The notes below the pieces were generated by a model that was not told the DNA's origin, searched no databases, and worked only from the letters and a program-made list of their open reading frames with translations. Of a DNA stretch of 64,000 bases, positions 1 through 64,000 are shown one piece after another. The translations under genes and the position numbers were made by a program. The stretch comes from Escherichia coli O157 typing phage 13: sequence record KP869111, one strand, 5' to 3'. Position 1 is the stretch's first letter, and each line of letters begins with the position of its first letter.

Positions 1-626
1 TCTTTAACACCACGAACTTCTGCAATATCGCCGAGAGGACGCATAACATAAGCAATTTCGGATGCGAACTTTTCAAAATCTTCCGGGTTAACCGGTACAA
101 CTACTTCTACACCCGTACGGTCATCAGGACCCATCTTATCTACAAAGGTCGGCTTAATTTGTGGACCTGTGTCATCTTGGTAGATTACGTAACCACGAAC
201 TTCACCGTTGTGATAAGACGTAAGGTTAAACGTATCAGTATATGCTAATGGAGCTTTAGAACCGAGTCCGAATCCACCAATGAAATCGTTACTCGATGTT
301 TTAGTTGAAGCAAAATATGAGTTATAAATTCCTGGCTCTTCGTCATTACCTCGAATGGTGAAATCGCTCATACCAGGTCCAAAATCACGAACTACAAAAC
401 GTGGGTCTAAACGACCTGGAGCCTGAACAATAAACTTATCAGTGCAACCGTTAAGAATTTGTCCATCGATACAGTTTGTAATTAATTCACGTACACAAGC
501 CAATTCTTTGTTTGTATAAAGGTCATTAGACAAAATCTTATAAACTTTGCTATTGCCTTGAATAGTGAATGCTGTGCTCTTACCGCCTGAACCAATAATC
601 GTTTCTTTAGCCGTTTCAATAATCAT
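1..626 (-). CDS. rIIA: rIIA membrane-associated protein, N-terminal ~209 aa (3' end beyond window start)
   Basis: Own translation from ATG at 626: [17 protein letters not shown]...GPGMSDF..., closely matches T4 rIIA N-terminus as recalled; no stop before position 1. Confidence 0.8.
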
Positions 627-638
627 ATTTTTCTCTCA

Positions 639-839
639 TCACAAGTTACGTTTAAAAATTTCTGCTACTTCAAGAAGTTCTTCTTTAGTAGCTGTATCGG
701 TTTGTATTTTATATCGAATTTCTTTAAAGCGTTCTTTAAAGGACTCTGCTGACTCGATATCAAAAAATCTTTGGATAAGCCGGAATTCCCGGAGCACTGC
801 TTTATCAAAAAGTTCCAAGTCCACGTTATATGTTCTCAT
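639..839 (-). CDS. small protein, rIIA.1-like by position
   Basis: 66-aa ORF ending 12 nt upstream of rIIA ATG; position as T4 rIIA.1; weak SD. Confidence 0.4.
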   Translation of the reverse strand: MRTYNVDLELFDKAVLREFRLIQRFFDIESAESFKERFKEIRYKIQTDTATKEELLEVAEIFKRNL

Positions 840-931
840 AATATTCTCTTCAGTAGATTCCTAGGGCACTATTACTAAAGACCATATAATCTATCATCTT
901 ATGTGTAATAGTGCCTCAGGCGATTCAGGAT

Positions 932-2032
932 TTACGCTGTGAAGATTTTATCCCACATCGCAACAACTGCATCTCGGTTATACTTCTTCCATACTGCTTC
1001 AGCACGTTTAACTCGAGCTTCGTATGTGTCAGTGAATTCTAATACAGCTTTTGTGTAAAGCGCAACTACTTCTTTCTTAGGAGTAGAGGAATCAATTTCT
1101 ACACGCACAGTATCTGGGTCGTATTCGAATGTCGCATGAGGATAATCCTTAAAAACTAACTGGATTACAGGGACACCTTTAGAGATGGCTTCAATAGAAC
1201 TATTCTCTACCGTACCTGTGTCAGGACACGTATTAATAAGTGCTTTAGCTGTTTTAAGACGTTCCATAATTTCACTGTGTGGAGCATCAATAATAACAGG
1301 ATATTTAGCTGGTGGTGCCCATTTACTAGGACAGTATCCTGCACCATTTTCGCCTAGTGCTTTAATCGCTTCAAGAGCAACATCAGTACGACGCATTTTA
1401 GTGTCATAACGTTGTGCACTAATAATCAGATCAGTCGCCGGAAGAACTTCAGGTTTCTCATTCAAACAAATAACCGGATAATCTTCGGCTTCAAACAACG
1501 GATTTGCTCGCCAATAATCATAATCAATTTTGTCAGTCAGACCTGAAGTCATATAACAATATTTACGTTCAAATTCACGGAAGGCTTTAGTAGGAGCATA
1601 ACTCTTACCACCATTCTTATGAATTTGAATAGTCTGGTCCCAAATTTGAACAATGCCACGAGATACCGGTTCAAACGGTGTTGCCATAAAATTCTTATGA
1701 ACTTTAGAGAGACCTGCGTCTTTAATTGCCTGAACGGTTAGTTTAGTCGGTTCCATAGTAACAACGAAATCGTATTCATGGATGCCGGCTAGTTCAACAA
1801 TCTTACGAGCCATAGTATAACTCATACCTAGACTGAATTTAGTCAGATGACCAACAGGATGATGATTAACCTTCCAATCACCAAATGTGTCATTATCAAA
1901 ACCAATATAATCAATATCGGCACCGATAGAAACTAAATATTTCAACACATTTAAATGTACTGCTTCAAGACCACCTTGTACACGGTCAGGATTAAATGGG
2001 ACTGCACGAGATGGGATAAACATAACTTTCAT
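932..2032 (-). CDS. GT-B fold glycosyltransferase, candidate DNA 5-hmC glycosyl (arabinosyl-type) transferase
   Basis: 366 aa; C-terminal E-x4-E-A-I-S-K-G-V-P-V-I motif typical of GT4/GT-B donor-binding domain; ATG with AAGG SD; sits between gene 39 and rIIA where T4 has gene 60/mobA. Confidence 0.55.
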   Translation of the reverse strand: MKVMFIPSRAVPFNPDRVQGGLEAVHLNVLKYLVSIGADIDYIGFDNDTFGDWKVNHHPVGHLTKFSLGMSYTMARKIVELAGIHEYDFVVTMEPTKLTVQAIKDAGLSKVHKNFMATPFEPVSRGIVQIWDQTIQIHKNGGKSYAPTKAFREFERKYCYMTSGLTDKIDYDYWRANPLFEAEDYPVICLNEKPEVLPATDLIISAQRYDTKMRRTDVALEAIKALGENGAGYCPSKWAPPAKYPVIIDAPHSEIMERLKTAKALINTCPDTGTVENSSIEAISKGVPVIQLVFKDYPHATFEYDPDTVRVEIDSSTPKKEVVALYTKAVLEFTDTYEARVKRAEAVWKKYNRDAVVAMWDKIFTA

Positions 2033-2058
2033 AATTAAGCCTTATTAAAATTAAAATG

Positions 2059-2076
2059 AAGCTCCCAAAGGAGCTT
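2059..2076 (-). terminator. hairpin (AAGCTCC-TTTG-GGAGCTT) overlapping gp39 stop, followed by T-rich tract
   Basis: 7-bp perfect stem seen directly; downstream CATTTTAATTTTAAT on minus strand. Confidence 0.5.
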
Positions 2077-3892
2077 AGGACATCCATTCTTTACGAAGTT
2101 CTGAATCATCACCCAACAACATTTCAAAGAGTTCTTTCCAATTTTCAGGAAGTTTAACTACGTCGTACACAGGGTTCTGAATCATTTCACGATATTCTGA
2201 CTTTTCAAGGGAGCCTAATCCCTTGATGTATCGAATACTATGCTTAGGCAGTGTATCTTTAACTTCTTCATACTCAGCTACAGTATAAAACCATTTTTGA
2301 GCTTTGCCAATTTGTGCAATAATTACAGGCGTTTTAACAAAGCGAATACGTCCTTGTTCAAACAATTCAGGCCAATTACTAAAGAAAGCAAGCAAAGCCG
2401 GATAGATACTTCCAAGACCGTCGTGATCTGCATCAGTCATAATTGCAATATTACGATAGTTCGTATTCTCTGCCTTTTCACCAAGAATAAGACCTGTGAT
2501 AGCACAGATATCAAAGAGCTCTTTGTTCTTCATCATATCAGCATATGACATACCCCAGCTATTCATCACCTTACCACGTAATGGGAATCCGCCGTGTAGT
2601 TCACGGTCACGAACATCAATGAGATAACCAATTGCAGAATCACCTTCTGTTAAGAACAATGTCGTATCTGCATCTTTACCACATTGGTTAGCTTTAATAT
2701 GCTTATGAACCTTAGCTTTAGTTGCCTTTTTAGCTGCTTTAGTTTCTGCAGCCTTTTCTGCTGCCAATTTACGAGCTAATGCTGCTTCAACAATAGGCAT
2801 AATCAAGGCTTCGTTTTTAAGAAGTGCCTGAGCAATTTTCTTAGCATCTAATTGGATATGATTACGAATATCACCATACGTTGACGTTAAACGTTCTTTA
2901 GTCTGAGAATCAAAACGCATGTTGCTCATGTCTCTAATAAACATCAACATTGTGAGGCATTCTTTAACACGAGCTTTAGTGACTTCAATACCCTTATATT
3001 TCTTTTTAATACCCGGCAAAAGATGTTCGCAGATATCGTCCATTACACATTCAACATGATGACCACCATTTTTAGTATGGATGTTATTCACATAAGTTAA
3101 ATGACGGAAGCCATCTGGTGATGTTGTGAATGCTATAGAGACTTTATCATTTTCTTGAATGATGTTATCTTCACCAAATTGTTTAGCAAATCGTTTAAAA
3201 TTACCATCAACCTTTTTACCATTAAATGTGAACTTGATATCAGGATAAACGACTGCCAATGTTTGAAGTCGGTCTAAAGTAATATCTAAATAAATTTGAG
3301 ATAAATTATGCTCTTCAAATGAAGAGAAATCAGGAGTGAAGATTACTTTAGTGCCTTTACCTTTAGATTTCTTAGAAGACCATGATTTGTTTTCCATTCC
3401 GTTTGAACAGTTAACAGTGATTTCATTTTCGCCATCTGACGTGATGCCTGTAAACAACGTAGAGAAGATATTAGTTAAACTACTCCCGACGCCGTTCATA
3501 CCACCAGTCTTGCGTTCAGAATCATCGCCAAAGTTACCACCAGCTTTTGGAATAGTCCAGGCTGCTACAGGCCCAGGAATTTGTTCACCTGTTTGGTCGG
3601 TAACTAAACCTTGAGGAATACCACGTCCGTTATCTTCCACCGAAACTTGATTATTTTTAATTTGCACATCAATTTTATTTGCAAACTTAAATGATGTACG
3701 AATAGCTTCATCAACCGAGTTGTCAATAATCTCATCGATTAATTTAACCAGACCAGGAACATATTCAACTTGTTGATATTTACCAAACAAAAAACGCTCG
3801 TGGGCTTCTTTGGCCGAAGAACCAATATACATGCCACTACGTTTCTTAATATGTTCTACATCTGACAGTACCTTAATTTCATTTTTAATCAT
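2075..3892 (-). CDS. 39: DNA topoisomerase II large (ATPase, GyrB-like) subunit, single ORF covering the T4 gene 39 + gene 60 functions
   Basis: 605 aa; GHKL ATPase motifs (NGRGIP, GGxxGxG) and Toprim (EGDSA, DADHDG); strong GAGGAG SD; no hop or intron interruption. Confidence 0.9.
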   Translation of the reverse strand: MIKNEIKVLSDVEHIKKRSGMYIGSSAKEAHERFLFGKYQQVEYVPGLVKLIDEIIDNSVDEAIRTSFKFANKIDVQIKNNQVSVEDNGRGIPQGLVTDQTGEQIPGPVAAWTIPKAGGNFGDDSERKTGGMNGVGSSLTNIFSTLFTGITSDGENEITVNCSNGMENKSWSSKKSKGKGTKVIFTPDFSSFEEHNLSQIYLDITLDRLQTLAVVYPDIKFTFNGKKVDGNFKRFAKQFGEDNIIQENDKVSIAFTTSPDGFRHLTYVNNIHTKNGGHHVECVMDDICEHLLPGIKKKYKGIEVTKARVKECLTMLMFIRDMSNMRFDSQTKERLTSTYGDIRNHIQLDAKKIAQALLKNEALIMPIVEAALARKLAAEKAAETKAAKKATKAKVHKHIKANQCGKDADTTLFLTEGDSAIGYLIDVRDRELHGGFPLRGKVMNSWGMSYADMMKNKELFDICAITGLILGEKAENTNYRNIAIMTDADHDGLGSIYPALLAFFSNWPELFEQGRIRFVKTPVIIAQIGKAQKWFYTVAEYEEVKDTLPKHSIRYIKGLGSLEKSEYREMIQNPVYDVVKLPENWKELFEMLLGDDSELRKEWMS

Positions 3893-4455
3893 GTTGTCTC
3901 CTCGTTATGAAGGTATTCTATCATCCGAAATCTAAAGCAAANNNNNNNNNNNNNNNNNNNNNNNNNNNNNNNNNNNNNNNNNNNNNNNNNNNNNNNNNNN
4001 NNNNNNNNNNNNNNNNNNNNNNNNNNNNNNNNNNNNNNNNNNNNNNNNNNNNNNNNNNNNNNNNNNNNNNNNNNNNNNNNNNNNNNNNTTTTAACTGTAA
4101 TGACCACATCACCTGATACGATCACCGAACCATCAACAAATTCTATAGAGCCTTTTTTGAAATCGACAGCTGTATCTGGTTCCGGAACTTCTTCAAAGAA
4201 TTTAAATTCTGCACCATAAATCAGAATATCACCTTGCATACTAATGATTGTACGTCCAGGTCCATCGGTTTCAGCGGCAATCATTGAAACACCGTAGCCA
4301 ATCATCTCTTCTACAATAAAATCTCTTGATAATAAAACCGTATGCAGAGTAGTGTTAAGACGTTTACCAGTCGTATTAAGAATTCTCAAGAAATTATCTT
4401 CCTGTCCTTTGATAATACGATATTTCTTACCAACTTCAAAACCTTTAAAAGCCAT
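3889..4455 (-). CDS. hypothetical protein (ORF spans assembly gap)
   Basis: 188-codon ORF whose stop overlaps gp39 ATG (ATGA); middle 49 codons are N; C-terminal segment carries the gp39 SD. Confidence 0.4.
   Translation of the reverse strand: MAFKGFEVGKKYRIIKGQEDNFLRILNTTGKRLNTTLHTVLLSRDFIVEEMIGYGVSMIAAETDGPGRTIISMQGDILIYGAEFKFFEEVPEPDTAVDFKKGSIEFVDGSVIVSGDVVITVKXXXXXXXXXXXXXXXXXXXXXXXXXXXXXXXXXXXXXXXXXXXXXXXXXXCFRFRMIEYLHNEETT
3942..4088. other. assembly gap (147 N)
   Basis: run of n characters. Confidence 0.95.
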
Positions 4456-4457
4456 AA

Positions 4458-4637
4458 TTAACCCTTCTTAAGTAAGTCGTAAAAACCACCGTTCACATGT
4501 TTAGGAGCAGAAACCCGACGAGTAGACAGACGATGACATTCAGGGCAAACATCGTTTTCTCGTTCAGAAATCCTTTTAATTTTTTCATATTCATGACCAC
4601 AATCTTCAGATTGACATTTATAATCGTATAACGGCAT
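4458..4637 (-). CDS. small zinc-ribbon protein (CxxC-x18-CxxC)
   Basis: Own translation MPLYDYKCQSEDCGHEYEKIKRISERENDVCPECHRLSTRRV... 59 aa; not in ORF track (<60 aa); abuts neighbours without overlap. Confidence 0.45.
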   Translation of the reverse strand: MPLYDYKCQSEDCGHEYEKIKRISERENDVCPECHRLSTRRVSAPKHVNGGFYDLLKKG

Positions 4638-4639
4638 TA

Positions 4640-5050
4640 TTATTCCTTAAAATGTGCTTTCAACATTTGATACAAAGACCATGCCTGGTCATTATTTTTG
4701 ATAGTAATCGTCATCACAGGAAATTCAGACAATTCATCAAGTTCACCAGAATCTTGCTCTTCGGACGCTTGATATGGATTTCCAACTTCGTCAAAGAACT
4801 CTGCTTCATTAGTGGAGAGCCAAATAAAGTTTTCATCAAGAATATCACCGCCTGTTGCGTATCCAACTGTGCCAGTAGATGTCACAATTTTAGTAGGACG
4901 ACCAAGATGGTCAACATCTAATACTTTAAATGGTTCCATGCCAAGACGTCGTGCATAAATCCCATTATCAGTGTGGTCTTTAATAAACTCTTCTTGGGCA
5001 CGTTTATCTTTAAATTGGTACCATGAGTTAACGCGGAATTTATTAGCCAT
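4640..5050 (-). CDS. hypothetical protein
   Basis: ORF track 4640..5068 begins with TTG; first ATG (MANKF...) at 5050 with GGAAGGA upstream and TAATG overlap with upstream stop. Confidence 0.5.
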
Positions 5051-5277
5051 TAGTAAGTTTCCTTCCAATAAGTTGTACCGTTTTCAGTGATTTCACGGAA
5101 GATACCATAGATGGGCATTTCATCGCCAAGTTTTTCGTAAACGTAAACCACTTCGGTGTAGCATAAAAATTCGGTCCAGTTTTTCTGTACAACAACTAAA
5201 TCAGGATTAAACAGAACATCTTCAAACTCATCGATGTTTGAATCGGTAGTTACGTTTTTAATGATTTGACGTTTCAT
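5050..5277 (-). CDS. hypothetical protein
   Basis: Start moved to internal ATG (MKRQIIK...) preceded by AAGAGGAGA SD; the track's upstream extension lies inside the promoter hairpin. Confidence 0.5.
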
Positions 5278-5334
5278 AATATTCTCCTCTTGTTTTGATA
5301 GGTCTATAGTATCATAGACCATAGTTGTTGTACA

Positions 5335-5859
5335 TCATTTTAGCAAAATAAAATCAACTTGTTCTGCCAATGAACGTCTAAACATTAATTGACAACTTCC
5401 GAGTATGAAATCAGGTGCTTCATAGACCGCGATGTAGTATCCTTTAGCTTTCAAGAGTTCAACATCCACTTGGTCATCAAACCATGCATAAACCGCGTCA
5501 ACACTTTCAAATCCAAAATAGAACCCTTGAGCCCAATCTTCACTCAATTCAAATGTGTACTCAATTCTATGGTATCTTAAGATATTTTGTTCAAGGAGTT
5601 TGTCTTCATTTACTGTAGGACGATTAGGGACATTATAGTTGTCGCCGTGATGGTAGAAGTTACCTGAGAGTATTCCATGCTTATCAAGGAATTCCCATGT
5701 TTCTTCAGAGTTGTCGGTGCCTGACCAACCGTACGGCGAGCGAGGTTCTTTATTCCAAGAGGTTTCCCAAATTCTGACGGCTTTACCGTCTTCGATAGCA
5801 ATTCCTGGTAATGATTCACGTTGAGTACAAAAACTACGTTCTACGCGGTAAACTAACAT
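5335..5859 (-). CDS. hypothetical protein
   Basis: 174 aa; ATG preceded by GAGGAG SD and an early promoter at 5886-5914. Confidence 0.6.
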   Translation of the reverse strand: MLVYRVERSFCTQRESLPGIAIEDGKAVRIWETSWNKEPRSPYGWSGTDNSEETWEFLDKHGILSGNFYHHGDNYNVPNRPTVNEDKLLEQNILRYHRIEYTFELSEDWAQGFYFGFESVDAVYAWFDDQVDVELLKAKGYYIAVYEAPDFILGSCQLMFRRSLAEQVDFILLK

Positions 5860-5885
5860 ATTATTCTCCTCTGGTTGATATGGTT

Positions 5886-5914
5886 ATAATATCAAATCCA
5901 GAGGAGAAGTAAAC
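5886..5914 (-). promoter_or_regulatory. early-type sigma70 promoter, -35 GTTTAC / -10 TATTAT, with inverted repeat pairing to the downstream SD
   Basis: minus strand reads GTTTAC-TTCTCCTCTGGATTTGA-TATTAT...CCAGAGGAG; arms CTCCTCTGG / CCAGAGGAG. Confidence 0.55.
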
Positions 5915-5918
5915 AACT

Positions 5919-6338
5919 TTATGCGAAAGCAGCTGGGCTATATTTTTTAATTTGGAATTCAGGAACTACCATGAACTGTCCAGCGAAAACAATGTTATAA
6001 AGCTTAACACCATCTTCTACCCAACGGTCGCTAATAAATCCGGCGATTTGCTTAGTTTTCCACGGTGTTCCATCAGTTGCCGCAGCAATAGTGAATTCAT
6101 GGTCTTTTTCAACAGAAACTGATCTGCATAATCCCCATTTGAACGCTTTTTCTTCCGGTTCAATGAATTGGCTTTTAACGTAACCAATGTTACCATCAGC
6201 GTCACGAACTTTAACTTCGTTACGTCCAAAAACAGGATCACTCACAGAAAGAACTTCAACCAACTTCCCGGCAACTTTAGAGCGAGAAGCAACAGATACA
6301 TATACGTAATCACCTGTAGAGAGATTTACAATATTCAT
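5919..6338 (-). CDS. hypothetical protein, member of 3-gene tandem paralog family
   Basis: 139 aa; C-terminal motif ISDRWVEDGVKLYNIVFAGQFMVVP shared with the next two genes. Confidence 0.6.
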   Translation of the reverse strand: MNIVNLSTGDYVYVSVASRSKVAGKLVEVLSVSDPVFGRNEVKVRDADGNIGYVKSQFIEPEEKAFKWGLCRSVSVEKDHEFTIAAATDGTPWKTKQIAGFISDRWVEDGVKLYNIVFAGQFMVVPEFQIKKYSPAAFA

Positions 6339-6347
6339 AATAATTCC

Positions 6348-6803
6348 TTAAGCTTTACGAGGAGACACATAGCGAGTGATTTCAGATTCTTTAACAACTC
6401 GGAAGTCACCTAAGAATACGATATTGTATAACTTTTCACCATCTTCAACCCATTGGTCACTAATGAAGCCACACATGGTATCAGTTGTGCTTGGATAGCC
6501 GTATTCATCGATGAAGTCAAATTCTTTATCAGTCTGGAATTCAACACCTTTACACAAGGCCCATTTGAACTGTACATTAGGTTCAGTAGAAGCAAAATGA
6601 GCGCTCACATGAGTTTCCAAGAATTTAGGACTTACGTAAGCATATTGAGTATCCTGACGTCCAAAACTAGGAATGATTCGAACTTTAACTTCTTTAATAC
6701 GTCCCATGCCATTTGTGCGAAGTCCGACAACTTCAACCAGACGACCTGCGGCTTTAGAACGGGATGCAGTTGATACACGCTTAATTTCACCAATAGTAAT
6801 CAT
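6348..6803 (-). CDS. hypothetical protein, tandem paralog family member
   Basis: 151 aa; C-terminal ISDQWVEDGEKLYNIVFLGDFRVV. Confidence 0.6.
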   Translation of the reverse strand: MITIGEIKRVSTASRSKAAGRLVEVVGLRTNGMGRIKEVKVRIIPSFGRQDTQYAYVSPKFLETHVSAHFASTEPNVQFKWALCKGVEFQTDKEFDFIDEYGYPSTTDTMCGFISDQWVEDGEKLYNIVFLGDFRVVKESEITRYVSPRKA

Positions 6804-6831
6804 AATTTCTCTCTTTGTTTAAATTGAATTC

Positions 6832-6860
6832 ACTATACTCCATCCATCCTTGGATGTACA
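6832..6860 (-). promoter_or_regulatory. early-type promoter (TGTACA -35, TATAGT -10) with conserved CCAAGGATGG spacer
   Basis: minus strand TGTACA-TCCAAGGATGGATGGAG-TATAGT. Confidence 0.45.
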
Positions 6861-6863
6861 ACA

Positions 6864-7358
6864 TTAATTTAGAATATTAACCACAGCACTACGTGGAACT
6901 ACACTAAAATCACCTGCATGAACAACGTTCAGAAGTTCAACACCGTCTTCAATCCACTGGTCAGTTACCCAGCCACTTACCGGTCCAGCGAATGGTCGAC
7001 GAATTGAAACTGCTTTACACAACAAGTCTGTAGGCTCGATAGGTTTAACTAAAGTACCGTACATAGAAGCGATGTCCATATCAAAGTGGAGACCATCTTT
7101 AACAGGTGCTTCTCCAATCAACAGTTCAAAGTCGGTGCTTGGAAGGGCGGTAGTAGAAATTGTACCATATGAATTTTTAATTTCTAAGAATAACCAAGGG
7201 CCTTCAGCTTGTTTGATGAAGTTAACAATAGTGAAACTATTACCTTGAGTGGCACCTAAAATTTCACAAAACTTTTCATAAGCTCGCACTGAAGCACCGT
7301 ACCAGTTGATTTGTTTTTCGTCTTTCAGGATGTAAGTGGCCGTAGTATTGATATTCAT
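6864..7358 (-). CDS. hypothetical protein, tandem paralog family member
   Basis: Track ORF begins with TTG inside the promoter; first ATG (MNINTT...) at 7358; C-terminal VTDQWIEDGVELLNVVHAGDFSVVP. Confidence 0.55.
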   Translation of the reverse strand: MNINTTATYILKDEKQINWYGASVRAYEKFCEILGATQGNSFTIVNFIKQAEGPWLFLEIKNSYGTISTTALPSTDFELLIGEAPVKDGLHFDMDIASMYGTLVKPIEPTDLLCKAVSIRRPFAGPVSGWVTDQWIEDGVELLNVVHAGDFSVVPRSAVVNILN

Positions 7359-7388
7359 AATGGTTTCCAGTTTGGTTAAGATAGAAAG

Positions 7389-7418
7389 ATTATACTCCAA
7401 CCATCCTTGGTTGTAAAC
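7389..7418 (-). promoter_or_regulatory. early-type promoter GTTTACA-N17-TATAAT with conserved spacer ACCAAGGATGGTTGGAG
   Basis: near-identical copies at 49400-49429 and 50419-50448. Confidence 0.55.
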
Positions 7419-7423
7419 TGTTT

Positions 7424-8101
7424 TTATCGCTGTTTTACACTTAACGGGTCAGGATTCTCAGGGACATCTTCAAGGCCAAGCGCATAACGCTGAGCATATT
7501 TTAACATCAAAATATCTTTAGCACAATCATGAATACTATCATGGGCAACGAATCCTTTTAGCGTACCCATCGGTAATGGACACATACTTAATCCTCGTGT
7601 CAACGAGTAAGCTTCGATTGCTGTACGAATATCACGTTGAGCCCAGAATTTAACCGGTTCTAATTTATCAGTATCAATATCTGGTTCAAGAACACCTTCA
7701 TCACGATAGAGGTCACGAATCAAATCGACCAAGATCGGGAAGTCAAAGCTCATACCACGGCACCACATCTGTGATTTCCATTGGTCAACTTTATTAGCTC
7801 GACAATAATCTAAAAAGATTTTAATGCCTTCAAGCGTAGTGACATCGTCTTCAGACGGAGCCAAGTTTTTACGTGCTTCAGCCGATTGTTCTTTCCACCA
7901 TTTCATAGTGGATTTAGCGAAAACTCGCTTCCCTTTCTGAGAAGCTAAATTAAATTTAATTCGCTTACCTCGTTGAACAAGTTCTTCAAATGATTCAACA
8001 ACTTCAGGGTCGGAATTATATGCAATAACCGCAAGGTCAATAACAGCCGCTTTTGATGTATTGCCGAATGTTTCAAAGTCTATAATAACATCAGTGCTCA
8101 T
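7424..8101 (-). CDS. dexA: exonuclease A (3'-5' DNA exonuclease)
   Basis: 225 aa; MSTDVIIDFETFG...DSIHDCAKDI matches T4 DexA as recalled. Confidence 0.85.
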   Translation of the reverse strand: MSTDVIIDFETFGNTSKAAVIDLAVIAYNSDPEVVESFEELVQRGKRIKFNLASQKGKRVFAKSTMKWWKEQSAEARKNLAPSEDDVTTLEGIKIFLDYCRANKVDQWKSQMWCRGMSFDFPILVDLIRDLYRDEGVLEPDIDTDKLEPVKFWAQRDIRTAIEAYSLTRGLSMCPLPMGTLKGFVAHDSIHDCAKDILMLKYAQRYALGLEDVPENPDPLSVKQR

Positions 8102-8110
8102 AATTTTCTC

Positions 8111-9424
8111 TCAAATAAAATGGACGTCAAAACGACCACGAGTCGTGCCGACATACAATAACTGTTTAGCTAATTCTGAATCGGCATAATGGATACACGG
8201 TGTATAAACAAAGGCCGTGTCAACAGACATACCCTGGGCCTTATGGAAGGTTGATACAGGTAGTGCCTTCACCTTAGTGAACATACGTTTAGCATCCCAG
8301 AATTCGCTCCATGGAGCTTTACCGCCTTTATTCCAGAATTTATATGTTTCTGCGGTCTTAGCCAAAAACAAATTGAATTTATAAAGCTCTTCTTCAGAAG
8401 AAATAACCTTTATATCTTCACGGATGTATTCTTCATCATCACTATATGTTTCTACTGTAAGATTCCAGTATCGTATCATATATTCGCCTGAAACACCGCG
8501 TGCTTTAACGAATGTAGACGTTTCTACAGCATCTCGAATACGAACGAATTGCCCGTTATTGAAAAGCATTTCGGTCATATTTTTGCCATCTAGCTTATAT
8601 GTCTTAGTAAATGGCTCTTGTAGAACAATGACTTCGTCTTTAATAAATGGCTTTTCTGTTTCGAGAAGTTTTCGGCGAATAATTGAATTTAACTTGTCCA
8701 CCGACTTATTTGTGAATGCCATCATTCGATTTTCGAAAAGGTCTTCAGGAGTTTTAACGACGTTAAAATAGTTCATCATATACGATTTAAGGTCTGTATA
8801 TCCATGAACACCGTGCCCATCAACTACTTTATCGTAAATCCATTTGCCATTACGAATATCAGTCGCAACATCAATAATTGGCGCATTGCTACGTTTAACT
8901 TCTGTAAGGTTGCATTGCACGAAGTCTTTGTGAGTGAAGAAAGGACTTAGATACGCAGTTGATTCGCCTGGGTCTACCGGACGAATCTGGCATCGGTCGC
9001 CGATTCCAATTACTGTGCACCATTTAGGGATACTAGCTAACATTATTTTAAACAGAGGACGGTCGCACATTGACGCTTCATCAAATAACAGTACACGACA
9101 CAAGGCTAAGTCGGGAACCTTTTTCTGTTCAAACAATACGTTTTCTTCGTATGTAGTTGGGTTGATTTTAAGAATGCTATGAATAGTCGATGCTTCTTGA
9201 CCCGCAAGTTTGCTTAGAACCTTTTTAGCAGCATGTGTAGGGGCTGCTAAAATAATACCTGATTCTCCGGCAGAAATAAGAGCTTCAACGATGAATCTAG
9301 TAAGGGTTGTTTTACCTGTACCAGCAGGCCCATTAATAGTTACGTGATGTTTCTTTTCTTTAATAGCGTTCATAACAACGTTGAAGGCGTTTTTCTGGCC
9401 TTCAGTCAAATCATCAAATGTCAT
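8111..9424 (-). CDS. dda: Dda DNA helicase (SF1B)
   Basis: 437 aa; MTFDDLTEGQKNAF...GPAGTGKTT Walker A; very close to T4 Dda as recalled. Confidence 0.9.
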   Translation of the reverse strand: MTFDDLTEGQKNAFNVVMNAIKEKKHHVTINGPAGTGKTTLTRFIVEALISAGESGIILAAPTHAAKKVLSKLAGQEASTIHSILKINPTTYEENVLFEQKKVPDLALCRVLLFDEASMCDRPLFKIMLASIPKWCTVIGIGDRCQIRPVDPGESTAYLSPFFTHKDFVQCNLTEVKRSNAPIIDVATDIRNGKWIYDKVVDGHGVHGYTDLKSYMMNYFNVVKTPEDLFENRMMAFTNKSVDKLNSIIRRKLLETEKPFIKDEVIVLQEPFTKTYKLDGKNMTEMLFNNGQFVRIRDAVETSTFVKARGVSGEYMIRYWNLTVETYSDDEEYIREDIKVISSEEELYKFNLFLAKTAETYKFWNKGGKAPWSEFWDAKRMFTKVKALPVSTFHKAQGMSVDTAFVYTPCIHYADSELAKQLLYVGTTRGRFDVHFI

Positions 9425-9732
9425 CGTAAAGTCCCTGCAATTGGAATACTAACAATACGGCCTGTGTCCAGGATTCGTTGATACAATCTTTGCGTCTCCG
9501 CATCTAGTTTAACGTGTTTCATTTCAAGCTTATTAAACCAGAACTTACGCGGAGTTTCGACCATTCTTAGAACTCCCATTTTTAAATCTGTTTTATACTG
9601 TGTTTTCAAAGTATCGAAAACTTTATCTGCAATATCCTTTCTAAAAAATACTGCAGGACGATGCTCATCAAGTGGAACCGGGACAGTAAATCCTTCCATA
9701 TCTCGATAAACTATTGCATATACATAAACCAT
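9421..9732 (-). CDS. hypothetical protein (dda.1 position)
   Basis: 103 aa; stop overlaps dda ATG (ATGA); AAAGG SD. Confidence 0.5.
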   Translation of the reverse strand: MVYVYAIVYRDMEGFTVPVPLDEHRPAVFFRKDIADKVFDTLKTQYKTDLKMGVLRMVETPRKFWFNKLEMKHVKLDAETQRLYQRILDTGRIVSIPIAGTLR

Positions 9733-9734
9733 AA

Positions 9735-10481
9735 TTAACCTTTAATCAGTTGGAATAATGATGCGCTAAGTGGTAAGCCACGTTTCAATTTTAATTTACC
9801 AATGAAACCAATCTTTTCAAAACGTTGCAGACCTTGGATAACTTTATCATATGTATCGAAAAGCGATTCAGCGTCAGTTAATTTAGTTTTAGTTTTCCAG
9901 TCAGAGCCTTTAAGAAGAACGTTGAGTTTAGTAAGTTCATGGCCTTCTGCTTGATGTGAGCCATTAATGCGTGCTTTCAAAGCAACAATTCTAAGTTTAG
10001 ATTCGTTAGATAAAGGTTGATTTTTCATCATGTTCGCCATATGCTTAACACGATTTTCACGTTTTGCTCGGATTTTTAAAATAGTACCATAAACCTTTTT
10101 GATTTGGGCCCATTTCTTCTCGTCGAGATTAAGTTTCTCTACTTTACGGGCCGAAGGATTGGCGATACGTCTTGCAATGGCATCGCGTTTCCCAATAAGC
10201 TCTTCTAATGTTAAATCAGAACGAGCGGTGTTATATTTTTTCTTAACCGGGATAACATTACCTTTAATGTAGCCTATATCATTATTAAAACGTTCTAAGG
10301 ATAATTTCTCACCTTCAACAGAGTTATTAAAAGATTCACCTGAGTAAGCGCAGACCTTTTGATCAAGAATGTTTTTAAGGTAATTAAAGTCTAAGTTAAA
10401 ATCCTTAGAGCGTCTCTTCGCAGAAGCTCTGGTGTGGTCAAGACGACGATTGATTTTGTTAATTTTATTATTTGATAACAT
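9735..10481 (-). CDS. hypothetical basic protein, Srd-like by synteny only
   Basis: 248 aa; AGAGGA SD; occupies the T4 srd position between modA and dda.1. Confidence 0.4.
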   Translation of the reverse strand: MLSNNKINKINRRLDHTRASAKRRSKDFNLDFNYLKNILDQKVCAYSGESFNNSVEGEKLSLERFNNDIGYIKGNVIPVKKKYNTARSDLTLEELIGKRDAIARRIANPSARKVEKLNLDEKKWAQIKKVYGTILKIRAKRENRVKHMANMMKNQPLSNESKLRIVALKARINGSHQAEGHELTKLNVLLKGSDWKTKTKLTDAESLFDTYDKVIQGLQRFEKIGFIGKLKLKRGLPLSASLFQLIKG

Positions 10482-10634
10482 AATATTTTCCTCTGTCTTA
10501 CGGACGTTAAGGTCATTTAGCTGATAAGCTTATAATATCATGCCCTCAGGTAGTGTACACTCTTTTTTCGTAAAATGCTTTAATTTTTTATGTGTTATAA
10601 TGGTTCTGAGTTCCATCCGGTTATTCCAATTCAG

Positions 10635-11243
10635 TCAGTAACTGACAATAGACAGATTCCAGATTGTATAACGTCCATCTTGAATAATAGAATCTACACG
10701 CAGTGTAGTCCCTATAGGGAGCATAAATTCACATTCGTCAGATATAAGTCTAGCATTAGACCGTCTTGTCGCTTCAGGGAAAGCTCCATTGAACTCACAA
10801 GATGGCGCAGCCAGAATCATGTTAAGCATATGTTCACGGAAGTTGAAAGCAAATGGTGCATCTTTGATGCAGAACATATTAAATGTTCCGTAAAAATTAT
10901 ACGAAGCAAAGTTACGTGCTACACCGAACACTGGACTGAAGCTCATTACTCTGTCAAATTTAATAATACTACCAATGCCTTTATCATCAAGTGTAGCCAT
11001 AGTTTTCTTAGAGATTCCACGATACATTGTCTCAGGAACAGAAGACGACCAATTTCTACGAACAATTGCACTTAAATCTTTTTGGATGCTATCAGGCTTG
11101 TTTTCCATACACTGCCATAGTACACTTTGTTCAATGTCACTGAATTGCTCATCGATTTTGTACTGAAGCATATCTTGATAATCCGGGCATTGAGCACGAC
11201 GAACCATTTCTTCAATTTCACACTCGTTATACGGCATAAACAT
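10635..11243 (-). CDS. ADP-ribosyltransferase, ModA/ModB family
   Basis: 202 aa; SSVPETMYRG motif paralogous to next gene; AGGAGA SD; synteny with T4 modA. Confidence 0.6.
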   Translation of the reverse strand: MFMPYNECEIEEMVRRAQCPDYQDMLQYKIDEQFSDIEQSVLWQCMENKPDSIQKDLSAIVRRNWSSSVPETMYRGISKKTMATLDDKGIGSIIKFDRVMSFSPVFGVARNFASYNFYGTFNMFCIKDAPFAFNFREHMLNMILAAPSCEFNGAFPEATRRSNARLISDECEFMLPIGTTLRVDSIIQDGRYTIWNLSIVSY

Positions 11244-11300
11244 TTAGGTTTCTCCTGTGGTTGATAAAGGTATAGTATCATCATCGGAAGAGTTTGTACA

Positions 11301-11882
11301 CTAAAAATTCAACATTTTCAAATGAATGATTTTGTATAATCGAGATAAAGGGTCATATTCTAAGTCTTCAATTTCCACAATCTCAAATCTAGAGATACCT
11401 GAGACCATGTACTCTTGTTCAGATTCAATCATATCTAGGACGTCAACACGCGTTTCTTCCATAACATGCTTAGGGTTCTTTCCGGCGAGTACAATGTTAA
11501 TCATGTTTTGGTAGTAATCAAAAATGAATGGAGCATTCCTGAGACTAAGAATAGTGTACGTCTGATACTCCCAACTCCCAGAGAATTGACGAGCTGTACT
11601 GAAATCAGTTGTGAACGATGTTACTCGTCCAGGAGACCAATGGCATCCAACAGAAAGAAGGGAAAGACGTTCTACTTCTTCTGGAGTTACACCACGGTAG
11701 AGTTCTACTGGTACTGTAGAAGACATATGCTTACGAACAAGATGGTCTAATTCATAGTGGAAATCCGGGTCTTCCTTAGAATCGGTGCAAGCCCAGAGAA
11801 TGTTTTGTTCTTGGCGGGTGAATTTGCTATCAATCAGATTTGTTAGGTATTCGCGTTCTTGAAGTTCAGATTGACATGTCAT
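11301..11882 (-). CDS. ADP-ribosyltransferase, ModA/ModB family (second paralog)
   Basis: 193 aa; STVPVELYRG motif; GGAGG SD inside promoter hairpin; synteny with T4 modB. Confidence 0.6.
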   Translation of the reverse strand: MTCQSELQEREYLTNLIDSKFTRQEQNILWACTDSKEDPDFHYELDHLVRKHMSSTVPVELYRGVTPEEVERLSLLSVGCHWSPGRVTSFTTDFSTARQFSGSWEYQTYTILSLRNAPFIFDYYQNMINIVLAGKNPKHVMEETRVDVLDMIESEQEYMVSGISRFEIVEIEDLEYDPLSRLYKIIHLKMLNF

Positions 11883-11925
11883 GATAGACCTCCATTTAAA
11901 GATAAGCCTATCATAACACGAGAGG

Positions 11926-12102
11926 AGGGAATGTAAACTACTTTTTAAGCTTTCCTACTAAAGGTCCATCAGGACCAGGTTGTTCTAACATGAATAACGA
12001 TGCTTTAAAAAGCAATGCCAACCCTTTCACCATTCGATACCATGTCTCAAAGTCTTTTTCCTTGATTTCTAGTAAGAATTTCTCTTTCAATTTCTCTTTC
12101 AT
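11926..12102 (-). CDS. small Lys-rich protein (about 58 aa)
   Basis: Own translation MKEKLKEKFLLEIKEKDF...; ATG overlaps upstream stop as ATGA; not in track; coordinates approximate. Confidence 0.3.
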
Positions 12103-12287
12103 TTCCAAGGACTCCATGGCGGAGGGTCGTCATAATAAGAGGCAAGGTCTTTCAGGGCTTCAACAGGTAAACTAAAGCCGTGTCGTTGTATAATACTATC
12201 TAGTTCATCGACAAGTTCACTACGATGAACTTTAGGAGCCTCAACTTCAGGCTCATCAAACATACTCATCAAGTCCATATTATTCAC
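12099..12287 (-). CDS. small acidic protein
   Basis: 62-aa ORF in the chain of coupled small genes between modB-like and soc. Confidence 0.4.
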   Translation of the reverse strand: MNNMDLMSMFDEPEVEAPKVHRSELVDELDSIIQRHGFSLPVEALKDLASYYDDPPPWSPWK

Positions 12288-12744
12288 CGAGATAAAAACT
12301 AGCCGGTTCAGAAAATGTTTCTAGTGCTACACCTTTTGTCTTAAAAAATTTCCAAATAGCTCGTTGCAAATGGATTAAATCTGCTAATGACGTAATAAAG
12401 TATTTTTTGGCAAAATACTTATGGTCTCGCTTTTCAAACAAGTCTAAACGCTTTTCAGGATTCACATAAACGGCATTTTCCGTAGATTCATAACCTAAGT
12501 CCTTTATGCCTTCTTCAAGACTAAACGGAGAATTTTTAGAATGAGTAATAGCTCCAACTCGCTCTACACGAATTTTGTAACCTTTAGGAATCTGCAATTT
12601 GCAGAATTCTTCTACGATATATTGCGGATTATTTAGACTTTTGTTAATGAGAATAGCTATTTCTAGTGGAGTCTTATCTTCCACTGGTATATGTTTAAAT
12701 GACTTGGCTTCAAGCAAATACATTTTAAATAGCATAGCATCCAT
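12280..12744 (-). CDS. hypothetical protein (mrh region by synteny)
   Basis: 154 aa; TAATG overlap with upstream gene. Confidence 0.5.
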   Translation of the reverse strand: MDAMLFKMYLLEAKSFKHIPVEDKTPLEIAILINKSLNNPQYIVEEFCKLQIPKGYKIRVERVGAITHSKNSPFSLEEGIKDLGYESTENAVYVNPEKRLDLFEKRDHKYFAKKYFITSLADLIHLQRAIWKFFKTKGVALETFSEPASFYLGE

Positions 12745-12923
12745 TATAATTTCCTCGATGGTTCACCCATATAAAGTTTTACAATACGTTCGCCTTCATC
12801 TTCGACGAGCTTTTCTTCATGTTTCTGGAATTCTTTAGCCATATTCTCTTCAAGAACATCCAGCCAATCTTCTGGACCGACACCATCGTCCCAGCTTTTA
12901 AACCATTTAACTATCTTGTTCAT
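12744..12923 (-). CDS. small acidic protein
   Basis: Track ORF trimmed to ATG (MNKIVKWF...) that forms an ATGA overlap with the upstream stop. Confidence 0.4.
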   Translation of the reverse strand: MNKIVKWFKSWDDGVGPEDWLDVLEENMAKEFQKHEEKLVEDEGERIVKLYMGEPSRKL

Positions 12924-13120
12924 TCGCAGCTCCCTGAGCTTGAACCACAATCAGAATAACTTGACCCGGAATCACCAGGCCAAGACGATACGTATGAATG
13001 ATTATAACTTGAAGAGCTTGAAGCATTAACCTGTTTTGTTTTTTGACGAACAACTTCTTCCATCATGCCGTCACCGATATATTCCCAACTTTTTTCGTGT
13101 GTATCAGGAATAGGCATCAT
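12920..13120 (-). CDS. small Ser/Gly/Cys-rich protein
   Basis: Track ORF trimmed to MMPIPD... to avoid a 100-nt overlap with the upstream gene; start uncertain. Confidence 0.35.
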   Translation of the reverse strand: MMPIPDTHEKSWEYIGDGMMEEVVRQKTKQVNASSSSSYNHSYVSSWPGDSGSSYSDCGSSSGSCE

Positions 13121-13133
13121 ACCTTCGCCTGGT

Positions 13134-13361
13134 TTAACAGCAAACAACTTCTTCAGTATCGTAAGCATTAATTGTTCCTCGAACAAAACGAACACCACCG
13201 TCATCCCAGCGGATTTCAGCATTAAATTTGACGTCTTCACCATCCATCATGAATGAGTGTACGACTACATCATCGTAATATCCAAGACCGTATTTCAACG
13301 AAACTTCTTGAGCAATCAAAGCACCTAATGTGTTATTAGGTTTAATCCAACGATTTAACAT
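13134..13361 (-). CDS. hypothetical protein (soc.1 position)
   Basis: Start at internal ATG (MLNRWIK...) preceded by GAGGAG SD and a GTTTAC promoter; the track's N-terminal extension overlaps the promoter. Confidence 0.5.
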   Translation of the reverse strand: MLNRWIKPNNTLGALIAQEVSLKYGLGYYDDVVVHSFMMDGEDVKFNAEIRWDDGGVRFVRGTINAYDTEEVVCC

Positions 13362-13427
13362 ATTGTTCTCCTCTTGAGTAAGTAAGAATATCTTAACACA
13401 GTTTTTAGTGGTTGTAAACTGTAGAAA

Positions 13428-13456
13428 CAAAAAAAAAGGAATCCCGAAGGATTCCT
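13428..13456 (-). terminator. rho-independent terminator after soc (GGAATCC-UUCG-GGAUUCC + U9)
   Basis: perfect 7-bp stem, UUCG tetraloop, 9-T run on minus strand. Confidence 0.7.
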
Positions 13457-13464
13457 TAAATTAT

Positions 13465-13701
13465 TTAACCACTTACTGGTGTAGGGGTAAACATTGCAGC
13501 GTTCTTAGTTTTCCAAGTTGCTGCATCAGAAACGACATCAGAATAAGCTGCCTTTTCTGACGGAAAGATTTGGTAATGAGAATCAGCAATCCGATGTTCG
13601 TTTGAATAAATCTCAAACGGAACAGAAACTTCCATACCTTTAACTTCTTTGCCTTCACCAGCAGGATGCGTAAAGGTTTTTATGTTTACATAACCACCCA
13701 T
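13465..13701 (-). CDS. soc: small outer capsid protein Soc
   Basis: 78 aa; GYVNIKTF...YQIFPSEKAAYS matches T4 Soc; AAGGAG SD. Confidence 0.85.
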   Translation of the reverse strand: MGGYVNIKTFTHPAGEGKEVKGMEVSVPFEIYSNEHRIADSHYQIFPSEKAAYSDVVSDAATWKTKNAAMFTPTPVSG

Positions 13702-13703
13702 AA

Positions 13704-14042
13704 TTAACTCCTTTGTTGTTTAATTACAGGTGTATTTATAATGAATTCCTGTGGAACAGTAAAATATCCGAATTTAGCTAATACAACAACATCACCATTA
13801 ATGATTACTGGAGAATAATCATCTGAGTTATTAAATTTCCAATGAAGCCTGTCATCATATCCATCAGAACCAAATGCTCGAGTAGCCGGTCTCCCGGCTT
13901 TTTGCCATGCATAAAAATCAAGTTTCATTTGCAACCCAATCAACCATATGTAGATGGTCTGATAATTGACTAACATGCTGAAGCTGATTAGACAGGAGCT
14001 TACAAATAAGCTCACTGTTATCATTTTTAAATAGTTGGTCAA
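13704..14042 (-). CDS. hypothetical protein with hydrophobic N-terminus
   Basis: 112-aa ORF between 56 and soc (position of segF in T4, but no GIY-YIG features); start uncertain. Confidence 0.4.
   Translation of the reverse strand: MTNYLKMITVSLFVSSCLISFSMLVNYQTIYIWLIGLQMKLDFYAWQKAGRPATRAFGSDGYDDRLHWKFNNSDDYSPVIINGDVVVLAKFGYFTVPQEFIINTPVIKQQRS
13733..13740 (-). promoter_or_regulatory. T4-type late promoter TATAAATA upstream of soc
   Basis: exact TATAAATA on minus strand about 30 nt upstream of soc ATG. Confidence 0.5.
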
Positions 14043-14090
14043 TACGTTTCTTATGAGCTTTCTTAAGCTGACGTTTATTTAAACGAGCCA

Positions 14091-14612
14091 TTAATAACCT
14101 CGGTCTTGACGAGCAAAGTTTTCAGCATTCTTCAGATAATACAGTTTAAAGATTTCTTCAGCAGAAAGACCCAGACCTTGGAACATGTTCAGAACGAAGT
14201 GCAGAATATCAATCATTTCGAATTTAATTTCGAGCTGGTCTTCGGGAGACAGTTCATCAATACGACGATTACGATATTCAGCATGTTGTGCTTTCCATGG
14301 CTTCCACACAGAGCTGGCAGCTTTTTCACCGTTGGACATACCACCAAGTGAAGTCAGCAGTTCACGGAATTCATCATCAATATAATCTTTCTGATTACGC
14401 AGCCAATCAACAACATCGCCAGCAGTAGCCAATTCATCAGGATGTTTGTTATGTTCAGGCTTGTCATTTGCCAGACGAACCTGTAAAGATTTCTGCATAT
14501 CAAGCATTACCTGCAGTGGGTCTTTATCTTCGTGAATCAGAGCATTAAAATAAGCTTCTTCTGCTTTATCAACACCAGAAATAAGTTGTGAACATTCGTT
14601 AAAGTGTGCCAT
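14091..14612 (-). CDS. 56: dCTP pyrophosphatase (dCTPase/dUTPase)
   Basis: MAHFNECSQLISGVDKAE... matches T4 gp56; start at ATG with AAAGGA SD (track ORF extends 5 codons upstream). Confidence 0.85.
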   Translation of the reverse strand: MAHFNECSQLISGVDKAEEAYFNALIHEDKDPLQVMLDMQKSLQVRLANDKPEHNKHPDELATAGDVVDWLRNQKDYIDDEFRELLTSLGGMSNGEKAASSVWKPWKAQHAEYRNRRIDELSPEDQLEIKFEMIDILHFVLNMFQGLGLSAEEIFKLYYLKNAENFARQDRGY

Positions 14613-14700
14613 TATTTTTCCTTTCAATTCAGTATAAGAGAATTAATTCTAACATTAATTTTATAAAGCGTAATAAATAATAGGTAACTAAGGAGATATT

Positions 14701-14898
14701 ATGTTTAAACTTCCATCGTTAATCAACGCTATTAAAGGCAATAAAAAGAAAACTGCTATCGCTGCAATAGTTGTAGGTGGCATTATTTCATGGAACTTCG
14801 GGATTGCACCATTGTTAGTTGCCCATGGTATTATAGTTCCTTCTGTTCCATTGGATACTGTAGTTGATTTGGCCTTTGCTATTATAGGGCTTGTTTAA
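14701..14898 (+). CDS. small hydrophobic (membrane) protein, only plus-strand gene candidate
   Basis: 65 aa; strong SD TAAGGAG 6 nt before ATG; two hydrophobic segments; 3' end overlaps gp61 stop convergently. Confidence 0.5.
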   Translation: MFKLPSLINAIKGNKKKTAIAAIVVGGIISWNFGIAPLLVAHGIIVPSVPLDTVVDLAFAIIGLV

Positions 14899-15917
14899 AT
14901 CTTCGAATAACGAGATAATCTCATTTTAGCATGCAACCCACTTGAAATATTCTGTTTCATATATTCTAAAATTTCTTGTGGTGTTGCATTTTCTTTCATT
15001 ACCATATCATTCACATCCTTTGATCTCCATGGAGCTCGATCCCAGAACATGACACGTTCGCCTGCATCAACTAATCGCTTCATGCGAGCTATAGTATCTG
15101 GATGCCTAGGTTCATTATCCATTACCCATACCCGACGTTCTTTAAATGGTACCACATCTAAATCTATTGAGCCGCCTGTAATAGCGATTGCATTGGGTAT
15201 GAATAAACTATCAATAGGGCCTTCCATTACCCAGACGTCTCCTTCCTTAACACGTTCAACACCATAAATTTTTGTTGCAGACTCAAACGCTTTAATAGTG
15301 ATATATTTCTGAGGAGCATCTTTGCGAAGTGCACGTCCTTGAAATGACTCAGCCTTCCCGTCTTTATTAAAAATAGGAATCACTAAACGTGGTTCGGGAA
15401 TCTCTTTCTTATACGTACCAGGTTGAATCTTGTTGACCAATTTAGGCCATTCTAATGTGAACCATAATCTGTTCCACGATTCTTTAGGAATACACCGAGA
15501 CTTAACATATTTCACAATAGGATGCTCTTCAGGCAGCTTGTCCAGACGAGAACAAGACGGCAAAGAATTTATAGTCTTTTTCTCCGGTTCTGGTTTATGT
15601 TCAGGAACCTTTTCAATCTTTGGTTCCATTCTAGCTTTTTCTTTACGAACTTCCATTAGATATTCGCGATAAAGCTCTTCATCATACTCTTTTAAGTATC
15701 CAGAAATTGTATTGTGGTATTGACAGTTATAGCAATGCACATTACCTGGAGTACCACCGTAATACCATCCGCGAGCTTTCATTGCATCTGTCTGGGAGTC
15801 GCCACAAACTGGACAACGAAACGTTAATTTAAATGTGCTTGAATTATTGATTTGTCTAAAACGAGGGAGGTGAGAAAACGCACGATAAGCAAATTCATTA
15901 TCTATCCATTCAGCCAT
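14895..15917 (-). CDS. 61: DNA primase
   Basis: 340 aa; zinc-ribbon CPVCGDS...CYNC plus Toprim; matches T4 gp61. Confidence 0.85.
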   Translation of the reverse strand: MAEWIDNEFAYRAFSHLPRFRQINNSSTFKLTFRCPVCGDSQTDAMKARGWYYGGTPGNVHCYNCQYHNTISGYLKEYDEELYREYLMEVRKEKARMEPKIEKVPEHKPEPEKKTINSLPSCSRLDKLPEEHPIVKYVKSRCIPKESWNRLWFTLEWPKLVNKIQPGTYKKEIPEPRLVIPIFNKDGKAESFQGRALRKDAPQKYITIKAFESATKIYGVERVKEGDVWVMEGPIDSLFIPNAIAITGGSIDLDVVPFKERRVWVMDNEPRHPDTIARMKRLVDAGERVMFWDRAPWRSKDVNDMVMKENATPQEILEYMKQNISSGLHAKMRLSRYSKI

Positions 15918-15956
15918 AGTATTCTCCAGAGGCCTTAAATTAATAAGGCCATCATA

Positions 15957-16424
15957 TCACAACTTATTAATATTTACTTTAATTCGCTTTCTTTTCTTGG
16001 AAGGAATTTGTTCTGGACCTTTATTTACGACTGCACCTGTAGTTGTTCCTGATGCAATAGCTTGAGGGCTGCCACCTGAATCACCAGCCACCATATCCTC
16101 AAATAAAGGGAGTTCTTTAAATATTTCTTTCTGTTGTTCTTCTGTAATGTTATAGCGGGATGCTACGGCACTCCAGGCAGACATCATTGAGGCCATTCCA
16201 TTAAGACCTGGAACAGTGCTCATCATTCGCTTCATTGAACGAACTGAAGCATGAAAAGGTGTATAAGCCGCTTTCTCTTCAGGAGTGGAAGGACGTTTAA
16301 GAACACTTCCACGTTCATCGATGATTTTGGCTTCGTATGCTTTCCATTCGGTAAAAGGTTTTTGCATTAGTCGAATAAACTTATATGCATAAACAGAATC
16401 TATTGCAGTGTTAATAATACCCAT
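15957..16424 (-). CDS. hypothetical protein
   Basis: Track ORF begins TTG; first ATG (MGIINTAIDS) has AGGAGG SD. Confidence 0.5.
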   Translation of the reverse strand: MGIINTAIDSVYAYKFIRLMQKPFTEWKAYEAKIIDERGSVLKRPSTPEEKAAYTPFHASVRSMKRMMSTVPGLNGMASMMSAWSAVASRYNITEEQQKEIFKELPLFEDMVAGDSGGSPQAIASGTTTGAVVNKGPEQIPSKKRKRIKVNINKL

Positions 16425-16443
16425 AGGTACCTCCTGAGTATAT

Positions 16444-16641
16444 TTAATCAATTACAAAGATTGCTTTGTCACCATTTATATCTGTGACTTCATATGTAGT
16501 GCCTTCATACTGTGGAATATTCCAAATTACACCGTCATTAGCTTTTACGCTAATATGGCATTGGTGTTTTGAAACAACTTCATAATCTTCAAAACTTGTA
16601 AAAACACTAATTTTAGAACCAGTGCAAATTGCAGTAGTCAT
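16444..16641 (-). CDS. hypothetical small protein
   Basis: 65-aa ORF, ATG start, packed between neighbours. Confidence 0.45.
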   Translation of the reverse strand: MTTAICTGSKISVFTSFEDYEVVSKHQCHISVKANDGVIWNIPQYEGTTYEVTDINGDKAIFVID

Positions 16642-16642
16642 T

Positions 16643-17293
16643 TTAACCTCGATTCATAAATGCATTAAATATTTGGTCATCAACAGAAATTTCTAATTCG
16701 ACTTCAATTGCTTCGGCCTTTTCTTCAGGTGGTAATTCGTATCCACACACTACAATTTTTTCATCGATATCAAAATATACAGAAGCAATACGATTAATGT
16801 TATTTTCAGTTAAGTCCAAATCAACATCAACATCTTTTTGGCCTACACTTAGAGGATAACTAATACGGGTTATTTTATTATCTTTAACAAAGAGTCCACC
16901 AACATACTCTGTACTACGTTTGAAGTTTACACGTTTCCGAATTGAAAGATATGATACATCTTTACCGTGAGCTCGGCTCATAGGACATAATGAATAGCTA
17001 GAATAAGAGATGTCAAATCCTACACCTTCAATATGAGCCAACGCGTCATGATTAAACCAATTATAATCATATGCCAAATCCATTATATTGTAATATGTGA
17101 AAGGCACAGGATTAACATCATATGTTGTACCTTTAAAATCTGCCCAGGCAACGATTTCGTTATCTTTAACAATTACAAAAATTACACCAATATGGTATCC
17201 TTTATTATTTTCATTCGGCGTTATATTATAACATTGTGCATTAGGAAATTTACCATATTTAAATGGTGCGTTTTTGTGCATATAATAAATCAT
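16643..17293 (-). CDS. hypothetical protein
   Basis: Track M1 is GTG; ATG (MIYYMHK) follows the upstream stop (GAATAATATG). Confidence 0.5.
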   Translation of the reverse strand: MIYYMHKNAPFKYGKFPNAQCYNITPNENNKGYHIGVIFVIVKDNEIVAWADFKGTTYDVNPVPFTYYNIMDLAYDYNWFNHDALAHIEGVGFDISYSSYSLCPMSRAHGKDVSYLSIRKRVNFKRSTEYVGGLFVKDNKITRISYPLSVGQKDVDVDLDLTENNINRIASVYFDIDEKIVVCGYELPPEEKAEAIEVELEISVDDQIFNAFMNRG

Positions 17294-17294
17294 A

Positions 17295-17588
17295 TTATTC
17301 ACCTGTGATTTCGGTTACGATATCTTTGTTATCGAAATTAGGGTCACAATACAAAACATAGTTGTACTGCATGATACCGCCAGACTTAAGTTGTTCAACA
17401 ACTTTATTAACCATATTAGGACGGTCTCGTTTAGTGATGTTCATGATATCAGAGAAGATTTGTTGTTCAACATCTTCTTGATTTGCAGTCATTGACCACT
17501 CACAGAGGTCTTTATCATAACCTGCCGTAACTGGAGCCGGTGCACATGATACTGCAAGTAAGATTGCTGCCAATGATAACTTTTTCAT
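17295..17588 (-). CDS. putative lipoprotein
   Basis: 97 aa; signal peptide MKKLSLAAILLAVSC with lipobox-like LAVSC. Confidence 0.5.
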   Translation of the reverse strand: MKKLSLAAILLAVSCAPAPVTAGYDKDLCEWSMTANQEDVEQQIFSDIMNITKRDRPNMVNKVVEQLKSGGIMQYNYVLYCDPNFDNKDIVTEITGE

Positions 17589-17651
17589 TTTAACTCCTTA
17601 GTTGATTTGATAGGACTACTATACTATAGTCCATCTATAATGTAAACAAGT

Positions 17652-17900
17652 TTATTCTTTTTCGCGAATAATAATTACTTGTTGAGGCTGCTGAGCCGAT
17701 TTCTTTTCGGCAACGATAGACCAAATTAAAGTTCCAATCCAACCAATCATCGTCCAGTTAAAGAGTAAAGATACAAAGAAGATTGCTGTTGTGCTTTTTG
17801 TGCCACGAATAAGTGCGATTACCCAAGGCAACATGTAAATGATGATTGAACCAATACCTGCGATTAAAACTGCTACTGAACTAGCTACGAATAATTCCAT
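17652..17900 (-). CDS. small inner-membrane protein (2 predicted TM helices)
   Basis: 82 aa; two long hydrophobic stretches; own GTTTAC promoter at 17929-17958. Confidence 0.5.
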   Translation of the reverse strand: MELFVASSVAVLIAGIGSIIIYMLPWVIALIRGTKSTTAIFFVSLLFNWTMIGWIGTLIWSIVAEKKSAQQPQQVIIIREKE

Positions 17901-17928
17901 GTTAATTTCCTCTTGATTTGTTATGTTT

Positions 17929-17958
17929 ATAATATCTTGTTTTAACTTTGGCGTAAAC
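17929..17958 (-). promoter_or_regulatory. early-type promoter GTTTAC-N18-TATTAT
   Basis: seen on minus strand upstream of 17652..17900. Confidence 0.45.
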
Positions 17959-17961
17959 CAA

Positions 17962-18330
17962 TTAATTAAATTTGTTTAAACGTTCAATACACTGGACGTA
18001 GTTATTCGCGATTTGTTTCTGGGTAGGCTCTTTACCAGTTGTTTCAACATAACGAATGAATGCGATTTCAGTAGCCTGTAGACAATGTTCTTTAACGCGT
18101 TGTTCTTTTGACAATGCTACAGTATCAGAGTCACGATAACGTTGAGCATGGGCATCAGCTTGAATCATTCGATTACCTACAGTAACCGGGTCTTCCACTT
18201 CAACTTTAGGTTGGTCGTACTGTTTAACATTCGGATTGTAAATCAATTGGCCAACGTTATTAGGGATAAAGCCATGGGCACCACATCCGGTTAATCCAAA
18301 TACCATTGCTAAAGCGATTAATTTTTTCAT
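17962..18330 (-). CDS. putative lipoprotein
   Basis: 122 aa; signal peptide with lipobox LTGC; AGAGGAAA SD; GTTTAC promoter upstream. Confidence 0.55.
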   Translation of the reverse strand: MKKLIALAMVFGLTGCGAHGFIPNNVGQLIYNPNVKQYDQPKVEVEDPVTVGNRMIQADAHAQRYRDSDTVALSKEQRVKEHCLQATEIAFIRYVETTGKEPTQKQIANNYVQCIERLNKFN

Positions 18331-18401
18331 TTCAATTTCCTCTGTAGTTGATAGAAAGATAGTAACACAGTATGTGGGGCTTGTAAACAGTTATTTTAAA
18401 A

Positions 18402-18590
18402 TTATCGAAAATCTGCTTCGAAAACTTTCTCGTCATTAACAAATGCTTTAACTAATGCTTTGTTCACTTCAGCAAGTTGTACCGTAACCCACTCGATTTC
18501 TTCGCGATCACCTGATAACATGATATCTTTAGTGAACATCTCACCGCTTTTAAACCAACCGATAAAAGTAACTTTAGTTAATTTGCTCAT
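18402..18590 (-). CDS. hypothetical small protein
   Basis: Start at ATG (MSKLTKV...) overlapping upstream stop as ATGA. Confidence 0.4.
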   Translation of the reverse strand: MSKLTKVTFIGWFKSGEMFTKDIMLSGDREEIEWVTVQLAEVNKALVKAFVNDEKVFEADFR

Positions 18591-18904
18591 ATTTCCTCGC
18601 AAAATGCCCATTCAGCGTGATAAACTGTAGCGCCTTTAGTATCATTCATTTGAACTACATCTACCGGAGAAATTACTCGATAGAGACGTGGTTCACCTCC
18701 ATAAGAGCGTGCTGCTCGTCCTGCATAAATCTTTGCTAAACCGATATCTTCAGTAAAGAATACACGATCCAAGTTTTTCTTACGTCCAGTTTCAGACAGA
18801 ACTCCTGTTTCTTCAGGAGGACAAAGCATGTTTTCGATGTTAGCTGAACTACTTGAACCGTGATAAAAAATCTTAAATTCTGCTTTACAATCAATGGTTT
18901 TCAT
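18587..18904 (-). CDS. hypothetical protein
   Basis: 105 aa; SD GGAG lies in downstream arm of promoter hairpin. Confidence 0.5.
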   Translation of the reverse strand: MKTIDCKAEFKIFYHGSSSSANIENMLCPPEETGVLSETGRKKNLDRVFFTEDIGLAKIYAGRAARSYGGEPRLYRVISPVDVVQMNDTKGATVYHAEWAFCEEI

Positions 18905-18930
18905 TTTGTTCTCCGGTAGTTGATAGGTCT

Positions 18931-18959
18931 ATAATAACACAACTACCGGAGAAGTAAAC
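18931..18959 (-). promoter_or_regulatory. early-type promoter GTTTAC-N17-TATTAT flanked by 12-bp perfect inverted repeat (CTCCGGTAGTTG / CAACTACCGGAG)
   Basis: arms at 18911-18922 and 18940-18951; downstream arm contains SD GGAG. Confidence 0.6.
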
Positions 18960-19334
18960 TTAAAAACGTAATTTAGATATATCTGCGTTGATTTCGTTTT
19001 GGTTTGCGTCGTATGCAATTAAACGAACCGCTTTAGATGGGTCATTCAATGCATAGAAATGATGGAACATTGCTCGAACGATATCACCATTTACGAGTTC
19101 TACCTGGATAGGAGAACCTTTTTCGAGTTGGAAATGTTCATAAGCTTTGATGGTTCGCAGATAATCAAGTTTTTGATTTCCAGCTCCAACAATTTGTACG
19201 ATACGTTTGCCCATGTTTTCCATACGAGATACAATAGTTTTAGGAGCAAGAATAACGTAGGTTGCCAGTGGAGAAACTACTTCAACAGTTGTGTTTTCGG
19301 TGATTGCAGTAAAAATTGCTTGAGACATATTCAT
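18960..19334 (-). CDS. hypothetical protein
   Basis: 124 aa; preceded by GTTTAC promoter at about 19345-19395. Confidence 0.5.
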   Translation of the reverse strand: MNMSQAIFTAITENTTVEVVSPLATYVILAPKTIVSRMENMGKRIVQIVGAGNQKLDYLRTIKAYEHFQLEKGSPIQVELVNGDIVRAMFHHFYALNDPSKAVRLIAYDANQNEINADISKLRF

Positions 19335-19400
19335 AATGTTTTCCTCTTGGTTGGTGTAAGTACATCATATCATGCCTAGAGGAAGATGTAAACCCAGAAA

Positions 19401-19416
19401 GGAGACCGAAGTCTCC
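19401..19416 (-). terminator. hairpin GGAGAC-UUCG-GUCUCC downstream of gene 41 (possibly bidirectional)
   Basis: 6-bp stem; on plus strand followed by TTTTTATT, on minus strand by TTTCTGGGTTT. Confidence 0.5.
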
Positions 19417-19422
19417 TTTTTA

Positions 19423-20865
19423 TTAAAATTTTAACTCATTGGCTAAGCTATCTAGGTCAGCACGTGTTGCTTTGGCTTTACCTACGCGTTCCGTACGATT
19501 CACCTCTGCCTGACGCATCTGAGCACCTGCGTTTTCATTTACTGTGTTAGGTGTGTTCATGCCTTCTTGCTCAATCTCAATCCATTTCTGGTTGCCTTTA
19601 CGTACACCCATCAGGAATTTATTCCACTTATTCTTATCGCCGTATCGTGATTTGATTTGTTTGATAAGTTGTTGTTCAGCTTGTGCAAGTTCTTCGGTTT
19701 CAATTACAGCCAACATGAAATCCGCCGTTGCTGGTAAACCTGCTGATTCTGCAATATCACTCATGTTCATGTCTGAAGCATCCCATGCTGCACGTCCTAC
19801 TTGAGCTGCAGTCCATAGAACTGTTTCAGATTCTACTGCTAATGCACGAAGTTCTTCTGCGATAGCTTTAACTAATGTGTAGCTATTTTCAGTGTAAACT
19901 CTGATACGACAAGACCCACAAATACCTAAGTAATCAACCATGATTACAGATGGTACAAAGTTCTTCTTAAGTTTTAACTCATTAAGCAATGCACGAAATG
20001 TATTAGCATTAGCTCCACCAGTAGGATACTGTTTAACTACTAAACGTCCTAATGTTGTTTTTGAACGCCATTTTTCCATCTTGGCTTTATATTCAGCATA
20101 AGATACGTTACCATCATCAATATCATCAAGTGATACGTCAAGCATGTTTGCATCTATACGCTTAGCACAAACTTCTTCAGCCATTTCCATAGAAATATAA
20201 AGAACGTTATGACCTGTTTGAAGATAATCTGCAGCAAGTGAACAAAGGCCTAAAGATTTACCAACGTTAACACCGGCCATTAAAACGTTCAGTGTACCTG
20301 TTTCTGCACCACCTTTGGTGATTTTATTCAGAATGTTTAATTTGAACGGGACCTTACGTGCTTTATTTAGATAAGAAAGCCAGCGTGCTTCATAATCTTC
20401 CATCCAGTCATGGCCAACATAACTATCAAACGAAATTGAAAGTGCTTGACGCATAATATCAGGAATAGCTCCTACGTCAGGCATTTTCTTGTTACGTTGT
20501 TCTGGAGGTAGTTCAGCATTAGACTGAATCTCAATGATTTTGGATGTAGCATTATACATCGCTTTTTGCTGGACATATTTCTCAGTTTCTTTAACCAACC
20601 ATTCATGGTCTTCAGGAGTATCAGCCAATTTTTCAATTAGGTCTGAAGTTCCTTTATATTCGGCTTCAGTTAAAGAACTGTTATCTAAAGCCACCTTTAA
20701 CGCATTGATAGATGGCATTGCATTATATTCGTTAACGTGGCTCTTTATAATTTTAAAGACATTTTTTGCCGGTCCACGCTCAAAATACTCAGAATCCATA
20801 TAAGGCCAGACCTTAGAAAAATAAGCCTGGTCATATACGAGATGAGACAAAATAATTTCTACCAC
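19423..20865 (-). CDS. 41: replicative DNA helicase (DnaB-like)
   Basis: 480 aa; Walker A GVNVGKS; matches T4 gp41. Confidence 0.9.
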   Translation of the reverse strand: MVEIILSHLVYDQAYFSKVWPYMDSEYFERGPAKNVFKIIKSHVNEYNAMPSINALKVALDNSSLTEAEYKGTSDLIEKLADTPEDHEWLVKETEKYVQQKAMYNATSKIIEIQSNAELPPEQRNKKMPDVGAIPDIMRQALSISFDSYVGHDWMEDYEARWLSYLNKARKVPFKLNILNKITKGGAETGTLNVLMAGVNVGKSLGLCSLAADYLQTGHNVLYISMEMAEEVCAKRIDANMLDVSLDDIDDGNVSYAEYKAKMEKWRSKTTLGRLVVKQYPTGGANANTFRALLNELKLKKNFVPSVIMVDYLGICGSCRIRVYTENSYTLVKAIAEELRALAVESETVLWTAAQVGRAAWDASDMNMSDIAESAGLPATADFMLAVIETEELAQAEQQLIKQIKSRYGDKNKWNKFLMGVRKGNQKWIEIEQEGMNTPNTVNENAGAQMRQAEVNRTERVGKAKATRADLDSLANELKF

Positions 20866-20874
20866 GATAACTCC

Positions 20875-21216
20875 TTAAAAGAATTTAAATTTTTTCTTGG
20901 TTCGTTCATTAAAAGCTTGTTGTACTTGCATTGTAACACATTTTTCAACATGTGGTGCAAGTTCTGCTTTTCTGTCCTGGTCAAGAACTGCAAAGTCCAT
21001 TACGATTTTACCATCAACCCAGTCTAGTTTTGTAATATAGACTATATGATGAGAACCATCTTCAAGTGTAATCAGAATCTCTTGAATGACATTTTCCATT
21101 GCTGAACGGATAATTTTAAGAGATTCATTAAACACTCGTTCTTTGCGAATGTCTTCCCCTTCCGAAGAAGGGGATTCATCAACGATTTCTAGATTTAAAT
21201 CATCGAGATTATTCAT
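20875..21216 (-). CDS. hypothetical protein (gene 40 position by synteny)
   Basis: ORF between uvsX and 41; start taken at second ATG to limit overlap with uvsX. Confidence 0.45.
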   Translation of the reverse strand: MNNLDDLNLEIVDESPSSEGEDIRKERVFNESLKIIRSAMENVIQEILITLEDGSHHIVYITKLDWVDGKIVMDFAVLDQDRKAELAPHVEKCVTMQVQQAFNERTKKKFKFF

Positions 21217-22381
21217 CGAAATCTTCCATTTCGTCAAGGTCGTTTTCTATATCTGCTGCAGACGGAGCATCAGAAGTTTTAACCGGAACTTTAGTTGTTG
21301 CTTTGCAATTAATAAGGTCGTTAACAGCGTCATCAACTTCTTTAATAGAAGAGATAGCACCTAGTTTATATTTAGTTTCAATTGCATCTCGGAAAGGTTT
21401 GTGTTTAAACAAAGGTCCCCAGAATTCTACACAATCGGTAGCTTTAGCACGCCATGATTTCTCTTCACGAATCATTTCGCCTGTTTCTTCGTCAAGGAAT
21501 TCGCGAGCATACCACCCGGCTTTAGGCTTAACAACAAATCCAATTTCAGTTGCCATTTCTAACAAGCCACTGAATGGGTCAATACCGCCATCAAAATTAA
21601 CCGTGATCGGGAAAGTAGATTTCTCTTTAACTGTACGAGATTTTTCCGCTTTCAACGTAAAGTCATAACCGGTCAATTCTGTACCTTCTTTAACCTGACG
21701 TTTAGAGATAAAAAATACCGTGTTGGCAGAATAAAGAATACCTGTACCACCGCCCATAATCTCTTTAGGATACAATCCGCCGATTTCCATTGCTGTATGG
21801 TTGATTGCAACACATGGAATATCTTTAATAGTCAGATAAGGAGTCACAATGCGGAACAGAGATTTAAGTGCCTTAGCACGAGACATATCACCTACAACTT
21901 TCTCGTTCAATGCATCTTCGGTTTCTTTCTTAGATGCAGTATTACCAATCGAGTCAATAAAGATAATAACTTTATCACCGCGTTCAATAGCGTCAAGCTG
22001 ATTAGTCATATCAACTTTAAGTTGTTCGACAGATTGAATCGGAGTATGAACTACACGGTCTAAATCAACACCCATTGAACGAAAATAAGATTCCGAAGCA
22101 CCGAATTCTGAGTCATAAAACAAACAGATTGCATCTTTATATTTCTTCATATACGCTGCAACCATAGTTAGTCCAAACAACGTTTTAAAGTGTTTAGAAG
22201 GAGCAGCAAAAATAGTTAAGCCTGATTGCAACCCGGCATTCAGTGCACCACCTAATGCAATATTCAACATCGGAATACGAGTAGGGACTTCATCGCGATT
22301 ATTAAACAGCTTAGACTTAGTCAAGTCTGCAGTCATTTTAGAAGTAGAAGCTTTAATCAGACGAGATTTTAAATCAGACAT
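21209..22381 (-). CDS. uvsX: UvsX recombinase (RecA-like)
   Basis: 390 aa; MSDLKSRLIKASTSK... closely matches T4 UvsX. Confidence 0.9.
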   Translation of the reverse strand: MSDLKSRLIKASTSKMTADLTKSKLFNNRDEVPTRIPMLNIALGGALNAGLQSGLTIFAAPSKHFKTLFGLTMVAAYMKKYKDAICLFYDSEFGASESYFRSMGVDLDRVVHTPIQSVEQLKVDMTNQLDAIERGDKVIIFIDSIGNTASKKETEDALNEKVVGDMSRAKALKSLFRIVTPYLTIKDIPCVAINHTAMEIGGLYPKEIMGGGTGILYSANTVFFISKRQVKEGTELTGYDFTLKAEKSRTVKEKSTFPITVNFDGGIDPFSGLLEMATEIGFVVKPKAGWYAREFLDEETGEMIREEKSWRAKATDCVEFWGPLFKHKPFRDAIETKYKLGAISSIKEVDDAVNDLINCKATTKVPVKTSDAPSAADIENDLDEMEDFDE

Positions 22382-22434
22382 TGTATTTTTCCATAGGCAT
22401 CATTATATTTTACTCATGTTTAAAAGATAAGATG

Positions 22435-22461
22435 ATTATATACTAAGGGTTATACAGCATT
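22435..22461 (-). promoter_or_regulatory. candidate T4 middle promoter (MotA-box-like AATGCTGTA + 12 bp + TATAAT) upstream of uvsX
   Basis: one mismatch to TGCTT core; spacing fits the middle promoter rule. Confidence 0.35.
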
Positions 22462-22479
22462 TAAAACTTTAAATGACTC

Positions 22480-23028
22480 TTAACGAGCCCATTTGATGAT
22501 TTCTGTAATCAAATCATTACGTTCGCTTGCATTAAATCCTATAACTTTGTTAGCACCATCATGATTAAGTAATTGATACGTTTGGATTTTGTTATGAATT
22601 GCAAACTCTTCAAAATGTGAAATGACTGTATTAAAACCGAATGAAGACAAAGTGATAAGGTCGTCTTCAAAACTTTCAGTCATTTCGTTACGTGTTAAAA
22701 TAATTGTGAACACATCATGGTTTTGGCAAAGACGAACATAATCCTGTTCATAAACGTCAAGAACCGAGTCCGCATCTTGTCGAATACGTCCATAAACCCA
22801 GTTACTAATATATCCACGGTCTAACAGATAAATCTTAGTAGGGTCTAAATAATTCAACATCGTTTCGAAACAGCCAACTTCATTTCGAGACTTAACATCG
22901 AAACGTCCATCAACTGTTCGTTTAGGGAAATCAATCTTTACATATCTTTCACTAATTTCCATTATGTCATTAATGAAAGTTGTTTTACCAGCATTATCCG
23001 GGCCATCTACTAAAATAATTTTAGCCAT
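22480..23028 (-). CDS. P-loop kinase (NMP-kinase / thymidylate-kinase-like fold), substrate unknown
   Basis: 182 aa; Walker A LVDGPDNAGKTTF; GAGGAA SD; no T4 counterpart recognised at this position. Confidence 0.5.
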   Translation of the reverse strand: MAKIILVDGPDNAGKTTFINDIMEISERYVKIDFPKRTVDGRFDVKSRNEVGCFETMLNYLDPTKIYLLDRGYISNWVYGRIRQDADSVLDVYEQDYVRLCQNHDVFTIILTRNEMTESFEDDLITLSSFGFNTVISHFEEFAIHNKIQTYQLLNHDGANKVIGFNASERNDLITEIIKWAR

Positions 23029-23029
23029 T

Positions 23030-23929
23030 TTATTCCTCGATTACGACATCTTCATATTTAGGTATATTATACGGTGAAGAAATTAAAGCATTAAAGTAGA
23101 TGAACTCACCAAGACCTGGATGAAATACTTCTTCAGGATTTTCGAAATATTGAATCTTCGGACGTCCTTTAAGAATTTGATAGTACTCAGTTTTAGTTGG
23201 TTTAAAAATTCGAATCAACGCTTCTTCAGGATACTTATTTCTGTCGAAGCTATTATTTGGATCGGTTATATAAAGCGGTTGACCTAATTGAATTGCGCAT
23301 TCAACAACTTGTTCAAAACGATAGCATGGGTCACTAATTCGAAATGGATGAAAAATACCATCTAGATGAATAGGAGCCAAATCACCTACAAGACGCTGCA
23401 TGATGGAAGGACGTATAACTTTCTGCGTTACGATAATCTTATTACCATCTGCACCTGCGTTAACCAGCACTTCTTTTTGACGTTCATTCAACACAGTAGT
23501 TTGAAGTGAACGATTAACCGACAACATATCAGTTTTTAAGAATTCGTCAATATAAAAACGTGGTTTATTAGGGTCTGCAGTGATATTGAAATTGAATTCC
23601 ACATCAAAAGCGCCGTCATATCCAGTGATATCTGTGATTAAAAAATCACAATCATAATAAGCAATTAATGAATCAACAACAAATTCATTTTCAGACCAGA
23701 AATATTTACGAGTGTTATACGCGTTATCTTTATACCATAATGGAACAAACTTAAATTCTGGAAAAAGACGTTCGCATTCTTTAATATCAGATGCATTACG
23801 TGGATATGTAATCACATCACCCGGATTAGCACGGTGCAAATGAAGTTGGAAGTTGCCATCCTTAAGGATAGCATACTGTCCAGTTTCATAAGACCGCATA
23901 CTCAAGATTGGTACGCGGAAAATAGCCAT
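23030..23929 (-). CDS. hypothetical protein, possible second glycosyltransferase (beta-gt position)
   Basis: 299 aa; C-terminal EQVVECAIQLGQPLYI loosely resembles GT-B EA..G.P(V/L) motif; TAATG overlap with upstream gene. Confidence 0.45.
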   Translation of the reverse strand: MAIFRVPILSMRSYETGQYAILKDGNFQLHLHRANPGDVITYPRNASDIKECERLFPEFKFVPLWYKDNAYNTRKYFWSENEFVVDSLIAYYDCDFLITDITGYDGAFDVEFNFNITADPNKPRFYIDEFLKTDMLSVNRSLQTTVLNERQKEVLVNAGADGNKIIVTQKVIRPSIMQRLVGDLAPIHLDGIFHPFRISDPCYRFEQVVECAIQLGQPLYITDPNNSFDRNKYPEEALIRIFKPTKTEYYQILKGRPKIQYFENPEEVFHPGLGEFIYFNALISSPYNIPKYEDVVIEE

Positions 23930-24645
23930 TAGTCAAGGAATCCTTTAACATAATCAAAATCACGTTCAAACACATGGGCACTTACCATGGTATGAGTATA
24001 ATCACCAACTTCTACCCCACATTCGTTAGCGATATAATGAAGTAATTTTCCTTGGAGATAAAAATCCAACTGCATAACAACAGCACAGTTCTGAGAACGC
24101 ATATGACAGTGGGTATAAAGCTTACCATCACGAATATAATAAGTCACTGAGTCAGTACATGGATATTCAAGCGTTTCGTCCGAATCAAGCAAAGCCTGAT
24201 CAGAACTTTCTAGAATTTGGAACACAACTCTTCGAGAGTTAGGCTTCTCTTTAAGTTCTTTTAGAAGAGCTGGTAATTGGGCCGCAATGCGAGGACCATA
24301 GAAAGTGTTGAAGTTCGCCGGCAAAACATCTGATTTTGGTTTAGAAATAAATTTAGCGACATTAGGATATGCCTTAAACGCTTCTTCTGCGTTGGTACCA
24401 CCAGAAATCATAAACTTCCAGAAGTCTTCGGCATATTCATAAGAGATGCGGTTAATACGTGGGTCGGTCATTTTGAATGATGATGGAGTGTCAACAACTA
24501 CTGTCATAGACCCAATTTCATTACAACGTCCAATACGAGAATCAGTTACGAATTCCGGGTTTTCTAAAATTTCACGATTGACTGCTTTAAATGCGGTTTG
24601 AAAATCTGCGGCTTTGATATATTTCATTGTGTTATGTTTTCCCAT
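23929..24645 (-). CDS. pyrimidine hydroxymethylase of thymidylate synthase superfamily (dCMP hydroxymethylase, gene 42-like but divergent)
   Basis: 238 aa; NSRRVVFQI, YPCTDSVTYYIRDGKL (catalytic Cys), MRSQNC, SAHVFERDF align to T4 gp42 / TS motifs; GAGGT SD. Confidence 0.6.
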   Translation of the reverse strand: MGKHNTMKYIKAADFQTAFKAVNREILENPEFVTDSRIGRCNEIGSMTVVVDTPSSFKMTDPRINRISYEYAEDFWKFMISGGTNAEEAFKAYPNVAKFISKPKSDVLPANFNTFYGPRIAAQLPALLKELKEKPNSRRVVFQILESSDQALLDSDETLEYPCTDSVTYYIRDGKLYTHCHMRSQNCAVVMQLDFYLQGKLLHYIANECGVEVGDYTHTMVSAHVFERDFDYVKGFLD

Positions 24646-24687
24646 GTTTACCTCAATACAATTTATTATATACTCAATTCGTAAAGC

Positions 24688-24927
24688 TTATTTGAATTTC
24701 TTGACAATGTTGATATAACGTAAAGCTTCAGCATCGATACTTCCAAGAACACTATGAAGAAATGCATCAGCGTAGTATTCCAATTGAACAGGTTCTTTAA
24801 TCACTTTAGCCGCTTTAGTTTCAAACAGGCCCATCAGGGCCTTTTTAAGAATTTGTTCGTTGCTGTTAATTTTCATAGTCAAAATCTCTTCATTAAGTTG
24901 GTGGTTAAAAGTTTTTCTAGAAATCAT
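24688..24927 (-). CDS. small acidic protein (weak carrier-protein-like LGSID motif)
   Basis: 79-aa ORF; ATGA overlap with upstream gene. Confidence 0.4.
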   Translation of the reverse strand: MISRKTFNHQLNEEILTMKINSNEQILKKALMGLFETKAAKVIKEPVQLEYYADAFLHSVLGSIDAEALRYINIVKKFK

Positions 24928-26084
24928 TCCGGGTACCTCAAAGCGTCATCAGAGTTAGTTATATCAATAATAGATATAGAGTTTTCTGCTAACCCGTTTT
25001 TAGATAATTGACGTTTATAATATCTTTCACAATATGTACACGTCGTCCCGCAGATTTCATTAGCACAATCGAAATCTGGATGTCTGAACCACCTTTTTTC
25101 TAAAAAGCCATCTAACAAAGAGGTTTCAATATTTACTGTATGTGAAAACTCAGTTTCGTTTTCAAGAGTGAAAATAGTCTCTAAAGGCTTCCACAGTTCT
25201 AACAAATTACCTTCAAACTTTTCAGAAGCGTATGCTTCAAGAACTTTCAAAATGTAGTCTGTGCTACCTGTACGTCCTGAAACTTTGAATTGAGTGATAC
25301 CAATATCATTATAAAGTTTCAAATCTTGAGGACGAACAAAACGAGTTCTCAACCAGTTAAATGGGTCTGTATCACGAGCTTTAATACAGTGCTGCATAGG
25401 ATATCCGTTTAAGGATTTAGCATCATCAGCTGTAACATCAGTACTATGGAAAATATAGCAAGAGTCACGATAGCTACAATGTGTTGTATACCCTTTACCA
25501 GCATTAGAACAGAACTCATTTACAAGAACTTCAAATATTATATTGTTCTTATTGCAAAACTCTGCTGCACGCTTCAGGAAAGAAACTGAACGGTTCTTAT
25601 GAATTCCACAGCAGACCTTTTTGATATTATACTGGTCATGCAAGTATTTGATTTGAGTTACAGCATCGACATGTAGAATTGTTGAAACTTCAATCTCAAT
25701 GTCTTTATTGACTTCACGAACAATTTCCATAACAACAGGGTTAGCGATAGTAATACGCCATACGCCTATTGACCAAAGATACTGAACATAATCCTGAATA
25801 GCTTTCTTCTTCCACCCAACTAGTTCTCTTTTTGAACCAGGATTTATCGTGTTGAGTGTATAGTTAAAGCAAATACCTAATTCGTTACAACGTTTAACGT
25901 AATCTTCTAACATCTTTTTGTCAACGTCAGGAAGCCTAAAATCAGGTCTGGCTGCTACAAAAGCCATTTCTCTTGTAGAGCCGTATACTTCGTTTATCAA
26001 GCTATTAGGATAAGTTTTATTGAGCTCTACGATTTTATCAAGAAGAGCTAAATCAAAATTCGTTCCAATTTTAAAAGTATTCAT
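24924..26084 (-). CDS. Cys-rich protein of uncertain family (possible Fe-S enzyme; peptidase-U32-like or radical-SAM-like features)
   Basis: Track M1 is GTG; ATG at MNTFKIG; Cys clusters EFCSNAGKGYTTHCSYRDSC and C-terminal CANEICGTTCTYC (CxxxCxYC spacing). Confidence 0.45.
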   Translation of the reverse strand: MNTFKIGTNFDLALLDKIVELNKTYPNSLINEVYGSTREMAFVAARPDFRLPDVDKKMLEDYVKRCNELGICFNYTLNTINPGSKRELVGWKKKAIQDYVQYLWSIGVWRITIANPVVMEIVREVNKDIEIEVSTILHVDAVTQIKYLHDQYNIKKVCCGIHKNRSVSFLKRAAEFCNKNNIIFEVLVNEFCSNAGKGYTTHCSYRDSCYIFHSTDVTADDAKSLNGYPMQHCIKARDTDPFNWLRTRFVRPQDLKLYNDIGITQFKVSGRTGSTDYILKVLEAYASEKFEGNLLELWKPLETIFTLENETEFSHTVNIETSLLDGFLEKRWFRHPDFDCANEICGTTCTYCERYYKRQLSKNGLAENSISIIDITNSDDALRYPE

Positions 26085-26140
26085 TTTTTTGCATCTCACG
26101 TTAATTGATGCGATGGTTTTTGCAGGTCTTACTTAAATTA

Positions 26141-26527
26141 TTATAGATTCGGTTTATATGATTTAAATGTTTCGAATTCGCCTTTATTCATAAGAGCTTT
26201 GAATTCGTCAGGACGCATAGCTTTGTCGTCGATAATCCAATCATATACTGGTTTATGTGTTAGCAAATTATGGTACTTCAAACCAATGTTTTCCAAGTTC
26301 TGAATCAGACTTGGGAGAATGTCAATTGCTATACGACCAGGACCTACTGACTTCATACCGCGAGCAGTGTAAAGCGTTATGGTATGCCCTGCATCATACA
26401 GGGCATTAATAGCAGTCACCATTTCGACGTCTGGTTTGAAGTTCACGTAATCACGATTGTTATTCCACTCTGTTATACAATCATCGACATCAAAACAAAG
26501 ATTAAGCATGTTTTCTACACGGTGCAT
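26141..26527 (-). CDS. HAD-superfamily-like small phosphatase
   Basis: FDVDDC (motif I-like DxD), conserved K, IIDD (motif IV-like); start at ATG overlapping upstream stop. Confidence 0.5.
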   Translation of the reverse strand: MHRVENMLNLCFDVDDCITEWNNNRDYVNFKPDVEMVTAINALYDAGHTITLYTARGMKSVGPGRIAIDILPSLIQNLENIGLKYHNLLTHKPVYDWIIDDKAMRPDEFKALMNKGEFETFKSYKPNL

Positions 26528-28212
26528 TAGATTCGTTCCCATTGATGAGTGATATCGCCACCGATTGGACGATAAGAAACACCAGTTTCTTTATCAGTTA
26601 GTACCCATTTACCAGGATTTTTTGTAATCAGAGTAGCCGTTACAGGTTCTGCTACGTCATAACTAATAGAGCCGTCCTGAAGTACACGGCCCATGTTACG
26701 TAATTGCTTAGTCAGAAGTTCCATACCTTTATAATATGCGGCTACCGCTTTAAGTGGATTATTCTTGAAATAACCACCTAATGCAATCCAGATAATTGCT
26801 ACAGCCAAATGATGATACTCGTTAAACGAACTCATCTTTCCATATTTGTAAACTAATGGATTGATGTTAATAGTCACATTACAAGTTGTTTCGTCAATAG
26901 TAAACTGTCCCCAGGTCGGATTAGCGTTGAATTCATCATAACCTGAAACAGCATAAAGCACTTTAGCTTCATCATACAATTTTGGCCCGTAAATCTTGGT
27001 TTCGCCAAAATATCCACGAGGGTCGATAAACTTGACTTCGCCGTTATCAGTAATCATAGTATTACTGAAGTTCGGGTCACCGTGAATAACAGAGTACTGT
27101 CCCTGAGAACGGGTATGATAACGAATAAGATGTTCTAAAGCTTGCTTCAGCATTGGCTTCAGACGTCCAATCTTAGTGTAGTTCACGTGTGTGATTTTAC
27201 CAAATGAATCAATCAATGGCTGAATGCTTTCACAACGATCAATAACTTTCGTATAGAACTCTTTAGTGAAATCACGGCGAACAGTTTCAGGACTTACAAA
27301 ATAAGTGTCTGTGCTGAATTTCAGTGCATCTAAAATTGCATCAACAATTTGTGGACGAGCAAGACTTGATTTGGATTTAATATATTCAAATGCTGGCTTA
27401 CCTTTAATACGTTCCATTTCAAAATTATTTTCATTTACCGAAACTAACTGAGGAACTGAATCTGATTTCACTTTCAAATACCATGAAATCTCATCTTTTT
27501 GAAGAGCTCGACCTTGTTCGGTTAACGCGAATTTAGTTACAGTTTCTTCGCCAATTTCAACTGCATTAAAACTACGATTAAGTTCACGAACTTCATGAGC
27601 TTTTTCAAGTTTAGGCATATCACCTAAATCAATTAGATTCATAAGCTCTGATTTATTGAATGCACTGCCGTAAAGGAATTCTACGAAATCACGTCCTTTG
27701 CAGTATTCATGAATTTCCTCATCAGTAGAACCCATGTAGAATTCCCAGTCTTTGAACTGATAAATTCCTACAACATTACCGCCTGTTGAACCTACGTTAG
27801 TGATATTTTCACCATCGAAATTATATCGACATTCATCACCCTTAACATAGATTGCGTTAACATTCCAAGACCATGAACCAAAATCAGGAATAATATCACA
27901 CCAGTTAACAATTACGTTATGGCCATCTAAATCTTTGTATAATTTAGCAAGAGCATAAGCAGAACCATACGCTTCATCAACTGTACGAATAGTCACATTG
28001 AACCCTTCTTGCTCGCAATAAGCTCGAACAGTTTCAGCAAATTTTGAATGAACTACTACAATAATTTCATCTGCGCCAAGGTCAGAATAAATTGTATACA
28101 AATTGCTCAGAATAGTGTCTTGTTTATAGTTAACAAGAACTTTTGGAATATGATGCGTTATTGGATACAAACGAGTTGCCAGTCCAGCACCAAGAATAAC
28201 AGCTTTTTTCAT
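26527..28212 (-). CDS. bifunctional sugar-1-phosphate nucleotidyltransferase (N-term) / small-molecule kinase of APH-choline-kinase fold (C-term)
   Basis: 561 aa; N-terminal ILGAGLATRLYPIT (RmlA/GlmU-like); C-terminal HGDPNFSNTMI...IDP (Brenner kinase motif); GAGGA SD. Confidence 0.65.
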   Translation of the reverse strand: MKKAVILGAGLATRLYPITHHIPKVLVNYKQDTILSNLYTIYSDLGADEIIVVVHSKFAETVRAYCEQEGFNVTIRTVDEAYGSAYALAKLYKDLDGHNVIVNWCDIIPDFGSWSWNVNAIYVKGDECRYNFDGENITNVGSTGGNVVGIYQFKDWEFYMGSTDEEIHEYCKGRDFVEFLYGSAFNKSELMNLIDLGDMPKLEKAHEVRELNRSFNAVEIGEETVTKFALTEQGRALQKDEISWYLKVKSDSVPQLVSVNENNFEMERIKGKPAFEYIKSKSSLARPQIVDAILDALKFSTDTYFVSPETVRRDFTKEFYTKVIDRCESIQPLIDSFGKITHVNYTKIGRLKPMLKQALEHLIRYHTRSQGQYSVIHGDPNFSNTMITDNGEVKFIDPRGYFGETKIYGPKLYDEAKVLYAVSGYDEFNANPTWGQFTIDETTCNVTININPLVYKYGKMSSFNEYHHLAVAIIWIALGGYFKNNPLKAVAAYYKGMELLTKQLRNMGRVLQDGSISYDVAEPVTATLITKNPGKWVLTDKETGVSYRPIGGDITHQWERI

Positions 28213-28253
28213 GTTGTGGTCCTCATTGGTAAGTAGGTGTATTGTACACTATT

Positions 28254-28397
28254 CTAGTTAAAGCATTCATACTTTGCTTGTAGTCCAATCATAATCCATC
28301 CAATTACAAGTGTTGGAATCATTACTGGAGCCGTTAAGCTCCAGTAGATAGTCATGACAAGCATCAATAGTAAAAGTCCTATTGTTATTGCTTTCAT
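28254..28397 (-). CDS. small hydrophobic membrane protein (47 aa)
   Basis: Own translation MKAITIGLLLLMLVMTIYW...; ATG overlaps SIS-gene stop (ATGA); not in ORF track. Confidence 0.4.
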   Translation of the reverse strand: MKAITIGLLLLMLVMTIYWSLTAPVMIPTLVIGWIMIGLQAKYECFN

Positions 28398-29029
28398 TGT
28401 TCGCCTCGTAACATGGCACCTAGTGCACCGCCTGGATGGAACTTAAGAAAGTCATTAGAGGTAAATCCACGTTCAGACGAAAGGTTGATAGCAAACGTAT
28501 CGATAAGCGCTAACAACAATGTAGTGGACATAGTCGGAGCCAGAGAATTCTCATCAACCTCTACCGCGATGCCTGTACAGAAAGAGTAATCAAAAAGGGC
28601 TTCATTTTCTTGCGGAATGTCTGGGTTACAATGCAACAGAATCTGTTTGACATTTGGACGAATCATTTTAAGATGCTTAGCCACGCCTATCATTTCTTCA
28701 GTCTTACCAGAACGACTAATATGAATCAACACATCATTAGGCGCAATGAATCCTGCATCACCGTGAGAATAATGCCCAGTGTTCAAGTACATACTCGGGA
28801 TACCGAGTGAAGCAAATGTCTCAGAAGCTTTAGTTGCAATATTAGCATTCTTACCAACACCTGTAATAATTACTCGGCTTTCATAATTACTAAGTCCAGG
28901 GCGTCGAAGAGTTTCTAGAATAGCATTATAACGAGCAGGGTTTTGACTAATTACTTTGGCCATAGCGGCCAAAGAAGAAGCTTGTTTTATGATTGCGTCA
29001 ATAGCGATAGTAATAGGAGTAGTTTTCAT
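28394..29029 (-). CDS. SIS-domain sugar-phosphate isomerase (arabinose-5-phosphate isomerase KpsF/GutQ-like, no CBS domains)
   Basis: 211 aa; ITGVGKNANIATK...HGDAGFIAPNDVLIHISRSGKTEE...APTMSTT...HPGGALG match the API/SIS signature. Confidence 0.7.
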   Translation of the reverse strand: MKTTPITIAIDAIIKQASSLAAMAKVISQNPARYNAILETLRRPGLSNYESRVIITGVGKNANIATKASETFASLGIPSMYLNTGHYSHGDAGFIAPNDVLIHISRSGKTEEMIGVAKHLKMIRPNVKQILLHCNPDIPQENEALFDYSFCTGIAVEVDENSLAPTMSTTLLLALIDTFAINLSSERGFTSNDFLKFHPGGALGAMLRGEQ

Positions 29030-29069
29030 ATTTCTCTCATTTAATTAGTTTACCGTCCATGACATTATA

Positions 29070-31781
29070 TCAAAAATCGAACATATCGAACAGAGATGCT
29101 TTCTTCTCGTAATCGAGTTTCGCTGCTGATGTGAATCCTTCAAGTGGTTTAATAAATGTCTTCTCAAGGAGAACAGTGTAGTCCATCCAATGAAGTACGT
29201 CATCTTTAATTAAATCTGTGATTTCAGTACCAGAAGGCCATGCGATACATTTATCACCGAACGGGTTTCCTTCACGTAAAGGCAGAACATATACTTTTTC
29301 ACCTTCTACAACTTGTGGAGCATCAATATTACCTTTGATAGCTCTGTTATATGTCAGAATTCCACGAATATGGAACGGACATTTAGGACCAGGGAATCCA
29401 CCTACATCATATTTAGCAATGTTATTCGCAGAAGATACCGACGCGATGCTAATATAATTCAATTGACGGAATTCTTTTTCAAACTCTTTAAAATATTCTT
29501 GTAATGATTCTTCACCTTCTTGAAGCATACGACGAATACATTCTTTAAGAGCTTTCTGTACTGCTTTAGGGGTCGAAGATTTCTGAGTCTCTAGACCCAT
29601 GATTTTGAGTTTAGGCTCAGCGTAACGAGTACCTTCCATATCCCACACGTTTAATGCGTAACGTTTCTTACCAGTCCAGAATCCACCAATACCTTTAGAA
29701 CCGAGCGGAGGACCAGCGATAGCTTCTCGGTCCATGAACATTAAGTGTTGTTTATTGTTCATGTATTCACACATTTCACGGAAACCTCTATCAATAGCAG
29801 GTTCCATACGTTCACGAGCGAACTTATCTAAGAAGTCTACCCAATGGTTGGTATCACGGAATTTAGATTCACCAACCTTATCGATAATTTTATCAGCAGA
29901 TACGTAAATAGAGTCTGTATCACCATAAAGAACGAAAGCTTCACCTTCTGTACCACAAACTTCGTTCAGATATTCATTAACTTTACGTTCAATCCACTGT
30001 AAAGCCATTTGACCAAATGTTGTGATTGCAGTAGCATTACGCAAATCGTAATAACGGAACCAAACGTTGCCAAGTGCACCATAAAGTGAGTTGATAAGCA
30101 ATTTACGGTTAATTTGTGCAGTCATACCTGCAACTTCAGTACGTTGAGCTCTAAACAACATTTCATTAAGAGATTTAGCAGACAACTTTTTAATCTTTTC
30201 TTTAATCTCGTCAGTGAAGTCGAAACGATAATCAACATCTAATGGTTCGTCAACAGAAAGATTAGGATTATGCAACGCCTCTTTAATTATTTCACCATTA
30301 CGTTGAGCCGCAAGCATATAACCTTTATGTTCTTTACGTTGATTAAAGACCTTAGTGATTTCAGTTGGAACTACACCATCACGGTCTTTATAATACATCA
30401 TGCCATTAGGAGAACAACTGTACACATCTGAAGGACGTTCAGCGATTGCGTTAATATAATCATGCAGTGGAGCTACTTTAAACGTTCCTGCTATTGTTTC
30501 CGGGCTAATATTCACTTGGCGAATAATACTTGGATACAGAGATGTAAGGTCGAAACTCATTACATATTTGTATCGATTTGGAATAGGTTCCTTAACAAAA
30601 GCGCCAGGATAAGGTTGAACCGGGTGAGAACGACCTTGTGGAATCACCTTGTTCTGCTCTTTAAGGCTATTAAAAATAATAGCATCCCATGTTTTAATTG
30701 GGCTAAACACAGATTGAATCTGTATCTTAGCATAATAACCCATGTCCAAACTCAAGTTGATGAACTGACGCTTAGCATCAATTTGCAATACACGATACAC
30801 GTCGATAATGTTATAAGAAATATATCGTTGGTGATTGCTTTCACGAAGCTTAGAAATAGGGCCGTCATATTTCAGTTTACCAACGTTCAATTCAAATTCT
30901 GAAATGTAATCTAGAGAATACGACGGTTGATTGGTAAAAGAGAATTTTTTGTAAAGGTCGATATAATCAAGAACAGAGATACCGAACAATGTAATGATTT
31001 CACGAGAACCATACATGTTTTCGATAACTTTAACACGAGTTTTACGATGCGGTGATAAACGTTTCGCAGTAGATTCGCCAAAAATATTCTTGATTCGGTT
31101 ATACACATATGGAATATCAAATGACTCAACGTTCCATCCAGTCAAAATGACAGGAGTTTTCTGTTGCCAGAAGTTGAGATATTCCATCAACAATTCTTTT
31201 TCGTTATCGAACGGCATATAAATGATTTTATCGATAATTTCAGATGGAACTTCATCACCGCCTTGTTCTTGAAGCTTAGCAGCGATTTCAATAGACCATT
31301 CTTCTACATTACCATATGGAGAATTCAATAGATCAAATACGTAGAACCTGTCGTCAATTGAGTCATAATGGGTGATAGCATCAATCGGATGTTTTGCTTG
31401 TGATGGCTCAGGGAACCCATCCGGAGATGTTACTTCGATGTCGAAGTTAGCCACACGAATTTTTGTATGGTCGTATTTGATTTCATAGTTATAAGTGTCA
31501 GACAAATACGCCAATTTGAAATCGTCCATGCCAAGTGCTTCAAGTCCGATATCTTCCATGCGTTTAATCCATTGGGAGGCATCACGCATATTAGCGAACA
31601 ACTTACGAGTACACGGCTTACCGTAGATATCGAAATATTTCGTAGCCTGACTTTCCGGACAATGAGCAAACAGTGATGGTTTATATTCTACTTCACGAGT
31701 ACGTTCACGGCCATTAGAATCGATGTAACGTTCAAAAATTGAATCACCAATCTGTTCAACCGTTAAGTAAAATTCTTTCAT
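29070..31781 (-). CDS. 43: DNA polymerase (family B) with 3'-5' exonuclease
   Basis: 903 aa; exo motifs FDIE, polymerase motifs SLYPS, K...YG, YGDTDS; N-terminus MKEFYLTVEQIGDSIFERYID matches the RB69 gp43 sequence as I recall it. Confidence 0.95.
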   Translation of the reverse strand: MKEFYLTVEQIGDSIFERYIDSNGRERTREVEYKPSLFAHCPESQATKYFDIYGKPCTRKLFANMRDASQWIKRMEDIGLEALGMDDFKLAYLSDTYNYEIKYDHTKIRVANFDIEVTSPDGFPEPSQAKHPIDAITHYDSIDDRFYVFDLLNSPYGNVEEWSIEIAAKLQEQGGDEVPSEIIDKIIYMPFDNEKELLMEYLNFWQQKTPVILTGWNVESFDIPYVYNRIKNIFGESTAKRLSPHRKTRVKVIENMYGSREIITLFGISVLDYIDLYKKFSFTNQPSYSLDYISEFELNVGKLKYDGPISKLRESNHQRYISYNIIDVYRVLQIDAKRQFINLSLDMGYYAKIQIQSVFSPIKTWDAIIFNSLKEQNKVIPQGRSHPVQPYPGAFVKEPIPNRYKYVMSFDLTSLYPSIIRQVNISPETIAGTFKVAPLHDYINAIAERPSDVYSCSPNGMMYYKDRDGVVPTEITKVFNQRKEHKGYMLAAQRNGEIIKEALHNPNLSVDEPLDVDYRFDFTDEIKEKIKKLSAKSLNEMLFRAQRTEVAGMTAQINRKLLINSLYGALGNVWFRYYDLRNATAITTFGQMALQWIERKVNEYLNEVCGTEGEAFVLYGDTDSIYVSADKIIDKVGESKFRDTNHWVDFLDKFARERMEPAIDRGFREMCEYMNNKQHLMFMDREAIAGPPLGSKGIGGFWTGKKRYALNVWDMEGTRYAEPKLKIMGLETQKSSTPKAVQKALKECIRRMLQEGEESLQEYFKEFEKEFRQLNYISIASVSSANNIAKYDVGGFPGPKCPFHIRGILTYNRAIKGNIDAPQVVEGEKVYVLPLREGNPFGDKCIAWPSGTEITDLIKDDVLHWMDYTVLLEKTFIKPLEGFTSAAKLDYEKKASLFDMFDF

Positions 31782-31839
31782 TTAATTTCCTTTAGACGAG
31801 TTATTGTCTTTTGTTTGTTGATGAACTTATTATACTCCA

Positions 31840-31859
31840 AATGGGACCGAAGTCCCATT
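31840..31859 (-). promoter_or_regulatory. RNA hairpin (AAUGGGAC-UUCG-GUCCCAUU) between regA and gene 43, followed by TGGAGTATAAT
   Basis: 8-bp stem with UUCG loop directly after regA stop; no U-tract; possible terminator, processing site or operator. Confidence 0.4.
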
Positions 31860-31862
31860 GCT

Positions 31863-32231
31863 TTAATTACCAATTGTATATTTTGCTTTCAAAGTCCAGT
31901 CATCTTTCTGTTTAAAAGAGATAACACGGAAGTTATTAGTCAGGCCAAACAGATCTTCACGAGCAGAGTCTTCAATAACAATCAATCCCCAGTCTTCAAG
32001 CAACTGAGCAATCGAATCACGTCGCTGATAGTCTTCACCATCAATATCAACCTGACGTCCGTCCATACGCAGCATTTCTTTAAAGTGGACGATGTAATAT
32101 TTACCTTGCTTTTGGAGGATATGACAAGACTGGTAAAGGACTTTATCCTTGTTATTAGCGATGCCCATACGGGTTAGAGTCTCTTTGACTTTCAGAAAAT
32201 CTTCAGGGTTCTTCAATTTAATTTCAATCAT
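31863..32231 (-). CDS. regA: RegA translational repressor
   Basis: MIEIKLKNPEDFLKVKETLTRMGIANNKDKVLYQSCHIL matches T4 RegA; start at MIEI (track ORF extends 3 codons). Confidence 0.85.
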   Translation of the reverse strand: MIEIKLKNPEDFLKVKETLTRMGIANNKDKVLYQSCHILQKQGKYYIVHFKEMLRMDGRQVDIDGEDYQRRDSIAQLLEDWGLIVIEDSAREDLFGLTNNFRVISFKQKDDWTLKAKYTIGN

Positions 32232-32233
32232 TT

Positions 32234-32797
32234 TTACCATTCCAATGCTAATTTTTTAAATTGTTTTTGTTCTTTTACGTTTTTAGTAACTTCTTTGAGA
32301 AATTCATCAGTGACCATGGCCTTCAGTTCTTTAAGGACTATTGGCAGCTTGTTATTTTTTTCAAGGAGCCGCTTATACTCGGTAGCATCATTCATGTTGA
32401 TTGTGTAATGTTTCATCAACAGTTTGATAACTAGTAACTCTGAAGTGTCTTCGACTAGTTTAGCCCATTTAGAGAATCGACGACCACGCGGAATTGCCGC
32501 CATCATATAGTTGAAGTGCGCTTCATCACTTAATTCAGAACCGACTAAGTTCATCATGTAAACGGCTGGCATACATTCTGGAAACTGGGATAACGAGTTC
32601 TCAACCATAAATTTTGAGTAGTCGACCTGAGCAATTGACATAGATTTCTTTTCATTAATAGCATTAATGATTTTAAAGAATTCATTCTCAGGTTTTTCTT
32701 TAAACATATCAGCACATTTTTGAATCGCATCAGCGTCATTAGACTTCCATGCAATTTGGTGCTCGTTAAGCTGGACGTCATCATCGAATAAGTTCAT
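32234..32797 (-). CDS. 62: clamp loader small subunit
   Basis: 187 aa; matches T4 gp62 along its length. Confidence 0.85.
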
Positions 32798-32798
32798 A

Positions 32799-33761
32799 TT
32801 ATTTCCAAGTCAGTTCACAGGTCAGTTGAAGAAGCATATACATAACATGTAATTCAATATTACTTGCTAGTCCATGAAACTTATTATTTTCGCCTGCAAT
32901 TTCGTAAAGCGAAATAATACTTTTACCAGGTGCAACTTGGTCATAACATTCTGAAACTAATTTATCTATGAACCATGAATAATCTGCAGCATATTTTGGA
33001 GCTAATGCACGAAGTTGTTTGATATCTTTGTTCTTCATTGCTTCGATAACATCAGAGACTGTGCCACGGTCATTAGTTACGATAGACAGAATACCTGCAT
33101 CAAGAACACCTTTAGACGAGTACTGGTCTAATTGGCCAATTGTACGACGAAAGTCTGGGAAGTTCTTTTTAACCAGAGCTGCAACAACTTTCATATCAGC
33201 GATTTCGATATTTTCGTTCTTACAGATTTCAACCATACGATGAATCATTTTCTTCATCATCGAGATTTTATCTTCTTCAGTCGGACGACCGAATTCTATA
33301 ACTCGACAACGGCTACGTAATGGTTCAATAATTCCATCAATGTTGTTGGCAGTAATAATAATAGAACAGTTACTAGAGAATTCTTCCATAAACGTACGAA
33401 GGTGACGTTGTGATTCGGCGAGGCCACTACGGTCAAATTCATCAATAACAATAACTTTAGGCTTGCCTTCCATTGAGACTGAACGAGCGAATGCAGTTAA
33501 CGGACCACGCACAAAATCAATCTTACAATCAGAACCGTTGACGAACATCATTTCGGCATTGATATCATTACATAATGCTTTTGCTACGGTTGTTTTACCT
33601 GTACCAGGAGAAGGAGAGTGCAAAATAATATGAGGAAGTTTTCCTTTAGATACTAAAGACTTGAATGTTTCATGGTCATACGCAGGCAGAATACATTCGT
33701 CAATGGAAGAAGGACGATATTTCTGTTCTAGAATGTGTTCTTTGGAATTGATAGTAATCAT
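32799..33761 (-). CDS. 44: clamp loader large subunit (AAA+)
   Basis: 320 aa; Walker [11 protein letters not shown]; matches T4 gp44. Confidence 0.9.
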
Positions 33762-33788
33762 GTAATTTTCCTCATTATCATTAAACTG

Positions 33789-33804
33789 GAGGATTTCTCC
33801 TCCA
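33789..33804 (-). promoter_or_regulatory. hairpin GGAGGA-GAAA-UCCUCC in 45-44 intergenic region
   Basis: 6-bp stem seen; no U-tract; upstream of gene 44 SD. Confidence 0.3.
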
Positions 33805-33836
33805 TAATCGTATCACATTAAACGTAAATCTTTGTC

Positions 33837-34523
33837 TTAGAAGTCGTGAGTAGAATCGGCTTCCATTGCAATAACATAACTTACTTGAGAGCTTTCAAAC
33901 TTGGCTGCAACTTTATCACCAGCTCCCCACAACATTACTTTATAGTTACCTGGCTGGATTTTCATATTAGCCATATTGATTACAAAGTTAAAGTTATTAG
34001 AACCATCATAATCGGTAAGAGTCAAAGAATACTTAGGACGAGTTAGTCCGGAATCTTCAACTTTATTGTAACCGTTGATAACAATTTTACCATCTTTATT
34101 TGTAATAGCAATTGTATCAATCTGGAGACCACGTGAAACTCGAAGCAATTGTTGAAGGTCTTCAGCTTTAATTTCAGTAATCACAGAAGCCACCGGGAAT
34201 TGAATTGGCTTATTAGGAAAAACAATGGTGCTCTTGTCGGCAGCAGGCCAATAAACTGTGGAACGTGTATCTGCAATTTTAATATTGCCATCGGTGTGCA
34301 TTGAAATTTCAGCATCATCAGACACTAGACTCAAAATGCTTAAGAAGCTATTCAAATCATAAAGTGCTACGTCAAAATCAATTTCATCGGAGATATTTGC
34401 TTCTGCATAAGTGGTGCCATTAACTGCACGGGTCATAATAAATTTACCTTGACTCAGCAGAATGCCGGAGTTAATAGAGGCAAAGTTTTTCAGAATAGCG
34501 ATAGTATCTTTAGACAGTTTCAT
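33837..34523 (-). CDS. 45: sliding clamp
   Basis: MKLSKDTIAILKNFASINSGI... matches T4 gp45; start at MKLSKD (track ORF extends 5 codons). Confidence 0.85.
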   Translation of the reverse strand: MKLSKDTIAILKNFASINSGILLSQGKFIMTRAVNGTTYAEANISDEIDFDVALYDLNSFLSILSLVSDDAEISMHTDGNIKIADTRSTVYWPAADKSTIVFPNKPIQFPVASVITEIKAEDLQQLLRVSRGLQIDTIAITNKDGKIVINGYNKVEDSGLTRPKYSLTLTDYDGSNNFNFVINMANMKIQPGNYKVMLWGAGDKVAAKFESSQVSYVIAMEADSTHDF

Positions 34524-34565
34524 TTTATTTCCTTTCAAGACAATTCAAAGTTTATAACAAATTTA

Positions 34566-34982
34566 TTATGCAGCAACCATCTGCTTTTTAATAGCTTCAG
34601 GCAGTGATTCAATATATTCTGGAATTTTAGAAGCAACAATTTCGCCAGCTGCAATTAATTGTTCATCGGCATCAACACAGTAGAAATCTTCCAGACGCTC
34701 AGAACCATCTTTATCAAGAACGATTTTTCCACCTGCTTCAATAGAATCTTTATAGTGCTTACGCATCAGATGAATCCACATATCAGATACATCGTTATCA
34801 ATAAAACCATAAATCATAAAACGAGTTTCTTGTGGCAAAGATTGAAGCTTTTTAGCACTTGCGTCATCACAATGCAGGACCCATGCTTTACGAACACGAT
34901 TATGGTTATGCGGGTTAGCGTCAGTACGGATAGAAGTAACTTTCAGATCAGCAGCAGTGAAACCTTTAGCAGTAGTAAACAT
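34566..34982 (-). CDS. hypothetical protein, RpbA-like by synteny
   Basis: 138 aa between genes 45 and 46. Confidence 0.45.
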   Translation of the reverse strand: MFTTAKGFTAADLKVTSIRTDANPHNHNRVRKAWVLHCDDASAKKLQSLPQETRFMIYGFIDNDVSDMWIHLMRKHYKDSIEAGGKIVLDKDGSERLEDFYCVDADEQLIAAGEIVASKIPEYIESLPEAIKKQMVAA

Positions 34983-34994
34983 ATTATTTCTCTC

Positions 34995-35195
34995 TTATTC
35001 GTAGAAGTCAGTAACTGTCCATGCGGAATTGCGATTAGACATTATTTTATTATACTCATCTTTAAAAGCAGATTTGAGCATTTGTTCAGTAACAATATGT
35101 TCTTCACCTGAAAACGTATTGGTCAAAACATATTTTTTAATTTCAGGGACAACAAGAAGATGTTGTCCGGTTGAATACTCCATGTTGTTCTCCAT
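34995..35195 (-). CDS. hypothetical small protein
   Basis: 66-aa ORF between rpbA-like and gene 46. Confidence 0.4.
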   Translation of the reverse strand: MENNMEYSTGQHLLVVPEIKKYVLTNTFSGEEHIVTEQMLKSAFKDEYNKIMSNRNSAWTVTDFYE

Positions 35196-35237
35196 TTAAT
35201 TTGATGTGGTCATTATAACCACATCGTGTTAAAGCGT

Positions 35238-36926
35238 TTATGAAACAGTCATTACAGTAAATCGTCCAACTTTGCTCATTTGAAGATGTTGTCCATAACG
35301 TTGAGGGTCATGGTCTCTATGAGAAATAATGAACACGTTAGTATTTTGTAAACTTCCAAGAATGGTATCTATAGCCTTAACAGCCTCAGAATCTACAGCG
35401 CCGTCAAAAACTTCGTCAAGAATAAGAGTGTTGATTTTAACACCAGAGACCTTTTCAGCAATATCTCGCCATGTAAACAACAATGCGATATCGATACGTG
35501 CCTTTTCACCTTGACTAAATGAAGCATAACTAAAATCTTCACGACCACGTGATTTTATAGATTCATTGAATTCTTCATCAATAGAAAACACGTAATCGGC
35601 TTCCATGATTTTAAGATAATGGTTAATCTGCTTGTTGAACAGAGGCACATATTTTTTAATGATAGCACCTTTAATACCAGAATCTTTTAACATATCTGTG
35701 ATAATACCACGATGGTATTTTTCAAGAACGATATCCGATTTTGTTTTAATGATTTTATCAAGTTCTTTTTGAAGCAAAGCTATCTCATCGGCATGGTCGA
35801 TAAATTCCGCCGAGGCTTGTTCTATTGCAGCTTTAACTTTCTTAGCTTTATCAATAGTGGCAATCATTGCTTGTTTCTTGGTACGAATATCAGATGCAAG
35901 GTCCTGCTTAGTCTTAACATTAGCTCTATATTCGTCCACTAGGACACTCAGATTATCTCTGTGGCAGGTAAGTTGCTCGAATGAGTGATTACATTCATGA
36001 AGCTTATCGGTAATCTTAGAGACAATAGGGTCACCCTGGTGCAACTGTGATGCGCAAGTAGGACATGTACCGCCATCATGATACATCTTAATAACTTTGT
36101 TATATGAGTCAATTTTAGATTTAATCAAGAATGCTTCTTGTCCTATCTTGTTGAATGCCTCAGTAGGGTCTTCGTCAAGAACGATATTAAGTAGACGCTC
36201 GTTAGCTTCTTCGATTTCTGCTTTTAATGACCGAGCTTCTTTGGCTAGGTCGTCGTACATATTCTGTAGACGCGCTACATTATCACCAGATAATTTCTTT
36301 TGACGTTCGATGTTCTCATTATAAATCTTAATTTGTTGGATAATACCATCTTTCTTGGCATCGAGAACTTGTCCCTGGGAATTAAGTTCTCGAACTTGAG
36401 ACTTATTGATTTTATCCATTTCAGCGAGTGTGCCAACTTCTAATAAGTCTTCAACAAGCTTTCTGCGAGCAGGGGTGCTAAGAGCCATGAAAGGGGTATA
36501 CCCTGCCGTCCCAAGCACAACGATTTGTTTAAAAGACGCGTATGACATTCCGATGCTACGTTCAAATTCTTCTTGGAAGTCACGACTGCTGGCAGATTCA
36601 TCAAGACGAACACCGTCAACGGAGATTTCGAAAATATTGGGCTTTTGGCCACGTTTAATGAAGTATTTTTTACCATCGAATTCCATCCAAAGCTCAACTA
36701 AGAGCTCTTTCTTGTTCGTGCTATTAATGATTTGTCCTTTCTTAACATCACGAAATGGTTTACCGAAAAGTCCGAAAGTGATGGCTTCTAACATCGTAGA
36801 TTTACCACCGCCGTTTTTACCAGTGATTAATGTCTTTTGGACTTTATCTAATTGGATATCAATAGGATTCCCACCTACCGACATGATGTTTTGATAACGA
36901 ACACGATTTAATTTAAATGATTTCAT
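35238..36926 (-). CDS. 46: recombination endonuclease subunit (Rad50/SbcC-like ATPase)
   Basis: 562 aa; Walker A GKNGGGKST, coiled-coil with CPTC zinc hook, signature and D-loop at C-terminus. Confidence 0.85.
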   Translation of the reverse strand: MKSFKLNRVRYQNIMSVGGNPIDIQLDKVQKTLITGKNGGGKSTMLEAITFGLFGKPFRDVKKGQIINSTNKKELLVELWMEFDGKKYFIKRGQKPNIFEISVDGVRLDESASSRDFQEEFERSIGMSYASFKQIVVLGTAGYTPFMALSTPARRKLVEDLLEVGTLAEMDKINKSQVRELNSQGQVLDAKKDGIIQQIKIYNENIERQKKLSGDNVARLQNMYDDLAKEARSLKAEIEEANERLLNIVLDEDPTEAFNKIGQEAFLIKSKIDSYNKVIKMYHDGGTCPTCASQLHQGDPIVSKITDKLHECNHSFEQLTCHRDNLSVLVDEYRANVKTKQDLASDIRTKKQAMIATIDKAKKVKAAIEQASAEFIDHADEIALLQKELDKIIKTKSDIVLEKYHRGIITDMLKDSGIKGAIIKKYVPLFNKQINHYLKIMEADYVFSIDEEFNESIKSRGREDFSYASFSQGEKARIDIALLFTWRDIAEKVSGVKINTLILDEVFDGAVDSEAVKAIDTILGSLQNTNVFIISHRDHDPQRYGQHLQMSKVGRFTVMTVS

Positions 36927-37162
36927 ATGTATTCTCTTCGAATGAAGTCCTCTACATATTTTAACATGTCATCTCTATCAGCAAAATACTCATCTAGTTC
37001 TGCATACATAACAACACCCGGTGCGTACTCACAGGTAACATACATTGTTCCAAAGAAACGAGGAGTTGTCTCCTCATAATTCTCAGTCCATTCAACGATA
37101 CCAATATAACCGTCACCAATACTAAATTCGTGACGATGGATTTCATAGTCAGTCTTCGTCAT
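36923..37162 (-). CDS. hypothetical small protein
   Basis: ORF between 47 and 46; start uncertain. Confidence 0.4.
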   Translation of the reverse strand: MTKTDYEIHRHEFSIGDGYIGIVEWTENYEETTPRFFGTMYVTCEYAPGVVMYAELDEYFADRDDMLKYVEDFIRREYI

Positions 37163-37406
37163 TATACGCATCCTCGATACATGCTTCAGCCATTTTAAGA
37201 ATAGAGCCAGGAGTATCGTTGTCCATTATATTAAAGCTAAATTCAATAGCCCAGTCGGTACAGACATGAACGGCTTTAACTTCATTGCCTTCAACGCGTA
37301 ATGGCTCAATCCAATACTTGATAGTGTTCTCGAATCCATCATCATCTTTAACGTCTATTTCAACTTCAAGCCCAAGCCCGGCATTGTTAAATTCATCTAA
37401 AGTCAT
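37149..37406 (-). CDS. hypothetical small acidic protein
   Basis: 85 aa; ATG overlaps gene 47 stop. Confidence 0.4.
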   Translation of the reverse strand: MTLDEFNNAGLGLEVEIDVKDDDGFENTIKYWIEPLRVEGNEVKAVHVCTDWAIEFSFNIMDNDTPGSILKMAEACIEDAYNDED

Positions 37407-38422
37407 TGTGTTGCCTCAATATAAAGTTCGTTAGAATATTTGACCAGCGCTTCTCTGTCTTCGTCTGAGATATCTGGAATCGCGTCAATATATTCTTTAA
37501 TGATATCTTGAAGTGATTTAATCTCGATTTCCTGGTCGTCATCAGATTCAACACTGTTATCAACTTTAGAAACCATACGAAGAGAGTGAACTACTTTTTC
37601 AAGTTCAGATTCAAACTTAGTCAACTCTGAATCAATTTCTGATACTATAACACGTACGGCTAGATTAGTATAATCAGAATAATTGATTTTGCCTTTAAAC
37701 GGATAAGTGATTCTTCGATGCCATGTTGTTTCATTAGGAATAAATTCCATACGTTCAACATCAGTGTCAAATACCCAGAATCCACGCGGGTCGTTCTCAT
37801 CACCTGCAGTAAGGGTCCACGGTGTTCCAATATATTTGACGTTAGCAGCTTCAGAGATTGTGTGGAAGTGGCCTGACCAGACTTGTTTATAAGTCTTTAA
37901 GAAATCAGGTTCAAGCCCATGAGACTTCATCCCTTTATAGAAATAAAAGCCGTTCAGTTCCCAGTGCCCAACACAATACGCAGCAGAAGAAGTCTTGATG
38001 TGCTCTAAGATTTCACCTGTATTTTCTTCACACATCCATGGAACGATATCAATCAGACATCCGTCAAAATCTACAGTAGTCGGATGCTCATAAATAGTAA
38101 AGTTTTCAAATTGAGTTAACAATTCAGAAACAGTGTTAGGTGTTATTGTATTCTTAAACGCCATGTCATGGTTTCCTATCGTGACATGAACGTGAATGCC
38201 TGCTTTAGAAATCATATCAACGATTTCACGATTGAATTCCATTGTACGATGTGTTATTGCTTTACGGACGTCAAACCAATCACCGTACTGAATCCAAGTT
38301 TTAATCCCGTGTTTCTTAGAGTATTCAATTGCTTGTCGAATACCATCACGTTGAATATCTTGAACCCATGGGTCGTCTTGTTTGACTCCGATATGGAAGT
38401 CGCCTAAGTGCAAAATTTTCAT
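37403..38422 (-). CDS. 47: recombination endonuclease subunit (Mre11/SbcD-like phosphoesterase)
   Basis: 339 aa; MKILHLGDFH, GNHD phosphoesterase motifs; matches T4 gp47. Confidence 0.85.
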   Translation of the reverse strand: MKILHLGDFHIGVKQDDPWVQDIQRDGIRQAIEYSKKHGIKTWIQYGDWFDVRKAITHRTMEFNREIVDMISKAGIHVHVTIGNHDMAFKNTITPNTVSELLTQFENFTIYEHPTTVDFDGCLIDIVPWMCEENTGEILEHIKTSSAAYCVGHWELNGFYFYKGMKSHGLEPDFLKTYKQVWSGHFHTISEAANVKYIGTPWTLTAGDENDPRGFWVFDTDVERMEFIPNETTWHRRITYPFKGKINYSDYTNLAVRVIVSEIDSELTKFESELEKVVHSLRMVSKVDNSVESDDDQEIEIKSLQDIIKEYIDAIPDISDEDREALVKYSNELYIEATQ

Positions 38423-38473
38423 ATTATTTCCTCATTAGTTAATTCATTTTATCATCCGTTTATAAAGCAAAAA

Positions 38474-38493
38474 AGGAACTCCGAAGAGTTCCT
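38474..38493 (-). terminator. rho-independent terminator (AGGAACUC-UUCG-GAGUUCCU + U6)
   Basis: 8-bp stem, UUCG loop, T6 tract on minus strand. Confidence 0.65.
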
Positions 38494-38665
38494 ATCCACA
38501 TAGTACACCGTACAGAGGCTCATTTGAACTTTTAAATCGAATTGGCTTGTACGTAATAGTTCCTTCGGCTTTAGCTTTATCATAAGACTCTTTAAAACGT
38601 CTCATTCTTTCTGCTTTGCCTTTACGGATTTTATCGAAATTTTCAGAAGTCGGGATGTTCGTCAT
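38492..38665 (-). CDS. small protein (57 aa)
   Basis: Own translation MTNIPTSENFDKIRKGKAER...; stop immediately before the terminator hairpin; not in track. Confidence 0.35.
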   Translation of the reverse strand: MTNIPTSENFDKIRKGKAERMRRFKESYDKAKAEGTITYKPIRFKSSNEPLYGVLCG

Positions 38666-38704
38666 GCATAAGCACCTCTCAGAAAATGCCTAAATCAATT
38701 TCTC

Positions 38705-38926
38705 TCATCGTTTCCACCATTTCTTAACTTGAAATGAATCGGCCCACACGAGTTGTTTTGGGTCTGCCTTTACAATAGGCGGACAAATTTCTGTAATAGA
38801 ACCGTCGTGATATTCCTTTTCAGAAATTTTAACACAAAGAGGACCTCCCAATTTAAGGGTGAACCCTGCGTTCAGCTTCAGACGTTTAAACTTTGTTTGA
38901 ACTAGCGCCATTAATGATGTCCTCAA
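38705..38926 (-). CDS. hypothetical small protein
   Basis: 73-aa ORF; start uncertain. Confidence 0.35.
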   Translation of the reverse strand: MRTSLMALVQTKFKRLKLNAGFTLKLGGPLCVKISEKEYHDGSITEICPPIVKADPKQLVWADSFQVKKWWKR

Positions 38927-39209
38927 TAGCCTGACGAGTAGTAACCCACTGGATTTTAATTAACTTGTCATTGTATGGTTGTCGTAGAATATCCCGAGAT
39001 TTCTTAATAGCATATTCGTAAGCTTCGAAGTTGTTTTGAATTGCTGCTTCTTGAGCATGAGCATAAAGACGGTTTAGTTCAAAACGATTCTTTTTAAGAA
39101 TCTTTTCGGATTTTTTACGTGCTTCAGCTTCATTTTTCTTTTGGATTTCTTGTAGCATTTTAGCTACTGCATCTTCTGCTTCTTTATTTTCAATAATCTC
39201 GGTAGTCAT
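38886..39209 (-). CDS. hypothetical protein (Lys/Glu-rich helical)
   Basis: 107-aa ORF. Confidence 0.45.
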   Translation of the reverse strand: MTTEIIENKEAEDAVAKMLQEIQKKNEAEARKKSEKILKKNRFELNRLYAHAQEAAIQNNFEAYEYAIKKSRDILRQPYNDKLIKIQWVTTRQAIEDIINGASSNKV

Positions 39210-39210
39210 A

Positions 39211-39426
39211 TTATCTCATTAAATTAAAATAAAAACGTCCATCCTCTTCAATACAGAACTCATACTCAACTGGAGTCCCATTTATCGAAAATGACACGTC
39301 ATGTGGGTTCAAAGGGTCGATGTCAAAATTAATTTTAAATTCACGACCCAACAGTTTTACCAAATAAGGGATTGCTTCGTCAAAAGGTTCTTCTAAGTAG
39401 TTAGAGATGTCAATTGTCATCCTCAT
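39211..39426 (-). CDS. hypothetical small protein
   Basis: Track ORF trimmed to internal ATG just downstream of gene 55 stop. Confidence 0.4.
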
Positions 39427-39967
39427 ATAAAAAATCCAAACTAGGCGAATCGCTAACAACTTCCTTCTTTTCAGCCCCAGGAGCTTTATAAGCGGATTCT
39501 TCATAATGCGTCATTTTATCGTAGATGTCTTGAATAAACGTTTCATCTACTAACGCTACCATATCATCGTCATGACTGTCGTAGACATTATGAACGAAGT
39601 AACTATATTTCTTTGCAACTTCCTTACGTTCTTTTTTGATACGTTGGACAAAAGCATTAAAACAAGCTCGAGTTATGTATGCATGTGGGTTATTGTACTT
39701 AGTTTCGTCGAAATTATGAAGTCCCTTAATAGAGGCTTCAATCCCATCTGCAATCATCTCCTGCTTCCAAGACTGGGTATATCCTGAAAAGTTGAAACGT
39801 TTGGACAGGCCTTCGGCGATAAGCATAATTGCTAAACCGATGGTATCATTCTGACGAATAATTTTGTTTGGGTCTTTATTATTTAAGAGCTCCTTTTTCC
39901 ACTCGATTATAGCGGCGAGAAGCTCTTTATTATTCACATAGTTATTTTTAGGTTTTTGTTCAGTCAT
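39410..39967 (-). CDS. 55: late-transcription sigma factor
   Basis: [17 protein letters not shown]...matches T4 gp55; track M1 is TTG; ATG preceded by AAGAGG. Confidence 0.85.
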
Positions 39968-40039
39968 AAGTACCTCTTGGCTCAATTCATAGGTCTATTA
40001 TATCATAATATTTAGAGACCTATCTTAAAGCACGAGATA

Positions 40040-40309
40040 CTATCGGAGCAAACAATAAGCCTGAAACACTTTTTCCATTAAACGTTTGAACTCATGGATA
40101 TCGATATAAAGCTCAGTAAGACCTGCATTATAAAGAAAATCTAAAAAGTTCTCATGTGTTTCGTTATAGTCGCCTTCGTTTAATTGAGATACATGAGTTT
40201 CCCAAAAACCAACACCTTTAACGAATGGAAAATACGTGACTTTCATGTATTCGTCAACATAAAATTCGCCCAGCTTTTCTTCAGTTATACTGATTCGAGT
40301 TAATTTCAT
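40040..40309 (-). CDS. hypothetical protein
   Basis: 89-aa ORF upstream of gene 55. Confidence 0.45.
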   Translation of the reverse strand: MKLTRISITEEKLGEFYVDEYMKVTYFPFVKGVGFWETHVSQLNEGDYNETHENFLDFLYNAGLTELYIDIHEFKRLMEKVFQAYCLLR

Positions 40310-40533
40310 TCTAGTTCCTTTGCTGCTTCAAGAGCAGCATCCAGCGAATCAAATTGGTCAACGAAATCAATATTCAACGCATCGTCAACCGTAGCATATA
40401 ACCACCATTGTTTGAATTCGTATTCAAGAATAAATCCAGGACCTTCAATCTGAGGAAGACCTAGGCTATTTGTACCAACTTCGTAACCAGCTAGACGCAG
40501 GTCATTAATCAAAGTTTCTGTTAATACGCTCAT
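40306..40533 (-). CDS. hypothetical acidic protein
   Basis: 75-aa ORF, ATGA coupling with downstream gene. Confidence 0.45.
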   Translation of the reverse strand: MSVLTETLINDLRLAGYEVGTNSLGLPQIEGPGFILEYEFKQWWLYATVDDALNIDFVDQFDSLDAALEAAKELE

Positions 40534-40862
40534 TTTGCCGCCTTAACAATTTTCAGGTCAACGAATTTTTTCTTACGTTGATTTTTCATACGACGGATAG
40601 TCTTTTCAGAGATTTCATGTTTCTGATAAGCTTTAGATTCAACACCAAATGCAGCAACGTCAAATTCAGAAAGAATATATTGTACTAGAATTTCACGAAT
40701 AGAATTACGTCCAATTTTCTGGTCGTGTTTTTGCATGATTTCATAAAGACGGAATTCCCACGCATCAAGAACTTGAGGAGTAACAATATTGCCAGATTCC
40801 AGAAGAGCAACAACTTTATCGAAAGCGAAAGAATTAACTACGTTTTTGATTTTAGTAGACAT
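40530..40862 (-). CDS. hypothetical protein
   Basis: Start at internal ATG (MSTKIKN) with GAGGAA SD. Confidence 0.45.
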   Translation of the reverse strand: MSTKIKNVVNSFAFDKVVALLESGNIVTPQVLDAWEFRLYEIMQKHDQKIGRNSIREILVQYILSEFDVAAFGVESKAYQKHEISEKTIRRMKNQRKKKFVDLKIVKAAK

Positions 40863-40928
40863 ATTATTTTCCTCGGTTATTTTATTATCCAACGAGGGCA
40901 TTATACTCTGCTCTCAAGAGTCTGTACA

Positions 40929-41168
40929 CTATTTTTTAAGCATGAAAAGCAAGTAATTTGTATCGCGTGGGCTGATATCGACACCCATATCAAAGATACC
41001 TTTATATATTGGGTATTTGTTTTCGGTTGTATCGAAGCTGAAACTATTTCCATCACAACTAACAGTAATAGCATCTGTTAAAATGTCATACTCAATCCTA
41101 ACAATTGAATCCCCAATTTTAACGTCGAGGTGTTTTTTGAATTTGATAAAATCTAATTCTTGGGCCAT
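40929..41168 (-). CDS. hypothetical small protein
   Basis: 79-aa ORF. Confidence 0.45.
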   Translation of the reverse strand: MAQELDFIKFKKHLDVKIGDSIVRIEYDILTDAITVSCDGNSFSFDTTENKYPIYKGIFDMGVDISPRDTNYLLFMLKK

Positions 41169-41231
41169 GATATTTTCCTCATTTTAAGACGATAGGAAGT
41201 CATGTTATTATCTTCCTATCGTTGTATATTA

Positions 41232-41444
41232 TTAACCGAACTTTTTAGCGCCTTTCCAGCCTTCGTACATAACTGCGCAAGTCAATAGCACGGCATGTTG
41301 GCATTCTTTGTATTTGTAAATCCAGAACCAGCGTAAAAAGTCTTCATCCTCAACACCGTTGAGTTTCATATTGGCAAAGAATTCGGCACGTTCTTCACGA
41401 AGTTGCCATGACACAATATTTTCAGGATTCATTTTGTGTTCCAC
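41232..41444 (-). CDS. hypothetical small protein
   Basis: 70-aa ORF. Confidence 0.4.
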   Translation of the reverse strand: MEHKMNPENIVSWQLREERAEFFANMKLNGVEDEDFLRWFWIYKYKECQHAVLLTCAVMYEGWKGAKKFG

Positions 41445-41570
41445 GCCCCATTTTCATCGATGAACTTAATCCAGTCATTTACAGACCATTTAGTTGTATC
41501 ACCCTTTGGATTAACATTTAAAGTATATAATCCCTGCTTAAAAAGCATTCGTTTGATATTCATAATTTCC

Positions 41571-41864
41571 TCAACTGTAACGATAACATTCGTTAGCTTT
41601 ACGTTTGGCTTCAGTATGAGAAGTATTATAATCATACTCTTCTTTACTGTAAACATCTTTTTTCAACTTACGAACTTCTTTGCGGAGTTGTCGATTCATT
41701 TCGTTCTTGACTTCAGAATCAACGCCTTTCATACGCTTCCATTTATCAGAGCGGAATATGTTTTCAACCATGTCTTTGTGGCTAACACCGTCAGGAGCTT
41801 TACGTTTACCAAAATAGTCATAATCGCGAACTTTCAAATCTTTACGACGATACGTTTTACCCAT
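41571..41864 (-). CDS. hypothetical basic protein
   Basis: Track ORF trimmed to MGKTYRRK to avoid overlap with upstream gene. Confidence 0.4.
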   Translation of the reverse strand: MGKTYRRKDLKVRDYDYFGKRKAPDGVSHKDMVENIFRSDKWKRMKGVDSEVKNEMNRQLRKEVRKLKKDVYSKEEYDYNTSHTEAKRKANECYRYS

Positions 41865-41871
41865 AAGTACC

Positions 41872-42120
41872 TCAGAGGTTGATTGATACAACGCGTTTGA
41901 TAAAATTCACTTCACTTACTGAAAGGTCTTTAAGACCGATTGATTCTAAACGCTGAGTAAGCGTCAACATCGGGATATAATCCCAATGAGTTTTATTTGC
42001 TTGATAAGTACGAACGCCATTAGCAATTTCAACATGCAAATCGGAAATGGTAACGAATACCGGACGTTCGTCATTAACTTTAAGGGTTAGAACAACTTTC
42101 TTTGAATCTAAACTAATCAT
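41872..42120 (-). CDS. hypothetical small protein
   Basis: 82-aa ORF. Confidence 0.45.
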   Translation of the reverse strand: MISLDSKKVVLTLKVNDERPVFVTISDLHVEIANGVRTYQANKTHWDYIPMLTLTQRLESIGLKDLSVSEVNFIKRVVSINL

Positions 42121-42338
42121 GACTTAATTTCCTTCGCAATTGAACAGAAGATACCACGGTCACAAAGCATTTCACCAATTTCTGGATATTTGATTGAACG
42201 GTACCAAACATCCAGGCTTGAAACTCTGGTTATCTGTACTGCATTACCGTTGACAGAATAGTACTGGTCAACCTTAATTTCTTTATCTTCAATTGTCATT
42301 TTATTTTCCTCTGTGGTAGATGGTGTTAATCTTAACAT
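42117..42338 (-). CDS. hypothetical small protein
   Basis: 73 aa; GTTTAC-N17-TAAGAT promoter and AGAGGAAAA SD upstream. Confidence 0.45.
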   Translation of the reverse strand: MLRLTPSTTEENKMTIEDKEIKVDQYYSVNGNAVQITRVSSLDVWYRSIKYPEIGEMLCDRGIFCSIAKEIKS

Positions 42339-42440
42339 ATCTATCGAGGATGTAAACTGGTTTTATGAAAATATTTTTGATTTGAGAGGGGCACAAGGAG
42401 ATAGTGAAGTGAAGATTCCAATGGATTATATTAGAAATGA

Positions 42441-42459
42441 GATAAAGAAGACCAGGCGG
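42441..42459 (-). terminator. hairpin GACCAGG-UGCCG-CCUGGUC followed by U-rich tract
   Basis: 7-bp stem downstream of the glutaredoxin-like gene stop. Confidence 0.4.
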
Positions 42460-42466
42460 CACCTGG

Positions 42467-42790
42467 TCAATCTTCTATGATATCAGAGTCGTATCCTAAT
42501 GAAATCAAGGACTTTTTAAACTCTGCAATATTCTTTTGTTTCTTATCATTTAAAAATATGACAGGATAACGAATATTAAGTGAAGTGAATCCTGCACGTT
42601 TAGCAAGAGATACGATTAAAGGTCGGTCATATTCAATCTTACCATTATTAGTGAGGACTTTATAAAATGTATAAGGAGCATTGAGCTCCTTTAAAAGTTT
42701 TGTAACAGTATAACATCCTGGACAACGTCCTACTTCTTCAGGGATGCCATAAATTTCAATCTTGTTCTTTAAGTTCGAGTTTTGTTCCAC
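42467..42790 (-). CDS. glutaredoxin/thioredoxin-like protein (CPGC active site), NrdH-like
   Basis: Track ORF N-terminus is hydrophobic read-through; proposed GTG start with AAGGA SD; CPGC motif. Confidence 0.45.
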   Translation of the reverse strand: MEQNSNLKNKIEIYGIPEEVGRCPGCYTVTKLLKELNAPYTFYKVLTNNGKIEYDRPLIVSLAKRAGFTSLNIRYPVIFLNDKKQKNIAEFKKSLISLGYDSDIIED

Positions 42791-43073
42791 GAGAAATAAT
42801 TCCTTGGTAAGCCCAATAAGGAGGATTAACAGAATCCTCGCCAGAGTTTTCTTCAGGAAAATAAACCTGGATAACAAATCCAGATGCATCAAAGGTAAAA
42901 TAAACCGTAGGCAGTTCACCTAACAATTCGGCACGAGCATTAATTTCTTCGAGATCTCGTTCACGTCCAGCCCAAAAACTAGGATTTAGATTACATTCGT
43001 AAAAATAATAGTCATTACCGAACATATCAAACCCCTTCCAACTCTCTACCACATACCGCTCAAAACTAATCAT
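42756..43073 (-). CDS. hypothetical protein
   Basis: 105-aa ORF overlapping the 3' neighbour by about 35 nt. Confidence 0.4.
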   Translation of the reverse strand: MISFERYVVESWKGFDMFGNDYYFYECNLNPSFWAGRERDLEEINARAELLGELPTVYFTFDASGFVIQVYFPEENSGEDSVNPPYWAYQGIISRGTKLELKEQD

Positions 43074-43075
43074 AA

Positions 43076-43291
43076 TTAAGCCTTTTTATCAAGAACAGAA
43101 TTCAGTTTATTAGTAATTTTGTCCAAACGTTCATTGAATTCGCTGGAGGATAAACCCTTTTCCGGAGAAATTAAACTAATCACGAAAAATACACCAGTAA
43201 AAGGAATAAGAAAAATAGCTCCAACTGCCATAAACAAAAAGAACGTTACAGTTGTAAGAAAATCAGCTAAACCTTTACGAAATTTATACAT
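43076..43291 (-). CDS. small membrane protein
   Basis: 71 aa with central hydrophobic helix pair. Confidence 0.4.
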   Translation of the reverse strand: MYKFRKGLADFLTTVTFFLFMAVGAIFLIPFTGVFFVISLISPEKGLSSSEFNERLDKITNKLNSVLDKKA

Positions 43292-43402
43292 ATTTACCCT
43301 TAATTAATTAACCAAGCATTGATAAGCAAACCATATTGCGAATAAAATTCTGGACCAAAATGAAAAATCATATCATTTATAGTATCCATAATGTAGTTCA
43401 AT

Positions 43403-43873
43403 TTAATCATGTTTCCACACCCCATTGGTATTCGACCAAAGTCGCTGATTATCTGATCCTCGCCACAGTTTTTTGGTCGGAAGATTTTTCTCATACTTCC
43501 CATCAATAATAACATCAACATATTTAAGCATTTCTAGTTGTTTAATATCTTCAAACTTATATCCTGTCCACAACCAAATGCTTTTATTGGGATAAATATT
43601 TTTTACTGTTTGAACAATGCAATGAACAACATCTCTATTATCAGGATAGAGAGGGTCGCCTCCGGTTATAGTCAATCCTTCTATATAATCATTATTCAAA
43701 CATTCAATTAATTGTTCTAGTGTCTCTCCAGTGAATGGAGCACCATTTCTAGCGTTCCATGTTGATTTATTATAACACCCTTCACATTTATGCAAACAAC
43801 CTGTAACGAAAAGAACGACCCTGCAACCAGGGCCATTCACAAAATCGCAAGGATAAAATCTATCATAATTCAT
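43403..43873 (-). CDS. nrdG: anaerobic ribonucleotide reductase activating protein (radical SAM)
   Basis: 156 aa; CLHKCEGC radical-SAM cluster motif; matches T4 NrdG. Confidence 0.85.
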   Translation of the reverse strand: MNYDRFYPCDFVNGPGCRVVLFVTGCLHKCEGCYNKSTWNARNGAPFTGETLEQLIECLNNDYIEGLTITGGDPLYPDNRDVVHCIVQTVKNIYPNKSIWLWTGYKFEDIKQLEMLKYVDVIIDGKYEKNLPTKKLWRGSDNQRLWSNTNGVWKHD

Positions 43874-45687
43874 TGGTGTTTAACCCTATGCATGATTTCT
43901 TTATTTTTACCGAGATTAAATCCGCGTTCGTTCGGATTTCCCAAATAACCGCATGTTCTTCTTATGGTGTTCATCTTTTTAGGATCAGTTTCTCCGCAAA
44001 CTGAACAAACAAATCCGTTTTCAGTAGGAGTCATTTCATGGGTACTTCCACATGTAAAACATTTATCTACTGGCATATTAACACCAAAATAATCTAAATG
44101 TTGTGCAGCATAATCCCAGACAGCCTCAAGTCCCTTTAAATTGTTTTTCATATCTGGAAGTTCAACATAAGAAATGTGACCACCTGTCGCAATGAAATGA
44201 TATGGCGCTTCACGAGAAATCTTTTCAAACGGAGTAATATTTTCTTCTACTGAAACATGGAAACTATTAGTGTACCAGCCTTTATCTGTAACATCTTTTA
44301 CACTTCCATATTTTTCTGTGTCTAGTTTACAGAAACGATAACAAAGGTTTTCAGCAGGTGTAGAATACAAGCTAAAAGCAAACCCAGTTCTTTCAGTCCA
44401 TTGTTTAAGAAGAGCATTCATTTTAGTTAAAATTTCTTGTCCAATATCACGTCCGACAAGAATATTCAATTCGTGGATACCAATGTATCCTAAAGACACT
44501 GAACTTCTACCGTTTTTAAATAACTCAATTATGTCGTCATCAGGTTTAAGACGAACCCCGAATGCACCTTCTTGGTAAAGAATAGGAGCAACAGTCGCTT
44601 TAACTCCTTTTAAGGAACTAATTCTACACATCAAGGCTTCAAAACACAGATCCATACGTTCATTGAATAATTCAACAAATTTCTGTTCATTGAACTGTGT
44701 TCCAATATAAGAATCTAATGCGATACGAGGAAGATTCAGTGTTACAACACCGAGATTATTACGTCCATCAAGAATTTCATTACCAGTCGAATCTTTCCAT
44801 ACGCTCAAGAAACTACGGCAACCCATTGGAGAAACTGGAACTGAAGAACCAGTAATAGCTTTATTATTCTTAGCTGAAATAATATCAGGATACATTCTTT
44901 TGCTTGCGCACTCTAGAGCAAGCTGCTTAATATCATAGTTCGGATCGTCTTTATAAAGATTAACACCTTCTTCAACGAACATAACAAGCTTAGGGAAAAT
45001 AGGAGTTATTCCATCACGACCAAGACCTTTAATGCGGTTTTTAAGAATTGCCTTCTGAATCATTCGTTCAGTCCAATCGGCCCCCGTACCAAATGTAATT
45101 GTTACAAAAGGTGTTTGTCCGTTTGAACTAAAGAGAGTATTTACTTCATATTCATAAGCTTGGAACGCGTCATAGACATCTTTTTCTGTTTTGGATTGAG
45201 CATAATTCAACGCATCAGCGATTTGCCATTTTTCCGCATCTTCAACATGTTTAGCGTATGTGCGTTTAACATAAGGAGAAAGAACTTTATCGACATTTGC
45301 AAATGTAGTTCCGCCATACTGATGTGAAGCAACTTGTGCAGTAATTTGTGCCATAATTGCAGTAGCAACACCAATCGATTTAGGCGTTTCAATTTGAGCA
45401 TTGCCTAATTTAAATCCGTTCTCAAGCATCCCCTTTAAATCGACTAAACAACAATTAGTAAACGGAAGAGCAGGAGAATAATCAATATCATGCATGTGGA
45501 TAATTCCACTTTCATGCGCATTCATAATAAAAGACGGGACCATATTTTTGGCAATGTGCTTAGACACAATACCAGCCATAAGGTCCCGTTGAGTTGGAAA
45601 AACACGAGAATCTTTATTAGCATTCTCGTTTAAAAGGTCTTTATTAGTTTTATGAATTAATCCTTCAATTTCTTTTTCAATTTTCAT
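43870..45687 (-). CDS. nrdD: anaerobic ribonucleoside-triphosphate reductase (glycyl radical enzyme), uninterrupted
   Basis: 605 aa; C-terminal RRTCGYLG glycyl radical motif and Cys zinc site; no intron. Confidence 0.9.
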   Translation of the reverse strand: MKIEKEIEGLIHKTNKDLLNENANKDSRVFPTQRDLMAGIVSKHIAKNMVPSFIMNAHESGIIHMHDIDYSPALPFTNCCLVDLKGMLENGFKLGNAQIETPKSIGVATAIMAQITAQVASHQYGGTTFANVDKVLSPYVKRTYAKHVEDAEKWQIADALNYAQSKTEKDVYDAFQAYEYEVNTLFSSNGQTPFVTITFGTGADWTERMIQKAILKNRIKGLGRDGITPIFPKLVMFVEEGVNLYKDDPNYDIKQLALECASKRMYPDIISAKNNKAITGSSVPVSPMGCRSFLSVWKDSTGNEILDGRNNLGVVTLNLPRIALDSYIGTQFNEQKFVELFNERMDLCFEALMCRISSLKGVKATVAPILYQEGAFGVRLKPDDDIIELFKNGRSSVSLGYIGIHELNILVGRDIGQEILTKMNALLKQWTERTGFAFSLYSTPAENLCYRFCKLDTEKYGSVKDVTDKGWYTNSFHVSVEENITPFEKISREAPYHFIATGGHISYVELPDMKNNLKGLEAVWDYAAQHLDYFGVNMPVDKCFTCGSTHEMTPTENGFVCSVCGETDPKKMNTIRRTCGYLGNPNERGFNLGKNKEIMHRVKHQ

Positions 45688-46157
45688 TTTAAACTCTTTC
45701 TAAGCTGCTTTTTGAATGAAGCTATTAATTGTGTTTTAGTATCAGATTCATTATATTCAAATCCTCTTTGAAGCATCTCAGTCATCATTTCCTCTTTACC
45801 TAGTCTTGAGAACTCTTTAGTTTTGTCTGGAACAAAATTAGGATGGATATTATTATCAGAATAATCTTGTTTCAAATAAGCAAGAAGAGCTTCAAGCCAT
45901 TCGAGGTAATCAACGTTTTGACCTTTAAGACCAGAACGGTTGAACTTATGCTTCATTTGACCTTCTGCTGCATTGCACAGGTTACATAGTAAACCACGAA
46001 CCTTACCAGCTTTTGGCCCGTTTAATTCATGGTCGTGGTCAAGATGGTTACCTTGAACATCAGGGTCTAATTCACGGTGGCAAATAGGACACTTACCATT
46101 CTGTGCATCATAAAATTTTTGTTTTTCTTCTTTATATTTTGCGCCTGATAATAACAT
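45684..46157 (-). CDS. 49: endonuclease VII (Holliday junction resolvase)
   Basis: 157 aa; near-identical to T4 gp49 as recalled. Confidence 0.9.
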   Translation of the reverse strand: MLLSGAKYKEEKQKFYDAQNGKCPICHRELDPDVQGNHLDHDHELNGPKAGKVRGLLCNLCNAAEGQMKHKFNRSGLKGQNVDYLEWLEALLAYLKQDYSDNNIHPNFVPDKTKEFSRLGKEEMMTEMLQRGFEYNESDTKTQLIASFKKQLRKSLK

Positions 46158-46186
46158 GATAAACCCTTACCTTAAATAGATAAGGG

Positions 46187-46194
46187 TATTTATA
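46187..46194 (-). promoter_or_regulatory. T4-type late promoter TATAAATA upstream of gene 49, adjacent to hairpin that includes the gene 49 SD
   Basis: exact TATAAATA on minus strand; hairpin CCCTTA...TAAGGG at 46163-46187. Confidence 0.5.
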
Positions 46195-46196
46195 AT

Positions 46197-46289
46197 TTAG
46201 TAAACGTTATAAAAGTCTCGATGGAAACGCTTATACTGACGAATCATTCTTTTAGTAGGACGAGTTTCTGAAATAATTGAAGTCCTCAT
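46197..46289 (-). CDS. small basic peptide (30 aa) with RPTKR...KR.HR.FY motif
   Basis: Own translation MRTSIISETRPTKRMIRQYKRFHRDFYNVY; weak SD; paralogous motif in 46800..46970. Confidence 0.3.
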   Translation of the reverse strand: MRTSIISETRPTKRMIRQYKRFHRDFYNVY

Positions 46290-46384
46290 ATTTGGATTGT
46301 TTGGGGCCCAATCATAATAAATTTCCAGGATTTTTGCCCATTTTTTCTTTCGCCATAAAATAGTTCAGTTTTCATAATAAGCCC

Positions 46385-46798
46385 TTAACTTAAACGTCTT
46401 TCTAAATATTCAATGTATTCCGCGGCGGCTTGCATCAGATTACCTTCATAACCGTCATTATTTTCTTGACCGGCTAATTTAGCTAAAGCATAAGAAATAC
46501 GTTCACCTTCGAATTCGCCAAGACCACCATCACAAACTACTTGGTCAATTTCTTCGAGTTCATCTATTGAATGGGATTCCCAGAAGCACCAAAGAGAAGT
46601 ATCACGGTCATAGATGCAAAGTTTCTCACCTGTGTTCAACATCACTTCGATAATGCCATGGTCGCCATAACCATCTTCGGTAGTAGTACCAATTACCTTG
46701 ATGATTGTTCCTTTCTTTAATTCAGGAAACTTGACTTGTAGTTCTTCATCTTCTTTAACAATCTTGAACCATTTACCGCGAGTTTCAGAAATATTCAT
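46385..46798 (-). CDS. hypothetical protein, Pin-like by synteny
   Basis: Track ORF 46385..46936 has hydrophobic read-through N-terminus; internal ATG MNISETRGKW chosen; position of T4 pin between 49 and nrdC. Confidence 0.4.
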   Translation of the reverse strand: MNISETRGKWFKIVKEDEELQVKFPELKKGTIIKVIGTTTEDGYGDHGIIEVMLNTGEKLCIYDRDTSLWCFWESHSIDELEEIDQVVCDGGLGEFEGERISYALAKLAGQENNDGYEGNLMQAAAEYIEYLERRLS

Positions 46799-46799
46799 A

Positions 46800-46970
46800 T
46801 CAATATTCTCTATAAAAGTTACGATGAGAACGTTTAGCTTTGCGAAGCTGACGTTTAGTAGGACGAACTGTAAATGGTTGTCCAGAGAAAAAATTCGGAT
46901 CGGTTTTAATAAGCAAATACCAATCATGTTTGCCATTTTTTAATAAACGGTACAATAATTTAACTTGCAT
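46800..46970 (-). CDS. small basic protein with RPTKRQLRKAKRSHRNFY motif
   Basis: Start at ATG (MQVKLLY) with GGGAAGAG SD and GTTTAC promoter upstream. Confidence 0.4.
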   Translation of the reverse strand: MQVKLLYRLLKNGKHDWYLLIKTDPNFFSGQPFTVRPTKRQLRKAKRSHRNFYREY

Positions 46971-47098
46971 AATAATCTCTTCCCATTTCCATATCAATTA
47001 ATTCATTTATTGAAGGTTCATCATAACACGTTTCTTCGTCGTTGTAAACTGTTTCGACGTCTGGCTCGACCGTCTCCCATCGAGCCGAATACCACGGT

Positions 47099-47455
47099 TT
47101 AACCGCGGAGTTTATTGATCTCTTCATAATCAACCCAGGATTCTAGCCCAGATGGCAAATCAGATTCAATTTCCCAAAGAAGCTCTTCAATGGCTTGCAG
47201 GCGATTATATTCTTCAACGGTAATGGTAACCATTGGTGCAACCGGTTCTGCCTTTTTAACAATCATATCGTTCATCAGGATGTAAAGGTCATCACGAACG
47301 ACAGTGTCGTTCCAACCCCATGATTTGGCTTCATAAGCTAATGATGAAGGGAGCACATTTAAAACTTCAATAATAGTTGGAGCATCAGGACCAAGTTCAT
47401 TGGCACAAACTTCGTATACATCTTGGAAATCTTTAAGATTTAATGAATATGTCAT
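47099..47455 (-). CDS. hypothetical acidic protein
   Basis: 118-aa ORF. Confidence 0.5.
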   Translation of the reverse strand: MTYSLNLKDFQDVYEVCANELGPDAPTIIEVLNVLPSSLAYEAKSWGWNDTVVRDDLYILMNDMIVKKAEPVAPMVTITVEEYNRLQAIEELLWEIESDLPSGLESWVDYEEINKLRG

Positions 47456-47715
47456 TTAAAATATTCTCGTAGTTGGTCAAAGCCACCGATCGAAGTTCCA
47501 TCAGGAGCAAACACTTGAGGCATAGTCAATCCAACTTGTGATTCACGTCCAAGCTTAACCAGAAGCTCAGCAATTTTCTCATCATCAAAAACACCTTTTT
47601 CTGGCATAACGTTAATGAATTCGAATGGTTGTTTCTTAACAGTCAGCAATCGTTTCGCATTATCACAATAAATGCATTTATGAATAGTAGAGTCATACCC
47701 GTACACTTTAAACAT
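47452..47715 (-). CDS. nrdC: thioredoxin/glutaredoxin NrdC
   Basis: MFKVYGYDSTIHKCIYCDNAKRLL... matches T4 NrdC; CxxC active site. Confidence 0.8.
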   Translation of the reverse strand: MFKVYGYDSTIHKCIYCDNAKRLLTVKKQPFEFINVMPEKGVFDDEKIAELLVKLGRESQVGLTMPQVFAPDGTSIGGFDQLREYFK

Positions 47716-48121
47716 TATTTTTCCTTTCATCGATTAAATATGCAACGCCAAATACAATACATGTAATAAAACCTGTGATACAGATAGAAACCAACAACAC
47801 TGTACCAAAGAACCAAATCAGGTTATCTTTAGTAGTTTGTTTTATATCCATCTCACGAATTTCTATAGCTATAGTATCACCTTTATTCAGAAGCGTATAA
47901 AACGACGGTGATACATGCCTGTCAAAAACTCGTCCTTGCTCATCTTTATAGACTGCAATAAATTCTAATTTAGAATATTTTCCTGTAGATTGACCTGAGA
48001 TTAATTCCACTACCTCCACAGGAATTACTTTAGTTTCCATGTAAGTATTCTGACTGTTCCAAATGAATGGAATAATAGCAAAAACTAAAGCTGCGATAAA
48101 ACAACGAAGGCTATATCTCAT
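47708..48121 (-). CDS. membrane protein (N- and C-terminal TM helices)
   Basis: 137-aa ORF. Confidence 0.45.
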   Translation of the reverse strand: MRYSLRCFIAALVFAIIPFIWNSQNTYMETKVIPVEVVELISGQSTGKYSKLEFIAVYKDEQGRVFDRHVSPSFYTLLNKGDTIAIEIREMDIKQTTKDNLIWFFGTVLLVSICITGFITCIVFGVAYLIDERKNNV

Positions 48122-48426
48122 TATAATGTTCTCTCAAATTTGTGGAAGCATTTACGGCATTTCAATTTCAAGTTATCACTGGTCCAGTTAACCAGTTGGA
48201 CTTGGATAGTTCCACATTCCGGACATGGATGTTTTGCTGCCGATTTGGCAGCATTTTCACGTCGTTCAACCATTTTCATGATTTCGTTCCATGCTGGAGG
48301 AACGAACTCTTCTTCACCGTGGATTTTATCTCGCTGAACAAATTCAATCTTTGAACTATCGTCAATAAACTTAACCAAGCGGTGATTAGTGTTCATATCA
48401 ATATCCTCTAAAAGACGTAGTTTCAT
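48121..48426 (-). CDS. hypothetical protein with C-terminal zinc-ribbon (CPEC...CRKC)
   Basis: 101-aa ORF. Confidence 0.45.
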   Translation of the reverse strand: MKLRLLEDIDMNTNHRLVKFIDDSSKIEFVQRDKIHGEEEFVPPAWNEIMKMVERRENAAKSAAKHPCPECGTIQVQLVNWTSDNLKLKCRKCFHKFERTL

Positions 48427-49370
48427 TATAACACCTCAATGGCATTTCGTAAACCATCCGCTTTCGCATTCAGAGCTTTTAACGATTTAGTCTGTTCTTT
48501 AATCTGGGCTTCGACTTCTTTCAGACGAGATTTGAGATATTCGCGTTCTTCGGCCATGATATCGACCTTTTCTGCTTTAGGTTCTTTAATAGGCTTAAAC
48601 ACATTAGGGTTCTTCAGTTTAATTTTAATTCGAGAACTGAATAACATTGAACCGTTATCTTCGGTTTCGTCGAACATTTCAACAACATCCATAGTCTGTA
48701 ACATCATGCGAAGTTTATAAGACAGAGAACGAATGGTTTTGTTGCGCTTATTAATTTCTTCGGCTTTCATGGTACCGAGATTACGTGAGTAATAATAAGG
48801 AACCTGGATATCAATTGATAACGATGCGTTACCATTACCAGTTGGTTTGAATACTGCAGTAACCCAATCTTTAACATGAACTTTATTTGTACGACCATCG
48901 CCGCCTGTGAATAATTTACGTGAATGTTTAAAAAGCATATTCACTTGGTTATTGAATTCACAAGCAAATTTATCAGCAAATTTAGTTTCAGGAATGGTGG
49001 AGAACCAATCAGCTAAATGAGTCTTTTTAACATCATTAACAATAGTGAATTCAACCAAATCGGTTTTAGATGTCACAGATTTAATAAAGCTCGGTTTCAT
49101 AAAGTTTTTAATGTTATCACGAGCCACAGTAGAAGATAATAAACGAGAACGTTTGAACCATTGAAGCAACGTCCCTAATGAATGAGAATATGCATTTTGA
49201 GTATCTTTACAGATATGATTTTCTTGGCCTGTGTATGTACCAAAATCGCGAAGAATACCACTTACTACATCTCGGTGTGGAACATCAAATCCTAATGAAC
49301 CAGAAGCACGTTGGGCATGAACGTTAGCGATAAGACCTGCAAAGTATTCAATGTAATGTGAACGTGTCAT
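48426..49370 (-). CDS. hypothetical protein with C-terminal coiled coil
   Basis: 314 aa; own conserved promoter at 49400-49429. Confidence 0.55.
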   Translation of the reverse strand: MTRSHYIEYFAGLIANVHAQRASGSLGFDVPHRDVVSGILRDFGTYTGQENHICKDTQNAYSHSLGTLLQWFKRSRLLSSTVARDNIKNFMKPSFIKSVTSKTDLVEFTIVNDVKKTHLADWFSTIPETKFADKFACEFNNQVNMLFKHSRKLFTGGDGRTNKVHVKDWVTAVFKPTGNGNASLSIDIQVPYYYSRNLGTMKAEEINKRNKTIRSLSYKLRMMLQTMDVVEMFDETEDNGSMLFSSRIKIKLKNPNVFKPIKEPKAEKVDIMAEEREYLKSRLKEVEAQIKEQTKSLKALNAKADGLRNAIEVL

Positions 49371-49399
49371 AATATTTTCCTCTCGTTAAGATAGATTCA

Positions 49400-49429
49400 T
49401 TATACTCCAACCATCCTTGGTTGTAAACT
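49400..49429 (-). promoter_or_regulatory. early-type promoter, conserved copy (GTTTACAACCAAGGATGGTTGGAGTATAAT)
   Basis: identical core to 7389-7418. Confidence 0.55.
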
Positions 49430-49432
49430 ATT

Positions 49433-50392
49433 TTATGATTTTAACGCATTCATTGCGTTAAAAAGTTTAGAATACTGCAACTGGAGATTCGTTACAACAC
49501 TTTGAGCATCACGAAGCTTAGCTTGTGCTTTGTCAAGTTCAACAGACAGTTGGTCCATAGTGGCCTTGATTTGATTGTAATGGTAATCTTCGGCCGGAAG
49601 AAGGTCATTAGAAACATTTAGTTTTACTGCAGACAGTTTGCACACATTTGGCAAACCTTTAAACATTGATTTACCCGAAGTAGAATAAGCACTTAGGACT
49701 TCGGCCTGTTCAATTGGGGTCCCAGTAAGCGATGCTTCAAACAATGCATTTTCCTTTTTAAGATTTTGATAATATTCGGAGTCTTTGTGCCACCATGGCG
49801 CAGGAACCTTTTTACCAATAGATACACGAGCCTGGATAGCGATATGGCCCTTATTCTTGATAAGGTCGATAATATTAAGCTCACGAGAATAAATCGCTTT
49901 AATCTGGTGGATATTATCACCTAAAACTTCCAACGCTTGGTGGAATACACGAGCGACATTATCATTCTTAGGTTTATACGTAAGAGTGAACTCATTCTCA
50001 CTGATAACCATGATTTCCAACTTATCGTAAGTATATTTCAAATGTTTCATGTTAATTGCTTGAGGACGAATACGAGAAGCAATGGCCATCAGATTGTTAA
50101 GGTTATTCCGGAACTGCTTAGCGAAATATTGTCCTTCACCGCCAATACAAAAATTACGAAGTTTCTGTTTGGCCAATAAACGGCTGAACTCACCATTTTT
50201 AATGAACTCTTTAACGGGTGTGTTAGTAACGCATTCAAATTGAGTAAACTTACGAGAAGTAATCCCATAATATGAACAGATTTCCTCAATCTCTTCAGGA
50301 GTCTTTACAGGCATACGGATAGGATTAGGTCCTGGAGTATATGCGTTCGAGGTAAATTCTTTGATAAGTTCTCTACGTGTAATAAAAGCCAT
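49433..50392 (-). CDS. hypothetical protein with C-terminal coiled coil
   Basis: 319 aa; GAGGAA SD; own conserved promoter. Confidence 0.55.
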   Translation of the reverse strand: MAFITRRELIKEFTSNAYTPGPNPIRMPVKTPEEIEEICSYYGITSRKFTQFECVTNTPVKEFIKNGEFSRLLAKQKLRNFCIGGEGQYFAKQFRNNLNNLMAIASRIRPQAINMKHLKYTYDKLEIMVISENEFTLTYKPKNDNVARVFHQALEVLGDNIHQIKAIYSRELNIIDLIKNKGHIAIQARVSIGKKVPAPWWHKDSEYYQNLKKENALFEASLTGTPIEQAEVLSAYSTSGKSMFKGLPNVCKLSAVKLNVSNDLLPAEDYHYNQIKATMDQLSVELDKAQAKLRDAQSVVTNLQLQYSKLFNAMNALKS

Positions 50393-50418
50393 TTTATATT
50401 CCTCATGTTGAAAAATTT

Positions 50419-50448
50419 ATTATACTCCAACCATCCTTGGTTGTACAT
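50419..50448 (-). promoter_or_regulatory. early-type promoter, conserved copy (TGTACAACCAAGGATGGTTGGAGTATAAT)
   Basis: 26-nt identity with copies at 7389 and 49400. Confidence 0.55.
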
Positions 50449-51443
50449 CATTCCTTAAGAAGTTTTACTACCTGAATAAGATTAGCTCGTTCTGTTTTAT
50501 TTTTACCGTTTAAGCCTGCTAATCGTGAGATTTCATCGTCAGTCTGTTGAATAGTTACATTAAGTTCGTTAATCAAAGCTTCAAAGTATTTGATTTGCTC
50601 AGCATGTTTTGATTCAAATTTCTGAACCGGAATAACGTCTTGGTTCAGTTCATCAATAAGGTCTTTAAGAGCATCTTCTTGGTTGATATCATATTCAACT
50701 TCTTTTATTTCTTCAACGAGCTCGTCTTTATATCTAACGTCTTTTAGTCCTGGAGCTGGTCCTGAAATCTCTTCTTTAAGAGTACAAACATACCCAATAC
50801 GGTATCCAACGCCGTCTCGCTTGATATCAACTTCGTCGATAAATCCACAATGTTTAAGTCCAGAGCCGATTATGTCAAAATATCCTTGACGTCGTCCTTC
50901 AAACGTTACACGAACTACTAAGACGGTTTTGCCACCGACCTTTTGAAGCTCACATTTATAAAAGTTTGTTGAACCTGAATAACATGGATGAGTTTTAAAG
51001 TTCATCTGACGATCTAGGCCCATTTGTAAACGTGCTGTTACGGCCATAAAACGTGTTTGGTTCTCGTTAAGATGAGCAACAATCCATTTCAAAGGCATTT
51101 TACCCTGTTCACGGCCGAACAAATCAGTACGTCCTAGATTACGCAGGATGTTGTTAGAGTTAATCATCGACAGAACGTTAAGTTTATTCAGCGCGCTGAA
51201 GATTCCATCAGCCATTGATTTTCCATAACCTTTACACGCTTTAATAAGTGCTCGCGGCAGATTAGTATAGATTTCAGACGGCATATGAAAATCAAATTTA
51301 CTAGTCAGTAATTGATGAACTTGGATAGCAATTTGCTCATAATTAAGTGCTCTGCGATCGTTATGGTCTTTAAACCATACTTTAATCTGTGAAGCACATA
51401 AACCGTTAATTTCATGTTTTACCGCATCAGATGTAATGCTCAT
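50448..51443 (-). CDS. hypothetical protein with C-terminal coiled coil
   Basis: 331-aa ORF. Confidence 0.55.
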   Translation of the reverse strand: MSITSDAVKHEINGLCASQIKVWFKDHNDRRALNYEQIAIQVHQLLTSKFDFHMPSEIYTNLPRALIKACKGYGKSMADGIFSALNKLNVLSMINSNNILRNLGRTDLFGREQGKMPLKWIVAHLNENQTRFMAVTARLQMGLDRQMNFKTHPCYSGSTNFYKCELQKVGGKTVLVVRVTFEGRRQGYFDIIGSGLKHCGFIDEVDIKRDGVGYRIGYVCTLKEEISGPAPGLKDVRYKDELVEEIKEVEYDINQEDALKDLIDELNQDVIPVQKFESKHAEQIKYFEALINELNVTIQQTDDEISRLAGLNGKNKTERANLIQVVKLLKE

Positions 51444-51505
51444 AACTATTTCCTCGGATTGAATTGGAACTCAAAACCATTATAACCCGTCCTTGGGTAA
51501 AGCGT

Positions 51506-52033
51506 TTATGCGTGAACCGACTTTAAACGTTCTTCAAATTTCCGAAGAGTACTAATACGTTCTGCTTTCTGTTTTGTATAGTTTGCAATACGTTCTGAAG
51601 TGAGAGCGTATCGTTCGTTTACTGTTTCTTTCATGAAGTCAGGGATTTCACGAGAAGCTTTAATTTCATCAAACTTATCGAGTACTGCCTGGTCTTCAGC
51701 AATTAAATTTTCGTACATCTCGATATCTTTCTTGATGAAGTCGATATCTTCCTGGGTTACTTTGGATAAACGAGATGCTTTATCCTTTTTGTACTGCTCG
51801 TTAGTTTCACGAGACCAGAATAATGTACGTTTTTTGTTAGTGTTTTTGTAGACTTCCACAATTCCAACTGAATCGATGATAACAATCCAATTCCAGCGAG
51901 ATTTGAAAATCTGACCTCCGTCCACGGTAATCTCGTTACCATAAGCAATGTCATTAAAGAACTTACTTTGTGCTTCGGATTTAAATTTACCGTCGTTATA
52001 ATTTACCAGGTTGAAAATATCTTTAGCGTTCAT
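51506..52033 (-). CDS. hypothetical protein
   Basis: 175 aa; GTTTAC promoter hairpin at about 52040-52090 upstream. Confidence 0.5.
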   Translation of the reverse strand: MNAKDIFNLVNYNDGKFKSEAQSKFFNDIAYGNEITVDGGQIFKSRWNWIVIIDSVGIVEVYKNTNKKRTLFWSRETNEQYKKDKASRLSKVTQEDIDFIKKDIEMYENLIAEDQAVLDKFDEIKASREIPDFMKETVNERYALTSERIANYTKQKAERISTLRKFEERLKSVHA

Positions 52034-52091
52034 GTTTTACCTCCAGTAGTTGATAGGTCTATAATAACATAACCATAGACCTTGTAAACAA

Positions 52092-52379
52092 CTAAAAGAA
52101 ACTTTTTTCGGTATTTTTTCCACTGAACCAAACAGACTTCGGGATTTTTTGTAATTTTTCAGATTTAAGTTTCTCTTCCTGTTCTTTCTTATATACACCC
52201 TTGTCGTACTGGAGCATCTCTATGACATTCTTTTGCAAACGATCTAAGGTAATTAAGGCTTTAGTTTTTCCTTTCAAGGAAGAGTCCTGGCGAACCTCCT
52301 CGCTATATTGCATTGTAGAACTAACCATACGATGAGCATAGAGTTCGACTGCGGCTTTAATTTTTTGCATAAAATCCAT
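52092..52379 (-). CDS. hypothetical protein
   Basis: 95 aa; AGAGGA SD 8 nt before ATG. Confidence 0.45.
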   Translation of the reverse strand: MDFMQKIKAAVELYAHRMVSSTMQYSEEVRQDSSLKGKTKALITLDRLQKNVIEMLQYDKGVYKKEQEEKLKSEKLQKIPKSVWFSGKNTEKSFF

Positions 52380-52517
52380 AACATATCCTCTTTGATTTGT
52401 ACATCATTATTTTTAAATATTTCTATGCCCTCAGTAGGTTCCTGGTGTCCTTCTTTGAGGTAAGCCATATGATTATTCATCTTTATGGCTTTTGTTACCT
52501 CAGAACTTCCTATAAGC

Positions 52518-53519
52518 TTATTTCAGTAAAGTAACTTCCGAGATTTCTTCCCAACCATCTTTATCAGTTGAAATAAAATCTGCTACATAAAGAGCCGTAC
52601 GTAATGATACATTGCGAAGACGAGATACGTTAGCCTTCATCCAGGACAATGCTTTATACGTTTCTGCATCCGTCAGACCACGTTTCTGCATCATGTCAGT
52701 AGATAATATTACATCTTCAACTCGAACCATAATCTCTTCATTAGAGTGTACTCCAAGGTCGAGATACACTGAACGAGATACTAAAGCTTGAAGGTGTGGA
52801 GCAAGTTTCGAACCCCGTTCTAACTCTTTATCGATATCAACGTTTGTAATGAAAACGATAGTACCTTCAAACTCAAATTCTTTATCAATACCCTTATCCT
52901 CGAGATAAGATGACGCAGTGCTCCAACAAACTTTGCGTTTATCTCCGGTATCTAATGCTGCTTTAAGAAGGTTCAGGATGTCCATATCTGAGAATACGTC
53001 AACGTCATCGATTAAGAGAACGCTGTCTTCATCACGGTTGAGCCAAAGTTGTTCGTAAAGGCCAATACCAGAGATTTTACCATTAATGCTTTTGTATTTG
53101 ATGAAACCATTATCATTAGCATTATTAAGTGCTTTATCCAGAGAATACGTCTTACCAATACCAGCTGCACCTGAAATAATGAGTGAACGAATTTTGCCAT
53201 CGATAATGCCATTCGTCATCATGTTCATTACTTTAAAGCGTTTGTTGATACGGGTTTTCATATCTTCAGTGCTTTCAACAACTGCAACTGGTGATGTCTC
53301 AACTCCTTCCATTACGATGTCTGATTTGAAGACCCATACTCCACGTTCAGAACCATCAATCATAACGAAAATTTTACCATCACCTAAGTGGGAACATTCA
53401 GGATTAAGCTTTGCCGGGAACCAGGTCTTTGTGGCAACATAAGAACCAGAGATTTCGTTATTACGATAGATACCTTTTTTGATTTGAACGTTGAACATTT
53501 TATTCTCCAATTTACTCAT
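52518..53519 (-). CDS. P-loop ATPase (AAA-like) with N-terminal domain of unknown function
   Basis: 333 aa; Walker A ISGAAGIGKT, Walker B LLIDDVD. Confidence 0.5.
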   Translation of the reverse strand: MSKLENKMFNVQIKKGIYRNNEISGSYVATKTWFPAKLNPECSHLGDGKIFVMIDGSERGVWVFKSDIVMEGVETSPVAVVESTEDMKTRINKRFKVMNMMTNGIIDGKIRSLIISGAAGIGKTYSLDKALNNANDNGFIKYKSINGKISGIGLYEQLWLNRDEDSVLLIDDVDVFSDMDILNLLKAALDTGDKRKVCWSTASSYLEDKGIDKEFEFEGTIVFITNVDIDKELERGSKLAPHLQALVSRSVYLDLGVHSNEEIMVRVEDVILSTDMMQKRGLTDAETYKALSWMKANVSRLRNVSLRTALYVADFISTDKDGWEEISEVTLLK

Positions 53520-53595
53520 TTCGTTTCGATAGGTCTATAGTATCATATCCTAAAAGCATGTACACTACTTTTTAAAAATATTTTAACCCCCTAAA

Positions 53596-53612
53596 GGGAC
53601 CCGAAGGTCCCC
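53596..53612 (-). terminator. hairpin GGGGACC-UUCG-GGUCCC after secreted-protein gene
   Basis: GC-rich stem with UUCG loop; only a short U-tract. Confidence 0.4.
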
Positions 53613-53616
53613 ACAT

Positions 53617-53883
53617 TTACTTATCACACTTAGCAACATAATTAGGCATATCACAGAATACAGAGCGAGTAACTACTCGACCCTTTGACCATGCTTCAGT
53701 TGCTTGTCCGGCCGTGCTATTAATATAGCTTGATTTAATGTTCTCAATACCCTGAGAATGTGATGCATTTACCGAACCGTTAGAAGGCCCAGAAGACTGG
53801 TTACCACCAGCTCCTGCGCCCGTGGTAGCACCAACAGAGAATGCCATCATTACTGCGAATAAACCAATTACTAATTTTTTCAT
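53617..53883 (-). CDS. secreted Gly/Ser/Asn-rich small protein
   Basis: 88 aa; N-terminal signal peptide MKKLVIGLFAVMMAFSVGA. Confidence 0.45.
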   Translation of the reverse strand: MKKLVIGLFAVMMAFSVGATTGAGAGGNQSSGPSNGSVNASHSQGIENIKSSYINSTAGQATEAWSKGRVVTRSVFCDMPNYVAKCDK

Positions 53884-53914
53884 ATTTACCTCAAGTTAAT
53901 GGTTATTTATCTAT

Positions 53915-54904
53915 TTATTTATAGTAAGAATTATGATTTTCGAGATAGACTTGCTCAAGGAAGTCATCCCAGAAACTCATATCTACTTTTTGTTGCATAC
54001 CGTTCTTAGCGGCTTGTTCTGACGCATGTTCAACTTGGTCAACGATATCTTCTAGGAATTCTTGCACAGTTTTAAACGTATGTTTACCAAGCTTAACATC
54101 GAGAATAAATGGAGCATCCTGAAGTGGGTAAACCAGGTCGCCGGTTTTGTAAATTTCCAATAATTGAAGTCCACCACGACATGCATGACTCAATGCTTTC
54201 CAGTCAATACCTTCGTTAGCTTCTGCCTTACGAGCACGTTCGCCATAGTTCTCTTCCAGTTTAACCAGGATGGCATTGAACTCTTTATTGGTTAACGTAT
54301 CTTGGAATTTACGGTCTAACAGATTATAGAATGTTTGCTTACCTGTTTTCTCGTTTTCGGTTTCAACCCATGAAGCAAATTCACCTACAGGCAGAACATT
54401 CTTCATATGTGATAAACGAATTACTGCACCATTATCAAAGTATTGTCCCCATTCATTAGAACGTTTAAGGGCTTGACGAAGAACAGCCAGTCGAGAACCC
54501 TTGACACCGTATTTAGAAGCTTGCTTACGGACATACCCTAAATAAGATTTCATGTTAGTGGTATAGAAACGAGACCTGTTATCTTGAATATACTTCCATA
54601 CATCAGGCAAATCAGATTTAACTACTAGACTTTGTGGAGTGTGAAGCATATCTAATGCGACGGTTTCACCATCTGCAGCTAGTTTAAAGAAATATTTGAG
54701 ACTATATAACTCATGGTCCACGTCGTCTTTTGTGTTCTTAGAAGATGTGTTATTCGTGTTCTTGCTCATGTGTTCTTTAACGTTACCGGTCAAGATATCA
54801 CGAGCATGAGGGACATAAATTTCTTTAAAATCGACGTCAGATTCAGGAGTAGACGTTCCATAAAGGTGGCTACCAAAGTAGCCTTTCATAATTGTTTTCA
54901 TCAT
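53915..54904 (-). CDS. polymerase-beta-type nucleotidyltransferase-fold protein, function unknown
   Basis: 329 aa; N-terminal GSHLYGTSTPESDVDF fits the G[SG]x9-13 DxD NTase motif. Confidence 0.5.
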   Translation of the reverse strand: MMKTIMKGYFGSHLYGTSTPESDVDFKEIYVPHARDILTGNVKEHMSKNTNNTSSKNTKDDVDHELYSLKYFFKLAADGETVALDMLHTPQSLVVKSDLPDVWKYIQDNRSRFYTTNMKSYLGYVRKQASKYGVKGSRLAVLRQALKRSNEWGQYFDNGAVIRLSHMKNVLPVGEFASWVETENEKTGKQTFYNLLDRKFQDTLTNKEFNAILVKLEENYGERARKAEANEGIDWKALSHACRGGLQLLEIYKTGDLVYPLQDAPFILDVKLGKHTFKTVQEFLEDIVDQVEHASEQAAKNGMQQKVDMSFWDDFLEQVYLENHNSYYK

Positions 54905-55374
54905 TTAGCCTTATATTCAAGAGTAGGACAGACTTTTTCTTTACGAGCTTTAAGGTATTCGCCTATTAATGATTTCTTACGTTCAATAGGCTCAAGTCCA
55001 TTTTTAATTCGTTCTTGGTTTTGCGCAATGAGCTCAATTTCTTTATAATATTTTCTGTCGTTATATTTGTCTAACAACCAAGACGGACCAATTACCAACC
55101 CGGTAGCAATAAAAGCCATGACTGCTACAATTAAAATGCCTACACCAATTGAGGCTGGAACTAATGTCCATAGACTGCTAAAAACAAAGAATTTAGTTAA
55201 AATTTCCTGGCCAATGATTGTGACTGCTGCTAAAATCGCAAATCCAATAATTGAAACAGCCAATACCGGGATTAACGTTTTCCAAAAATAAGCACACAAC
55301 GTTTTCGGACGATTCCATGTACTATTGAACGCGGCATAAATTTTAAAGTGCCAAGAGTTTTCATTGATAATCAT
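54901..55374 (-). CDS. membrane protein (3-4 TM helices)
   Basis: 157-aa ORF; ATGA-type overlap with upstream gene. Confidence 0.45.
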   Translation of the reverse strand: MIINENSWHFKIYAAFNSTWNRPKTLCAYFWKTLIPVLAVSIIGFAILAAVTIIGQEILTKFFVFSSLWTLVPASIGVGILIVAVMAFIATGLVIGPSWLLDKYNDRKYYKEIELIAQNQERIKNGLEPIERKKSLIGEYLKARKEKVCPTLEYKAK

Positions 55375-55383
55375 AATAATTCC

Positions 55384-55914
55384 TTATTTCAAAGTTGGGA
55401 TAATAGAATCGAGATAAGCTTTAAGAGCAACTGCTTCATCTTTGTCTAATGTAACGATATGTTGACGAAGGTCATCAATTTGACGAATAACTACAACATC
55501 GCCATCTTCATAAGAAGGATTAACGCCTAGGACCGTTGTATAGTCAGGGCGGTCCTGATTTGTAATAAAAGCATTACGGCATTTAGCCCATTGAAGTTTG
55601 GCCTTTTTGGCTATTTCAGATTCCATTAATTCTTTCACCTTAGTGACGAATGTTTTCCAATTATTGATAGAAAGGCATTCATCTTCTGTTTCGATATTAA
55701 CCCCACTATAAAGACCGTGATAAAAACGAACTTGAAGGTCTTCATCGATGTTAATTACAGATGCATGGCCTGGCGGATTGAGTTTCAAAATCTTGTCCAG
55801 TTCCATAGGAAGAATAGTAACAGAATCATCTTCTTGTGTCAGAACGTAAGCATAACCACGTTTTTCGATACATAAATCACCAAACAACTCGGTTGTTTCA
55901 ATTACAATTTTCAT
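55384..55914 (-). CDS. hypothetical protein
   Basis: Track M1 is GTG; ATG at MKIVIE directly after the upstream stop. Confidence 0.5.
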   Translation of the reverse strand: MKIVIETTELFGDLCIEKRGYAYVLTQEDDSVTILPMELDKILKLNPPGHASVINIDEDLQVRFYHGLYSGVNIETEDECLSINNWKTFVTKVKELMESEIAKKAKLQWAKCRNAFITNQDRPDYTTVLGVNPSYEDGDVVVIRQIDDLRQHIVTLDKDEAVALKAYLDSIIPTLK

Positions 55915-55915
55915 A

Positions 55916-56095
55916 TTATTCACCAATTAAAGTTTCAACAAAATTCACCAAAGCATTCTGGCACGCATCAACCTGATTTTCATAAAAGTCTCCGTTATCA
56001 TTTACCGCGTGATAAGCTACATCATTCAAATCTGAATCGGCTTCACGTAGGTCACGGATAAGGTCCATCAATTTATTAGCTTGTTCACGGGTCAT
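55916..56095 (-). CDS. small acidic protein (59 aa)
   Basis: Own translation MTREQANKLMDLIRDL...; not in track. Confidence 0.3.
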   Translation of the reverse strand: MTREQANKLMDLIRDLREADSDLNDVAYHAVNDNGDFYENQVDACQNALVNFVETLIGE

Positions 56096-56259
56096 TTTAC
56101 CATACTCGTTTCAATAAGATTCACTATGCCGTTTACCATGTTATAAGTAAACATCGGATAATTGTATTGTACTACAACATAAGCGATAAGCAAAAGTTTC
56201 ATTTTGTTCTCCGTTTGTTTTGGTAGGACTACTATAACATAGTCCTACCAAGATGTAAA

Positions 56260-56466
56260 CTACCGATTGTGTTTTAAATGTTGATAAAGTTCTTCAACTT
56301 GTTTTGGGTCTAAAACAATTAGGTCATTTTCTTGGCGAAGATAAATCCATCCCTTATCCCCAGGACCATTTTTACAAAACATTGCCACCATATCATCATC
56401 TTCAGCGCTTTCAGGTAAAAGTTCAAGCACACCGTCTTCAGATTTTCTAGTATAATCGTAAAGCAT
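56260..56466 (-). CDS. hypothetical small acidic protein
   Basis: Start at ATG (MLYDYTRK) with GAGGA SD. Confidence 0.4.
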   Translation of the reverse strand: MLYDYTRKSEDGVLELLPESAEDDDMVAMFCKNGPGDKGWIYLRQENDLIVLDPKQVEELYQHLKHNR

Positions 56467-56473
56467 AATATCC

Positions 56474-56653
56474 TCACATAATCTCGTTAACATACATTTG
56501 CAATTCAGTGTGGGCGTCGGCCATCTTTTTCATAGCTCTGTTAATGTCGATGTCTCCATCTTCGCACCCATGAGCATTTTCCCAATCAGATACCGCATTA
56601 GCATACTCTTCAATCAAAAACATCAACTTAGAAATCTTTTCTTTACGTGTCAT
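56474..56653 (-). CDS. small protein (59 aa)
   Basis: Own translation MTRKEKISKLMFLIEEYANA...; AGGAGA SD; GTTTAC promoter hairpin upstream; not in track. Confidence 0.35.
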   Translation of the reverse strand: MTRKEKISKLMFLIEEYANAVSDWENAHGCEDGDIDINRAMKKMADAHTELQMYVNEIM

Positions 56654-56754
56654 AGCGTTCTCCTATAGTAAGTAAGGACTACTATAACACAACCTGAGGA
56701 GAAGTAAACTGATAGATGCCAAAAAGCCCCAACCATAAGGAAGGGGCTAGTAAA

Positions 56755-57057
56755 TTAGATAGATGTAGGCTCTAATTTTATTTTCATGAACTCGGCAAAT
56801 TGTCTGGCAGTTTTTATGCCTTGTTCATGACATTCAAATGCATCATCACAGGGACTATTTTTGTAATGCTTTGCCATATACTTATAGAATTTTTCAGAAT
56901 TCTCGACATTTTGAATTTCAAACAAAGTATATACGTTTTTAATCCCTGATTCCATAAAGTTATCAAAATATGGGTCGATATATGCAGTACCAACGATAGG
57001 AGTTGTTGCTGCAAAAAACCCCAGCATCGCCATGACAGCTATCGCTCTTAAGGCCAT
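56755..57057 (-). CDS. rI: lysis inhibition regulator rI (periplasmic antiholin-binding protein)
   Basis: 100 aa; MALRAIAVMAMLGFF...DPYFDNFMESGIKNVYTLFE matches T4 RI. Confidence 0.75.
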   Translation of the reverse strand: MALRAIAVMAMLGFFAATTPIVGTAYIDPYFDNFMESGIKNVYTLFEIQNVENSEKFYKYMAKHYKNSPCDDAFECHEQGIKTARQFAEFMKIKLEPTSI

Positions 57058-57069
57058 ATAGGCCTCCTG

Positions 57070-57282
57070 TTAATTTTGGCCAGTATTTATTTTTCGCCTT
57101 TGGACGGCCTTAACATCTGTGAGGTATTTTTCCAGCTTGCGCTTGCGTGTATAATCAGCTTTAGAACCAGTTTGACGGATATCCTCGTTTAAATGAGAAA
57201 TAGAATGTCCTAATTCTCTTCGGATTTCATCCAATTGGGTTACAGTAAGATTACGAAGTTGTCTTTCGTTTAATTGCTGCAT
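57070..57282 (-). CDS. hypothetical small basic protein (rI.1 position)
   Basis: 70-aa ORF. Confidence 0.4.
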
Positions 57283-57309
57283 ATATACCTCTTGGTTAGA
57301 TATTAGTAT

Positions 57310-57891
57310 TTATAACAACCCTGTCAAATCATTCCAATGCTTCCGGCATAATGACACGTATCTATCGGTATCACCAATTTCAATTTGACTGCCATCTGTA
57401 ATTGGAAGTCCGTCTTCCGTGACTCTAGCTACCATTGTGGCCTTTTTACCGCAATGACAGACACCTTTAAGTTCAACAAGCTTATCGGCAATAGCCATTA
57501 ATGCTTGAGAACCTTCAAATAGATTACCTTTAAAATCTGTTCGTAGTCCATATGCCATTACTGGCACATTGTATACGTCAACAATACGACTAAGTTGATA
57601 CACCTTTTCAGTAGTTAAGAACTGAGCTTCGTCAACAAATACACAGTGAATATCCTTTTGTGCTGCAGCCCATTTATAGAATTCAAAGATATCCATGTCT
57701 TTTGTAATTATATTGGCATCCTGACGAATACCAATACGAGAGACTATTTCACCTTTTGAATCACGAGTATCAATAGCCGGTTTAAGAACTAATACACCCA
57801 TGCCACGTTCTTTATAGTTATGTGCGGCAGTAAGTAATGAAGAAGACTTACCAGCGTTCATAGCGGCATATGTAAAAATTAAACTAGCCAT
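57310..57891 (-). CDS. tk: thymidine kinase
   Basis: 193 aa; MASLIFTYAAMNAGKS P-loop, C-terminal zinc site CHCGKKAT; matches T4 Tk. Confidence 0.9.
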   Translation of the reverse strand: MASLIFTYAAMNAGKSSSLLTAAHNYKERGMGVLVLKPAIDTRDSKGEIVSRIGIRQDANIITKDMDIFEFYKWAAAQKDIHCVFVDEAQFLTTEKVYQLSRIVDVYNVPVMAYGLRTDFKGNLFEGSQALMAIADKLVELKGVCHCGKKATMVARVTEDGLPITDGSQIEIGDTDRYVSLCRKHWNDLTGLL

Positions 57892-57900
57892 AAGAGTCCC

Positions 57901-58083
57901 TTATAGTGAATTCACGTAGTCAATGAGTTCTTGTTCTTTCCTGTCAAATGATTCCAACAATGCTTGATATTCTTCATCTGTTAAAGGAGCATATTCATCG
58001 TACGCATTGGTGGCTGCTTGCTCATCCAATAGGTCATGGATAAGTTCGAATAGTTTAGCTTTCTCTTCTTTAGTTAATTTCAT
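57901..58083 (-). CDS. hypothetical small acidic protein
   Basis: 60-aa ORF. Confidence 0.4.
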   Translation of the reverse strand: MKLTKEEKAKLFELIHDLLDEQAATNAYDEYAPLTDEEYQALLESFDRKEQELIDYVNSL

Positions 58084-58307
58084 TTAGGTTCACCTTCTTT
58101 AACGAAATCTGGGTAAGGGTAAAATCCTGAGTAAAACCCTTCACCTTTATGATTGCTACAACCTTTGTTCGAACAGTAACACCAATAATCAAAATCACAA
58201 GCCATTTCGTCATTGCATAAAGCAAAAACTACAGGCCATTCGCATTTTTCGCATTTAGCACCTGTAAGAATTTTTGTTTGACTCATAACCATGTCACCTT
58301 TAAGCAA
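58080..58307 (-). CDS. small Cys-rich protein
   Basis: 75 aa with 8 Cys (putative zinc binding). Confidence 0.4.
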   Translation of the reverse strand: MLKGDMVMSQTKILTGAKCEKCEWPVVFALCNDEMACDFDYWCYCSNKGCSNHKGEGFYSGFYPYPDFVKEGEPK

Positions 58308-58510
58308 TATTCTTCTACATGTTGTTTACGGCCTTTCTTATCAATAAAGGTATATTCAACGAATGTTCCGATGTAGTCTTTATCTACATCATGTGGACTA
58401 TTAATTGGACATTTGGTACGACAAATGCGTTCCCATTGACGAATAATTACTGCCTTATTCTTTGGGTCATATGGATGTGGATAATGTATATTCATAATAA
58501 CGGTTCCCAA
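58283..58510 (-). CDS. hypothetical small protein
   Basis: 75-aa ORF. Confidence 0.4.
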   Translation of the reverse strand: MGTVIMNIHYPHPYDPKNKAVIIRQWERICRTKCPINSPHDVDKDYIGTFVEYTFIDKKGRKQHVEEYCLKVTWL

Positions 58511-58989
58511 TCAACAATCACAATTTCTAGTTTAGTGGAATACGTATCTAAAATCTCTTCGATGACATCCCAGTTTCCGCCACCGATACCTGCACCAATT
58601 CTTGGCATATAAATTACAGGCTTTGTTATCTTATTCTTTCCGAATTCATTTAATTCTATTATACAATTCATTAAAGCAGAGTACTCAAAATTAGGTCCCG
58701 GCTCAAACTGCGTATAAAGATTAAAGCAATAAGCTTTATGGGTCTTAAAATATTTTTCATAAACCGAATAAGTCCCGAGTTTAGACTCGTCTCCGAATTC
58801 GGTTTGAAGTTTATCGGCTTCCAGAATTTTTGGATAAGCCTTTGCTAATTGTCCTGCCACACCGGCGCCCATTGTATGAAAACAATTACACCCATGAGCA
58901 ATATTATTACCTTTAGAAAACAGGGCGACAATATCGCCCTTGATATAGTTTTTAATCACTTGCTGCAAGTCCTCTAGTATAAGAGTCAA
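58492..58989 (-). CDS. macro-domain-like protein (putative ADP-ribose binding / ADP-ribosyl hydrolase)
   Basis: 165 aa; motifs NIAHGCNCFHTMGAGVAGQL and PRIGAGIGGG resemble macro domain glycine-rich loops. Confidence 0.45.
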   Translation of the reverse strand: MTLILEDLQQVIKNYIKGDIVALFSKGNNIAHGCNCFHTMGAGVAGQLAKAYPKILEADKLQTEFGDESKLGTYSVYEKYFKTHKAYCFNLYTQFEPGPNFEYSALMNCIIELNEFGKNKITKPVIYMPRIGAGIGGGNWDVIEEILDTYSTKLEIVIVDWEPLL

Positions 58990-59299
58990 CTAGACGGTCC
59001 ACCATAGAATTGCATGCTGCCTTATCTTTAGGTTCCGCCACCGAGCATTCTAATATTTGCCATTTTTTATAGTATCTTTTAATTAAGGTAGACGCCTTGA
59101 ACCTACTAGACGCCCCATCTTTTTCTCCGTCTTTATACGCGTATAACAATTTTTGTGAAAAATCTACTTTACACTCTTGACTTTTACCACAATAATCAGA
59201 CGCCGTTCTGTTTGTATACTCCGTTACATCAGTATATGTAGTATTAGCAAGAGCGTTAAATGAAACCAAGCTAACTATTAAAGCCAACATTTTGGTCAT
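58952..59299 (-). CDS. secreted Cys-containing protein
   Basis: 115 aa; signal peptide MTKMLALIVSLVSFNALA. Confidence 0.4.
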   Translation of the reverse strand: MTKMLALIVSLVSFNALANTTYTDVTEYTNRTASDYCGKSQECKVDFSQKLLYAYKDGEKDGASSRFKASTLIKRYYKKWQILECSVAEPKDKAACNSMVDRLVDSYTRGLAASD

Positions 59300-59838
59300 T
59301 CTTTTATTTCCAGTAGTTTATTTGATTTAAGGTAATTAGCCTTTTCTAGGACTTCAGAAGCATATTTACTTCCAGCACTTGTCTTCCATCCCGCATTATA
59401 TGAGGATATGGCTTTTCTTATATCCCCGTTATGTATATTTAACCAATAAGAAAATTCGATATAAGCCCATCTGGCTGAATTAGACCGCTTAGATAGCATT
59501 TTCTTAATTTGGGCATCAGTCATATTATAACCAAGCTGGTTAATTCTTGCCCTCATTGTTGGTAGATAGTTTTGGAACATTCCATACGCATGGTGACCTT
59601 TCTTATCTTTAAGATTAATACCGGCAGATGATTCTTGCCATAGTATTGCGGCCATTATGTATCCAAGTCCTTTCTTATGCATATTTTCATGCGTTTTAAA
59701 TTTTCCATCCTTAGAAAACTGTTCCCCAAACTGATAAGCATAATTCAAGTTATCGAGTTGGACATTACTAAAAGTATGCTCGGAGCTATGTGCTGATAAC
59801 GAAAGAGCAAATAGACCAGCGAGTAGTGCTTTTCTCAT
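59296..59838 (-). CDS. secreted lytic-transglycosylase-like (SLT domain) protein
   Basis: 180 aa; signal peptide; WQESS...AYGMFQ resembles the SLT catalytic E-S and GLMQ motifs. Confidence 0.55.
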   Translation of the reverse strand: MRKALLAGLFALSLSAHSSEHTFSNVQLDNLNYAYQFGEQFSKDGKFKTHENMHKKGLGYIMAAILWQESSAGINLKDKKGHHAYGMFQNYLPTMRARINQLGYNMTDAQIKKMLSKRSNSARWAYIEFSYWLNIHNGDIRKAISSYNAGWKTSAGSKYASEVLEKANYLKSNKLLEIKE

Positions 59839-59846
59839 GTTTACCT

Positions 59847-60305
59847 CTAGATTTTAATCACTGCTTTAGAAGCTTTTCCTGGTAGTCGTTTACTGTTAAT
59901 AATAGCCATTCTGCATTGAAGAGTCTTCATTTTGAATGCTGGATTTTCGCGACAAACTGTAAGTCCTAACCAAAGATTTCCATCAGTTATTTCTAAACGG
60001 CCTGGGCGATATTCGACACCTTCGACAAAATCTTCATCAACATCTGGACGGGCTGGCATTGATAAAAATTCTGCAACTTCTTTAACATGATTTTTTACTT
60101 TATGAAATAATTCAAAAACGTAATTCTCATCTATTTCTCTCTGGATGGCACGATCTAAGAGATGTTGAGAATACTTGATATGAAAGCCTGGTAGTCCAAG
60201 AGACTTTGCAGCATCTTTTATACTGGCATTTATTTTGCGGAACTCCGTTTCAAAGATTCGACGGAGTTTATTGCGGCGGATAAAAACGTCTGAATTGATA
60301 GTCAT
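59847..60305 (-). CDS. regB: RegB site-specific endoribonuclease
   Basis: 152 aa; MTINSDVFIRRNKLRR...KYSQHLLDRAIQREIDE matches T4 RegB. Confidence 0.85.
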   Translation of the reverse strand: MTINSDVFIRRNKLRRIFETEFRKINASIKDAAKSLGLPGFHIKYSQHLLDRAIQREIDENYVFELFHKVKNHVKEVAEFLSMPARPDVDEDFVEGVEYRPGRLEITDGNLWLGLTVCRENPAFKMKTLQCRMAIINSKRLPGKASKAVIKI

Positions 60306-60333
60306 TTTGATTTCTCCTCTAGTTGACAGGTCT

Positions 60334-60362
60334 ATAGTAACACAACTAGAGGAGAAGTAAAC
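60334..60362 (-). promoter_or_regulatory. early-type promoter GTTTAC-N17-TACTAT within inverted repeat (CCTCTAGTTG / CAACTAGAGG) pairing with regB SD
   Basis: arms at 60315-60324 and 60343-60352. Confidence 0.55.
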
Positions 60363-60661
60363 TACTCTTTGAAAGGAATTAACTTTTTAACTGCTTTAGA
60401 TACTTCGTCACGAACCTGGTGGAAGTTCTTGAGCTGTTCAAGGCGTTGTTCGTAATACGCAATCTCATCTTCTTCAAGACAATCGTCAGCGTCTTCTTTC
60501 AGATATGCCTTGTACTCATTAAAGAGGGCCCATAGGCGGTTCTCAAAGTCATCAAGGCTTTGAATTTTCTTGTGCTTCGGAACAAGGCCAAAAGGATTGC
60601 TTTCAGTTATGCGTCGAGATGCTTCATAATGAGTTCCAAAGCCTGATAGGATTTGAGCCAT
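60362..60661 (-). CDS. hypothetical protein
   Basis: Track ORF trimmed to MAQILSG with TAATG coupling. Confidence 0.4.
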
Positions 60662-60906
60662 TAGTATTTTTCCTCTGGTTGAAATACCGCACGACAAGCC
60701 CACATACTAGCTTCCTTTAGGCGTTCTTTAGCACAGTTCAATTGGGACAAAGCTGTCAAAGCTTCAGGAGTATTCGCAGACAACGCTTCTTCCGCCAAGG
60801 CATCGAAAATAAGCCCTAATCGAACTTCTGCATCTTTAATAGCGTTCACTTTACCGATTTTATCATCGGTATGCGGCTTGTAGCCTTTGATGTCTTCAAT
60901 CGACAT
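60661..60906 (-). CDS. hypothetical small protein
   Basis: Internal ATG (MSIEDIK) with GAGGAA SD; resolves overlap with 60896..61120. Confidence 0.35.
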
Positions 60907-61120
60907 AAGGAATTTCCTCATCGGTGGCAAGGTCATATTCGACCAATTGGATAGGCTCATTAATACCATATCCACGTACAGTGATATCGGTTGTCGGATA
61001 TTTTCCAGTAATATCACCCATTCTAAATGCTTCAGTGAATGATTGCTCGCCTGAGCAACTAAACCAGGCGGCAAAACATTTTAAAACATCTTCAGACCCT
61101 TCTATAATCAATTTAGCCAT
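60896..61120 (-). CDS. hypothetical small acidic protein
   Basis: 74 aa; TAATG coupling to GrcA-like gene. Confidence 0.4.
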   Translation of the reverse strand: MAKLIIEGSEDVLKCFAAWFSCSGEQSFTEAFRMGDITGKYPTTDITVRGYGINEPIQLVEYDLATDEEIPYVD

Positions 61121-61482
61121 TATAGACTCTCAGTAAAGGTACGAGCGATAACGTCGCGCTGCTGTTCCGGGGTCAGAGAGTTAAAGCGAACTGCATAACC
61201 GGATACACGGATGGTCAGCTGTGGATATTTTTCCGGATGCTTAACTGCATCTTCCAGAGTTTCGCGACGCAGAACGTTAACGTTCAGATGTTGACCACCT
61301 TCAATTTTAACTTTAGGTTGATGTTCAATTTCAATTTCACGGGCATTCAAACCGTAGAAAATTTCCGGGTCTACAATAGCGTCTTCTTTAAAAGTCTTAG
61401 AGACGATAATCCGGGCTTGAGTACCGTCTTCAAAATAAATAGTGCCTTTATGTGCACCTTCAAGAATTTGATATGCTTTCAT
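61120..61482 (-). CDS. autonomous glycyl radical cofactor (GrcA/YfiD-like; T4 Y06I-type)
   Basis: 120 aa; C-terminal [59 protein letters not shown] with RVSGY glycyl radical motif, essentially as in enterobacterial GrcA. Confidence 0.75.
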
Positions 61483-61488
61483 ATAACC

Positions 61489-61797
61489 TCAATTAGAAAA
61501 TAAATTTATCCAAGTTTTTTCTTTAATCAAAAATGGGTCAGAACTAAACGCCATTAAACTTTGAGTGATTAATCCCTTAAATGGCCCATCAATAAATTCC
61601 ATTTTGAAATGCGGAATACTAGTCATCAACCGTGCGTTAGGAGCAGTACAAAGAACCTGCTGCCCTGCGAACGGACCTTTAGTCAAACGGTATCGTTTAG
61701 GTTTAAAATGGTAAATCTCGTAATTTTCTACAAGAGCCCTTTTATTGCATACTGGGCTGTTATAACAATATTCAAAAACTTCAATAGTGGTCATCAT
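61489..61797 (-). CDS. hypothetical protein
   Basis: 102-aa ORF. Confidence 0.45.
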   Translation of the reverse strand: MMTTIEVFEYCYNSPVCNKRALVENYEIYHFKPKRYRLTKGPFAGQQVLCTAPNARLMTSIPHFKMEFIDGPFKGLITQSLMAFSSDPFLIKEKTWINLFSN

Positions 61798-62333
61798 TGC
61801 ATTCCAATCACAAAAAATTGAGGACGAGCATTACCGCCGATGCAATATTTGCTTTTGCAGCAGTACTGTACTGTTTTAATATGGACATTGTAAATCTTAT
61901 CCATATCAGGAGCTTTAATAGGCTCGTCAATTATATACAGAATACGAGAAAGCGTTAATCCACGGAATTTAGAACCTTCATTGCCAATAAAACTACGAAC
62001 AGAATCAGTAAATAAACGGAATCGAATATCATCGCTAGAATAACGAGAAAATTCTTTTTCAATGTTACCAGCAGAAATTTTAGCATAAGCTGAAGTATTA
62101 GAAAGAACAATAACTGTTCCGCCATCATACAGCCAATTAGCAGCAAAGTTAGTCACAGCAATTGATTTACCGGATTGTCTGCCACCGTCTAAACGAAGTG
62201 TACAGTACTGCTTGAGTACGTCTTCAAACGGTGGGATATAACCGTTCTTACAAATTTCTTCTACTCTAGCATCAGAATGGTGTGTAAAAGCATTCATCAG
62301 GGATAGATAAGGTCCAGTTAAAAATGTTCTCAT
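61794..62333 (-). CDS. hypothetical P-loop-containing protein
   Basis: 179 aa; GGRQSGKS Walker-A-like. Confidence 0.45.
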   Translation of the reverse strand: MRTFLTGPYLSLMNAFTHHSDARVEEICKNGYIPPFEDVLKQYCTLRLDGGRQSGKSIAVTNFAANWLYDGGTVIVLSNTSAYAKISAGNIEKEFSRYSSDDIRFRLFTDSVRSFIGNEGSKFRGLTLSRILYIIDEPIKAPDMDKIYNVHIKTVQYCCKSKYCIGGNARPQFFVIGMQ

Positions 62334-62506
62334 TTAGTTTCTCTTTTATGTTGGGCCATTCCGTGGCACATGTTAGGTCCTTCGACTCGCTATGTAAACC
62401 CATTACCGCACTTGGGCTCGACATTATTACAGGTTGGAAAAGGTACATCACTCAGAGGACTCGACGTTCATGAGGAGAGGTTGCGTTTCCCTTTATTAGG
62501 CAAGAA

Positions 62507-62932
62507 TTATACTCTAGGCTTTTGAGCTTGTTTGGTATTGGATTCCCATGCGGCTTTGGTAATTTTGTTAGTGGCATAACCAAAGGCATTAGATAGAACA
62601 CCTTTAGAGTTGAATACATCCAATCCAATAAGTACACCGGCTGTGTTAAATTTAGGAGCAAAGTACGCATTAGTTTTAGAAAGAGCTTTTTTCAATTCNN
62701 NNNNNNNNNNNNNNNNNNNNNNNNNNNNNNNNNNNNNNNNNNNNNNNNNNNNNNNNNNNNNNNNNNNNNNNNNNNNNNNNNNNNNNNNNNNNNNAGGGTC
62801 TTGAACCAAACCATCAAAAACGCCTTTACTATTTACTTTATATGTTACTTTGGGATTTTTACCTTCTTCGATAGCAGCTTTCTGTTCCGCAGATAATGTA
62901 ACTTCAGTGATAAACTCCTGATATGTTTTCAT
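62507..62932 (-). CDS. head internal protein (IP) with capsid targeting sequence; ORF spans assembly gap
   Basis: N-terminus MKTYQEFITE is the T4 IP capsid-targeting signature; 32 codons are N. Confidence 0.5.
   Translation of the reverse strand: MKTYQEFITEVTLSAEQKAAIEEGKNPKVTYKVNSKGVFDGLVQDPXXXXXXXXXXXXXXXXXXXXXXXXXXXXXXXXELKKALSKTNAYFAPKFNTAGVLIGLDVFNSKGVLSNAFGYATNKITKAAWESNTKQAQKPRV
62699..62794. other. assembly gap (96 N)
   Basis: run of n characters. Confidence 0.95.
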
Positions 62933-62940
62933 TTTGTTCC

Positions 62941-63351
62941 TTAGTAAATTGATTTACCATAGTATTTGTACCAAGTCGGACGTTGAGCAATTTTTTCATC
63001 TAAGCGTGCTTGACTTATCGCAATGGACGCTTCGGACGGGACGTAATTATTACGAAATTCTACAGGAATGTCGGAAATATCCTGGACTGTCGTGTCCTTG
63101 ATTTTGAAACCACGTTTCAAGCATTCGGCGATTAGCTCGATTTGACGTAAACGTAAAAATTCGAGTTTGTCGTAAAAGAATGTTACGTGACCTGTGCCTA
63201 AGATAAATGTTGGAGAGATTTTAAAATCCTTTACACGTTTACCGTTTTGAACATGTTTACGGACTGCACCAAATACGCGTGGTAATTCACGATACTCAGC
63301 CATAAGATGTTGGTCGGACAGTTCAGAAACAAGTGTTAAATTGATACGAGT
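62941..63351 (-). CDS. denV: endonuclease V (pyrimidine dimer DNA glycosylase)
   Basis: [31 protein letters not shown] matches T4 DenV; start at MTRINL (track ORF extends 5 codons). Confidence 0.85.
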
Positions 63352-63381
63352 CATAATTTCCTCCAAGTAGTTGATGAATGT

Positions 63382-63411
63382 ATAGTATCAAAACTCTTGG
63401 AGGAAGTAAAC
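63382..63411 (-). promoter_or_regulatory. early-type promoter GTTTAC-N18-TACTAT with inverted repeat (CTCCAAG / CTTGGAG) around the denV SD
   Basis: seen on minus strand upstream of denV ATG. Confidence 0.5.
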
Positions 63412-63412
63412 A

Positions 63413-63694
63413 CTATTTTTCTGAAGCGCCTGAAATATATTTTTCAAGACGTTGTTTCATCAGCGAGCCGTTCTTAGCGATTTCTTCCGGTTTATCGCAC
63501 ATACGCAACAAGGCTTCAAGCTTAACGATATCACTGGTGCGCTCAAATTTGCGAGTATCTATCTTACTGGCAAGTTCAGAAATACGTGCTAATAGACTTT
63601 CAGCTTCAACCAAAGCTGCACCTAGCTTAGTTGCAAATGTGTCAGTAGCTTCGTTAAGAATAGATTCTGATAAAAATTCACTATATGTTTTCAT
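63413..63694 (-). CDS. head internal protein (IP) with capsid targeting sequence
   Basis: [10 protein letters not shown] at the N-terminus (track ORF begins 5 codons upstream); position of ipII/ipIII between denV and e. Confidence 0.5.
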
Positions 63695-64000
63695 ATATAC
63701 GCTTTCCAAGTTCCTGTTTTAAATGTTGAGATTACGCGTTTCGCTCGATTAGGTGTCTGACGGTACCATTTAGATTGGGCTAGATTTACTGCCGCTTCAT
63801 CCCAACGTTTCTGTTGAAGCATACGAAGAGAATTAGTAAAACCAGCGACGCCTGCTACACCCATTTGGAAGACCATATTGACCAATGCACATCGACGAAC
63901 CGCATCTAAAGAATCATATACCGGTTTAAGTTTAGCATTACCCAAGATTCCGCGAACGGCTTTATCAACGTCTTCATTAAATAGCTTTTCAGCCTCATCA
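63691..64000 (-). CDS. e: lysozyme (endolysin e), C-terminal part; 5' end beyond window
   Basis: [36 protein letters not shown]...[15 protein letters not shown] matches T4 lysozyme residues about 60-160; frame open to window edge. Confidence 0.85.

Follow-up and report, generated by a model that had tools for sequence, protein, structure and literature searches.

The internal-protein concept is already established among T4-like phages, and the internal proteins (Ips) of phage T4 are the closest described systems to the locus analyzed here. In T4 IPIII, 10 residues, the capsid-targeting sequence (CTS), are enough for packaging, foreign proteins included; residues 4 and 7 set targeting and residues 8 and 10 set processing, the gp21 protease cleaving after L/I-x-E (PMC9026906). 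T4 Ip1, Ip2, and Ip3 are injected inhibitors, each of a different GmrSD type IV nuclease, and the same activity has been predicted for other Ips by the authors of that study (PMC12373910). Internal proteins are the first phage proteins met by the host, and each one characterized has revealed a specific defense nuclease. Known targets are limited to T4 Ip1–3, with none for Ip5 or for the RB69ORF123c family, the two families represented here.

The window, a 64,000-nucleotide stretch of Escherichia coli O157 typing phage 13 (KP869111), comes from a Mosigvirus (RB69-like) genome, and its Ip locus is 100% identical to that of E. coli O157 typing phages 3 and 6. The order on the minus strand is e (lysozyme), a 93-aa ORF (IP93), denV, a 109-aa ORF (IP109), a conserved non-coding stretch, and vs.8, with the following features:

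63691..64000, minus strand: 3′ part of gene e (lysozyme), truncated at the window end; adjoins IP93 upstream and is translationally coupled to it.
63413..63694, minus strand: IP93, a 93-aa internal protein of the Ip5 family (ORF, motif, phrog_3499, ip5 homology, RefSeq annotation).
63355..63412, minus strand: regulatory, PeSL-like spacer before denV (fold, promoter-like sequence, comparison with T4).
62941..63354, minus strand: denV, pyrimidine-dimer DNA glycosylase (endonuclease V; Pfam Pyr_excise PF03013, E = 4.8e-14).
62507..62932, minus strand: IP109, an internal-protein candidate of the RB69ORF123c family (ORF, motif, phrog_3966, relatives).
62699..62794, no strand: 96-N run within IP109, in frame (32 codons), as read from the letters of the window.
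62336..62500, minus strand: conserved, GC-rich, single-copy non-coding element (nucleotide identity in T4-like loci).
61794..62333, minus strand: vs.8-like P-loop protein of 179 aa, encoded by the conserved gene that follows the Ip locus (90% identity to T4 vs.8 residues 38–219).

The original prediction placed the two ORFs on either side of denV, and this arrangement is borne out, with one ORF per side (63413–63694 and 62507–62932) and the intervening gene identified as denV by its Pyr_excise match. denV is also annotated in NC_041863, APCEc01, RB69, and T4, and the e-denV-vs.8 interval shows synteny with its T4 counterpart, e-ipIII-ipII-denV-vs.8.

Both ORFs had been predicted to open with the T4 CTS, and the positions mapped as functional in T4 indeed match in both N-termini: Tyr4 and Phe7 (targeting) as well as Leu/Ile8 and Glu10 (gp21 processing) are kept in IP93 and IP109. 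The IP109 CTS reads MKTYQEFITE, and gp21 is predicted to cut behind its Glu10 (ITE, residues 8–10). IP93 has predicted sites after Glu10 (LSE, residues 8–10) and after Glu15 (LNE, residues 13–15), the latter being the one conserved across the Ip5 family in an alignment of N-termini. In both proteins L/I-x-E would close a propeptide of 10–19 residues. Six-frame translation of the 64-kb window finds MK.Y.EF solely at these two ORF starts, whereas in 200 Markov-simulated sequences the mean was 0.015 matches and the maximum 1. Outside the window, the 100% identical genome NC_041863 carries annotations for the machinery that receives and processes the signal: a head maturation protease (gp21, the prohead protease) and scaffold and core proteins (gp22/67/68). 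It also carries three further CTS ORFs, among them an IPI homologue in a second Ip locus. Four marks of the Ip class, as defined by the signal (the Tyr4/Phe7 decapeptide, L/I-x-E, position in one of the two Ip loci of T-even genomes, and the processing machinery), were found for both proteins.

The expectation that the locus is hypervariable was upheld across T4-like phages. CTS ORFs occur at 29 of 36 T4-like denV loci, and at 19 of the 36 they lie on both sides of denV. Among T4 relatives no other arrangement is as common, and it is no peculiarity of this phage. The CTS ORFs at these loci fall into 16 unrelated body families, and cassettes of the Ip3 and Ip7 families are found on either side of denV. 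Near-identical phages are polymorphic for the presence or absence of cassettes. A 663-bp indel relative to APCEc01 and RB69, corresponding to two more CTS ORFs, is bounded by a repeated TAAGGAA(A/C)AAAATGAAAA module. The locus is a two-slot cassette array, one slot running from e to denV and the other from denV to vs.8, with denV as the conserved gene dividing them. Recombination at the repeated SD-ATG-CTS module adds, removes, and relocates cassettes, with conserved flanks on either side of the array. IP93 and IP109 belong, as ordinary members, to this known, fast-shuffling class, whose proteins likely act against restriction.

Since indel boundaries fall exactly in the SD-ATG-CTS module, the module clearly serves as a recombination substrate, and MKTY..EF..E could be a mere translation-initiation and recombination module preceding accessory proteins that act in the cell without being packaged. 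RB69 copies do tolerate change in this region: ORF123c carries E10A in its CTS and p127 a compensated frameshift. Because these copies have altered CTSs, the signal is under no absolute constraint. However, the conserved positions (Y4, F7, L/I8, and E10) are those that matter for targeting and cleavage, the aberrant RB69 copy still keeps Y4 and F7, amino acids are conserved even where codons differ (for example, GAA versus GAG and TTA versus ATC), and in T4 the decapeptide alone packages foreign proteins (PMC9026906). We regard this alternative as highly improbable, and packaging of IP93 and IP109, taken by itself, as very likely.

IP93 shares 47.6–51.2% identity over residues 1–84 with ip5 of T2, PP01, and AR1 (E = 1e-15 to 2e-17) and matches phrog_3499, "internal head protein," with E = 1.2e-46. 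Body homology to the Ip5 family was found for IP93 and not for IP109. The original prediction regarded both ORFs as candidates for novel proteins; this does not hold for IP93, an Ip5 homologue already labeled "internal head protein" in RefSeq and PHROGs, and stands only insofar as IP109 is unlabeled. Ip5 is among the extra Ips reported in T-even phages, as cited in PMC12373910 (ref. 27 there, which PMC4122927 gives as the 1994 study of the T4 IP locus by Repoila et al.). The IP93 gene is under purifying selection (dN/dS 0.04–0.14), and its start codon shares bases with the stop codon of e (ATGA). The mature protein is predicted to have about 78–83 aa and to be neutral (pI 6.3). Structure prediction gives three helices (pLDDT 73), and a Foldseek search of this model against the PDB returned no match with E < 3.

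IP109 is annotated as hypothetical. It matches phrog_3966, a family of unknown function, with E = 4.5e-32, and is 97% identical to RB69ORF123c and 34–36% identical to Dhakavirus ORFs (35% to that of WG01). Among 50,697 phage records the family was seen in Mosigvirus and Dhakavirus only. Its Shine-Dalgarno sequence, AAGGA, overlaps the denV stop codon. The predicted mature form has 99 aa and is lysine-rich, with a pI of 9.7, like T4 IPII* and IPIII*. The structure model of IP109 has a pLDDT of 49 and is unusable.

IP109 had also been described as interrupted by an assembly gap. The run of 96 Ns (62699–62794) is real; the gene is uninterrupted in every sequenced relative. In the window the ORF spans 141 codons, 32 X included, and without the Ns it encodes 109 aa. 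In NC_041863 the flanks of 192 and 138 nt, both 100% identical, abut exactly to form an intact 330-nt, 109-aa ORF, and the intact 109-aa protein is present in the identical public records. Among the matches listed, all 34 relatives with at least 96% identity span exactly 327 nt, and APCEc01 and RB69 likewise have no bases at the point of the N-run. A second run, of 147 Ns (3942–4088), stands for 70 nt in NC_041863, and therefore N-run lengths in the window are arbitrary. The abutting flanks and the second run rule out a length-preserving mask. As far as the compared sequences tell, the 96 Ns add to, and do not replace, what every sequenced relative has at this point, their content being unspecified or artificial, and the run apparently hides nothing that the relatives of IP109 possess.

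The bodies of the two proteins had been called unrelated, and the comparisons agree: similarity between IP93 and IP109 ends after residues 11–17, and neither body shows homology to T4 IPII or IPIII beyond these residues (BLASTP from residue 11 onward, E > 0.2 for all pairs). IP93, IP109, IPII, and IPIII cluster as separate families, and no homology links either body to Ip1, Ip2, or Ip3. Sequence searches of Pfam, NCBIfam, and the PDB gave no match for either protein, and a word-index protein search with both returned near-identical relatives only. A full-library phmmer search suggested an MBG domain of the YGX type (PF18676) for IP109 through matches to MBG-repeat adhesins (E = 4e-10 to 1e-5). 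These scores are inflated by near-identical repeats (single-repeat BLASTP E about 0.001), the Pfam model gives no match even at E ≤ 10, and hhalign of the family against the repeats yields 11% probability over 24 columns. The domain assignment was therefore rejected.

The spacer before denV folds into a hairpin with 10-bp arms, TTCCTCCAAG (63405–63396) and CTTGGAGGAA (63367–63358), in which the denV Shine-Dalgarno sequence is sequestered. The fold has −20.7 kcal/mol (z = −3.9), and 0 of 200 shuffled sequences were equally stable. An early-promoter-like sequence, TTTACT-N17-TACTAT, overlaps the 5′ arm and loop; the PeSL promoter consensus is TTTACW-N17-TAYWAT (PMC4122927). T4 has the same architecture before denV with other arm sequences (CTCCTGTAG / CTACAGGAG). 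The hairpin could limit read-through translation of denV. The T4 late promoter TATAAATA does not occur within 62300–64000, and the best candidate, TACAAATA, has one mismatch, lies inside denV, and was discarded. It is only coupling to e and read-through that point to late expression of IP93 and IP109.

The element downstream of IP109 (62336..62500) retains 77–98% nucleotide identity in about 35 T4-like loci, whichever cassette precedes it, and forms the fixed downstream border of the cassette array as well as the vs.8 leader. It includes an early-promoter-like TTTACA-N17-TAACAT (62398–62370) and a hairpin with GGA exposed in the loop. Covariation is among the evidence for the element. The element is single-copy, with one nhmmer match across the window and a further 38 kb of that genome. 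Other readings of the 173-nt spacer after IP109 were rejected: a degenerate Ip cassette, since tblastn showed no similarity to any of 69 CTS ORFs; a tRNA or an RNA of a described family, since neither ARAGORN nor Rfam gave a match; a stable fold of the single sequence (z = +1.8); and a coding vs.8 N-terminus as annotated in T4, since the homologous pieces lie in three frames with a stop.

From the signal, synteny, homology, purifying selection, and cassette boundaries, each directly supported, we infer packaging, cleavage, injection, and a target by the following route. IP93 and IP109 would be made during head assembly, where the CTS would bind the prohead scaffolding core. gp21 would then remove the propeptide after L/I-x-E, in IP109 after Glu10 and in IP93 after Glu10 and/or Glu15. 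The mature proteins (about 99 aa and basic, and about 78–83 aa and neutral) would remain in the DNA-filled head and be injected with the genome. In the cell, each would most likely block, by binding, one variant of a modification-dependent defense nuclease, the DNA at risk being the arabinosylated 5-hydroxycytosine DNA of Mosigvirus. By analogy with the T4 Ips, the two are probably packaged and injected anti-defense proteins, as originally proposed. Our literature search found no Mosigvirus virion proteome reporting IP93 or IP109.

Packaged proteins could instead serve the virion itself, either by neutralizing (as counter-ions) or organizing the condensed DNA or by aiding assembly of the prohead core. 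Mature IP109 is lysine-rich and basic, and internal-protein lysines contact the phosphates of packaged DNA (PMC3012670). Slower head assembly and polyheads are seen in T4 IPIII mutants (PMC9026906), and a virion role would be in line with reports that loss of T4 IPIII affects how fast heads assemble and how large the burst is. However, 16 unrelated body families, presence/absence polymorphism, and cassette shuffling are not what such a role predicts, and it fits poorly with a neutral mature IP93 (pI 6.3), with the presence of IP109 in only 77 records versus 238 for IP93, and with the finding that all three T4 Ips are specific nuclease inhibitors (PMC12373910). We consider a virion role unlikely.

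Inhibition of a modification-dependent, GmrSD-type nuclease, again by analogy with T4 Ip1–3, is the likeliest function, at somewhat less than an even chance. The targets might also lie elsewhere, for example in BREX, in other systems of the first response, or among defense DNA glycosylases that attack glycosylated cytosines. Neither body has anything in common with Ip1–3, and Mosigvirus DNA contains arabinosyl-5-hydroxycytosine, with the sugar ether-linked at C5, so that both sugar and linkage are unlike those of T4. Other defenses recognizing modified T-even DNA exist (for example, PMC11078745 and PMC12191111). On the other hand, the three Ips with a known target all act on a GmrSD variant although mutually unrelated (PMC12373910), and Mosigvirus DNA is cut by GmrSD-family enzymes: RB69 DNA is cleaved by the CT596 GmrSD (PMC6024577), and the Mosigvirus phage NP is sensitive to BrxU (PMC13390438). 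Non-GmrSD targets are a minority possibility for injected anti-defense proteins of this locus.

Mosigvirus and Dhakavirus, the two genera with the IP109 family, are both reported to have a cytosine-arabinosylation gene cluster. As a tentative and rather doubtful proposal, IP109 may be a lineage-specific injected inhibitor of a host defense that recognizes arabinosylated 5-hydroxycytosine DNA. If so, it would form a new inhibitor-defense pair outside the glucosyl-hmC world of T4, and IP93 would be a broader-range, Ip5-type inhibitor that Tequatrovirus has as well. Because the DNA sugar and its linkage differ from those of T4, Mosigvirus Ips could be used as probes for defenses that read arabinosylated DNA. 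In practical terms the gain is moderate, namely two concrete candidates whose mature N-termini are predicted and a map of the cassette array with its two slots and 16 body families. Such a map could steer a systematic screen of Ips against GmrSD enzymes or help to engineer the host range of therapeutic T4-like phages.

The Ip5 proteins of T2, PP01, and AR1 share with IP93 the same PHROG and L/I-x-E at residues 13–15; T2 ip5, however, lies in the other Ip locus (57B-ip5-ip7-tRNA), and the T2 propeptide MKTFKEFATKTTITE is without the Glu10 site present in IP93. RB69ORF123c and Dhakavirus WG01 ORF115, annotated as hypothetical proteins only, share with IP109 the place downstream of denV and the same CTS start, although RB69ORF123c has Ala at the position of Glu10. 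T4 IPI* (Ip1), the GmrSD inhibitor, is CTS-targeted, gp21-processed, and injected, and represents the class to which IP93 and IP109 are assigned by signal; it differs in its 19-residue propeptide, its unrelated body, and its solved compact fold, whereas the PDB searches found no relative for IP93 or IP109. In T4, ipII and ipIII both lie upstream of denV, whereas here denV has one gene on either side. The targets of T4 Ip2 and Ip3 are the GmrSD systems of ECOR21 and ECOR17. IPII and IPIII share with IP93 and IP109 a locus between e and vs.8, small size, and predicted gp21 processing. Their decapeptide, MKTYQEFIAE, compares with MKTYQEFITE in IP109, their mature forms are basic like that of IP109, and their mode of delivery is presumably the same as that of IP93 and IP109.

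The two open reading frames flanking denV lie on the minus strand, which carries every gene of 62300-64000. Outside the N-run this region matches Escherichia coli O157 typing phages 3 and 6 (Mosigvirus, RB69 group) at 100%, and many other Mosigvirus genomes at ~97-98% identity.

Features of the denV region
Minus strand, truncated by the window end: e (lysozyme), first in transcription order
63413-63694, minus: IP93, 93 aa; its ATG overlaps the e stop (ATGA)
63355-63412, minus: 58-nt spacer between IP93 and denV
62941-63354, minus: denV (Pfam Pyr_excise, E = 4.8e-14)
62507-62932, minus: IP109, starting 8 nt past denV; its Shine-Dalgarno AAGGA overlaps the denV stop
Minus strand, downstream of IP109: 173 nt free of ORFs, then homologues of vs.8, vs.7 and vs.6 (grcA)
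62336-62500, minus: non-coding element, flanked by the stop of IP109 and by the ATG of the vs.8-like gene (62333)

Both proteins had been predicted to begin with the capsid-targeting sequence (CTS) of T4-type internal proteins (Ips), and in a six-frame translation of the whole window MK.Y.EF indeed matches only at these two starts (mean in simulated sequences, 0.015 matches). IP109 begins MKTYQEFITE; T4 IPII and IPIII begin MKTYQEFIAE. In T4 IPIII, residues 1-10 are necessary and sufficient for packaging, with targeting information at positions 4 and 7 and processing information at 8 and 10, and the prohead protease gp21 cleaves after L/I-x-E (review, PMC9026906). Tyr4, Phe7, Leu/Ile8 and Glu10 are all present in IP93 and in IP109, and the complete genome NC_041863, 100% identical to the window here, encodes a head maturation protease, scaffold and core proteins. 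IP93 and IP109 are genuine genes with a functional-looking signal. From this signal we infer virion association, cleavage and injection: both proteins would be docked to the prohead core by the CTS, lose the propeptide to gp21 and, once mature, stay with the DNA in the head and accompany it into the cell. That they are packaged and injected is, in our judgement, very likely; our literature search found no Mosigvirus virion proteome reporting either protein.

Three further CTS ORFs are found outside the window in NC_041863 (L088, the sequence from this genome, 30839-31455 and 33858-34322). One is an IPI homologue (MKTYKEFISPVANVSTLTE...) with a long LTE19 propeptide, adjoined by an 87-aa ORF starting MKTYKEFIAE; the third (154 aa, start MKSYAEFLTE) is near or beyond the tRNA genes, outside the two classical Ip loci. 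The copies in RB69 (L006, 1076-1357 and 2501-2830) bear non-canonical signals. RB69 p127 starts MKTYMNFYQNLSLNE, with an apparent compensated frameshift that retains Y4, F7 and an LNE15 site, and in RB69 ORF123c Ala replaces Glu10. These may be sequencing errors of an old record or truly altered processing.

One ORF, IP109, had also been described as interrupted by an assembly gap. An in-frame run of 96 N is present (62699-62794), but no relative has an interruption there: in NC_041863 the flanks abut, and the resulting 192 + 138 = 330 nt form an intact ORF of 109 aa, APCEc01 and RB69 likewise have no bases at this position, and exactly 327 nt are spanned in 34/34 listed close relatives. A second run of 147 N (3942-4088) stands for 70 nt in NC_041863 (145882-145951), so N-run lengths in the window are not true distances; together with the abutting flanks, this indicates that the Ns are spacers whose length is arbitrary. 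The IP109 gene is, on present evidence, complete, the content under the Ns in this isolate not being readable from the window. Within the 70 nt of NC_041863 a GC hairpin precedes a T-run (AAGGGCCGAAGCCCTTATTT); the annotated gene for the topoisomerase II large subunit lies just downstream.

IP93 is a previously annotated member of the Ip5 family. It falls in phrog_3499 ('internal head protein', E = 1.2e-46), has the RefSeq label internal head protein, and shares 47.6-51.2% identity with the annotated ip5 genes of T2, PP01 and AR1. In T2, ip5 sits in the other Ip locus (57B-ip5-ip7-tRNA), so the cassette has moved between the two. IP93 has L/I-x-E sites ending at both residue 10 and residue 15. 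Because the site at residues 13-15 is invariant across the family, whereas the Glu10 site varies (ATK in T2, LTV in some Mosigvirus), the Ip5-family propeptide probably comprises 15 residues. A dN/dS of 0.04-0.14 against relatives (dS up to 0.53) indicates purifying selection.

IP109 is the homologue of RB69ORF123c (97% identity), annotated as hypothetical everywhere and placed in phrog_3966 'unknown function'. By tblastn it is found in 90/50,697 phage records, 77 at at least 95% identity (RB69 relatives) and 13 below 60%; those of the 13 that were checked are Dhakavirus. In a full HMMER scan, 1.84 billion representatives yielded nothing further except the Dhakavirus form and spurious repeat proteins. 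A Dhakavirus homologue 35% identical to IP109 preserves its length and CTS. Three comparisons gave 12 synonymous and 7 non-synonymous differences. On these searches the family is unlabelled and restricted to Mosigvirus and Dhakavirus; the novelty originally suggested for both proteins is overstated, IP93 being annotated already. In residues 11-45 of IP109 (62798-62902, minus), the predicted mature start (VTLSAEQKAAIEEGKNPKVTYKV) resembles that of the MBG (YGX-type) repeat (ITVTADAKSRAYGDANPALTYQV) of bacterial TPS-secreted adhesins; profile-profile comparison gave no support for homology (11%).

Similarity among IP93, IP109, T4 IPII and T4 IPIII stops after residues 11-17, and the bodies (E > 0.2) are unrelated, as had been proposed for IP93 and IP109; Pfam, NCBIfam, PDB and fold searches returned no relative of IP93 or IP109. 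A structural or DNA-condensing role is a rival to anti-defence activity. Mature IP109 is Lys-rich (pI 9.7), resembling T4 IPII* and IPIII* in this basic character; mature IP93 is neutral (pI 6.3) and all-helical in structure prediction (pLDDT 73).

The hypervariability attributed to the locus is evident in its cassettes. APCEc01 and RB69 carry two additional CTS ORFs between denV and IP109 (MKMYQEFIIE, 86 aa; MKTYKEFIAE, 90-104 aa). This 663-bp difference has the same module at both borders, stop/SD-ATG-first CTS codons, TAAGGAA(A/C)AAAATGAAAA, so recombination within the signal-coding module accounts for cassette gain and loss. Both configurations are common among the top 30 relatives (3 versus 2 aligned pieces). 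It is conceivable that IP93 and IP109 are not packaged and merely share this recombination module; we favor packaging, the targeting and processing residues being retained in both. Among 36 T4-like denV loci from IMG/VR, CTS ORFs occur upstream of denV in 26, downstream in 22, on both sides in 19 and on neither in 7, the commonest occupied state being one on each side, as in the window. Their 79 CTS proteins fall into 16 body families, and Ip3- and Ip7-family cassettes are found on either side. CTS ORFs flanking denV are thus the rule among the relatives of T4, and T4 itself, with e-ipIII-ipII-denV-vs.8 in the equivalent place, is the exception; around denV in more distant phages no CTS ORFs were seen. 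These patterns fit earlier accounts in which the Ip loci are palettes subject to shuffling (Repoila 1994, cited in PMC4122927).

No T4 late promoter was found within 62300-64000, and expression of IP93 probably depends on translational coupling within the late e transcript. The spacer before denV forms a predicted hairpin (63355-63412, minus; 10-bp arms, -20.7 kcal/mol, z = -3.9) whose 3' arm contains, and thus would sequester, the denV Shine-Dalgarno; an early-type promoter, TTTACT-N17-TACTAT, overlaps the 5' arm and loop. T4 denV has the same architecture, with arm sequences that differ but are still complementary. The hairpin resembles promoter-early stem-loops (PeSL), which have been proposed to mediate modular shuffling (PMC4122927). 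From this arrangement, denV is probably translated from transcripts begun inside the hairpin rather than from read-through transcripts. In APCEc01 one of the two extra cassettes has a near-consensus early promoter of its own (GTTTACGCTTAAGTATTAATATGGTATAAT; L002, 3878-3940, between the two), so the expression of some Ip cassettes may include an early phase and not serve packaging alone.

The non-coding element marks a fixed right-hand border of the array: its nucleotide identity is 77-98% across ~35 T4-like loci, T4 included, where it always lies past the last cassette and ahead of vs.8 regardless of which cassette precedes it. The 173 nt after IP109 have 46% GC, against 37% for the window. 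T4 annotation makes the element the first 40 codons of vs.8, but in the window the homologous pieces are spread over three reading frames and a stop precedes MRTFLTG, so it is not coding. In the sequence searched it is single-copy (the window has one match, whereas a further 38 kb of this genome and two other loci have none) and matches no Rfam family or tRNA. At least 3 helices show compensatory changes, from a small number of independent events; 89% of cells are paired, versus 21-60% with partners slid, and in 8 pairs both partners have changed, a number reached in 0/500 shuffles. One hairpin keeps A/U/C-GGA in its loop while its stem differs by lineage (GCCA/UGGC, GGCA/UGCC, GACA/UGUC, CAGCA/UGCUG); with this loop it resembles, and would be a candidate for, a CsrA-type site. 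The central CCUUU segment could alternatively pair with a downstream AAAGG. The element is probably a structured leader or 3' element and merits study of its own.

T4 Ip1, Ip2 and Ip3 are likewise mutually unrelated; each inhibits a different type IV nuclease of the GmrSD family, with no cross-protection, and GmrSD variants have been proposed as the targets of all proteins of both Ip loci (PMC12373910). IPIII lacking the CTS is active from a plasmid, which places its activity in the cytoplasm (PMC9391042). Mosigvirus DNA contains mono- and di-arabinosylated 5-hydroxycytosine; Mosigvirus NP is sensitive to the GmrSD-family BrxU, which cleaved all modifications tested in vitro, and the CT596 and UTI89 GmrSD enzymes cut RB69 DNA (PMC13390438, PMC13326640, PMC6024577). 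Under the best-supported reading, IP93 and IP109 would be single-target inhibitors of GmrSD-type nucleases. An anti-defence function is fairly probable; a GmrSD-type target is more tentative, the rival being a defence target of another type. Should IP109 turn out to act against a defence that specifically recognises arabinosylated DNA, interest would grow. The original prediction was correct in its observation and sound in its interpretation, and the pair adds an unremarkable example to a known class.
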